In this document: positions 1-19,835 of the stretch, in pieces | Layout of the letters: the number at the start of each line of letters is the position of its first letter | Numbering within the stretch: position 1 is the first letter of the stretch | From: a virus | Lineage: Duplodnaviria; Heunggongvirae; Uroviricota; Caudoviricetes | DNA length: 19,835 nt | Virus record (IMG/VR): IMGVR_UViG_2713897055_000003 | Reading direction: 5' to 3' (one strand) | Notes under the pieces: model-generated | The model's input: only the letters and a program-made list of their open reading frames with translations | What the model was told of the DNA's origin: nothing | Database searches by the model: none | Position numbers and translations under genes: made by a program

Positions 1-2192
<2,192 letters not shown>

Positions 2193-2212
<20 letters not shown>

Positions 2213-3512
2213 TCTCCCGCATATTGCCAGCATGGCTTTTAATGAGCCGCTGATGCTTGAACCCGCCTATGCGCGGGTTTTCTTTTGTGCGCTTGCAGGC
2301 CAGCTTGGGATCAGCCGCCTGACGGATGCGGTGTCCGGCGACAGCCTGACTGCCCAGGAGGCACTCGCGACGCTGGCATTATCCGGTGATGATGACGGAC
2401 CACGACAGGCCCGCAGTTATCAGGTCATGAACGGCATCGCCGTGCTGCCGGTGTCCGGCACGCTGGTCAGCCGGACGCGGGCGCTGCAGCCGTACTCGGG
2501 GATGACCGGTTACAACGGCATTATCGCCCGTCTGCAACAGGCTGCCAGCGATCCGATGGTGGACGGCATTCTGCTCGATATGGACACGCCCGGCGGGATG
2601 GTGGCGGGGGCATTTGACTGCGCTGACATCATCGCCCGTGTGCGTGACATAAAACCGGTATGGGCGCTTGCCAACGACATGAACTGCAGTGCAGGTCAGT
2701 TGCTTGCCAGTGCCGCCTCCCGGCGTCTGGTCACGCAGACCGCCCGGACAGGCTCCATCGGCGTCATGATGGCTCACAGTAATTACGGTGCTGCGCTGGA
2801 GAAACAGGGTGTGGAAATCACGCTGATTTACAGCGGCAGCCATAAGGTGGATGGCAACCCCTACAGCCATCTTCCGGATGACGTCCGGGAGACACTGCAG
2901 TCCCGGATGGACGCAACCCGCCAGATGTTTGCGCAGAAGGTGTCGGCATATACCGGCCTGTCCGTGCAGGCTGTGCTGGATACCGAGGCTGCAGTGTACA
3001 GCGGTCAGGAGGCCATTGATGCCGGACTGGCTGATGAACTTGTTAACAGCACCGATGCGATCACCGTCATGCGTGATGCACTGGATGCACGTAAATCCCG
3101 TCTCTCAGGAGGGCGAATGACCAAAGAGACTCAATCAACAACTGTTTCAGCCACTGCTTCGCAGGCTGACGTTACTGACGTGGTGCCAGCGACGGAGGGC
3201 GAAAACGCCAGCGCGGCGCAGCCGGACGTGAACGCGCAGATCACCGCAGCGGTTGCGGCAGAAAACAGCCGCATTATGGGGATCCTCAACTGTGAGGAGG
3301 CTCACGGACGCGAAGAACAGGCACGCGTGCTGGCAGAAACCCCCGGTATGACCGTGGAAACGGCCCGCCGCATTCTGGCCGCAGCACCACAGAGTGCACA
3401 GGCGCGCAGTGACACTGCGCTGGATCGTCTGATGCAGGGGGCACCGGCACCGCTGGCTGCAGGTAACCCGGCATCTGATGCCGTTAACGATTTGCTGAAC
3501 ACACCAGTGTAA
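2193..3512 (+). CDS. C: Head maturation protease / scaffold gpC (S49, ClpP/SppA-like peptidase family), GTG start
   Basis: GTG at 2193 preceded by strong RBS gaggaggagaag; product begins VTAELRNLPHIASMAFNEPLMLEPAYARVFF..., recognised as lambda gpC (439 aa). The six-frame ORF begins further upstream at 2058, but that part overlaps B and matches no known protein. Confidence 0.9.
2907..3512 (+). CDS. Nu3: Capsid scaffolding protein Nu3, in-frame internal start within C
   Basis: ATG at 2907 in the C frame (MDATRQMFAQKVSAYTGLSVQAVLDTEAAVYS...), sharing the C stop at 3510-3512; matches the lambda C/Nu3 nested arrangement. Confidence 0.8.
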   Translation: MDATRQMFAQKVSAYTGLSVQAVLDTEAAVYSGQEAIDAGLADELVNSTDAITVMRDALDARKSRLSGGRMTKETQSTTVSATASQADVTDVVPATEGENASAAQPDVNAQITAAVAAENSRIMGILNCEEAHGREEQARVLAETPGMTVETARRILAAAPQSAQARSDTALDRLMQGAPAPLAAGNPASDAVNDLLNTPV

Positions 3513-3521
3513 GGGATGTTT

Positions 3522-3854
3522 ATGACGAGCAAAGAAACCTTTACCCATTACCAGCCGCAGGGCAACAGTGACCCGGCTCATACCGCAACCGCGCCCGGCG
3601 GATTGAGTGCGAAAGCGCCTGCAATGACCCCGCTGATGCTGGACACCTCCAGCCGTAAGCTGGTTGCGTGGGATGGCACCACCGACGGTGCTGCCGTTGG
3701 CATTCTTGCGGTTGCTGCTGACCAGACCAGCACCACGCTGACGTTCTACAAGTCCGGCACGTTCCGTTATGAGGATGTGCTCTGGCCGGAGGCTGCCAGC
3801 GACGAGACGAAAAAACGGACCGCGTTTGCCGGAACGGCAATCAGCATCGTTTAA
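3522..3854 (+). CDS. D: Head decoration protein gpD
   Basis: 110-aa product [110 protein letters not shown], recognised as lambda gpD. Confidence 0.95.
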
Positions 3855-3875
3855 CTTTACCCTTCATCACTAAAG

Positions 3876-3896
3876 GCCGCCTGTGCGGCTTTTTTT
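3876..3896 (+). terminator. Intrinsic-terminator-like hairpin between D and E (GC stem gccgc/gcggc, 4-nt loop, T7 run)
   Basis: Sequence aggccgcctgtgcggcttttttt read directly; 5-bp GC stem followed by 7 T residues, immediately before the E start. Confidence 0.5.
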
Positions 3897-3909
3897 ACGG
3901 GATTTTTTT

Positions 3910-4935
3910 ATGTCGATGTACACAACCGCCCAACTGCTGGCGGCAAATGAGCAGAAATTTAAGTTTGATCCGCTGTTTCTGCGTCTCTTTTTCCGTGAGA
4001 GCTATCCCTTCACCACGGAGAAAGTCTATCTCTCACAAATTCCGGGACTGGTAAACATGGCGCTGTACGTTTCGCCGATTGTTTCCGGTGAGGTTATCCG
4101 TTCCCGTGGCGGCTCCACCTCTGAATTTACGCCGGGATATGTCAAGCCGAAGCATGAAGTGAATCCGCAGATGACCCTGCGTCGCCTGCCGGATGAAGAT
4201 CCGCAGAATCTGGCGGACCCGGCTTACCGCCGCCGTCGCATCATCATGCAGAACATGCGTGACGAAGAGCTGGCTATTGCTCAGGTCGAAGAGATGCAGG
4301 CAGTTTCTGCCGTGCTTAAGGGCAAATACACCATGACCGGTGAAGCCTTCGATCCGGTTGAGGTGGATATGGGCCGCAGTGAGGAGAATAACATCACGCA
4401 GTCCGGCGGCACGGAGTGGAGCAAGCGTGACAAGTCCACGTATGACCCGACCGACGATATCGAAGCCTACGCGCTGAACGCCAGCGGTGTGGTGAATATC
4501 ATCGTGTTCGATCCGAAAGGCTGGGCGCTGTTCCGTTCCTTCAAAGCCGTCAAGGAGAAGCTGGATACCCGTCGTGGCTCTAATTCCGAGCTGGAGACAG
4601 CGGTGAAAGACCTGGGTAAAGCGGTGTCCTATAAGGGGATGTATGGCGATGTGGCCATCGTCGTGTATTCCGGACAGTACGTGGAAAACGGCGTCAAAAA
4701 GAACTTCCTGCCGGACAACACGATGGTGCTGGGGAACACTCAGGCACGCGGTCTGCGCACCTATGGCTGCATTCAGGATGCGGACGCACAGCGCGAAGGC
4801 ATTAACGCCTCTGCCCGTTACCCGAAAAACTGGGTGACCACCGGCGATCCGGCGCGTGAGTTCACCATGATTCAGTCAGCACCGCTGATGCTGCTGGCTG
4901 ACCCTGATGAGTTCGTGTCCGTACAACTGGCGTAA
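3910..4935 (+). CDS. E: Major capsid protein gpE
   Basis: 341-aa product starting MSMYTTAQLLAANEQKFKFDPLFLRLFF..., recognised as lambda gpE; the six-frame ORF starts 9 codons upstream at 3883, inside the hairpin, so ATG 3910 is preferred. Confidence 0.95.
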   Translation: MSMYTTAQLLAANEQKFKFDPLFLRLFFRESYPFTTEKVYLSQIPGLVNMALYVSPIVSGEVIRSRGGSTSEFTPGYVKPKHEVNPQMTLRRLPDEDPQNLADPAYRRRRIIMQNMRDEELAIAQVEEMQAVSAVLKGKYTMTGEAFDPVEVDMGRSEENNITQSGGTEWSKRDKSTYDPTDDIEAYALNASGVVNIIVFDPKGWALFRSFKAVKEKLDTRRGSNSELETAVKDLGKAVSYKGMYGDVAIVVYSGQYVENGVKKNFLPDNTMVLGNTQARGLRTYGCIQDADAQREGINASARYPKNWVTTGDPAREFTMIQSAPLMLLADPDEFVSVQLA

Positions 4936-4976
4936 TCATGGCCCTTCGGGGCCATTGTTTCTCTGTGGAGGAGTCC

Positions 4977-5375
4977 ATGACGAAAGATGAACTGATTGCC
5001 CGTCTCCGCTCGCTGGGTGAACAACTGAACCGTGATGTCAGCCTGACGGGGACGAAAGAAGAACTGGCGCTCCGTGTGGCAGAGCTGGAAGAGGAGCTTG
5101 ATGACACGGATGAAACTGCCGGTCAGGACACCCCTCTCAGCCGGGAAAATGTGCTGACCGGGCATGAAAATGAGGTGGTATCAGCGCAGCCGGATACCGT
5201 GATTCAGGATACGGCTGAACTGGTCACGGTCGTGGCACTGGTGAAGCTGCATACTGATGCACTTCACGCCACGCGGGATGAACCTGTGGCATTTGTGCTG
5301 CCGGGAACGGCGTTTCGTGTCTCTGCCGGTGTGGCAGCCGAAATGACAGAGCGCGGCCTGGCCAGAATGCAATAA
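4977..5375 (+). CDS. FI: DNA packaging / head assembly protein gpFI
   Basis: 132-aa product MTKDELIARLRSLGEQLNRDVSLTGTKEELALRVAELEEELDD..., recognised as lambda gpFI; the internal ATG at 4977 is preferred over the ORF start at 4938. Confidence 0.9.
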   Translation: MTKDELIARLRSLGEQLNRDVSLTGTKEELALRVAELEEELDDTDETAGQDTPLSRENVLTGHENEVVSAQPDTVIQDTAELVTVVALVKLHTDALHATRDEPVAFVLPGTAFRVSAGVAAEMTERGLARMQ

Positions 5376-5386
5376 CGGGAGGCGCT

Positions 5387-5740
5387 GTGGCTGATTTCGA
5401 TAACCTGTTCGATGCTGCCATTGCCCGCGCCGATGAAACGATACGCGGGTACATGGGAACGTCAGCCACCATTACATCCGGTGAGCAGTCAGGTGCGGTG
5501 ATACGTGGTGTTTTTGATGACCCTGAAAATATCAGCTATGCCGGACAGGGCGTGCGCGTTGAAGGCTCCAGCCCGTCCCTGTTTGTCCGGACTGATGAGG
5601 TGCGGCAGCTGCGGCGTGGAGACACGCTGACCATCGGTGAGGAAAATTTCTGGGTAGATCGGGTTTCGCCGGATGATGGCGGAAGTTGTCATCTCTGGCT
5701 TGGACGGGGCGTACCGCCTGCCGTTAACCGTCGCCGCTGA
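5387..5740 (+). CDS. FII: Head-tail connector protein gpFII
   Basis: 117-aa product MADFDNLFDAAIARADETIRGYMGTSATITSGEQSGAVIRGVFDDPENISYAGQGVRVEG..., recognised as lambda gpFII. Confidence 0.95.
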   Translation: MADFDNLFDAAIARADETIRGYMGTSATITSGEQSGAVIRGVFDDPENISYAGQGVRVEGSSPSLFVRTDEVRQLRRGDTLTIGEENFWVDRVSPDDGGSCHLWLGRGVPPAVNRRR

Positions 5741-5751
5741 AAGGGGGATGT

Positions 5752-6330
5752 ATGGCCATAAAAGGTCTTGAGCAGGCCGTTGAAAACCTCAGCCGTATCA
5801 GCAAAACGGCGGTGCCTGGTGCCGCCGCAATGGCCATTAACCGCGTTGCTTCATCCGCGATATCGCAGTCGGCGTCACAGGTTGCCCGTGAGACAAAGGT
5901 ACGCCGGAAACTGGTAAAGGAAAGGGCCAGGCTGAAAAGGGCCACGGTCAAAAATCCGCAGGCCAGAATCAAAGTTAACCGGGGGGATTTGCCCGTAATC
6001 AAGCTGGGTAATGCGCGGGTTGTCCTTTCGCGCCGCAGGCGTCGTAAAAAGGGGCAGCGTTCATCCCTGAAAGGTGGCGGCAGCGTGCTTGTGGTGGGTA
6101 ACCGTCGTATTCCCGGCGCGTTTATTCAGCAACTGAAAAATGGCCGGTGGCATGTCATGCAGCGTGTGGCCGGGAAAAACCGTTACCCCATTGATGTGGT
6201 GAAAATCCCGATGGCGGTGCCGCTGACCACGGCGTTTAAACAAAATATTGAGCGGATACGGCGTGAACGTCTTCCGAAAGAGCTGGGCTATGCGCTGCAG
6301 CATCAACTGAGGATGGTAATAAAGCGATGA
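5752..6330 (+). CDS. Z: Tail completion protein gpZ
   Basis: 192-aa ORF in canonical position between FII and U; basic C-terminal region; stop overlaps the U start (ATGA at 6327-6330). Confidence 0.9.
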   Translation: MAIKGLEQAVENLSRISKTAVPGAAAMAINRVASSAISQSASQVARETKVRRKLVKERARLKRATVKNPQARIKVNRGDLPVIKLGNARVVLSRRRRRKKGQRSSLKGGGSVLVVGNRRIPGAFIQQLKNGRWHVMQRVAGKNRYPIDVVKIPMAVPLTTAFKQNIERIRRERLPKELGYALQHQLRMVIKR

Positions 6331-6725
6331 AACATACTGAACTCCGTGCAGCCGTACTGGATGCACTGGAGAAGCATGACACCGGGGCGACGTTTTTTTT
6401 TGATGGTCGCCCCGCTGTTTTTGATGAGGCGGATTTTCCGGCAGTTGCCGTTTATCTCACCGGCGCTGAATACACGGGCGAAGAGCTGGACAGCGATACC
6501 TGGCAGGCGGAGCTGCATATCGAAGTTTTCCTGCCTGCTCAGGTGCCGGATTCAGAGCTGGATGCGTGGATGGAGTCCCGGATTTATCCGGTGATGAGCG
6601 ATATCCCGGCACTGTCAGATTTGATCACCAGTATGGTGGCCAGCGGCTATGACTACCGGCGCGACGATGATGCGGGCCTGTGGAGTTCAGCCGATCTGAC
6701 TTATGTCATTACCTATGAAATGTGA
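6327..6725 (+). CDS. U: Tail tube terminator protein gpU
   Basis: 132-aa [71 protein letters not shown]..., recognised as lambda gpU; contains a T9 homopolymer at 6393-6401. Confidence 0.9.
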
Positions 6726-6732
6726 GGACGCT

Positions 6733-7473
6733 ATGCCTGTACCAAATCCTACAATGCCGGTGAAAGGTGCCGGGACCACCCTGTGGGTTTATAAGGGGAG
6801 CGGTGACCCTTATGCGAATCCGCTTTCAGACGTTGACTGGTCGCGTCTGGCAAAAGTTAAAGACCTGACGCCCGGCGAACTGACCGCTGAGTCCTATGAC
6901 GACAGCTATCTCGATGATGAAGATGCAGACTGGACTGCGACCGGGCAGGGGCAGAAATCTGCCGGAGATACCAGCTTCACGCTGGCGTGGATGCCCGGAG
7001 AGCAGGGGCAGCAGGCGCTGCTGGCGTGGTTTAATGAAGGCGATACCCGTGCCTATAAAATCCGCTTCCCGAACGGCACGGTCGATGTGTTCCGTGGCTG
7101 GGTCAGCAGTATCGGTAAGGCGGTGACGGCGAAGGAAGTGATCACCCGCACGGTGAAAGTCACCAATGTGGGACGTCCGTCGATGGCAGAAGATCGCAGC
7201 ACGGTAACAGCGGCAACCGGCATGACCGTGACGCCTGCCAGCACCTCGGTGGTGAAAGGGCAGAGCACCACGCTGACCGTGGCCTTCCAGCCGGAGGGCG
7301 TAACCGACAAGAGCTTTCGTGCGGTGTCTGCGGATAAAACAAAAGCCACCGTGTCGGTCAGTGGTATGACCATCACCGTGAACGGCGTTGCTGCAGGCAA
7401 GGTCAACATTCCGGTTGTATCCGGTAATGGTGAGTTTGCTGCGGTTGCAGAAATTACCGTCACCGCCAGTTAA
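6733..7473 (+). CDS. V: Major tail tube protein gpV with C-terminal Ig-like (Big_2-type) domain
   Basis: 246-aa product [57 protein letters not shown]..., recognised as lambda gpV; ATG 6733 chosen over the ORF start at 6703, which lies inside the U 3' end. Confidence 0.95.
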
Positions 7474-7488
7474 TCCGGAGAGTCAGCG

Positions 7489-7911
7489 ATGTTCCTGAAA
7501 ACCGAATCATTTGAACATAACGGTGTGACCGTCACGCTTTCTGAACTGTCAGCCCTGCAGCGCATTGAGCATCTCGCCCTGATGAAACGGCAGGCAGAAC
7601 AGGCGGAGTCAGACAGCAACCGGAAGTTTACTGTGGAAGACGCCATCAGAACCGGCGCGTTTCTGGTGGCGATGTCCCTGTGGCATAACCATCCGCAGAA
7701 GACGCAGATGCCGTCCATGAATGAAGCCGTTAAACAGATTGAGCAGGAAGTGCTTACCACCTGGCCCACGGAGGCAATTTCTCATGCTGAAAACGTGGTG
7801 TACCGGCTGTCTGGTATGTATGAGTTTGTGGTGAATAATGCCCCTGAACAGACAGAGGACGCCGGGCCCGCAGAGCCTGTTTCTGCGGGAAAGTGTTCGA
7901 CGGTGAGCTGA
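7489..7911 (+). CDS. G: Tail assembly chaperone gpG
   Basis: 140-aa ORF MFLKTESFEHNGVTVTLSELSALQRIEHLALMKRQAEQAESD..., recognised as lambda gpG; RBS ggagag upstream. Confidence 0.95.
   Translation: MFLKTESFEHNGVTVTLSELSALQRIEHLALMKRQAEQAESDSNRKFTVEDAIRTGAFLVAMSLWHNHPQKTQMPSMNEAVKQIEQEVLTTWPTEAISHAENVVYRLSGMYEFVVNNAPEQTEDAGPAEPVSAGKCSTVS
7887..7893 (+). promoter_or_regulatory. Programmed -1 ribosomal frameshift slippery heptamer G GGA AAG (G to G-T fusion)
   Basis: Heptamer gggaaag at 7887-7893 is in the correct X XXY YYZ register relative to the G frame (codons GGA 7888-7890, AAG 7891-7893); the -1 frame is open from 7893 to 8327. This matches the known lambda G/T frameshift site. Confidence 0.85.
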
Positions 7912-8327
7912 GTTTTGCCCTGAAACTGGCGCGTGAGATGGGGCGACCCGACTGGCGTGCCATGCTTGCCGGGATGTCATCCACGGAGTATGCCGACTGG
8001 CACCGCTTTTACAGTACCCATTATTTTCATGATGTTCTGCTGGATATGCACTTTTCCGGGCTGACGTACACCGTGCTCAGCCTGTTTTTCAGCGATCCGG
8101 ATATGCATCCGCTGGATTTCAGTCTGCTGAACCGGCGCGAGGCTGACGAAGAGCCTGAAGATGATGTGCTGATGCAGAAAGCGGCAGGGCTTGCCGGAGG
8201 TGTCCGCTTTGGCCCGGACGGGAATGAAGTTATCCCCGCTTCCCCGGATGTGGCGGACATGACGGAGGATGACGTAATGCTGATGACAGTATCAGAAGGG
8301 ATCGCAGGAGGAGTCCGGTATGGCTGA
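7893..8327 (+). CDS. T: Tail assembly protein T portion, expected to be expressed only as a G-T fusion via -1 frameshift
   Basis: -1 frame ORF relative to G, open 7893..8327, encoding ...FDGELSFALKLAREMGRPDWRAMLAGMSSTEYADWHRFYSTHYFHDVLLDMHFSGLTYTV...; its end overlaps the H start. Confidence 0.85.
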   Translation: MFDGELSFALKLAREMGRPDWRAMLAGMSSTEYADWHRFYSTHYFHDVLLDMHFSGLTYTVLSLFFSDPDMHPLDFSLLNRREADEEPEDDVLMQKAAGLAGGVRFGPDGNEVIPASPDVADMTEDDVMLMTVSEGIAGGVRYG

Positions 8328-10881
8328 ACCGGTAGGCGATCTGGTCGTTGATTTGAGTCTGGATGCGGCCAGATTTGACGAGCAGATGGCCAGAGTCAGG
8401 CGTCATTTTTCCGGTACGGAAAGTGATGCGAAAAAAACAGCGGCAGTCGTTGAACAGTCGCTGAGCCGACAGGCGCTGGCTGCACAGAAAGCGGGGATTT
8501 CCGTCGGGCAGTATAAAGCCGCCATGCGTATGCTGCCTGCACAGTTCACCGACGTGGCCACGCAGCTTGCAGGCGGGCAAAGTCCGTGGCTGATCCTGCT
8601 GCAACAGGGGGGGCAGGTGAAGGACTCCTTCGGCGGGATGATCCCCATGTTCAGGGGGCTTGCCGGTGCGATCACCCTGCCGATGGTGGGGGCCACCTCG
8701 CTGGCGGTGGCGACCGGTGCGCTGGCGTATGCCTGGTATCAGGGCAACTCAACCCTGTCCGATTTCAACAAAACGCTGGTCCTTTCCGGCAATCAGGCGG
8801 GACTGACGGCAGATCGTATGCTGGTCCTGTCCAGAGCCGGGCAGGCGGCAGGGCTGACGTTTAACCAGACCAGCGAGTCACTCAGCGCACTGGTTAAGGC
8901 GGGGGTAAGCGGTGAGGCTCAGATTGCGTCCATCAGCCAGAGTGTGGCGCGTTTCTCCTCTGCATCCGGCGTGGAGGTGGACAAGGTCGCTGAAGCCTTC
9001 GGGAAGCTGACCACAGACCCGACGTCGGGGCTGACGGCGATGGCACGCCAGTTCCATAACGTGACGACGGAGCAGATTGCGTATGTTGCTCAGTTGCAGC
9101 GTTCCGGCGATGAAGCCGGGGCATTGCAGGCGGCGAACGAGGCCGCAACGAAAGGGTTTGATGACCAGACCCGCCGCCTGAAAGAGAACATGGGCACGCT
9201 GGAGACCTGGGCAGACAGGACTGCGCGGGCATTCAAATCCATGTGGGATGCGGTGCTGGATATTGGTCGTCCTGATACCGCGCAGGAGATGCTGATTAAG
9301 GCAGAGGCTGCGTTTAAGAAAGCAGACGACATCTGGAATCTGCGCAAGGATGATTATTTTGTTAACGATGAAGCGCGGGCGCGTTACTGGGATGATCGTG
9401 AAAAGGCCCGTCTTGCGCTTGAAGCCGCCCGAAAGAAGGCTGAGCAGCAGACTCAACAGGACAAAAATGCGCAGCAGCAGAGCGATACCGAAGCGTCACG
9501 GCTGAAATATACCGAAGAGGCGCAGAAGGCTTACGAACGGCTGCAGACGCCGCTGGAGAAATATACCGCCCGTCAGGAAGAACTGAACAAGGCACTGAAA
9601 GACGGGAAAATCCTGCAGGCGGATTACAACACGCTGATGGCGGCGGCGAAAAAGGATTATGAAGCGACGCTGAAAAAGCCGAAACAGTCCGGCGTGAAGG
9701 TGTCTGCGGGCGATCGTCAGGAAGACAGTGCTCATGCTGCCCTGCTGACGCTTCAGGCAGAACTCCGGACGCTGGAGAAGCATGCCGGAGCAAATGAGAA
9801 AATCAGCCAGCAGCGCCGGGATTTGTGGAAGGCGGAGAGTCAGTTCGCGGTACTGGAGGAGGCGGCGCAACGTCGCCAGCTGTCTGCACAGGAGAAATCC
9901 CTGCTGGCGCATAAAGATGAGACGCTGGAGTACAAACGCCAGCTGGCTGCACTTGGCGACAAGGTTACGTATCAGGAGCGCCTGAACGCGCTGGCGCAGC
10001 AGGCGGATAAATTCGCACAGCAGCAACGGGCAAAACGGGCCGCCATTGATGCGAAAAGCCGGGGGCTGACTGACCGGCAGGCAGAACGGGAAGCCACGGA
10101 ACAGCGCCTGAAGGAACAGTATGGCGATAATCCGCTGGCGCTGAATAACGTCATGTCAGAGCAGAAAAAGACCTGGGCGGCTGAAGACCAGCTTCGCGGG
10201 AACTGGATGGCAGGCCTGAAGTCCGGCTGGAGTGAGTGGGAAGAGAGCGCCACGGACAGTATGTCGCAGGTAAAAAGTGCAGCCACGCAGACCTTTGATG
10301 GTATTGCACAGAATATGGCGGCGATGCTGACCGGCAGTGAGCAGAACTGGCGCAGCTTCACCCGTTCCGTGCTGTCCATGATGACAGAAATTCTGCTTAA
10401 GCAGGCAATGGTGGGGATTGTCGGGAGTATCGGCAGCGCCATTGGCGGGGCTGTTGGTGGCGGCGCATCCGCGTCAGGCGGTACAGCCATTCAGGCCGCT
10501 GCGGCGAAATTCCATTTTGCAACCGGAGGATTTACGGGAACCGGCGGCAAATATGAGCCAGCGGGGATTGTTCACCGTGGTGAGTTTGTCTTCACGAAGG
10601 AGGCAACCAGCCGGATTGGCGTGGGGAATCTTTACCGGCTGATGCGCGGCTATGCCACCGGCGGTTATGTCGGTACACCGGGCAGCATGGCAGACAGCCG
10701 GTCGCAGGCGTCCGGGACGTTTGAGCAGAATAACCATGTGGTGATTAACAACGACGGCACGAACGGGCAGATAGGTCCGGCTGCTCTGAAGGCGGTGTAT
10801 GACATGGCCCGCAAGGGTGCCCGTGATGAAATTCAGACACAGATGCGTGATGGTGGCCTGTTCTCCGGAGGTGGACGATGA
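8320..10881 (+). CDS. H: Tail tape measure protein gpH
   Basis: 853-aa ORF (same length as lambda gpH) with long charged, helix-prone central region and Gly-rich segment near the C-terminus; position between T and M. Confidence 0.95.
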   Translation: MAEPVGDLVVDLSLDAARFDEQMARVRRHFSGTESDAKKTAAVVEQSLSRQALAAQKAGISVGQYKAAMRMLPAQFTDVATQLAGGQSPWLILLQQGGQVKDSFGGMIPMFRGLAGAITLPMVGATSLAVATGALAYAWYQGNSTLSDFNKTLVLSGNQAGLTADRMLVLSRAGQAAGLTFNQTSESLSALVKAGVSGEAQIASISQSVARFSSASGVEVDKVAEAFGKLTTDPTSGLTAMARQFHNVTTEQIAYVAQLQRSGDEAGALQAANEAATKGFDDQTRRLKENMGTLETWADRTARAFKSMWDAVLDIGRPDTAQEMLIKAEAAFKKADDIWNLRKDDYFVNDEARARYWDDREKARLALEAARKKAEQQTQQDKNAQQQSDTEASRLKYTEEAQKAYERLQTPLEKYTARQEELNKALKDGKILQADYNTLMAAAKKDYEATLKKPKQSGVKVSAGDRQEDSAHAALLTLQAELRTLEKHAGANEKISQQRRDLWKAESQFAVLEEAAQRRQLSAQEKSLLAHKDETLEYKRQLAALGDKVTYQERLNALAQQADKFAQQQRAKRAAIDAKSRGLTDRQAEREATEQRLKEQYGDNPLALNNVMSEQKKTWAAEDQLRGNWMAGLKSGWSEWEESATDSMSQVKSAATQTFDGIAQNMAAMLTGSEQNWRSFTRSVLSMMTEILLKQAMVGIVGSIGSAIGGAVGGGASASGGTAIQAAAAKFHFATGGFTGTGGKYEPAGIVHRGEFVFTKEATSRIGVGNLYRLMRGYATGGYVGTPGSMADSRSQASGTFEQNNHVVINNDGTNGQIGPAALKAVYDMARKGARDEIQTQMRDGGLFSGGGR

Positions 10882-11207
10882 AGACCTTCCGCTGGAAAGT
10901 GAAACCCGGTATGGATGTGGCTTCGGTCCCTTCTGTAAGAAAGGTGCGCTTTGGTGATGGTTATTCTCAGCGAGCGCCTGCCGGGCTGAATGCCAACCTG
11001 AAAACGTACAGCGTGACGCTTTCTGTCCCCCGTGAGGAGGCCACGGTACTGGAGTCGTTTCTGGAAGAGCACGGGGGCTGGAAATCCTTTCTGTGGACGC
11101 CGCCTTATGAGTGGCGGCAGATAAAGGTGACCTGCGCAAAATGGTCGTCGCGGGTCAGTATGCTGCGTGTTGAGTTCAGCGCAGAGTTTGAACAGGTGGT
11201 GAACTGA
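10878..11207 (+). CDS. M: Tail tip protein gpM
   Basis: 109-aa ORF; start overlaps the H stop (ATGA), stop overlaps the L start by 1 nt; canonical lambda order. Confidence 0.9.
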   Translation: MKTFRWKVKPGMDVASVPSVRKVRFGDGYSQRAPAGLNANLKTYSVTLSVPREEATVLESFLEEHGGWKSFLWTPPYEWRQIKVTCAKWSSRVSMLRVEFSAEFEQVVN

Positions 11208-11905
11208 TGCAGGATATCCGGCAGGAAACACTGAATGAATGCACCCGTGCGGAGCAGTCGGCCAGCGTGGTGCTCTGGGAAATCGACCTGACAGAGGTCG
11301 GTGGAGAACGTTATTTTTTCTGTAATGAGCAGAACGAAAAAGGTGAGCCGGTCACCTGGCAGGGGCGACAGTATCAGCCGTATCCCATTCAGGGGAGCGG
11401 TTTTGAACTGAATGGCAAAGGCACCAGTACGCGCCCCACGCTGACGGTTTCTAACCTGTACGGTATGGTCACCGGGATGGCGGAAGATATGCAGAGTCTG
11501 GTCGGCGGAACGGTGGTCCGGCGTAAGGTTTACGCCCGTTTTCTGGATGCGGTGAACTTCGTCAACGGAAACAGTTACGCCGATCCGGAGCAGGAGGTGA
11601 TCAGCCGCTGGCGCATTGAGCAGTGCAGCGAACTGAGCGCGGTGAGTGCCTCCTTTGTACTGTCCACGCCGACGGAAACGGATGGCGCTGTTTTTCCGGG
11701 ACGTATCATGCTGGCCAACACCTGCACCTGGACCTATCGCGGTGACGAGTGCGGTTATAGCGGTCCGGCTGTCGCGGATGAATATGACCAGCCAACGTCC
11801 GATATCACGAAGGATAAATGCAGCAAATGCCTGAGCGGTTGTAAGTTCCGCAATAACGTCGGCAACTTTGGCGGCTTCCTTTCCATTAACAAACTTTCGC
11901 AGTAA
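11207..11905 (+). CDS. L: Tail tip protein gpL
   Basis: 232-aa ORF in canonical position; product contains a C-terminal Cys cluster (CTWTYRGDECGY...CSKCLSGC). Confidence 0.9.
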   Translation: MQDIRQETLNECTRAEQSASVVLWEIDLTEVGGERYFFCNEQNEKGEPVTWQGRQYQPYPIQGSGFELNGKGTSTRPTLTVSNLYGMVTGMAEDMQSLVGGTVVRRKVYARFLDAVNFVNGNSYADPEQEVISRWRIEQCSELSAVSASFVLSTPTETDGAVFPGRIMLANTCTWTYRGDECGYSGPAVADEYDQPTSDITKDKCSKCLSGCKFRNNVGNFGGFLSINKLSQ

Positions 11906-11910
11906 ATCCC

Positions 11911-12654
11911 ATGACACAGACAGAATCAGCGATTCTGGCGCACGCCCGGCGATGTGCGCCAGCGGAGTCGTGCGGCTTCGTGGTAAGCACGCCGGAGGGG
12001 GAAAGATATTTCCCCTGCGTGAATATCTCCGGTGAGCCGGAGGCGTATTTCCGTATGTCGCCGGAAGACTGGCTGCAGGCAGAAATGCAGGGTGAGATTG
12101 TGGCGCTGGTCCACAGCCACCCCGGTGGTCTGCCCTGGCTGAGTGAGGCCGACCGGCGGCTGCAGGTGCAGAGTGATTTGCCGTGGTGGCTGGTCTGCCG
12201 GGGGACGATTCATAAGTTCCGCTGTGTGCCGCATCTCACCGGGCGGCGCTTTGAGCACGGTGTGACGGACTGTTACACACTGTTCCGGGATGCTTATCAT
12301 CTGGCGGGGATTGAGATGCCGGACTTTCATCGTGAGGATGACTGGTGGCGTAACGGCCAGAATCTCTATCTGGATAATCTGGAGGCGACGGGGCTGTATC
12401 AGGTGCCGTTGTCAGCGGCACAGCCGGGCGATGTGCTGCTGTGCTGTTTTGGTTCATCGGTGCCGAATCACGCCGCAATTTACTGCGGCGACGGCGAGCT
12501 GCTGCACCATATTCCTGAACAACTGAGTAAACGAGAGAGGTATACCGACAAATGGCAGCGACGCACACACTCCCTCTGGCGTCACCGGGCATGGCGCGCA
12601 TCTGCCTTTACGGGGATTTACAACGATTTGGCCGCCGCATCGACCTTCGTGTGA
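11911..12654 (+). CDS. K: Tail tip assembly protein gpK; JAB/MPN (JAMM) metalloprotease domain plus NlpC/P60 cysteine peptidase domain
   Basis: 247-aa ORF; exact JAMM motif H-x-H-x7-S-x2-D at HSHPGGLPWLSEAD (nt 12112-12153); the C-terminal half carries a conserved Cys (GVTDCYTLF) and His residues consistent with NlpC/P60. The last 199 aa, from the Met at 12055, match the lambda gpK sequence as I recall it; the 48-codon N-terminal extension is in frame. Confidence 0.85.
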   Translation: MTQTESAILAHARRCAPAESCGFVVSTPEGERYFPCVNISGEPEAYFRMSPEDWLQAEMQGEIVALVHSHPGGLPWLSEADRRLQVQSDLPWWLVCRGTIHKFRCVPHLTGRRFEHGVTDCYTLFRDAYHLAGIEMPDFHREDDWWRNGQNLYLDNLEATGLYQVPLSAAQPGDVLLCCFGSSVPNHAAIYCGDGELLHHIPEQLSKRERYTDKWQRRTHSLWRHRAWRASAFTGIYNDLAAASTFV

Positions 12655-13223
12655 AAACTGGTGCTGAAGCCATTCGGGCGCTGGCCACACAGCTCCCGGC
12701 GTTTCGTCAGAAACTGAGCGACGGCTGGTATCAGGTACGGATTGCCGGGCGGGACGTCAGCACGTCAGGGTTAACGGCGCAGTTACATGAGACTCTGCCT
12801 GACGGCGCTGTGATTCATATTGTTCCCAGAGTCGCCGGAGCCAAGTCAGGGGGCGTATTCCAGATTGTCCTGGGAGCTGCCGCCATTGCCGGATCATTCT
12901 TTACCGCCGGAGCCACCCTTGCAGCATGGGGGGCAGCCATTGGGGCCGGTGGTATGACCGGCATCCTGTTTTCTCTCGGTGCCAGTATGGTACTTGGTGG
13001 TGTGGCGCAGATGCTGGCACCGAAAGCCAGAACTCCCCGTACACAGACAACGGATAACGGTAAGCAGAACACCTATTTCTCCTCACTGGATAACATGGTT
13101 GCCCAGGGCAATGTTCTGCCTGTTCTGTACGGTGAAATGCGCGTGGGGTCGCGGGTGGCTTCTCAGGAGATCAGCACGGCAGACGAGGGGGACGGTGGTC
13201 AGGTTGTGGTGATTGGTCGCTGA
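12552..13223 (+). CDS. I: Tail tip assembly protein gpI; N-terminal ubiquitin-like (beta-grasp) domain ending in Gly-Gly, hydrophobic Gly/Ala-rich C-terminal region
   Basis: 223-aa ORF MAATHTLPLASPGMARICLYGDLQRFGRRIDLRVKTGAEAIRALATQLPAFRQKL...VPRVAGAKSGG (GG codons at 12849-12854), recognised as lambda gpI; overlaps the K 3' end by 103 nt in another frame. Confidence 0.9.
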   Translation: MAATHTLPLASPGMARICLYGDLQRFGRRIDLRVKTGAEAIRALATQLPAFRQKLSDGWYQVRIAGRDVSTSGLTAQLHETLPDGAVIHIVPRVAGAKSGGVFQIVLGAAAIAGSFFTAGATLAAWGAAIGAGGMTGILFSLGASMVLGGVAQMLAPKARTPRTQTTDNGKQNTYFSSLDNMVAQGNVLPVLYGEMRVGSRVASQEISTADEGDGGQVVVIGR

Positions 13224-13241
13224 TGCAAAATGTTTTATGTG

Positions 13242-13261
13242 AAACCGCCTGCGGGCGGTTT
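13242..13261 (+). terminator. Short stem-loop between I and J (aaaccgcc tgcg ggcggttt), weak terminator-like element
   Basis: Inverted repeat read directly in the 60-nt I-J spacer; the downstream T run is interrupted, so function is uncertain. Confidence 0.3.
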
Positions 13262-13283
13262 TGTCGTTTATGGAGCGTGACGA

Positions 13284-16200
13284 ATGGGTAAAGGCAGCAG
13301 TAAGGGGCATACCCCGCGCGAAGCGAAGGACAACCTGAAGTCCACGCAGCTGCTGAGTGTGATCGATGCCATCAGCGAAGGGCCGGTTGAAGGTCCGGTG
13401 GATGGATTAAAAAGCGTGCTGCTGAACAGTACGCCGGTGCTGGACAGTGAGGGGAATACCAATATATCCGGCGTCACGGTGGTGTTCCGGGCCGGTGAGC
13501 AGGAGCAGACACCGCCGGAGGGATTTGAATCCTCCGGCTCCGAGACGGTGCTCGGTACAGAAGTGAAATATGACACGCCGATCACCCGGACCATCACGTC
13601 GGCAAACATTGACCGTCTGCGTTTTACTTTCGGCGTGCAGGCACTGGTGGAAACCACCTCAAAGGGGGACAGGAATCCATCGGAAGTCCGCCTGCTGGTT
13701 CAGATACAACGTAACGGTGGCTGGGTGACGGAAAAAGACATCACCATTAAGGGTAAAACCACTTCACAGTATCTGGCCTCGGTGGTGGTGGATAACCTGC
13801 CGCCGCGCCCGTTCAGTATCCGGATGCGCAGGATGACGCCGGACAGCACCACAGACCAGCTGCAGAACAAAACGCTCTGGTCGTCATACACCGAAATTAT
13901 CGATGTGAAACAGTGCTACCCGAACACGGCACTGTTCGGCGTGCAGGTGGACTCGGAGCAGTTCGGCAGCCAGCAGGTGAGCCGTAATTATCATCTGCGC
14001 GGGCGTATTCTGCAGGTGCCGTCAAATTATAACCCGCAGACGCGGCAATACAGCGGTATCTGGGACGGAACGTTTAAACCGGCATACAGCAACAACATGG
14101 CCTGGTGTATGTGGGATATGCTGACCCATCCGCGCTACGGCATGGGGAAACGTCTTGGTGCAGCGGATGTAGATAAATGGGCGCTGTATGTCATCGGCCA
14201 GTACTGCGACCAGTCGGTGCCGGACGGCTTTGGCGGCACGGAGCCGCGCATCACCTGTAATGCGTACCTGACCACACAGCGCAAGGCGTGGGATGTGCTC
14301 AGTGATTTCTGCTCGGCGATGCGCTGTATGCCGGTATGGAACGGGCAGACGCTGACGTTCGTGCAGGACCGACCATCAGATAAGGTGTGGACCTATAACC
14401 GCAGTAATGTGGTGATGCCGGATGATGGCGCGCCGTTCCGCTACAGCTTCAGCGCCCTGAAGGACCGCCATAATGCCGTTGAGGTGAACTGGATTGACCC
14501 GAACAACGGCTGGGAGACGGCGACAGAGCTTGTTGAAGATACGCAGGCCATTGCCCGTTACGGTCGTAACGTCACGAAGATGGATGCCTTTGGCTGTACC
14601 AGCCGGGGGCAGGCGCACCGCGCCGGGCTGTGGCTGATTAAAACGGAACTGCTGGAAACGCAGACCGTGGACTTCAGCGTGGGTGCGGAAGGGCTTCGCC
14701 ATGTACCGGGGGATGTCATTGAAATCTGCGATGATGACTATGCGGGTATCAGCATCGGCGGGCGCGTGCTGGCGGTGAACAGCCAGACCCGGATGCTGAC
14801 GCTCGACCGTGAAATCACGCTGCCATCCTCCGGTACCACGCTGATAAGCCTGGTTGACGGAAGTGGCAATCCGGTCAGCGTGGAGGTCCAGTCCGTCACC
14901 GACGGCGTGAAGGTAAAAGTGAGCCGTGTTCCTGACGGCGTTGCCGGATACAGCGTGTGGGGGCTGAAGCTGCCGACGCTGCGCCAGCGCCTGTTCCGCT
15001 GCGTGAGTATCCGTGAGAACGATGACGGCACGTATGCCATCACCGCCGTGCAGCATGTACCGGAAAAAGAGGCCATCGTGGATAACGGGGCGCACTTTGA
15101 CGGCGACCAGAGCGGCACGGTGAATGGTGTCACGCCGCCAGCAGTGCAGCATCTGACCGCCGAAGTCACTGCAGACAGCGGGGAATATCAGGTGCTGGCG
15201 CGATGGGACACGCCGAAGGTGGTGAAGGGCGTGAGCTTCCTGCTTCGCCTGACCGTGGCAGCGGATGACGGCAGTGAGCGGCTGGTCAGCACGGCCCGGA
15301 CGGCGGAAACCACTTACCGCTTCACACAACTGGCTCTGGGGAACTACAGGCTGACAGTCCGGGCAGTAAATGCGTGGGGGCAGCAGGGCGATCCGGCGTC
15401 GGTATCGTTCCGGATTGCCGCACCGGCAGCGCCGTCGCGGATTGAGCTGACGCCGGGCTATTTTCAGATAACCGCCACGCCGCATCTTGCGGTTTATGAT
15501 CCGACGGTACAGTTTGAGTTCTGGTTCTCGGAAAAGCGGATTGCGGATATCAAGCAGGTTGAAACCACAGCACGCTATCTTGGCACGGCGCTGTACTGGA
15601 TAGCCGCCAGTATCAATATCAGGCCGGGCCATAATTATTATTTTTACGTTCGCAGTGTGAACACCGTTGGCAAATCGGCATTCGTGGAGGCTGTTGGTCA
15701 GCCGAGTGATGACGCATCCGGCTATCTGGATTTTTTCAAAGGCGAGATAGGGAAAACCCATCTGGCTCAGGAGCTGTGGACGCAGATTGATAACGGTCAG
15801 CTTGCGCCTGACCTGGCTGAAATCAGGACATCCATTACGGATGTCAGCAATGAAATCACACAGACCGTCAATAAGAAACTGGAAGACCAGAGTGCAGCGA
15901 TCCAGCAGATACAGAAGGTTCAGGTTGATACAAATAATAATCTGAACAGCATGTGGGCTGTGAAGCTGCAGCAGATGCAGGACGGACGCCTTTATATCGC
16001 GGGTATCGGTGCCGGTATTGAGAACACCCCCGACGGCATGCAGAGTCAGGTGCTGCTGGCGGCAGACAGGATTGCGATGATTAATCCTGCAAATGGCAAC
16101 ACAAAACCGATGTTTGTTGGTCAGGGTGATCAGATATTCATGAATGAAGTGTTCCTGAAATATCTGACGGCTCCCACCATTACCAGCGGCGGTAATCCTC

Positions 16201-16763
16201 CTGCATTTTCCCTGACACCGGACGGAAAGCTGACCGCTAAAAATGCAGATATCAGTGGCAGTGTGAATGCGAACTCCGGGACGCTCAACAACGTTACGAT
16301 AAATGAGAACTGTCAGATTAAAGGGAAACTGTCAGCCAACCAGATTGAAGGCGATATTGTCAAAACAGTGGGTAAGGCTTTCCCGCGGGACTCCCGGGCA
16401 CCGGAGCGGTGGCCATCAGGGACCATTACCGTCAGGATTTATGACGATCAGCCTTTTGACAGGCAAATTGTTATTCCGGCGGTGGCATTCTGCGGCGCTA
16501 AACATGAGCGGGAGAATAACGATATTTATTCGTCATGCCGCCTGATAGTGAAGAAAAATGGTGCTGAAATTTATAACCGTACCGCGCTGGATAATACGCT
16601 GATTTACAGTGGTGTTATTGATATGCCAGCTGGTCACGGCCACATGACGCTGGAGTTTTCGGTGTCAGCATGGCTGGTAAATGACTGGTATCCCACAGCA
16701 AGTATCAGCGATTTGCTGGTTGTGGTGATGAAGAAAGCCACCGCAGGCATCAGTATCAGCTGA
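13284..16763 (+). CDS. J: Central tail fibre / host specificity protein gpJ
   Basis: 1159-aa ORF starting [58 protein letters not shown]..., recognised as lambda gpJ. The total length differs from my recollection of lambda J (1132 aa), and the C-terminal ~150 aa (...[19 protein letters not shown]) do not match my recollection of the lambda receptor-binding end. Confidence 0.9.
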
Positions 16764-16782
16764 ATTTTATAACCCATATACG

Positions 16783-16806
16783 GGCGCCAGAAATGGCGCC
16801 TTTTTT
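16783..16806 (+). terminator. Rho-independent terminator downstream of J (palindromic ggcgcc stem, 6-nt loop, T6 run)
   Basis: ggcgcc agaaat ggcgcc tttttt read directly, 20 nt after the J stop. Confidence 0.7.
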
Positions 16807-16830
16807 ATTGCAGAAAAGCGAGAGGTAATT

Positions 16831-17430
16831 ATGCGTAAAGTTTGTGCAGCCATTTTGTCCGCAGCCATCTGTCTGGCCGTATCCGGTGCGCCTGCATGGG
16901 CGTCTGAGCAGCAGGCCACACTGAGCGCAGGGTATCTTCATGCCCGTACGAACGCTCCCGGCAGCGATAATCTGAACGGGATTAACGTGAAATACCGTTA
17001 TGAGTTTACGGACACGCTGGGGCTGATTACGTCATTCAGTTATGCCAACGCTGAAGATGAGCAAAAAACGCATTACAGCGATACCCGCTGGCATGAAGAT
17101 TCCGTGCGTAACCGCTGGTTCAGCGTGATGGCGGGGCCGTCTGTGCGCGTGAATGAATGGTTCAGCGCGTATGCGATGGCGGGTGTGGCTTACAGCCGTG
17201 TGTCGACTTTCTCCGGGGATTATCTGCAGGTGACCGACAATACGGGGAAAACGCACGATGTGCTGATCGGAAGTGATGACGGTCGCCACAGCAACACGTC
17301 TCTGGCGTGGGGGGCTGGCGTGCAGTTTAACCCGACCGAATCCGTGGCCGTTGATGTCGCTTATGAAGGTTCCGGCAGTGGCGACTGGCGCACTGACGGT
17401 TTCATCGTGGGTGTCGGTTATAAATTCTGA
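16831..17430 (+). CDS. lom: Lom-like outer membrane beta-barrel protein (Ail/Lom/PagC family), with signal peptide
   Basis: 199-aa ORF with N-terminal signal peptide [24 protein letters not shown] and C-terminus ...[28 protein letters not shown], which matches the lambda Lom C-terminus as I recall it and ends in the aromatic residue typical of outer-membrane barrels; the N-terminal two-thirds is divergent from lambda Lom. RBS gagagg upstream. Confidence 0.85.
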
Positions 17431-17456
17431 TTAGCCAGGTAACACAGTGTTATGAC

Positions 17457-17483
17457 AGCCCGCCGGTTCAGGCGGGCTTTTTT
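17457..17483 (+). terminator. Rho-independent terminator downstream of lom (8-bp GC-rich stem agcccgcc/ggcgggct, T6 run)
   Basis: agcccgcc ggttca ggcgggc tttttt read directly, 27 nt after the lom stop. Confidence 0.75.
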
Positions 17484-17494
17484 GTGGGGTGAAT

Positions 17495-19723
17495 ATGGCA
17501 GTAAAGATTTCAGGTGTACTGAAAGACGGCACAGGAAAACCGGTACAGAACTGCACAATCCAGCTGAAAGCAAAACGTAACAGTACCACGGTGGTGGTGA
17601 ACACGCTGGCCTCAGAAAATCCGGATGAAGCCGGGCGTTACAGCATGGACGTTGAGTACGGTCAGTACAGCGTTATTCTGTTGGTGGAAGGATTCCCGCC
17701 GTCACATGCCGGGACCATCACCGTGTATGAAGATTCCCGACCCGGTACGCTGAATGATTTTCTCGGTGCCATGACGGAGGATGATGCCCGTCCTGAGGCA
17801 CTGCGCCGTTTTGAACTGATGGTGGAAGAGGTGGCGCGTAACGCGTCCGCGGTGGCACAGAACACGGCAGCCGCGAAGAAGTCAGCCAGCGATGCCAGCA
17901 CATCAGCCCGTGAGGCGGCAACCCATGCGACTGATGCTGCAGGCTCAGCACGCGCAGCCAGCACGTCAGCCGGACAGGCTGCTTCGTCGGCTCAGTCAGC
18001 GTCTTCCAGCGCAGGAACGGCATCAACAAAGGCCACTGAAGCATTAAAAAGTGCTGCCGCTGCAGAGTCCTCAAAAAGCGCGGCAGCTACCAGTGCCAGT
18101 GCCGCGAAAACGTCAGAAACGAATGCTGCAGCGTCACAACAATCAGCAGCCACTTCTGCATCCACCGCGACTACGAAAGCGTCAGAAGCTGCCACCTCAG
18201 CCCGGGATGCGTCGGCTTCAAAAGAGGCGGCAAAATCATCAGAAACGAACGCATCCTCGAGCGCCAGTAGCGCAGCTTCCTCGGCAACGGCGGCAGCAAA
18301 TTCCGCGAAGGCGGCAAAAACGTCCGAGACGAACGCCAGGTCTTCTGAGACGGCAGCGGGACAGAGCGCCTCAGCTGCGGCAGGCTCAAAAACAGCGGCT
18401 GCGTCGTCTGCCAGTGCCGCGTCAACAAGTGCCGGGCAGGCCTCAGCCAGTGCCATCGCCGCCGGAAAATCGGCAGAAAGCGCCGCATCATCCGCTTCAA
18501 CAGCCACAACGAAGGCTTGCGAAGCCACTGAACAGGCCAGCGCAGCAGCGAGGTCAGCTTCCGCAGCGAAGACATCCGAAACGAACGCGAAAGCGTCGGA
18601 AACCAGCGCAGAATCCTCAAAAACGGCTGCCGCATCGTCCGCCAGTTCGGCGGCGTCATCGGCCTCATCGGCGTCTGCTTCAAAAGATGAGGCGACCAGA
18701 CAAGCGTCAGCAGCGAAGGGCAGCGCCACGACGGCATCCACGAAGGCAACAGAGGCTGCTGGCAGTGCGACGGCGGCAGCACAGAGCAAGAGTACGGCAG
18801 AATCCGCAGCAACGCGCGCCGAGACAGCAGCAAAACGGGCAGAGGATATTGCATCCGCTGTGGCGCTTGAGGATGCGAGCACGACGAAAAAGGGGATAGT
18901 ACAGCTCAGTAGTGCGACTAACAGCACTTCCGAGTCACTGGCGGCAACACCAAAAGCCGTTAAGGCCGCGTATGACCTGGCTAACGGGAAATACACCGCA
19001 CAGGATGCAACGACAGCACAGAAAGGGATAATCCAGCTAAGCAGCGCGACCAACAGCACGTCTGAAACGCTTGCCGCGACACCAAAGGCAGTAAAAACAG
19101 CCTATGACAATGCTGAGAAACGTCTGCAGAAAGATCAGAACGGTGCGGATATCCCTGGCAAAGACACCTTTACGAAAAATATTGGTGCCTGCCGTGCCTT
19201 TGGTGGGTCAGTAAGCACAATAACAGGAAACTGGACGACTGCACAGTTTATCGAGTGGCTGGATTCTCAGGGAGCATTTAACCATCCCTACTGGATGTGC
19301 AAGGGTTCCTGGTCTTATGGCAATAATAAAATCATTACTGATACTGACTGCGGTAATATTCATCTCGCCGGAGCTGTCATTGAAGTAATGGGGATAAAGT
19401 CAGCGATGACGATCCGCATTACCACACCGACCACCTCCACTGGTGGTGGAACAACTAACGCCCAGTTTACCTATATTAATCACGGAACAGATTATTCACC
19501 TGGCTGGCGAAGGGACTATAACTCCAGAAATAAGCCAACGGCATCAGAGATCGGGGCGTTACCGTCAGGTGGAACAGCAGTATCATCAGTTAATCTGTCT
19601 TCAAAAGGTCGGGTAACCGCGCTGACAGACAATACGCAGGGGGCAACAGGTCTTGAGTTATACGAGGTGTATAACAACGGATATCCAACAGCGTATGGAA
19701 ATGAAGGCAGGCGATTGCTTTAA
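17495..19723 (+). CDS. stf: Side tail fibre protein Stf-like
   Basis: Product begins [62 protein letters not shown]..., recognised as the lambda Stf N-terminus; long Ala/Ser/Thr-rich shaft, tandem 'KGI(V/I)[11 protein letters not shown](S/T)LAATPKAVK' repeats and a distinct C-terminal domain. ATG 17495 is preferred over the GTG at 17489 given by the ORF track. Confidence 0.85.
17840..18860 (+). repeat. Low-complexity Ala/Ser/Thr-rich repeat region encoding the Stf shaft (recurring AAKTSETNA / SSETNA units)
   Basis: Recurrent gcg/gca/tcx/acg codon blocks and repeated motifs such as acgtcagaaacgaatgc and tccgagacgaacgcc; this same composition generates large spurious ORFs in other frames and on the minus strand. 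Confidence 0.7.
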
Positions 19724-19835
19724 AGCGGGTCTGCATATCGGGATTGGCTTTGTTGGCATTGGCCTTGTGATTGGCTTAATGCTGGATTCCATTGGTCCGG
19801 CGGCGAAAGCGATGGCGGAAAATTTCGACCTGAAT
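19701..19835 (+). CDS. 5' fragment of a gene for a hydrophobic membrane protein, running off the window end; resembles the N-terminal region of PTS galactitol-family EIIC permeases (GatC/SgcC-like)
   Basis: Open frame from ATG 19701 (alternative ATG 19695) to the window end: [45 protein letters not shown]; Gly/Ile/Leu-rich transmembrane-like segment, not Tfa-like. The family assignment is from memory and unverified. Confidence 0.4.

Follow-up and report, generated by a model that had tools for sequence, protein, structure and literature searches.

Genes K and I of this phage are tail-tip assembly genes of a near-lambda phage, and K is very probably a two-domain peptidase that frees I from its ubiquitin-like domain at tip assembly, with no conjugation involved. 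The window (the whole stretch of 19,835 nucleotides that was analysed) was ~99% identical to lambda in this region, with 98.8% DNA identity over L-K-I. The genes were essentially those for lambda gpK (TAPK) and gpI (TAPI), in the same M-L-K-I-J order and with point differences only: one residue was changed in K (compared with the same ORF of lambda imm21) and two in I (compared with gpI of PDB 8iyk, to whose gpI chains I was 99% identical). In the comparison with lambda imm21, 19 of 22 differences fell at third codon positions of the gene hit; viral contigs fetched for a codon-position analysis of the overlap, none of them below 97% identity to the window, gave no further information.

The K-I pairing is real, yet it and the cleavage model were already known, since cleavage of the ubiquitin-like domain from I by the JAB domain of K was predicted in 2006 (Iyer, Burroughs and Aravind; PMC1779556) and cleavage of I by K was reported as experimentally shown in a 2025 talk from the Davidson laboratory (meeting summary). 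A literature search found no primary paper or preprint on gpK cleavage of gpI, only the meeting report. The original prediction, made from the letters of this stretch, had described K and I as an arrangement known from comparative studies; this agrees with Iyer et al. 2006 (PMC1779556) and, as such studies were cited in the prediction itself, was recognition of known biology and not a discovery. The Pfam families, the solved virion structures and the 2025 report of an experimental demonstration were likewise known beforehand. Domain identities, catalytic residues, fold, the conserved junction and conserved synteny were established in the present analysis, while cleavage of I by K, and the absence from virions of K and of all but the C-terminal part of I, are taken from papers.

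The features of K are as follows.

11911-12654, plus strand: gene K, tail tip assembly protein K, 247 aa (ORF; starts 5 nt past the stop of L)
11917-12222, plus strand: JAB/MPN+ (JAMM) metalloprotease domain, K residues 3-104 (Pfam PF14464)
11965-11967, plus strand: codon of Glu19 (in AESCG), the catalytic Glu that precedes the rest of the JAMM motif; it falls before the classical K start
12055-12057, plus strand: Met49 of K, the classical lambda K start (199 aa), with GGAGG just upstream
12112-12153, plus strand: JAMM motif HSHPGGLPWLSEAD, K residues 68-81 (H68, H70, S78, D81), an exact fit to H.H.{7}S..D
12241-12582, plus strand: NlpC/P60 (C40) cysteine peptidase domain, K residues 111-224 (Pfam PF00877)
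12271-12273, 12469-12471 and 12505-12507, plus strand: Cys121, His187 and His199 of K (codons read directly)
12550-12630, plus strand: conserved C-terminal tail of K, residues 214-240 (KWQRRTHSxWRHxxW...FTGIxNDL; homologue conservation)

Both peptidase domains of K scored above the curated Pfam thresholds, as the original prediction had anticipated: Prok-JAB (PF14464) matched residues 3-104 over profile positions 3-112 of 114 (E 6e-14, 52.3 bits; cut-off, 25), and NLPC_P60 (PF00877) matched residues 111-224 over its full length, positions 1-105 of 105 (E 6e-13, 49.2 bits; cut-off, 23), which confirmed the C-terminal Cys/His domain. The exact JAMM motif claimed for K was also confirmed, and the catalytic pattern E...HxHx7Sx2D was present at exact spacing in E19, H68, H70, S78 and D81, all five of which were invariant in 17 homologues and in relatives down to 41% identity. 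The nearest solved relatives of the JAB domain were stand-alone prokaryotic JAMM proteases; sequence matches in the PDB were 2kks and 2kcq (Mov34/MPN/PAD-1) and Pyrococcus furiosus JAMM1 (5lda), with which the motif aligned and in which Glu19 of K was matched by the E-x-C-G. Zinc-dependent cleavage after a ubiquitin-like domain is the predicted activity of the JAB domain. C121, H187 and H199 were invariant in homologues down to 41% identity and, by the usual NlpC/P60 pattern, are the likely catalytic triad of K. AlphaFold2 (AF2) run on K as a single sequence, without an alignment, gave a pLDDT of 37 and an unusable model.

The start of K matters for these assignments, because with a start at Met49 K loses Glu19 along with roughly half of its JAB domain. 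The 247-aa form was the commonest among database entries, residues 8 to 48 were conserved as protein, and the 247-codon ORF, with the whole JAB domain, was also intact in lambda. In the classical and widely copied 199-aa annotation of lambda K, the JAB domain is therefore left without its catalytic Glu.

The features of I are as follows.

12552-13223, plus strand: gene I, tail tip assembly/plug protein I, 223 aa (ORF; alternative start Met14 at 12591)
12552-12654, plus strand: K/I overlap, 103 nt as drawn, with I in the -1 frame relative to K
12591-12842, plus strand: ubiquitin-like beta-grasp domain, I residues 14-97 (Lambda_tail_I Pfam match, AF2 fold)
12837-12842, plus strand: G96-A97, family-conserved end of the ubiquitin-like domain and, by homology, predicted scissile position (after A97)
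12849-12854, plus strand: G100-G101 in a variable linker, the Gly-Gly of the original prediction
12855-13022, plus strand: hydrophobic Gly/Ala-rich segment, I residues 102-157, with two predicted membrane helices, H1 and H2 (hydropathy)
12951-13220, plus strand: I residues 134-223, the C-terminal portion that in virions forms a trimeric plug inside the tail-tip lumen (PDB 8iyk, 8k35, 8xcg, 9e7m)

I belongs to the Lambda_tail_I family (Pfam PF06805; residues 14-97, E 1e-28, 99.8 bits; cut-off, 23.8); like the two K matches, this one lies far beyond chance. An N-terminal domain of about 100 residues (1 to 101) had been proposed; the domain is present, but its folded part comprised residues 14 to 96, as given by the Pfam match, by AF2 strands running from 14-19 through 87-93, and by pLDDT values below 50 from residue 97 onward. 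The AF2 model of the domain was a beta-grasp fold, the best structural match of which was SAMP1, followed by MoaD, ThiS/CysO (CysO structures 3dwg, 3dwm and 4n6e) and Urm1 and then by ubiquitin and SUMO; the beta-grasp fold proposed for the N terminus of I was thus borne out by the predicted model and the fold search. Profile links to the ThiS/MoaD clade were weak. The I family profile matched ThiS/MoaD 4n6e_B at E 0.26 and the MoaD-related 1v8c at E 0.54, values that are individually not significant; hhalign aligned the domain with MoaD at E 0.003 but with a probability of 11% (0.6% for a second alignment); and even at a relaxed threshold (E up to 10) no ThiS/MoaD family was matched when the domain was scanned against Pfam. 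The beta-grasp assignment of I therefore rests on the predicted model, and the link to the ThiS/MoaD clade had to come from the fold search. Recovery of the domain with the beta-grasp clade by PSI-BLAST at e=1e-3 has been reported by Iyer et al. (PMC1779556).

The end of the ubiquitin-like domain was then placed with an alignment of 58 sequences (lambda gpI and 57 representatives). P92 was present in 58/58, G96 in 56/58 and A, S or G at position 97 in 57/58 (A in 44, S in 10 and G in 3), such that the first Gly is retained and the second is usually Ala. G96 aligned with the penultimate Gly of ThiS/MoaD 4n6e_B, Escherichia coli MoaD and ubiquitin. The linker at 98-101 was of variable length, with G101 in 45/58, and many homologues were without a Gly-Gly pair. 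By this alignment, the equivalent of the ubiquitin Gly-Gly in I is G96-A97 and not G100-G101; the Gly-Gly originally predicted at 12849-12854 does exist there and is not homologous to the C-terminal Gly-Gly of ubiquitin.

Kyte-Doolittle windows were above 1.1 over I residues ~97 to 157, in agreement with the hydrophobic Gly/Ala-rich segment claimed after the domain, and G108 was invariant across homologues. [quoted passage not shown] The hydrophobic helices of gpI have been described as H1/H2 (PMC11101478). In virions, gpI has been modelled at residues 135 to 223 (PMC10721106) and 134 to 222 (PMC12617516), and one study reports gpI as resolved from residue 101 onward (PMC11101478). Mass spectrometry of lambda virions did not detect gpK, which is also absent from the tail structures (PMC10721106, PMC12617516). 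For gpI, it found a single peptide in virions; the coverage of 9.87% fits no tryptic peptide but the C-terminal one, 202-223, and the N-terminal domain offers several good tryptic peptides. The missing cryo-electron microscopy density of the N-terminal domain could also mean disorder, and the mass spectrometry evidence consists of one peptide.

The gene order M-L-K(JAB+NlpC)-I-J was conserved in distant Psychrobacter and Pasteurellaceae prophages. PHROG families exist with profiles that span JAB/K and I jointly, one of which (phrog_35166) matched K residues 3 to 83, the JAB part only, plus I residues 13 to 210, from which a JAB-I fusion without NlpC/P60 seems to exist. The different-frame overlap of K and I claimed at 103 nt was found as drawn and was identical in lambda, but its length is less certain. 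A GAGAGG lies 11 nt upstream of the I start at 12552; in most of the distant I homologues, however, the first residue aligns with Met14, and many E. coli copies are annotated at 210 aa, so Met14 may be the true start of I, with a real overlap of 64 nt (12591-12654). Elsewhere the overlap was 58 nt (Pasteurellaceae prophage) or 1 nt (Psychrobacter prophage), and since the C-terminal tail of K was also kept in the latter, the overlap alone does not explain its conservation. Fusion of K to I by programmed -1 frameshifting, suggested by the -1 frame of I and by K-I fusion proteins in databases, was rejected, as the overlap held no X XXY YYZ slippery heptamer; five such fusion proteins switched frame at five different points, which marks the switches as separate indels or errors of assembly. 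A protein of 2783 aa that looked poly-ubiquitin-like, with 23 matches to I residues 10 to 63, was rejected as a low-complexity tandem-repeat translation, and its Pfam hits were unrelated and spurious-looking.

In the mechanism that we propose, I would be made as a precursor consisting of the ubiquitin-like beta-grasp domain (14-96), two hydrophobic helices and a C-terminal plug domain, and K, combining a JAB/MPN+ zinc metalloprotease with an NlpC/P60 cysteine peptidase, would act as a nonvirion assembly enzyme. The JAB domain of K would recognise the ubiquitin-like domain of I in the manner of a deubiquitinase with ubiquitin, and the cut would fall just past the conserved Gly-Ala, after A97 or at most a few residues on, at G100-G101, and would release the ubiquitin-like domain from I. 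The helices and plug would stay in the tip lumen as a trimer gripping the C terminus of the tape measure protein and would later insert into the host outer membrane. The ubiquitin-like domain probably serves the membrane-active segment as a removable module, both for solubility and as a checkpoint. Both the exact scissile bond, placed at A97 from the alignment, and the choice of the JAB over the NlpC/P60 domain as the cutter are what we infer. An extended version, with K as a dual tail-tip maturation protease whose JAB domain cuts I at G96-A97 and whose NlpC/P60 domain cuts gpH to give gpH*, seems unlikely.

The division of labour within K might also be reversed, with the NlpC/P60 domain freeing the ubiquitin-like domain and the JAB domain only binding it or serving another substrate. 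NlpC/P60 domains have a papain-like fold, as do most eukaryotic deubiquitinases, the Cys-His-His triad of K is as invariant as its JAMM residues, and this role for NlpC/P60 was raised by Iyer et al. (PMC1779556), some phages having TAPI beside an NlpC/P60-only K. Intact and invariant JAMM catalytic residues are, however, not expected of a mere binding module, and the closest relatives of the JAB domain cleave after ubiquitin-like proteins. With the apparent JAB-I fusion that lacks NlpC/P60 and a conference summary that credits the 'deubiquitinating domain', these points make the reversed assignment quite unlikely.

NlpC/P60 enzymes are typically peptidoglycan endopeptidases, and K could instead be mainly such an enzyme, used at infection, its place beside I reflecting structural gene order. 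TIGR02219, 'putative phage cell wall peptidase', matched K weakly (E 5e-5; 23.9 bits against a cut-off of 81.9), the NlpC/P60-only g14 of RcGTA has peptidoglycan-degrading activity and a possible place in the tail lumen (PMC7296036), and no enzyme has yet been named for the crossing of the cell wall by lambda (PMC11101478). But gpK is missing from virions, both by mass spectrometry and in structures, and cannot therefore act at infection, and a cell wall function leaves the conserved, intact JAB domain and its pairing or fusion with a ubiquitin-like protein unexplained; we regard a mainly muralytic K as very unlikely. An additional role of the NlpC/P60 domain of this kind would be compatible with the trimming of I.

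Still less probable is an uncleaved I, with K as a nonproteolytic chaperone and the flexible ubiquitin-like domain invisible in cryo-electron microscopy. Disorder would account for the missing density, and the authors of the tail structures call the N-terminal domain only 'unresolved' or 'unseen'. Against this stand the two complete and invariant catalytic sites of K, the C-terminal position of the sole virion gpI peptide despite the good N-terminal candidates, the need for a trimer of 10-kDa domains to fit in or pass through a closed tip, and the conference report of cleavage.

The original prediction had left open a processing or a conjugation step, of which processing is supported (Iyer 2006; 2025 report) and conjugation is not. 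No E1 or E2 (ThiF, UBC) was found among the 14 main ORFs of the window scanned by profile (portal, protease C, D, E, FI, V, H, M, L, K, I, J, Lom and side fibre, with FII, Z, U, G and T left out), which matched only head, tail and Lom families, or among the K-I neighbours in the Psychrobacter and Pasteurellaceae prophages; to our knowledge, lambda has no E1-like or E2 gene. K-I is thus a processing and not a conjugation system. That the C-terminal glycine of the released domain becomes joined to another tail protein, in a true conjugation step, can practically be dismissed: the domain has the fold of the MoaD/ThiS/SAMP/Urm1 clade, members of which are activated at a C-terminal Gly-Gly, and lambda I has a Gly-Gly at 100-101, but no E1-like adenylating enzyme or E2 was encoded by the ORFs scanned, the conserved end of the domain is Gly followed by Ala or Ser, and no extra density or mass on tail proteins has been reported (PMC10721106, PMC12617516, PMC11101478).

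Trimming of I by K, the reading that we prefer, has its closest mechanistic analogue in CysO-Mec+ and QbsE-QbsD, where a JAMM protease trims residues past the C-terminal Gly of a ThiS/MoaD-like protein, so that, as in K-I, a linear extension is cut off a beta-grasp domain. There, the beta-grasp protein itself is the product and carries sulfur once released, whereas in K-I the useful product would be the C-terminal fragment, with the beta-grasp domain presumably discarded. The archaeal SAMP/JAMM pairs (HvJAMM1, P. furiosus JAMM1-SAMP2) likewise set a stand-alone JAMM/MPN+ protease on a MoaD/ThiS-type beta-grasp protein. SAMPs, however, are free modifiers, conjugated to lysines by an E1 and removed by JAMM proteases, while I is a structural precursor with the ubiquitin-like domain at its N terminus, in a system with no E1, and the cut would be the one-off maturation of a linear fusion. 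K is also no member of the desampylase family, the NCBIfam profile of which it matched at E 5e-7 and 29.8 bits, under the 130-bit cut-off.

Among tail modules, F-type pyocins (PA0639/PA0640) and other lambda-like modules encode homologous K-like and I-like proteins; in the F-type pyocin particle the I homologue is visible only at residues 127 to 200 and the K homologue is absent, and chains of PDB 9l9p and 25vf matched I at E 1e-20 and 1e-17. F-type pyocins are bacteriocins and not phages, with moderate identity to I. The g14 gene of RcGTA lies at the position of K, between the hub and central-fibre genes. It encodes an NlpC/P60 peptidase required for tail formation (PMC7296036), but its product has 150 residues, no JAB domain, demonstrated peptidoglycan degradation and a possible place in the particle, whereas K has a JAB domain and is not in virions. 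The plug of phage T5 pb3 has the same place and proposed role as the gpI plug, namely, tube closure and possible outer membrane insertion (PMC10721106), but is an insertion within the hub protein, for which no ubiquitin-like prodomain or dedicated protease has been described.

To what was known, this analysis adds G96-A97 as the homologous end of the ubiquitin-like domain, as judged from the alignment, and the loss of the catalytic Glu from the 199-aa annotation of K. K-I is a clean viral case of a ubiquitin-like domain and a deubiquitinase-type protease with no conjugation machinery, in which the ubiquitin-like domain of I would be a removable prodomain that times the insertion of a membrane-active plug in a phage tail tip. 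It is thereby relevant to the prokaryotic origins of ubiquitin signalling and to the ordered assembly of siphophage and tailocin tips.

The K and I genes were located where the original prediction had placed them, sharing 103 nt, with I read in the -1 frame compared with K; the predicted JAMM motif was an exact fit to HxHx7Sx2D:

11911-12654, plus strand, K, 247 aa
12112-12153, plus strand, JAMM motif HSHPGGLPWLSEAD (K residues 68-81)
12552-13223, plus strand, I, 223 aa
12849-12854, plus strand, Gly100-Gly101 of I

Pfam searches, which had been suggested for K, matched Prok-JAB to K residues 3-104 (E = 6e-14), NLPC_P60 to K residues 111-224 (E = 6e-13) and Lambda_tail_I to I residues 14-97 (E = 1e-28). 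Because all three scores were well above the curated cut-offs, the domain assignments of K and I are not due to chance. K residues E19, H68, H70, S78 and D81 (JAMM) and C121, H187 and H199 (NlpC/P60) were invariant in 17 enterobacterial homologues (67-96% identity) and in the Psychrobacter and Pasteurellaceae prophage homologues (41-52% identity). Among solved structures, the closest in sequence to the JAB domain were small prokaryotic MPN+ proteins and JAMM1 of Pyrococcus furiosus, and an NCBIfam 'desampylase' match to K was sub-threshold. Outside both peptidase domains, the C-terminal tail of K (residues about 214-240, nt 12550-12630; THSxWRHxxW...FTGIxNDL) was strongly conserved, being kept at 41% overall identity and in a prophage with a K/I overlap of only 1 nt; this tail might serve for docking to I or to the tip complex. 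The same K-I pairing was described by Iyer et al. 2006 (PMC1779556), as the prediction's reference to comparative studies implied: TAPI consists of a ThiS/MoaD-like domain whose C-terminal glycine is conserved, then a Gly-rich linker and a C-terminal domain; TAPK, which flanks it, has JAB and NlpC/P60 domains, and its JAB domain was proposed to free the ubiquitin-like domain.

The window corresponds to the left arm, with the head and tail genes, of a near-identical relative of lambda. L-K-I (2.1 kb) was 98.8-98.9% identical in DNA sequence to lambda and close relatives, in which the features are annotated as tail tip proteins L, K, I and J, and the remaining large ORFs were assigned by Pfam to lambda portal, protease C, D, E, FI, V, H, M, L, J, Lom and side tail fibre. 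Compared with the matching lambda imm21 ORFs, K differed by 1 residue and I by 2; I was 99% identical to the gpI chains of PDB 8iyk, 8iyl, 8k35 and 8xcg. Over 11911-13223 the window and lambda imm21 differed at 22 nucleotides, every one of them downstream of 12458, and K was identical over its first 548 nt; this clustering could reflect a recombination (mosaic) boundary within K. GGGAAAG at 7887-7893, where the G ORF ends, is the lambda G-T frameshift site, the T ORF (7893-8327) lying in the -1 frame. J (13284-16763) encoded 1159 aa with a GpJ C-terminal receptor-binding domain, and 17489-19723 held one 744-aa ORF with a prophage tail fibre N-terminal domain and fibre repeats. In laboratory lambda, J has 1132 aa and the side-fibre gene is broken by a frameshift; by contrast, the side fibres may be intact in this relative, and its receptor-binding region may be a variant. 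Between I and J, a GC-rich hairpin at 13243-13270 (AAACCGCC-TGCG-GGCGGTTT, then TTGTCGTTT) looks like a terminator within the late operon; the fold of 13221-13290 reached -21 kcal/mol, its z-score versus shuffles being only -1.9, and the hairpin was not among the terminators listed by a simple scan.

The reading of K from 11911, carrying the whole JAB domain, was upheld. The classical lambda start at Met49 (nt 12055), behind GGAGG, gives 199 aa, without Glu19 and with roughly half of the JAB domain missing. Since, in addition, the 247-codon ORF is intact in lambda also and is the commonest form in databases, and residues 8-48 are conserved at the protein level, the longer K is, as judged from these comparisons, the functional reading. 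It begins 5 nt after the L stop with no obvious Shine-Dalgarno sequence upstream, and is possibly translated by translational coupling; both products might be made.

The ubiquitin-like nature proposed for the N-terminal domain of I was borne out by the predicted fold, the sequence-profile links to ThiS/MoaD proteins being suggestive only (E = 0.26 and 0.54). An AlphaFold2 model of residues 1-110, built from a 70-sequence alignment that included relatives at 28-52% identity, had a mean pLDDT of 79 (82-93 over residues 11-90), with strands at 14-19, 29-33, 59-64 and 87-93, helices in between and confidence below 50 from residue 97 onward. A permissive Pfam scan of the domain returned nothing besides the family's own model. 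As modelled, the domain is a ubiquitin-like beta-grasp of the sulfur-carrier/SAMP clade, in agreement with Iyer et al. A database protein of 2783 aa (P0288) with 23 matches to gpI residues 10-63 was considered as a poly-ubiquitin-like protein and rejected as a translated tandem repeat ('FGDFENLSRRMDLKVFADAIRA' units); this false positive is to be excluded from family alignments.

The Gly-Gly pair was present as described, followed by a strongly hydrophobic segment to about residue 157, but it did not hold up as the ubiquitin-type terminus. In an alignment of lambda gpI with 57 representatives at ≤53% identity to it (n = 58), P92 and G108 were invariant, G96 was found in 56 sequences, and position 97 was A, S or G in 57, whereas linker 98-101 varied in length and composition (G101 in 45/58), many members having no Gly-Gly. 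The family profile '...IVPvvaG' paired with '...ILPAVAGG' at the C-terminus of 4n6e_B, a ThiS/MoaD protein, and weak hhalign alignments matched G96 to Gly80 of the 81-aa E. coli MoaD and to Gly75 of the 76-aa ubiquitin. As all three were concordant (gpI IHIVPRVAGA with ubiquitin LHLVLRLRGG), the putative counterpart of ubiquitin's terminal Gly-Gly is G96-A97. From this correspondence we infer the exact bond and predict that gpI is cut after A97. gpI in the closed tail is stated to be resolved from residue 101 onward (PMC11101478), which fits a cut after A97, because a cut after G101 would make that impossible.

M-L-K(JAB+NlpC/P60)-I-J order recurred in one Psychrobacter and one Pasteurellaceae prophage, their I proteins being 46-47% identical to that of the window; K and I overlap by 1 and 58 nt, respectively, so the arrangement does not depend on a long overlap. 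I may start either at ATG 12552, with GAGAGG 11 nt upstream, or at ATG 12591 (Met14), and the overlap would thus be 103 or 64 nt. The 13-residue extension was found in enterobacterial relatives and lies outside the folded domain; Met occupied the Met14 position in 44/58 sequences, distant homologues matched from their own first residues there, and annotated E. coli copies of 210 aa number in the thousands. A programmed -1 frameshift from K to I was rejected: no slippery heptamer occurs in the overlap, and the frame switches at a different point from one E. coli K-I fusion to the next, so these fusions look like indels or errors. PHROG profiles (phrog_28576, phrog_35166 and phrog_31) and database proteins (P0009, P0013, P0014, P0151 and P0236) combine I with K or with just the JAB part of K, or link J with a region resembling I. 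In one profile the match to K is confined to the JAB part (residues 3-83), alongside I, and this may be a genuine fusion; JAB-I fusions were noted by Iyer et al., with which the profiles agree. Profiles spanning both proteins lend support to a likely functional K-I link.

We consider it highly probable that I is made as a precursor matured by K, a non-virion enzyme: the JAB domain of K would recognise the beta-grasp domain and then cut just after it, and the hydrophobic helices and plug would stay in the tip. In cryo-EM of lambda and Ur-lambda (PMC10721106, PMC12617516), a trimer of gpI 134/135-223 plugs the tip lumen, holds the gpH C-terminal helix and touches gpJ, and the two hydrophobic helices have been proposed to enter the outer membrane upon tip opening (PMC11101478). 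Virion mass spectrometry detected gpI by one peptide (9.87% coverage), equal to 22 residues, and the sole 22-residue tryptic peptide is C-terminal 202-223. According to a 2025 meeting report, apart from which our literature search found no primary paper on gpI cleavage by gpK, cleavage occurs only once gpI is bound to other tip proteins, which enforces stepwise assembly. A peptidoglycan-hydrolase role for the NlpC/P60 domain, with RcGTA g14 (PMC7296036) as a candidate parallel, is difficult to square with mass spectrometry, which found no gpK in virions. That this domain makes the gpH to gpH* cleavage is conceivable but pure speculation; that cut falls in a Gly-rich hydrophobic stretch resembling gpI 102-150. 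In gpH, residues about 685-745 (10372-10554) form such a stretch (LSMMTEILLKQAMVGIVGSIGSAIGGAVGGGASASGGTAIQAAAAK), and a cut near 710-720 would yield the roughly 14-kDa C-terminal fragment described. Of the 'processing or conjugation' originally suggested, processing agrees with the proposal of Iyer et al. and the meeting report; conjugation of the released domain to another protein is unlikely, no E1- or E2-like gene being present among the Pfam-scanned window ORFs or in the two prophage neighbourhoods, and the system therefore processes I rather than conjugating it. It is likewise improbable that I stays uncut with an N-terminal domain that is merely disordered.

Precursor maturation by K thus remains the preferred reading. 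The K-I observation is confirmed and its interpretation supported, yet this is published, textbook-adjacent biology of the best-studied phage; what is added is the G96-A97 refinement and the annotation point on K.

Follow-up and report, generated by a model that had tools for sequence, protein, structure and literature searches.

Gene K and its neighbourhood

The analysed stretch of DNA (the window, 19,835 nt) contains a lambda-type late operon, in which the genes ...H, M, L, K, I, J occur in this order, and a side tail fibre gene. Over nearly 20 kb, it shares 96-97% identity with ECOR-derived lambdoid phages. Gene K lies within the M-L-K-I-J tail-tip block, with Pfam Phage_tail_L matched upstream and Lambda_tail_I downstream; all features described here are on the plus strand. 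Gene L (11207..11905) encodes the 232-aa minor tail protein L (Phage_tail_L, E 1.6e-101) and ends with the TAA codon at 11903-11905. After a spacer of 5 nt (ATCCC, 11906..11910), which contains no Shine-Dalgarno (SD) sequence, the K reading frame opens with ATG 11911 and runs to position 12654. It encodes 247 aa (phrog_30, E 4e-164), and the ORF, its Pfam matches, and its homologues define it as the full-length gene K with a JAMM/Prok-JAB and an NlpC/P60 domain. The start codon of the classical 199-aa gpK (ATG 12055..12057, MSPEDWLQ...) is the internal Met49 of this frame, and the 48 additional codons occupy 11911..12054. The initial annotation had described exactly this extended ORF, including the added peptide.

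Gene I (12552..13223), which shares sequence with the 3' end of K in a different frame, encodes tail assembly protein I. This protein has a ubiquitin-like N-domain and is the substrate predicted for K (Iyer et al. 2006, PMC1779556). The annotation problem of gene I is the opposite of that of K. In the classical 223-aa gpI, the match to the Pfam profile Lambda_tail_I, which represents the ubiquitin-like domain, starts at residue 14. Because the 190-aa form starting at GTG 12651 (RefSeq/PGAP, PV340536) loses profile positions 1-25, I must, judged from this match, truly start within K and have at least 64 nt in common with its 3' end in the other frame. ATG 12552 is preceded by a good SD sequence (-9.3 kcal/mol), and the alternative starts at 12591 and 12651 are without one. 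Further downstream, J comprises 1159 aa in the window compared to the 1132 aa given for lambda J in a 2020 review (PMC7291167).

One base is missing from the lambda reference sequence

The gpK of phage lambda (J02459/NC_001416; AAA96551, NP_040598; 199 aa) is the product of the same gene and corresponds to residues 49-247 of the window protein. The L-K junction and the first 548 nt of the 247-aa K ORF are identical between J02459 and the window except for one G. An alignment of window positions 11880-12080 places this single difference at G 12045 (GGAGGC(G)TATTT), equivalent to an insertion after lambda nt 14266. The distance from the L stop codon to ATG 12055 is consequently 149 nt in the window versus 148 nt in J02459, in agreement with an L-K spacer one nucleotide longer than in the lambda reference, as had been stated initially. 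In J02459, the same upstream ATG (nt 14133) opens a 76-codon ORF, of which the first 45 residues are those of the extension before the frame is shifted. Thus, without this one G, the upstream ATG is out of frame and K was annotated as a protein of 199 aa. The extra base had been proposed as the reason why the extension was missed in lambda. This holds true insofar as J02459 is out of frame, but the base is not specific to the window, since real lambda DNA carries it as well.

The alignment also shows G 12045 in the lambda record PV340536 and in OM418625 (lambda imm21), and 22 of the 26 phage records with at least 99% identity carry it. The four records without it are J02459, NC_001416 (the same sequence as J02459), OR474059, and OR974322. 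The feature coordinates of OR974322 are exactly those of the reference, which suggests a reference-guided assembly. A scan covering a single genome for each bacterial species uncovered further lambda DNA in unrelated assemblies. At least 15 independent contigs match J02459 base for base along stretches of up to 1600 bp, the additional G after nt 14266 being the sole difference, and the K protein of the window shows 100% aa identity over residues 1-247 to the K of such G-carrying contigs. We conclude that the G belongs to real lambda DNA and that the reference is the exception. The stray sequences (loci L005-L016, L023, L025, L030, and L031), several of which are ∼48.4-48.5 kb long and all of which carry the G after nt 14266, occur as low-coverage contigs in assemblies of Neobacillus, Pseudomonas, Shewanella, Chromatium, Bradyrhizobium, Leeuwenhoekiella, and others, and are presumably due to spike-in or reagent contamination. 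Resequenced commercial lambda DNA is reportedly listed with '14266insG', a point that was given no evidential weight here. We also weighed whether a programmed frameshift could account for the out-of-frame ORF of the reference and rejected this, since real lambda DNA simply has an extra G. In general terms, Feiss et al. (2022; PMC9119081) described nine differences between their hybrid sequences and the 1982 sequence, which many laboratory lambdas share.

Between nt 13622 and ∼14679 of G-corrected lambda, the window shows no base difference; from window position ∼12459 (lambda ∼14680) onward, 16 substitutions accumulate by nt 15221. This change suggests that a mosaic or recombination boundary lies within K.

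The extension represents the N-terminal half of a JAMM domain

We compared the long and the short form of K with domain profiles. The 247-aa form matches Pfam Prok-JAB (PF14464) with 52.3 bits (cut-off 25) over profile positions 3-112 of 114, whereas the 199-aa form reaches only 23.3 bits, below the cut-off, and covers positions 63-112. The 48-residue peptide alone matches positions 3-41. A match to the NCBIfam desampylase (JAMM) model, covering residues 3-103, is obtained with the long form only, and the 48 residues match four PHROG phage families with E values between 1e-22 and 1e-32. The suggestion that the long form is the complete JAMM domain is thereby borne out, and at the sequence level the JAMM half of K is complete in the 247-aa form only.

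The JAMM motif has been defined as E-x(n)-H-S/T-H-x7-S-x2-D with an upstream acid-base Glu (Ambroggio et al. 2004; PMC300881). In long K it reads E-x48-H-S-H-x7-S-x2-D, with the Glu located inside the extension. This residue, Glu19 (GAG, 11965..11967), is part of the sequence P-A-E-S-C-G and aligns with the E-x-C-G Glu of the solved JAMM proteins 2KKS and PfJAMM1 (5LD9/5LDA). The zinc-site part of the motif, H68-S69-H70-x7-S78-x2-D81, is encoded by 12112..12153; H68, S69, H70, and D81 do not vary in an alignment of 24 sequences, in which at least 90% also conserve S78. A profile of the K family matches 2KKS at 2.8e-12 and PfJAMM1 5LDA/5LD9 at ∼2e-10 (1.6e-10), in both cases with the Glu aligned, and a single-sequence query gave a match as well. 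The extension contains six Glu residues (E5, E19, E29, E31, E42, and E44). The initial annotation had pointed to acidic residues at E18, E28, and E30 as candidates for the conserved JAMM Glu. A catalytic-type Glu is indeed present in the extension, but the numbering was off by one (E19, E29, E31), and E19 is the only one of these residues that is invariant.

An AF2 model of K, which is of moderate quality overall (mean pLDDT 74, pTM 0.51), is well defined at the N-terminus: residues 1-30 have a pLDDT of ∼90 and form a helix (3-15) and two strands (19-27 and 30-35) that are packed together. Foldseek searches with this model retrieved PfJAMM1 (TM 0.62 over 120 columns), Rpn11, CSN5, AMSH, and 2KKS, so that the model, at its moderate confidence, has an MPN fold. 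Both the sequence comparisons and the predicted structure show the first 48 residues as the first helix and β-hairpin of a putative JAMM/MPN+ zinc metalloprotease domain, including its predicted acid-base residue Glu19.

The second domain of K, NlpC/P60 (C40; PF00877), comprises residues 111-224 (12241..12582) and is matched with 49.2 bits (cut-off 23) over profile positions 1-105 of 105. D120-C121, H187, and H199-H200 are invariant in the 24 sequences. The candidate catalytic residues are C121 (12271-12273), H187 (12469-12471), and H199 (12505-12507), and the K family profile matches MepS/Spr and CwlO.

The extension is conserved and under purifying selection

An exhaustive search of 1.84 billion representative sequences yielded 2779 protein matches to K. 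Close homologues (67-96% identity) are mostly 242-249 aa long and possess both domains, while full-length relatives with 35-50% identity have 230-260 aa, with query residues 4-10 aligning to their residues 3-15. Conservation was analysed in 15 close sequences and in 24 distant ones, down to 33% identity. Within the extension, the close homologues share I8, L9, H11, A12, P17, E19, S20, C21, and G22 as well as Y33, P35, N38, S40, P43, and F47, and the motif surrounding the invariant Glu19 is P-x-E-S-C-G. E19, C21, and G22 are invariant in both the close and the distant set, and the same is true for H68, S69, H70, D81, C121, H187, and H199. In the 24 sequences, N38 and F47 and, in the C-terminal part, R112, D120, H200, and S206 are likewise invariant. 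The N-terminal segment of K homologues, for which an alignment had been proposed as a check, is therefore conserved at the protein level and colinear down to 33% identity.

The coding signal points in the same direction. In pairwise Nei-Gojobori comparisons with 17 relatives, dN/dS of codons 2-48 was 0.06-0.5, similar to the rest of K; Escherichia albertii, for example, differs from the window extension by 12 synonymous and three non-synonymous substitutions. These comparisons indicate that the extension is under purifying selection. The mere openness of the frame was rejected as evidence for coding, because 55 stop-free random codons of the local composition are expected with P = 0.12. It is the combination of Pfam match, conservation, dN/dS, and predicted fold that shows, at the level of sequence and model, that the extension is real coding sequence.

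The L-K junction is present in 4330 of the 5426 complete E. coli genomes. In one K copy (L046; E. coli ECMA0423, CP178302.1, 1501-1797), which resides in a degraded prophage, a frameshift in the extension ends the ORF at 98 aa, so that this copy seems to be a pseudogene.

Translation start of K

In 15 of the 16 relatives with a located L stop codon, the K ATG follows 4-11 nt past this stop; the exception is an Edwardsiella locus with a distance of 88 nt. ATG 11911 has no SD sequence (anti-SD duplex +0.7 kcal/mol), and the same applies to the lambda-like copies. Since an SD sequence is missing, K translation is probably coupled to L termination (termination-reinitiation). In Providencia, Xenorhabdus, and Edwardsiella, AAGGA or GGAG precedes the K ATG (-5 to -8.5 kcal/mol), and Ile or Ser-Ile is found where Met49 stands in lambda-like copies. 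Met49 itself is non-conserved: it is kept in most E. coli lambda-like copies, but is replaced by Ile or Leu in many close relatives and missing in all distant ones.

The internal ATG 12055 is preceded, at a distance of 11 nt, by an SD-like GGAGG (12039..12043, -9.5 kcal/mol), which is encoded by conserved Pro-Glu-Ala codons and is labelled as ribosome binding site in OM418625. This GGAGG accounts for the original choice of the short start and for its continued use by some gene callers. The strong SD sequence at 12055 and its absence at 11911 speak against the long form as the only product, and some internal initiation is possible. A promoter and terminator scan of positions 11600-12300 returned one weak match each, approximately what is expected from shuffled sequence. 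A weak terminator-like hairpin with a T-poor tail, of a kind that occurs at about chance frequency, is located at 11857-11873, inside the 3' end of L.

K in annotation records, in the literature, and in related systems

K is listed with 199 aa in J02459 and NC_001416, and also in HK630, DE3, and lambda imm21, curated records with lambda specialists among their authors; in these three, the 199-aa K was kept although the G is present in the sequence. KT232076 gives 211 aa, while RefSeq and PV340536, a lambda record from 2025, give 247 aa from the same ATG as in the window. In thousands of E. coli prophages, RefSeq names the 247-aa form 'C40 family peptidase'. The short form has also entered the literature: a 2020 structural review analysed '199 residues' and recognized only the peptidase at 52-182 (PMC7291167), the founding paper on JAMM cites the truncated AAA96551 (PMC300881), and a 2025 phage-protein expression library cites the truncated NP_040598. 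An explicit correction, stating that lambda K comprises 247 aa or that the reference lacks a G at 14266, was not found in the searchable literature, where only the general statement on nine differences (PMC9119081) was encountered. A MutaMouse lambda-gt10 paper and the lambda interactome paper contain nothing on K. The PHROG families phrog_7305 (76 aa), phrog_2635 (135 aa), and phrog_2552 (142 aa) are N- or C-terminal pieces of K, and many database K entries are L-K or K-I fusions or truncations of 199-220 aa. K is thus often split, fused, or mis-started in automated annotation.

Nevertheless, the finding is already known in substance, since the 247-aa K is a routine RefSeq call and the JAB + NlpC/P60 architecture was published in 2006. 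E. coli prophage proteins annotated as 'C40 family peptidase' or 'phage tail protein' (e.g., WP_000194779.1, 247 aa) have the same start, length, and L-K-I-J neighbourhood. Compared to proteins of the WP_000194779.1 type and the 247-aa K of lambda PV340536 (96-100% identity), the K of the window is another copy without any substantive difference. Neither does it differ from the TAPK family of Iyer, Burroughs and Aravind (2006; PMC1779556), which combines the same JAB and NlpC/P60 domains with a ubiquitin-like TAPI/gpI downstream; that study is silent on the truncated lambda annotation and on the start codon. In contrast, the K of J02459 differs from the window protein by the lack of residues 1-48, and hence of Glu19 and half of the JAMM fold.

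K shares the motif E...H-S-H-x7-S-x2-D and its predicted fold with the archaeal and bacterial proteins PfJAMM1 (5LD9/5LDA), the desampylase HvJAMM1, and DSY2949 (2KKS), and with eukaryotic Rpn11/CSN5. The stand-alone JAMM proteases and Rpn11/CSN5 cleave ubiquitin-like modifiers after a C-terminal Gly-Gly. Unlike the stand-alone enzymes, the JAMM domain of K is fused to NlpC/P60 and has a role in virion assembly, and its activity is a prediction from sequence. A literature search for a biochemical report on Zn-dependent (iso)peptidase activity of gpK returned none.

Alternative explanations

The classical view, according to which K consists of 199 aa translated from ATG 12055 only and the upstream frame is untranslated or a separate small gene, agrees with the annotation of J02459/NC_001416 and the records copied from it. 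It is also favoured by the SD sequence at 12055, and an open frame of this length can arise by chance (P = 0.12). But it leaves unexplained why the upstream frame should encode the missing half of a Pfam domain with an invariant catalytic-type Glu, be subject to purifying selection in just this frame, and be colinear with the N-termini of ∼2800 homologues, or why distant relatives have no Met at position 49 and an SD sequence at the upstream start. A K of 199 aa only is contradicted by these comparative data, and we regard this view as extremely improbable. If both starts were used, ATG 11911 would give rise to a 247-aa protein with active JAMM and NlpC/P60 domains, and the internal ATG 12055 to a nested, JAMM-dead product of 199 aa with NlpC/P60 only. 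Nested pairs of this kind are known from other lambda genes (C/Nu3, S107/S105). The distribution of SD sequences (GGAGG at 12055, none at 11911) and the retention of Met49 in most E. coli lambda-like copies would fit, and Iyer et al. noted phage TAPK versions with an NlpC/P60 domain only (PMC1779556). However, the frequent exchange of Met49 for Ile or Leu in close relatives and its loss in all distant ones argue against this second start; the GGAGG can be explained as a by-product of conserved Pro-Glu-Ala codons, its 11-nt spacing exceeds the optimum, and the short product would hold half a domain that is unable to fold alone. We therefore consider nested products unlikely, and it is equally doubtful that in lambda-like E. 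coli phages a Met49 isoform serves a function of its own, such as that of a chaperone or of a regulator in the processing of gpI.

With respect to the missing G, if the phage stock used for the 1982 sequence had really carried a mutation, this lambda would have been viable with a truncated K. Four database records without the G are compatible with such a mutation, and in principle a good SD sequence could allow the synthesis of a 199-aa product whose NlpC/P60 domain is intact. Two of these four records are one and the same sequence, though, and OR974322, with its reference coordinates, appears to be reference-guided. Moreover, the G is found in every independently sequenced laboratory lambda and hybrid and in all of the at least 15 stray contigs, which are otherwise base-identical to J02459 in this region. 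A stock mutation is thus quite unlikely, and a sequencing error is most likely the cause of the missing G.

Predicted role of K and implications

Taken together, we consider it highly probable that gene K encodes a single protein of 247 residues from ATG 11911 with a complete JAMM domain, and that the 199-aa form is an annotation artefact. Translation would start 5 nt after the L stop codon by termination-reinitiation coupling. Glu19 together with H68-S-H70-x7-S78-x2-D81 forms the complete JAMM active-site motif, which is followed by the NlpC/P60 domain with C121, H187, and H199. In the 1982 reference, which lacks one G, the next in-frame ATG with its strong GGAGG was taken as the start, and this choice was carried over into later records.

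gpK is needed for tail assembly yet is not part of the virion (PMC10721106, PMC12617516), and it was not found in virions by mass spectrometry (PMC10721106). Following Iyer, Burroughs and Aravind (2006; PMC1779556), K may act as a non-virion assembly enzyme, whose deubiquitinase-like JAMM domain would process the ubiquitin-like N-domain of gpI during tail-tip assembly. Both the catalytic activity of the JAMM domain and gpI as its substrate are predictions, derived from sequence and from analogy. The ubiquitin-like domain of gpI ends with ...AGAKSGG, and the codons for Gly100-Gly101 (223-aa numbering) are located at window positions 12849-12854. In a cryo-EM structure of the lambda tail, gpI is resolved only from residue 101 (PMC11101478), and in another structure from residue 135. 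The beginning of the resolved part at Gly100-Gly101 is compatible with cleavage by the K JAMM domain and equally with disorder.

The value of these results is corrective: they fix the reference genome of the best-studied phage and do not add a new system or new biology. Since the truncated K lacks half of the putative metalloprotease domain and the predicted catalytic Glu, earlier studies of cloned 'K', whether of its function, its interactions, or its structure, may have been done with a defective protein. The 247-aa form makes the 2006 prediction directly testable, namely that the JAMM domain of K would clip the ubiquitin-like domain off gpI.

Follow-up and report, generated by a model that had tools for sequence, protein, structure and literature searches.

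Which part of a lambda-like tail decides the host it can enter, and where that part came from, are the questions raised by the 3′ end of a tail gene in a virus genome fragment of 19,835 nucleotides (IMG/VR record IMGVR_UViG_2713897055_000003, here called the window). Positions 1–15780 of the window are colinear with lambda 2228–18002 at 98.7% nucleotide identity, and the match collapses beyond this point, inside gene J. The original prediction held that the last ∼150 residues of J differ from those of lambda and that, taken together with divergent lom and stf genes, they record module exchange at the host-recognition end of the tail. We have examined how far the end of J departs from lambda, how it was acquired, how common it is and which receptor it would recognize.

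The gene is an intact member of the J family

Gene J extends from 13284 to 16763 on the plus strand and is an intact, full-length ORF encoding the tail-tip attachment or host-specificity protein (central tail fibre). This assignment rests on NCBIfam, Pfam and an exact database match. The 1159-residue product scores 2384 bits with the NCBIfam model NF049904 (lambda_TipJ; cut-off 1950), with residues 1–1159 aligned to profile positions 1–1163, and contains all six Pfam domains in the order found in lambda J (FNIII-A_GpJ, Phage-tail_3, Ig_J, Ig_J_second, Phage_Tail_Tip and Ig_GpJ_C). The last of these, PF12421 (‘Tip attachment protein J, C-terminal receptor binding domain’), covers residues 1029–1159 and the complete profile (1–135 of 135) with 128.2 bits (cut-off 26.2); lambda J scores 247 bits with the same model. 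The identical 1159-residue protein is deposited at NCBI as KFV26598.1, ‘host specificity protein J [Escherichia coli]’. The gene order is also that of lambda (…H-M-L-K-I-J-lom-stf), with J between I and lom/stf.

Lambda J (NC_001416; NP_040600) has 1132 residues and is 27 residues shorter. The lengths of 1159 and 1132 on which the original prediction relied are correct, according to the translated ORF and NC_001416, respectively, and the 150-residue peptide that it quoted corresponds exactly to C1010 to S1159 of the translation. Two further ORFs overlap J. One of 461 amino acids lies antisense within the gene (14376–15761, minus strand) and is probably a by-product of J codon usage, and one of 80 amino acids in an alternative frame (16303–16545, plus strand) was treated as a chance ORF.

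Identity to lambda changes in steps along J

J is 83% identical to lambda J overall (BLASTP), but the identity is very uneven along the protein. A 60-nucleotide sliding comparison of the two genes resolves four regimes: ∼87–100% identity up to ∼15740, 25–77% over 15744–16163 where there is also an 81-nucleotide insertion, 93–98% over 16164–16283, and 52–68% over the rest of the gene, beginning at 16284. The sharp steps in identity lie at ∼15780 and ∼16290.

The receptor-binding domain (RBD, residues 1011–1159) is 42.7% identical to that of lambda J, or 45.2% when counted from the NVTI motif, and the last 154 residues match lambda at 44.2% identity in tblastn (E=2e−32). The C-terminal end is therefore clearly unlike that of lambda and yet homologous far beyond chance; it is a diverged homologue and no new fold. 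The predicted difference over the last ∼150 residues is thus borne out, at ∼43–45% depending on the boundary chosen, and the pairwise alignment with lambda J that had been proposed as its check reveals no near-identity in this domain. The 27-residue difference in length, however, is no part of it. Counted from NVTI, the RBD has 157 residues versus 158 in lambda, and the additional residues are inserted upstream, at approximately residues 836–863.

J is a mosaic of four parts

The J protein of the window was aligned with those of lambda, phage 21, 434, PhiR55_1, PhiR42_1 and 2G7b and with one E. coli chromosomal copy, using the domain names FNIII, alpha-helical shaft (AHS), central straight fibre (CSF) and RBD of published work (PMC11101478, PMC13043305). 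J is a four-part mosaic, consisting of a conserved body, a long shaft allele, a conserved island and an RBD of the type termed here class A, all read from the plus strand.

The first part, defined by alignment and Pfam, is a lambda-like body made up of the hub domains and two FNIII/Ig domains (residues 1–810; 13284..15713). It contains the Pfam domains FNIII-A_GpJ, Phage-tail_3, Ig_J and Ig_J_second and is 96.9% identical to lambda and 97–98% identical to phage 21, 434, PhiR55_1, PhiR42_1 and 2G7b. The second part (residues 811–960; 15714..16163) comprises the AHS and the upper CSF, and is recognized from the alignment and from the blastn match to lambda, which stops at 15780 and places the left recombination breakpoint relative to lambda at about that position. 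Two alleles of this shaft are found. The short one, present in lambda, 434 and 2G7b, is 44–45% identical to the window, and the long one, present in phage 21, PhiR55_1 and PhiR42_1, is 98–99% identical. The 27-residue insertion relative to lambda (window 15785–15870) falls in the AHS, and the long allele with this insertion is also seen in VT1-Sakai. The original prediction described the N-terminal and central parts of J as lambda-like, which is correct for residues 1–810 but overlooked the exchanged block at residues 811–960. In lambda the AHS flips and partly refolds upon receptor binding (PMC11101478).

The end of the shaft contains one further feature. A peptide of lambda J (residues 902–933) activates the prophage-encoded abortive-infection nuclease HepS, with F924 as the key residue (PMC13043305). 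Its counterpart in the window is residues 930–961 (∼16071–16166), where the trigger residue is retained as F952 in the motif QIFMNEVF, and the J protein of the window is predicted from this to trigger HepS.

The third part (residues 961–1010; 16164..16313), defined by alignment, is a conserved island of ∼130 nucleotides (∼16164–16290) in the lower CSF. It is 96% identical to lambda at the amino-acid level and 90–100% identical in every J compared, and nucleotide identity to lambda reaches 93–98% at 16190–16279. The island is likely to be the crossover segment for RBD exchange, and the engineered chimera A8 switches from lambda to donor sequence within the same island. The 90-nucleotide patch at 16190–16279 is closer to lambda (93–98%) and 434 (84–96%) than to phage 21 (67–82%) or PhiR55_1 (84–91%), though the latter two share the flanking shaft allele with the window, which points to an additional, small segment acquired by recombination. 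Chi sites were considered as a cause of crossover, and the window contains none.

The fourth part (residues 1011–1159; 16314..16763) is the C-terminal Ig-like RBD, recognized by PF12421, alignment and predicted fold. RBD alleles are combined with shaft alleles in various ways. The window has the long shaft with a class A RBD and 2G7b pairs an RBD of this class with the short shaft, while PhiR42_1 has the long shaft with a 434-type RBD and lambda the short shaft with the lambda RBD. Since natural J genes differ in their shaft/RBD combinations, the two modules have been exchanged independently.

These data bear directly on whether the end of J could have arisen without any exchange, by gradual drift through point mutations in an inherited lambda J end. 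The RBD is homologous to that of lambda throughout and its length is within one residue, as drift would have it. Divergence from lambda is, however, not evenly spread along J. Identity falls from ∼97% to ∼40–60% within tens of bases, returns to 93–98% in the island and drops again, and the class A RBD, at 92–95% identity, stands behind the other shaft in 2G7b while other RBDs stand behind the same shaft. Gradual drift is barely conceivable in view of this pattern and was rejected. Module exchange at the host-recognition end, as originally proposed, is supported by the identity steps, by the independent assortment of shaft and RBD and by the divergent lom and stf genes. The proposal nevertheless missed the second module, and it took as peculiar what is the norm among E. 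coli prophages, in which a non-lambda J end is usual (see below).

The RBD is a sub-variant of a distinct allele class

When identity is counted from the NVTI motif, the J proteins compared fall into at least four RBD classes. Class A contains the window, PhiR55_1, VT1-Sakai and 2G7b (92–100%); a second class contains phage 21 and A8, which share 82% identity between them and are 68–69% identical to the window; 434, PhiR42_1 and WGPS6 form a third (46–47% to the window); and lambda represents a fourth (45%). The window RBD aligns without gaps with those of PhiR55_1, VT1-Sakai and 2G7b at 92.4–94.9% identity, and so shares with them both an identity of at least ∼90% and equal loop lengths. It lies far from the LamB-binding allele of lambda, where near-identity to lambda J residues ∼1001–1132 would be expected and 42.7–45.2% is found. 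Nor does it fall into the same class as a demonstrated OmpC binder, being 47% identical to 434 and 68% identical to A8, with indels in three loops.

Comparison with individual phages places the protein more closely. PhiR55_1 J has the class A RBD, the long shaft and the length of 1159 residues, all as in the window. 2G7b J shares the class A RBD but differs in its short, lambda-type shaft. The J of VT1-Sakai (Sp15) has the class A RBD but is frameshifted; in the record AP000400 (3229–6701) it is split by the frameshift into two ORFs, as annotated there. Phage 21 J (UMO75436) resembles the window in its long shaft (98%), its length of 1160 residues and an RBD that is 68.6% identical, but this RBD is of another class with different loops. 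The J proteins of 434, WGPS6 and PhiR42_1 belong to the same family and have the same architecture. Overall, no phage compared is nearer to the window than PhiR42_1 (97%), which also has the long shaft but carries an RBD of the 434 type. Lambda J itself (PDB 8IYK, 8XCK and 8XCJ) is like the window J over residues 1–810 (∼97%), in Pfam order, in gene position and in predicted RBD fold, and unlike it in the shaft (44% identical, with the 27-residue insertion in the window) and in the RBD (43–45%, different loops). Two OmpC-dependent long-tailed EHEC phages, phi330 and WGPS6, were considered as carriers of the window allele. WGPS6 was rejected, as its RBD is of the 434 type (97% identical to 434) and 41% identical to the window.

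A8 gpJ (PDB 9WCA and 9WCB), the best match in the PDB by both sequence and fold, is an engineered protein that combines the short lambda shaft with a phage 21-like donor RBD (82% identical to phage 21). Its junction lies in the same island, and over the first ∼27 residues of the RBD and in the C-terminal strand it matches the window exactly or almost so, but the RBD as a whole is only 68% identical and three loops differ in sequence and length. The start of the window RBD (residues 1011–1036; 16314–16390) is identical to the A8 donor. It reads CQIKGK…GDIVK in the window versus CRVLGK…GDLVK in other class A members, and the window RBD is therefore a sub-variant of class A. Further window-specific loop residues within the class are C1070 and RENND versus REHTD. 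From its sequence the window RBD is perhaps itself a mosaic. The sub-variant is carried by 103 E. coli records at a nucleotide identity of at least 99%.

The differences from phage 21 and A8 are concentrated in three predicted, indel-bearing loops, plus a hairpin at residues 1084–1104. The predicted loops comprise residues 1034–1044 (11 residues), 1071–1083 (13 residues) and 1129–1138 (10 residues), each differing from phage 21/A8, while the framework strands that flank them and the C-terminal strand are nearly identical. Such a concentration in loops is the pattern expected for a change of receptor specificity on a conserved scaffold.

The predicted fold is that of solved J RBDs

An AlphaFold2 monomer model of residues 985–1159 is an all-beta sandwich of moderate confidence (mean pLDDT 68.5). 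The four best Foldseek matches in the PDB are all J proteins. Two are structures of A8 gpJ, 9wcb being open and bound to OmpC of E. coli EDL933 and 9wca closed, and two are of lambda J, 8xck and, together with LamB, 8xcj. Their E-values range from 4e−16 to 9e−14, with TM-scores of ∼0.5 that are depressed by the unfolded stretch of fibre with which the model begins. A8 gpJ also ranks above lambda J in the PDB sequence search. Hence, from the all-beta model and the Foldseek matches, the window RBD has the Ig-like beta-sandwich of the solved J RBDs.

Class A is the commonest J end in E. coli

The class A RBD is present, at an amino-acid identity of at least 89%, in 57 phage records, 56 of which lie in the 90–95% band. 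Carriers include PhiR55_1, PhiR5_1, PhiR40_1, PhiR46_1, PhiR47_1, PhiR49_2, 2G7b and VT1-Sakai as well as PPompW prophages and many Stx1a/Stx2a phages. The PhiR phages come from Brenes and Laub 2025. Among 5426 complete E. coli genomes, 3395 (63%) contain class A when searched with a 394-nucleotide query restricted to the RBD, amounting to 7605 copies (median 2, maximum 10 in a genome), and the PGAP name is gpJ. The NCBI 90%-identity cluster of KFV26598.1 has 34,633 members. A megablast search with the corresponding piece of lambda, by comparison, matched 98 of the 5426 genomes, all at 99% identity or above, in a set distinct from the class A matches; among the matches listed (n=3), all are laboratory strains and one is a DE3 lysogen. 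Among the J variants of E. coli prophages, class A is thus the commonest, and a non-lambda J end is the rule in this species. Lambda is the atypical case, its own LamB-binding end being the rare allele (98 versus 3395 genomes).

Another reading takes this J for a degenerating leftover of a defective prophage, with a non-functional C-terminus. Some class A copies are indeed broken, the frameshifted J of VT1-Sakai among them, and many database entries are partial. The window ORF, however, is intact and full length with its six Pfam domains; the window retains the morphogenesis genes, portal through stf, with 98.7% identity to lambda; and plaque-forming phages (PhiR55_1, PhiR5_1, PhiR47_1 and 2G7b) carry class A. 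The intact ORF and the plaque-forming carriers led us to reject a pseudogene, which we consider very improbable. With high confidence, the gene product is the usual tip attachment protein (J) of a lambda-like prophage in E. coli, and the distal third of this J has been recombined from circulating lambdoid alleles. A mosaic J with a receptor-determining C-terminus is a textbook property of lambdoid phages, and this RBD allele is already known, annotated and near to solved structures.

The genes downstream of J also diverge from lambda

A terminator-like hairpin followed by a T-run lies directly 3′ of J (16782..16801, plus strand), at the site equivalent to a terminator annotated after phage 21 J. 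A second terminator-like, GC-rich hairpin with a T-run directly follows lom (17457–17478), and the two bracket lom as a separate unit, as annotated for phage 21. The lom homologue (16831..17430, plus strand) encodes an Ail/Lom outer-membrane beta-barrel, identified by a full-length match to PF06316 (E=4e−125), and is a non-lambda allele. The protein is 43% identical to lambda Lom, and most of what is conserved lies in its signal peptide and C-terminal strands.

The side tail fibre gene stf (17489..19723, plus strand), recognized by PF08400 at the N-terminus and by Phage_fiber_2 repeats, is an ORF of 744 amino acids listed with a GTG start. Its N-terminus is lambda-like and its distal part divergent. 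Across the lom–stf junction and into stf, the first ∼1.1 kb (17303–18403) is 87% identical to lambda at the nucleotide level, followed by short, weaker matches. Both lom and stf are therefore as divergent as had been anticipated, stf only after its lambda-like N-terminus. The window ends ∼110 bp past the stf stop codon, so that any tail-fibre assembly gene is cut off.

The receptor is predicted to be a porin

J proteins of this family differ in receptor. Lambda J binds LamB through four loops at the bottom of the RBD, and 434 J confers the use of OmpC (PMC11101478). The A8 and 1A2 gpJ chimeras use OmpC (PMC11338833). The native receptor of phage 21 is LamB, a single mutation in its receptor-binding protein adds OmpC, and lambda and phage 21 can evolve the use of OmpF through a few mutations (PMC11336670). 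Gifsy-1 J binds OmpC, OmpX and BtuB (PMC12312913). The literature searched gives receptors for lambda, 434, phage 21, A8/1A2, Gifsy-1 and phi330, and an experimental receptor for the class A allele was not found in it.

The nearest characterized RBDs are those of A8, which binds OmpC, and phage 21, which binds LamB, and we therefore infer that the receptor of the window J is a trimeric porin, most likely OmpC. The window RBD is 68% identical to both. Since A8 and phage 21 are 82% identical and use different porins, an identity of 68% cannot separate OmpC from LamB or OmpF, and OmpC is put forward here at close to an even chance. Six PhiR phages carry class A, two of them recorded on E. coli C, four on ECOR13 and none on K-12 MG1655, a small set in which other barriers confound the comparison. 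As a weak hint, this host record would fit an OmpC specificity that excludes K-12, like that of 1A2, a chimera specific for the OmpC of EDL933 that could itself carry the class A allele.

The allele could instead be a divergent solution to binding LamB, which lambda uses and so does phage 21 in its wild-type form. In its RBD, phage 21 is as close to the window as A8 is, and LamB is conserved and widespread in E. coli, which would fit an allele present in 63% of genomes. The three predicted contact loops, however, differ from those of phage 21 in sequence and length, and OmpC use recurs among the non-lambda J alleles 434, A8 and 1A2 (PMC11338833, PMC11101478). The PhiR host record (0/6 on K-12 MG1655) also points away from LamB, weakly, given the small number of phages. 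LamB is accordingly a possible receptor but a doubtful one.

We place at a similar or slightly lower level the general case of another or an additional receptor. In one version the RBD would bind some other protein of the outer membrane, OmpF for example, or need co-receptors such as OmpX or BtuB, as Gifsy-1 J does (PMC12312913), and would then represent a receptor class so far unassigned among the lambdoid J proteins of E. coli. The literature searched leaves room for this, as do the few mutations by which lambda and phage 21 gain OmpF (PMC11336670). Every characterized E. coli J RBD of the PF12421 family that we found, however, uses LamB or OmpC or OmpF, and the nearest solved structures are porin complexes, which makes this version unlikely. 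Less likely still, class A may recognize a particular group of OmpC variants to which that of K-12 does not belong, or an outer-membrane protein unrecorded for lambdoid tail tips.

For the preferred reading, a trimeric porin as receptor, the course of infection can be outlined by analogy, with the homotrimer and the signalling mechanism taken from lambda (PMC11101478). As for lambda J, three copies of the protein would close the tail tip and extend as the central fibre, with the C-terminal Ig-like domain (residues ∼1011–1159) at its very end. The variable loops of the RBD would enter the extracellular mouth of the porin, and binding would spread the three RBDs, twist the CSF, flip the AHS and open the tip, leading to DNA ejection. 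The RBD allele would set which porin or porin variant is recognized, the class A allele being unlike the LamB-binding allele of lambda.

Implications for lambdoid phages

The module boundaries described here, with a conserved island and a separate shaft, coincide with the junction that has been used to engineer the receptor specificity of lambda. The RBD of J decides which strains are open to lambdoid phages, including those that convert their hosts to Shiga toxin production. If class A does recognize a novel receptor or a subset of OmpC variants, an as yet unmapped polymorphism in the receptor would control much of the movement of lambdoid and Stx phages from one E. coli lineage to another.

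Follow-up and report, generated by a model that had tools for sequence, protein, structure and literature searches.

A lambda-like lom gene between two conserved, predicted intrinsic terminators, probably exchanged together with the receptor-binding end of J

The lom gene considered here lies on a 19,835-nucleotide stretch of tailed-phage DNA (the window, by which we mean the whole stretch that was analysed). It is very probably a lambda-like lom in its canonical slot, bounded by genuine terminators and expressed with the late operon as a unit without a promoter, and it would have been exchanged as one block with the end of J. The presence of lom between J and stf is in itself already known, a textbook trait of prophages of the lambda type whose annotation can be found in thousands of E. 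coli genomes: of 5426 complete E. coli genomes, 4890 contain a lom match, the median copy number being two and the total roughly 16,000, and DNA identical to the window lom occurs in at least seven complete chromosomes of E. coli, with strains 13E0767 and 2014C-3075 among the carriers, the RefSeq name of the identical gene being 'Ail/Lom family outer membrane beta-barrel protein'. What can be added is how this allele is delimited, how it is likely to be transcribed and with what it travels.

The window is a late region of the lambda type in which B, H, J, lom and stf follow one another in order. The portal gene B occupies 611-2212 and the tape measure gene H 8320-10881. On the plus strand are J (13284-16763, stop codon at 16761-16763), whose 1159-residue tail-tip attachment protein matches seven Pfam J-domain families, lom (16831-17430) and the side tail fibre gene stf (17495-19723), which encodes Pfam phage_tail_N and Phage_fiber_2 domains and whose start aligns with that of lambda orf-401. 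On gene order this is lambda's own layout and not a new arrangement, as lambda, too, has lom between J and stf, a hairpin with a T-run after J, and a short lom leader with a GAGAGG ribosome-binding site. Positions 1-15780 of the window are 98.7% identical to lambda 2228-18002. Beyond 15780 the similarity is patchy until approximately 17303-17365, and at 17350-17365, around codons 174-178 of lom, sliding identity to lambda climbs from 0.4-0.7 to 0.87-1.0. Past this point identity to lambda stays at 87% or above across the 3' UTR and the terminator and into the beginning of stf, and the DNA for the last ~27 Lom residues, for the 3' UTR and for the stf start is near-identical in lambda and the window. 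The replaced block (15781-17350, plus strand) therefore appears to end at a recombination junction inside lom, and comprises three parts: the C-terminal third of J with its receptor-binding domain, the spacer between J and lom, and some 85% of the lom gene.

The protein encoded by the J gene reflects the same mosaic. Overall it is 83% identical to lambda J, its first ~820 residues being near-identical, and the Ig_GpJ_C receptor-binding domain was located by Pfam at residues 1029-1159. The last 140 residues are 44% identical to those of lambda, and so constitute a receptor-binding domain of another type than lambda's, and ~62% identical to an OmpC-binding domain of the A8 type. The most likely account of this pattern, read from the alignment to lambda, is that one and the same recombination block brought in the lom allele and the receptor-binding end of J, which would mean that this end of J and most of lom move together.

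The two hairpins that border lom were described in the initial annotation as strong intrinsic terminators at 16783-16806 and 17457-17483, and both are in place. The first, t_J (16782-16806, plus strand), has eight pairs and a four-nucleotide loop, with the stem GGGCGCCA-GAAA-TGGCGCCT at 16782-16801 and T6 at 16801-16806. The second, t_lom (17457-17483, plus strand), also has eight pairs, here with a six-nucleotide loop, the stem AGCCCGCC-GGTTCA-GGCGGGCT lying at 17457-17478 and T6 at 17478-17483. Their folding energies are -15.7 kcal/mol (z -3.0) and -19.8 kcal/mol (z -2.7), respectively, and they rank first and second among 29 terminator-like sites in the window. Under a strict rule of at least seven pairs, at least five of them G-C, with T6 directly after the stem, the whole window contains three sites, all on the plus strand, two of which flank lom. 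In 300 dinucleotide shuffles the same rule yielded 0.007 sites per window, and two sites in one window were never reached. The third strict site (3874-3891, plus strand) is located in the spacer between the head genes D and E, also within the late operon. An Rfam search of 16000-18200 found no family above threshold; a Trp_leader match at 17403-17485, which scored 21.7 bits where 41 are required, mirrors terminator shape only and was set aside.

Conservation was assessed in several hundred related loci taken from IMG/VR, using as queries the window Lom, lambda Lom, the stf N-terminus and three J receptor-binding types. Four classes of Lom were found 3' of J: class 0, to which the 199-residue window protein belongs, classes 1 and 3 (207 residues each) and class 2, that of lambda (206 residues). 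In all four, the J-lom spacer is 61-70 nt long and contains a G+C-rich hairpin, then a T-run and then a ribosome-binding site. Across 23 distinct spacers the t_J stem is paired in 97.3% of cells, with compensatory changes in three of its eight pairs (G-C to A-U in seven sequences, C-G to U-A in six and A-U to U-A in two). This covariation score was reached by none of 500 shuffles, and slid controls were 37-60% paired. The T-run of t_J is unchanged across Lom classes 0, 1 and 3. The variants seen in t_lom are single-side and G-U changes only, and wherever stf is the next gene this hairpin lies 3' of lom in classes 0, 1 and 2; a different hairpin takes its place when another gene follows lom. 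In lambda itself, t_lom is a near-identical hairpin with T6, with a loop and stem variant CCGGAACCGGTGGG, whereas the place of t_J is taken by an unrelated and weaker hairpin (-9.7 versus -15.7 kcal/mol in the window). The J-stf junction of HK97, from which lom is absent, has no terminator-like site. Taken together, both hairpins have the pattern of genuine, conserved intrinsic terminators that are predicted to stop ordinary RNA polymerase.

A gene set between terminators in this way might be a moron, and the initial annotation had proposed exactly this, reading lom as an autonomously expressed lysogenic-conversion gene. A moron in the sense of Juhala and Hendrix (as quoted in PMC3594210) can be judged by extra DNA relative to related phages, a terminator of its own, a promoter of its own, a deviant composition and expression from the repressed prophage, and for the window allele the first two were found. 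Six IMG/VR loci from the J0-type search (L430-L435; for example L432:1915-1985) have a natural J-stf junction without lom in which t_J, 'GGCGCC TTTTTT ATT', is joined straight to 'TGTGGAGTGAATATG' of the stf leader, and in HK97, too, J is followed by stf without lom. The breakpoints of the indel are the T-runs of t_J and t_lom, and the unit that comes and goes consists of the 24-nt leader with its ribosome-binding site, lom, the 3' UTR and the t_lom hairpin. By these comparisons lom is a dispensable insertion/deletion unit which carries its own terminator. Upstream of near-identical stf copies we found only loci with lom or with a pseudogenised copy, and no lom-less junction.

Neither a deviant composition nor a promoter was seen. 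The G+C content of lom (56.0%) is close to that of the window (57.0%) and of stf (55.6%), and its GC3 is 61.5% versus 66% for J, H and B. As for a promoter, the distance from the T-run of t_J to the lom ATG is only 24 nt, and there is none within the indel unit. A scan with the sigma-70 consensus found no plus-strand site near lom and none in the 24-nt leader, and no plus-strand candidate near lom stood out from the window background in a PWM scan. The best PWM candidate, at 16542-16570 (CTGATA-17-TGAAAT) in the variable domain of J, scored no better than about eight other plus-strand sites and was not retained. A search of the literature found no mapped lom promoter or transcription start. 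The ribosome-binding site that had been claimed for lom is indeed present: GAGAGGT at 16820-16826 (plus strand), read from the sequence four nucleotides before the ATG at 16831 and invariant across class-0 spacers. The sequence lends no support to the claim of autonomous expression, given the 24-nt gap, the lack of any sigma-70 site that stands out and an indel unit without a promoter. The moron label is thus half earned for this allele: as an indel that ends in a terminator it qualifies, but it has neither a visible promoter nor a deviant G+C content (56% versus 57%).

Two minor features of the J-lom spacer may be mentioned here. Between the J stop codon and the hairpin lies a conserved motif, TTTTATAACCC (16765-16775, plus strand), that is kept with small variants in Lom classes 0, 1 and 3 and at the lom-less junction. 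Read on the minus strand it contains the -10-like hexamer TAAAAT, part of a putative promoter-like site (TTCTGG-17-TAAAAT, 16792-16764, minus strand) that overlaps both the t_J loop and the motif, has a score that falls in the window's top 0.02% and would point antisense into the 3' end of J.

How, then, might lom be expressed? Late transcription from pR' is rendered terminator-resistant by Q. By extension from lambda biology, Q-antiterminated polymerase would read through both hairpins during lytic growth, and J, lom, stf and tfa would be made from one late transcript. The Q gene and pR' lie outside the window, and we infer the Q step. The spacing of the genes offers a further argument: the stf ATG lies 11 nt past the T-run of t_lom, which leaves no room for a promoter of its own, so stf would depend on the late transcript and both hairpins would have to be read through in lytic growth. 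Without Q, t_J would bar stray J transcription from lom, and t_lom would bar lom transcripts from stf. The lom product would accordingly be made mainly with the late genes and, in the lysogen, only at the low level that escapes or bypasses t_J. This model fits the expression reported for lambda lom, which is low in lysogens and rises strongly late in infection (bioRxiv 10.1101/2025.02.28.640651; PMC7067206; PMC1151598).

The alternative is that lom is a classical moron after all, with its own promoter and terminator, constitutively expressed from the repressed prophage as an adhesion or serum-resistance conversion factor in the manner of Ail, PagC and Rck. It would account for the presence of lom as an indel against otherwise homologous J-stf junctions (L430-L435 and HK97), for the strong terminator 3' of the gene, and for the listing of lambda lom among the few genes expressed in lysogens (PMC7067206; PMC1151598) and the link of that gene to buccal-cell adhesion (PMC3594210; PMC1151598). 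The lom of phi24B, moreover, is reported to be expressed in lysogens independently of induction and has a ~90-nt AT-rich upstream region as well as a downstream terminator. In the window, however, the lom ATG follows the T6 of t_J by only 24 nt, which contain no sigma-70-like site, and nothing upstream stands out; the indel unit lacks a promoter, the composition of the gene is that of its surroundings, and the equivalog cut-offs for Rck and OmpX were not reached (see below). We therefore regard constitutive, moron-type expression as unlikely. Consensus scans could miss weak, non-sigma-70 or activator-dependent promoters, and as the lom genes of both lambda and phi24B have been reported to be expressed in lysogens, a promoter of one of these kinds could exist upstream of t_J or overlapping it. 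Lysogenic-conversion claims for the window allele would need transcript mapping.

It might also be asked whether the hairpins are chiefly RNA-stability or recombination-linker elements that shield the 3' termini left when the late transcript is processed into J and lom segments, or serve as homology patches for module exchange. The module borders do coincide with the hairpins, as the hairpin variant tracks the J type while everything from the T-run onward tracks the Lom class, and deletion of lom fuses the two T-runs. In L010, L032 and related J-lom spacers the loop of t_J is reverse-complemented (AGAAAT to ATTTCT) with the stem unaltered, which suggests inversion or template switching at the palindrome and hence DNA-level events there. 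On the other hand, an 8-bp stem rich in G+C with a perfect T6 immediately behind it is what marks an intrinsic terminator, neither a stability hairpin nor a homology patch would need that T6, and the T-run is invariant in classes 0, 1 and 3. A chiefly structural or recombinational role is thus quite improbable, although it and a terminator role are not exclusive of each other; in what follows we continue to treat both hairpins as terminators within the late operon.

The protein itself can be placed with some assurance. The lom gene (16831-17430, plus strand; stop codon at 17428-17430, followed by a 26-nt 3' UTR up to t_lom) encodes 199 residues which match Pfam PF06316 over the full length of the profile (residues 1-199 on profile positions 1-199 of 199) with 415.5 bits against a cut-off of 23 and an E-value of 4e-125, in agreement with the family assignment that had been suggested for a check by profile search. 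Its translation begins with a Sec-type signal peptide of 24 residues ending in AWA and followed by SEQQ (16831-16902, plus strand), of which residues 2-18 form a helix in the model, and ends in GVGYKF with a terminal aromatic Phe. An AF2 model of moderate confidence (mean pLDDT 68) contains the signal helix and eight strands (28-38, 50-60, 65-81, 87-108, 111-135, 141-166, 172-183 and 186-198), and its top Foldseek matches are Ail (3qrc) and OmpX (1qj9), each with a probability of 1.0. Sequence matches in the PDB are to lambda Lom (9wso chain C, 2.6e-49), Ail (3qra) and OmpX. From profile and model together, the window lom is predicted to encode a secreted, eight-stranded outer-membrane barrel of the Ail/Lom family.

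Yersinia Ail, E. coli OmpX and Salmonella Rck and PagC are likewise eight-stranded barrels of PF06316, with sequence matches at about 5e-19, but the window Lom is only ~24-31% identical to them, is ~45 residues longer and has longer strands beta3-beta6; it is also encoded in a phage late operon, whereas these are chromosomal or plasmid-borne members. The NCBIfam equivalog cut-offs were not reached for Rck (NF011777, 109.6 versus 258) or OmpX (NF006917, 99.1 versus 176). By these scores the window Lom is related to both but is neither one, and a serum-resistance function cannot be transferred to it.

Compared with lambda Lom (206 residues, NP_040601), the window protein is 43% identical overall. 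When the alignment is divided by model topology, the membrane-embedded strands are 65% identical and the extracellular parts 29%, and extracellular loop L1 is eight residues shorter than that of lambda, in line with the divergence of the exposed parts that the initial annotation had noticed. That annotation had also observed that the C-terminal strands resemble those of lambda, and so they do, yet selective retention of the barrel need not be the cause: the identical C-terminal strands follow from the recombination junction at ~17350-17365, which suffices to explain them.

Variation among the relatives of the window Lom is distributed in a similar way. In 130 distinct full-length class-0 proteins it is concentrated in the signal peptide, L1 (residues 36-49) and the tip of L2 (residues 72-82), and the periplasmic turns and membrane strands are kept. 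The variants of L1 and L2 are few and discrete. Several alleles are intragenic mosaics (P0082, P0092, P0097 and P0100), in which a signal peptide of the class-1 type and a long L1 are set on an otherwise class-0 protein. Occasional copies are damaged: an IS transposase is inserted at the lom ribosome-binding site in one locus (L273:1995-2100), another copy is frameshifted (L096:2100-2440), and ~15 further lom ORFs among ~310 loci are short or truncated.

Such damaged copies, together with the existence of a lom-less variant, would be expected if lom were a decaying passenger in many prophages, a gene without a selected function that is kept through its linkage to J and stf. That the copy in the window is intact, that the barrel is preserved across the class-0 proteins with variation concentrated in the signal peptide, L1 and L2, and that database clusters of these proteins have thousands of members (up to ~25,000 sequences for class 0) all argue against it, and we consider a passenger gene very improbable.

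A function for Lom can be proposed from its relatives. As a surface protein, Lom would alter the envelope of cells that are infected or lysogenic. The initial annotation had put forward adhesion or serum resistance, but these roles are borrowed from relatives, and more recent results for lambda Lom suggest that it binds LamB. Overexpressed lambda Lom protects against lambda-vir and not against T7 (bioRxiv 10.1101/2025.02.28.640651), and in PDB entry 9wso lambda Lom is deposited together with the maltoporin LamB construct used for the J-LamB complex. This co-deposition points to a Lom-LamB complex. An 'A8 gpJ' C-terminal fragment is similarly co-deposited with OmpC in 9wcb, and 9wca also matched; a literature search found no paper describing 9wso or 9wcb. 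The best current lead suggested by these observations is that Lom may bind and mask the phage's own porin receptor, the older alternative being adhesion to host cells, for which the evidence is that lambda lysogens adhere to buccal cells, a result available to us as cited in PMC3594210 and PMC1151598.

If this is carried over to the window, Lom would mask the porin used by its own phage, perhaps OmpC and not LamB, would travel with the J domain and would block the adsorption of kin phages to cells that are infected, lysing or lysogenic. OmpC is the candidate because the J domain of the window resembles the OmpC-binding A8 type more than it does the lambda domain. We offer this as a tentative extension, and a somewhat doubtful one, since receptor masking is known at most for lambda Lom, to which the window protein is 29% identical in its exposed parts. 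The association between the two genes is suggestive in places: in the sampling based on J, a J domain of the window type is followed by class-0 Lom only (52 of 52 intact cases), and a lambda-type J never precedes class-0 Lom. A strict one-to-one pairing of Lom class and J type can nevertheless be rejected, as class-0 Lom occurs with J types 0, 1, 2, 5 and 6, and three Lom classes (0, 1 and 3) are found after J0. The pairing is loose and may be simply the linkage disequilibrium expected of neighbouring genes. Were masking true, the divergent loops would be specificity determinants and the block formed by the J end and lom would act as a cassette for host range and exclusion. More generally, if Lom alleles are receptor-specific masks, the lom genes of prophages in pathogenic E. 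coli, which are abundant and vary in their loops, would serve to exclude phages instead of, or besides, acting as virulence factors.

Two other systems are useful for comparison. Cor, a superinfection-exclusion protein of HK022, phi80, N15 and T1, is encoded in the same slot 3' of J and is annotated as a moron. It acts on the phage's own receptor, FhuA. Cor is, however, a small lipoprotein unrelated to the beta-barrel Lom, and receptor blocking is established for Cor whereas for Lom it is suggested. The Lom proteins of the podoviral Stx phages 933W and phi24B belong to the Ail/Lom family, are ~43% identical to the window Lom and are likewise encoded ahead of an intrinsic terminator. In contrast to the window, lom in these phages comes after tail genes other than J, is preceded by ~90 nt of AT-rich DNA and has no terminator ahead of it. 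In phi24B it is followed by the 24B_1 small-RNA region, but this locus represents another downstream context and is absent from the window.

Elsewhere in the window, a 461-codon ORF with an ATG start lies antisense within J (14376-15761, minus strand), and has most likely arisen by chance, the coding DNA being rich in G+C. On the minus strand inside stf, positions 18012-18200 match the Rfam model of isrG, an Hfq-binding sRNA of Salmonella, below threshold (30.8 bits versus a gathering score of 100, E 7.5e-6), a similarity that probably reflects shared tail-fibre DNA rather than an sRNA gene.

What the first reader, a model, noticed from the sequence alone, without database searches (positions are those of the whole stretch)
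19690..19835. Abrupt junction after stf: a transporter-like gene start replaces the expected tail fibre assembly gene
In lambda-type phages stf is followed by tfa. Here stf ends at 19723 and, overlapping its last 7-9 codons in another frame, an ORF begins (ATG 19695 or 19701) encoding [45 protein letters not shown]. This is a Gly/Ile/Leu-rich membrane segment that looks like the N-terminal region of a PTS galactitol-family EIIC (GatC/SgcC-like), not Tfa. It suggests a prophage-chromosome boundary or a deletion fusing the phage to a host transporter gene; the Stf C-terminus (...NEGRRLL) may itself be encoded by non-phage DNA.
Basis: inference. Interest (0 to 1): 0.6.

Follow-up and report, generated by a model that had tools for sequence, protein, structure and literature searches.

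The report
Tail-fibre/gatC join at contig end
A phage tail-fibre gene switches abruptly, mid-gene, into the middle of the E. coli galactitol transporter gene gatC just 133 bases before this draft-genome contig ends; this is most likely an assembly chimera, not a prophage boundary or new biology.

Summary
Phage homology stops at 19702, after codon 736 of a roughly 1023-codon stf. From 19701 the DNA is 100% identical to E. coli gatC nt 91-225 (codons 31-75). The overlap is 2 bp (AT). The Stf tail EGRRLL* is gatC DNA read out of frame. The "transporter gene start" is GatC Met31, not the native start.

The window is the whole contig JNNK01000053.1 (19,835 bp) of draft assembly GCA_000749525.1, so the gatC piece is only 133-135 nt long and ends the contig.

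The join was found in none of:
- 5,426 complete E. coli genomes
- the phage and plasmid collections
- IMG/VR, GTDB representatives and JGI metagenomes
- the 5.8-billion-cluster protein collection

The junction shows no att site, tRNA, IS element or extended homology. Related prophages sit at five or more chromosomal sites, none near gat, and stf is always followed by tfa. The contig also carries two homopolymer overcalls typical of flow sequencing.

Best reading: a chimeric read overhang on a repeat-bounded contig (about 0.7). A real illegitimate-recombination event (about 0.2) cannot be excluded without reads or the other contigs. Interest is low either way.

The parts
17495..19702 (+). 5' 72% of a lambdoid (Qin/StfQ-type) side tail fibre gene, codons 1-736 of about 1023. 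It has the N-terminal domain PF08400 and two Phage_fiber_2 repeats. It lacks the Collar domain and the distal receptor-binding end.
   Evidence: 100% identity up to 19702 with stf in many E. coli prophages. Pfam on truncated versus intact protein. Four intact alleles all continue ATCATTCACCTGAAAGGG after this point.
19701..19702 (.). Breakpoint microhomology AT, the only bases shared by both parents. No longer similarity within +/-300 nt.
   Evidence: Three-way alignment. Base-by-base extension and blastn-short of the two parental regions.
19703..19723 (+). Six codons plus stop (EGRRLL*) that close the stf frame. This is gatC DNA read in the wrong frame, so the 'Stf C-terminus' is a by-product of the join.
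   Evidence: Translation, alignment, codon arithmetic.
19701..19835 (+). gatC nt 91-225 (GatC residues M31-N75, part of the EIIC-GAT membrane domain). It is truncated at its 5' end by the join and at its 3' end by the end of the contig.
   Evidence: 100% identity to 'PTS galactitol transporter subunit IIC' in about 5,000 genomes. Position within gatC taken from L002, CDS 2911-4266, match from 3001. Pfam PF03611.
19695..19835 (+). Open frame from ATG 19695 (ME-) or ATG 19701 (native Met31). No Shine-Dalgarno-like purine run at a usable distance: upstream is CAACGGATATCCAACAGCGT / ATATCCAACAGCGTATGGAA.
   Evidence: The judgement on the ribosome-binding site is by eye, not by experiment.

Best explanation
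The stf::gatC join is most likely not a feature of the chromosome. It is probably a chimeric overhang at the end of a draft contig.

The contig is a 19.8-kb lambdoid late-gene block, from the 3' end of the terminase gene to stf. This kind of sequence is present in several near-identical copies in E. coli genomes, and short-read assemblers break on it. The assembler stopped inside stf. The last 133 nt come from one or a few library molecules in which an stf fragment had been joined to a gatC fragment, by ligation or template switching during library preparation. Nothing competed with that overhang at a dead end, so it stayed in the consensus.

Shown here: the exact breakpoint, the mid-gene position in both genes, the 2-bp overlap, the contig ending 133 nt later, the absence of the join everywhere else, and platform-type homopolymer errors in the same contig.

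Inferred: that the supporting reads are chimeric, that intact gatB-gatC and stf-tfa exist elsewhere in the same assembly, and that the assembly was made with Ion PGM and MIRA like its accession neighbours.
For: 1. The window equals the complete contig JNNK01000053.1, 19,835 bp, of GCA_000749525.1. The host segment is therefore only 133-135 nt, less than one read length, and terminal. gatC is single-copy in nearly all genomes (median 1 place per genome). A clonal, real junction should therefore have assembled on into gatD and gatR.

2. The join was found nowhere else. No place covers at least 80% of the query in 5,426 complete E. coli genomes. It is absent from the phage and plasmid collections. 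The exact 34-mer is absent from GTDB representatives, IMG/VR and JGI metagenomes. No protein carries the ...YGNEGRRLL end; the best hit covers 96% of the query and stops at YGN. The chimeric protein itself is not on record.

3. There is no mechanistic signature. No tRNA, no att-like repeat, no IS element, only 2 bp of microhomology and no nearby similarity. Position 19702 is not a mosaic boundary of stf.

4. This stf segment is a known assembly breaker. It lies on hundreds of 277-770-bp contigs in draft assemblies. The same late block occurs at several loci, and up to 15 places per genome.

5. The contig carries two long-homopolymer overcalls not seen in any of the six related prophage loci aligned here. 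A9 versus A7 at 203-211 frameshifts the terminase gene. T9 versus T6 at 6393-6401 adds a codon to gpU. This is typical of flow sequencing. The WGS prefixes on either side (JNNI, JNNJ, JNNL) are Ion PGM + MIRA drafts at 23-36x (PMC4192381).
Against: No reads and no other contig of the assembly could be examined, so read support was not tested.

The 135-nt gatC tail is error-free. This argues mildly against a single poor Ion Torrent read. By my own rough estimate, about 1-2 errors would be expected in 135 nt of single-read coverage.

As I recall, MIRA and most assemblers filter chimeric reads, so more than one read may support the join. This point is from memory and was not checked.

A 2-bp microhomology is equally typical of genuine illegitimate recombination.

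The link of JNNK to the Ion PGM/MIRA batch rests only on accession adjacency. No paper names JNNK.
Confidence: 0.7

Rival explanations
1. A real illegitimate-recombination event in this strain joined stf codon 736 to gatC codon 31. Two forms are possible. One is a duplication or transposition of a gatC'-gatD... segment into the prophage, or a large tandem duplication, which leaves a second intact gatC. The other is a large inversion or deletion. Either way the product is a tail-fibre-less prophage and a promoterless gatC lacking its first 30 codons.
For: The junction is clean and error-free on both sides, with 2-bp microhomology. This is typical of short-homology-independent illegitimate recombination. 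If gatC were present twice (an intact copy plus the fusion), an overlap assembler would also stop within one read length of the join, matching the 133-nt tail. An inversion between oppositely oriented stf and gatC, or a tandem duplication between same-oriented ones, would give exactly this sense-to-sense join (geometric reasoning only, not tested).
Against: The join is unique among all collections searched. A clonal deletion or inversion gives a single path and does not explain why the contig stops 133 nt later. No related prophage lies near gat. In the one genome inspected, no prophage lies between gatY and metG about 17 kb upstream; metG is essential (my own knowledge), which rules out a simple deletion from known att sites. 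Fixed duplications that insert host DNA into a prophage by non-homologous joining are rare, whereas chimeric library molecules are present in every library (general knowledge).
Confidence: 0.2
2. The contig represents a phage genome, or a transducing-type variant, that captured host gat DNA in place of its stf 3' end, tfa and the downstream accessory region. This would resemble lambda gal/bio transducing phages or moron acquisition.
For: The region downstream of the tail fibre genes is where lambdoid phages carry variable cargo, as seen in relatives (RnlAB, NleG, methyltransferase). Illegitimate recombination with a few bp of homology is how specialised transducing phages arise (established knowledge).
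Against: Specialised transduction picks up DNA next to the integration site, and gat is not next to any site where this phage type is found. The captured gene would be a 5'-truncated, promoterless fragment. No phage or IMG/VR record carries the join. Only 133 nt of evidence exists.
Confidence: 0.04
3. The join is an ordinary prophage-chromosome attachment boundary (attR).
For: Phage DNA on one side and core chromosomal DNA on the other.
Against: The break lies inside stf, 864 nt before its normal end, and tfa plus everything up to attR is missing. It also lies inside gatC at codon 31. There is no tRNA or att-like repeat. No other genome has a prophage in gatC at this point.
Confidence: 0.01

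Closest known systems
E. coli gatC (PTS galactitol-specific EIIC, Pfam PF03611 EIIC-GAT) in the gatYZABCD operon
   Same: Window 19701-19835 is 100% identical to gatC nt 91-225. The peptide matches PF03611 profile positions 23-67.
   Different: Only 45 of 451 codons are present. The native start, the first 30 codons, gatB and the rest of the upstream operon are replaced by phage DNA. The fragment ends with the contig.
Lambdoid side tail fibre and its assembly chaperone (stf-tfa, e.g. stfQ-tfaQ-pinQ of the Qin-type prophage in E. coli ATCC 8739)
   Same: 19.7 kb are collinear at 96-98.5% identity with these late regions. The Stf N-terminal domain and fibre repeats are present.
   Different: Stf is cut at codon 736 and lacks the Collar domain and distal tip. 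There is no tfa and no pin.
Chimeric or low-support contig ends in short-read draft assemblies
   Same: A foreign segment shorter than one read sits at the very end of a repeat-bounded contig. The join is seen nowhere else. Other platform-type errors occur in the same contig.
   Different: Read-level support was not examined. The tail is free of sequencing errors.
Illegitimate-recombination junctions of specialised transducing phages (lambda gal / lambda bio)
   Same: A phage-host join inside genes with only a few bp of microhomology and no site-specific signature.
   Different: Those join the phage to DNA flanking its attachment site. Here the host partner is not adjacent to any site used by this phage type.

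Membership tests
PTS EIIC-GAT / gatC gene | Sequence homology to EIIC-GAT (PF03611) and identity to gatC | tested here: met
   PF03611 at E=2.2e-10 on 45 aa. 135/135 nt identical to annotated gatC.
PTS EIIC-GAT / gatC gene | Complete coding sequence with its native start (451 aa) and gatYZAB upstream | tested here: not met
   Homology starts at gatC nt 91 (Met31). Upstream is stf. The sequence stops at codon 75.
Lambdoid side tail fibre Stf | N-terminal prophage tail fibre domain (PF08400) and fibre repeats | tested here: met
   PF08400 at E=8.5e-72. Phage_fiber_2 matched twice.
Lambdoid side tail fibre Stf | C-terminal Collar domain and distal receptor-binding region, followed by tfa | tested here: not met
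   The Collar domain (residues 798-845 in intact Stf) and 287 C-terminal residues are absent. There is no tfa.
Prophage attachment junction (attL/attR) | Junction lies outside phage structural genes, at a core sequence repeated at both prophage ends, often in a tRNA or a known att locus | tested here: not met
   The break lies inside stf and inside gatC. No tRNA. No att-like repeat in 19400-19835. No genome has a prophage at this gatC position.
Real illegitimate-recombination rearrangement | Junction supported by independent reads at genomic depth, with reciprocal or partner junctions or a copy-number change | not testable with these tools
   Neither the reads nor the other contigs of GCA_000749525.1 are reachable. 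Only this contig was retrieved.
Real illegitimate-recombination rearrangement | Short or no microhomology and no site-specific signature | tested here: met
   2-bp AT overlap. This does not discriminate: about 16% of random joins show 2 bp or more (my own calculation).
Chimeric contig end (assembly artefact) | Foreign segment no longer than a read, at the contig terminus, with no continuation | tested here: met
   133-135 nt of gatC, then the contig ends. The window is the whole contig.
Chimeric contig end (assembly artefact) | Junction not reproducible in any independent assembly | tested here: met
Chimeric contig end (assembly artefact) | Both parental sequences are intact elsewhere in the same assembly, and junction reads are few or duplicates | not testable with these tools
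   This needs the other JNNK01 contigs and the raw reads.

The most novel reading that the evidence does not exclude
The join is real. An illegitimate-recombination event (inversion, duplication or insertion) in this E. coli strain fused a resident lambdoid prophage's tail-fibre gene to gatC. In one step it disabled the phage's side tail fibre and tfa module and cut the galactitol operon between gatB and gatC. This would be a prophage-mediated route to loss of the gat operon.
Probability: 0.2. Interest if true: 0.25.

Novelty: not a real feature. Interest (0 to 1): 0.07.

Why it matters
It matters mainly for data hygiene. Taken at face value, the join would be annotated as a truncated tail fibre with a novel C-terminus plus an N-terminally truncated transporter. 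It could also be read as a prophage boundary or as phage capture of host DNA. Knowing that it sits 133 nt from the end of a draft contig, and exists nowhere else, prevents that.

If it were real, it would be a single-strain rearrangement that inactivates two well-known genes. That would be of local interest for the strain's galactitol phenotype and the prophage's viability, but it would reveal no new mechanism.

Tried and rejected
**Searches for the join elsewhere.** All were negative: complete E. coli genomes, phages, plasmids, GTDB representatives, IMG/VR and JGI metagenomes. Exact look-ups of the chimeric Stf (742 and 744 aa) found nothing. A search of the large protein collection with the last 150 aa gave no hit covering the EGRRLL tail.

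**Reaching other contigs of the assembly.**
- The J and U proteins led only back to this contig.
- The Lom and tape-measure alleles are too common; they returned unrelated complete genomes.
- The strain was not identified. JNNK and GCA_000749525 appear in no searchable paper. Only the neighbouring accessions were found.

**Is 19702 a natural stf mosaic or inversion boundary?** Rejected. Four intact alleles run on identically past it. The nearby palindrome-like GTTATAC...GTATAAC does not have the geometry of Hin/Gin/Pin crossover sites as I recall them (by eye and from memory only).

**Could longer stf/gatC similarity cause a spurious overlap?** Rejected. The longest shared words within +/-300 nt are 7-10 nt and not collinear.

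**att or tRNA signatures and tandem repeats.** None.

**Simple prophage-to-gat deletion.** Rejected on map grounds (plus prophage locations).

**A frameshifted Stf (P0001) ending just after YGN.** It looked like a second event at the same spot. It is a 1-nt A insertion in another assembly and has nothing to do with gatC.

Full report
**What is in the sequence**

The last 2.3 kb of the window hold a lambdoid side tail fibre gene. It starts at ATG 17495 (an in-frame GTG lies at 17489) and stops at TAA 19721-19723. Two ATGs at 19695 and 19701, in another frame, open an ORF that reads [47 protein letters not shown] and runs off the end.

**Where exactly the two sequences meet**

- megablast of 19300-19835 against 5,426 complete E. 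coli genomes gives thousands of 100% matches to prophage tail fibre genes. All of them stop at window position 19702. No genome has a place covering at least 80% of the query.
- The last 156 nt match 'PTS galactitol transporter subunit IIC' at 100% from 19701 to 19835 in about 5,000 genomes.
- A three-way alignment and a base-by-base check show that only AT (19701-19702) is shared by both parents.
- In an intact gat operon the match starts at nt 91 of gatC, so ATG 19701 is codon Met31. gatY, gatZ, gatA, gatB and the first 30 codons of gatC are missing.
- On the phage side the break falls after codon 736. Intact alleles run on for 864 nt (ATCATTCACCTGAAAGGG...) and are followed by tfa.
- Pfam confirms that the truncated Stf keeps the N-terminal domain and the fibre repeats but loses the Collar domain. 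It also places the 45-aa host peptide at positions 23-67 of the EIIC-GAT profile.
- The final residues EGRRLL and the stop are gatC DNA read out of frame.
- Neither ATG has a convincing ribosome-binding site upstream (by eye).

An exact look-up of the J protein shows that the window is the complete contig JNNK01000053.1 (19,835 bp) of the draft assembly GCA_000749525.1 (confirmed). The host segment is therefore only 133 nt (135 with the overlap), and the contig then ends. The record's protein set has no gene called after lom.

The rest of the contig runs from the 3' end of the terminase gene through portal, head, tail, J and lom to stf. It is collinear at 96-98.5% identity with late regions of prophages that sit at several different chromosomal sites:
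- the Qin site in ATCC 8739
- next to bio
- next to ompT
- next to smpB and next to zinT

In every one of them stf is followed by tfa, and none lies near gat. E. coli genomes hold a median of 3 and up to 15 matching places for this block. The stf segment just before the break is found on hundreds of 277-770-bp contigs in other draft assemblies. This is the usual sign of a collapsed repeat on which assemblers break.

**Is the join seen anywhere else?**

No. It is absent from complete E. coli genomes, the phage records and the plasmid records. The exact 34-mer across the join is absent from GTDB species representatives, IMG/VR and JGI metagenome contigs. The chimeric protein is not on record. 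A search of the large protein collection with its last 150 residues finds no protein that covers the EGRRLL tail; the best hit is identical up to ...AYGN and then differs. That hit ends in a frameshifted tail caused by a 1-nt insertion at the same spot in another assembly, unrelated to gatC.

**Mechanistic signatures**

There is no tRNA, no att-like direct repeat, no tandem repeat and no IS end. No similarity between the two parental regions exceeds chance words of 7-10 nt. Position 19702 is not a mosaic boundary of stf.

A simple deletion from a prophage to gatC is hard to place on the map. In a complete genome the 17 kb upstream of gatY (fbaB, yegT-X, thiDM, rcn, yehA-E, apbC) holds no prophage and ends at metG, an essential gene by general knowledge.

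**Quality of the contig**

Two long homopolymers differ from all six related prophage loci aligned here.
- A9 instead of A7 at 203-211 shifts the frame of the terminase gene 3' end. This is why the record calls only a 74-aa ORF there.
- T9 instead of T6 at 6393-6401 adds one codon to gpU and makes that allele unique in the collection.

Long-homopolymer overcalls are the typical error of flow sequencing. The WGS prefixes on either side of JNNK (JNNI, JNNJ, JNNL) belong to STEC O91:H21 drafts made with Ion PGM reads and MIRA 4.0.5 at 23-36x (PMC4192381). JNNK itself is named in no paper I could search, so membership of the same batch is an inference.

**Interpretation**

A real, clonal junction into a single-copy operon should have assembled on into gatD and gatR. 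A contig that stops less than one read length after an otherwise unique join is expected in two cases. Either (a) the join is carried by a chimeric library molecule that overhangs a dead-end contig, or (b) gatC exists in two contexts in the sample.

Chimeric molecules are present in every library (general knowledge), and contig ends in repeats are where they survive. Fixed duplications that insert host DNA into a prophage by non-homologous joining are rare. I therefore put about 0.7 on an assembly artefact, about 0.2 on a genuine illegitimate-recombination event, about 0.04 on a phage carrying captured gat DNA, and about 0.01 on an att boundary.

Several points count against the artefact reading:
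- The 135-nt tail has no sequencing error.
- Assemblers filter chimeras (from memory).
- A 2-bp overlap does not discriminate. By my own calculation, about 16% of random joins show 2 bp or more.

**Comparison with what is known, and verdict**

Both parents are textbook genes: the stf of a Qin/lambda-type prophage and gatC of the galactitol PTS. The fragment passes the homology tests for both families and fails the completeness and context tests for both. It fails every test for an attachment site.

Whatever its origin, it encodes no functional novelty. If real, it would be a tail fibre without its receptor-binding end or chaperone, plus a promoterless transporter fragment lacking its first 30 residues.

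The identification of the host gene and of the non-phage Stf tail is right. 'Gene start', 'after stf' and 'prophage boundary' are not. The suggestion to exclude chimeric assembly was the key one.

Interest is low. The decisive tests are inspection of the other JNNK01 contigs, read mapping across 19702|19703, and a junction PCR.

Noticed in passing
window 203-211: A9 homopolymer where six related prophages have A7. It shifts the frame of the terminase large-subunit 3' end (frame 2 before, frame 1 after), so the record calls only a 74-aa ORF at 187-411. Probably a flow-sequencing overcall.
   Followed up: yes
window 6393-6401: T9 homopolymer where relatives have T6. This in-frame extra codon makes gpU 132 aa instead of 131. 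This U allele, like the J allele, occurs on no other contig in the collection.
   Followed up: partly
L028 (ABPMOK010000060.1) about 6740, equivalent to window 19702/19703: Another assembly has a 1-nt A insertion at exactly the same stf position (GGAAAT^A^ATC), splitting stf into 255-aa and 282-aa ORFs. It looks like coincidence or a sequencing error, not a recombination hotspot.
   Followed up: partly
window about 19270-19700: In the protein collection this stf segment is represented by many 'partial' proteins on 277-770-bp contigs, with clusters of 130-355 members. It is a repeat that routinely fragments E. coli draft assemblies.
   Followed up: no
window 19523-19538 and 19771-19786: A 16-nt imperfect inverted repeat (88% complementary) with one arm in stf and one in the gatC tail. 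Probably chance; no link to the join was established.
   Followed up: no
window 7489-7911 and 7893-8327: Overlapping gpG-like and gpT-like ORFs (PF06894, PF06223) in the arrangement of the lambda G/GT programmed -1 frameshift. The slippery site was not inspected.
   Followed up: no
window 14376-15761 (-) and 17992-19059 (-): Long antisense ORFs (461 aa inside J; 355 aa inside the Ala/Ser-rich part of stf). These are most likely non-coding by-products of the composition of the sense genes.
   Followed up: no
L003, L005, L006, L012, L013: Near-identical lambdoid late-gene blocks sit at five or more chromosomal sites in different strains (Qin site, bio, ompT, smpB, zinT). Stf length varies from 774 to 1176 aa, and the cargo after tfa differs (pin invertase, RnlAB, methyltransferase, GGDEF protein).
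   Followed up: no
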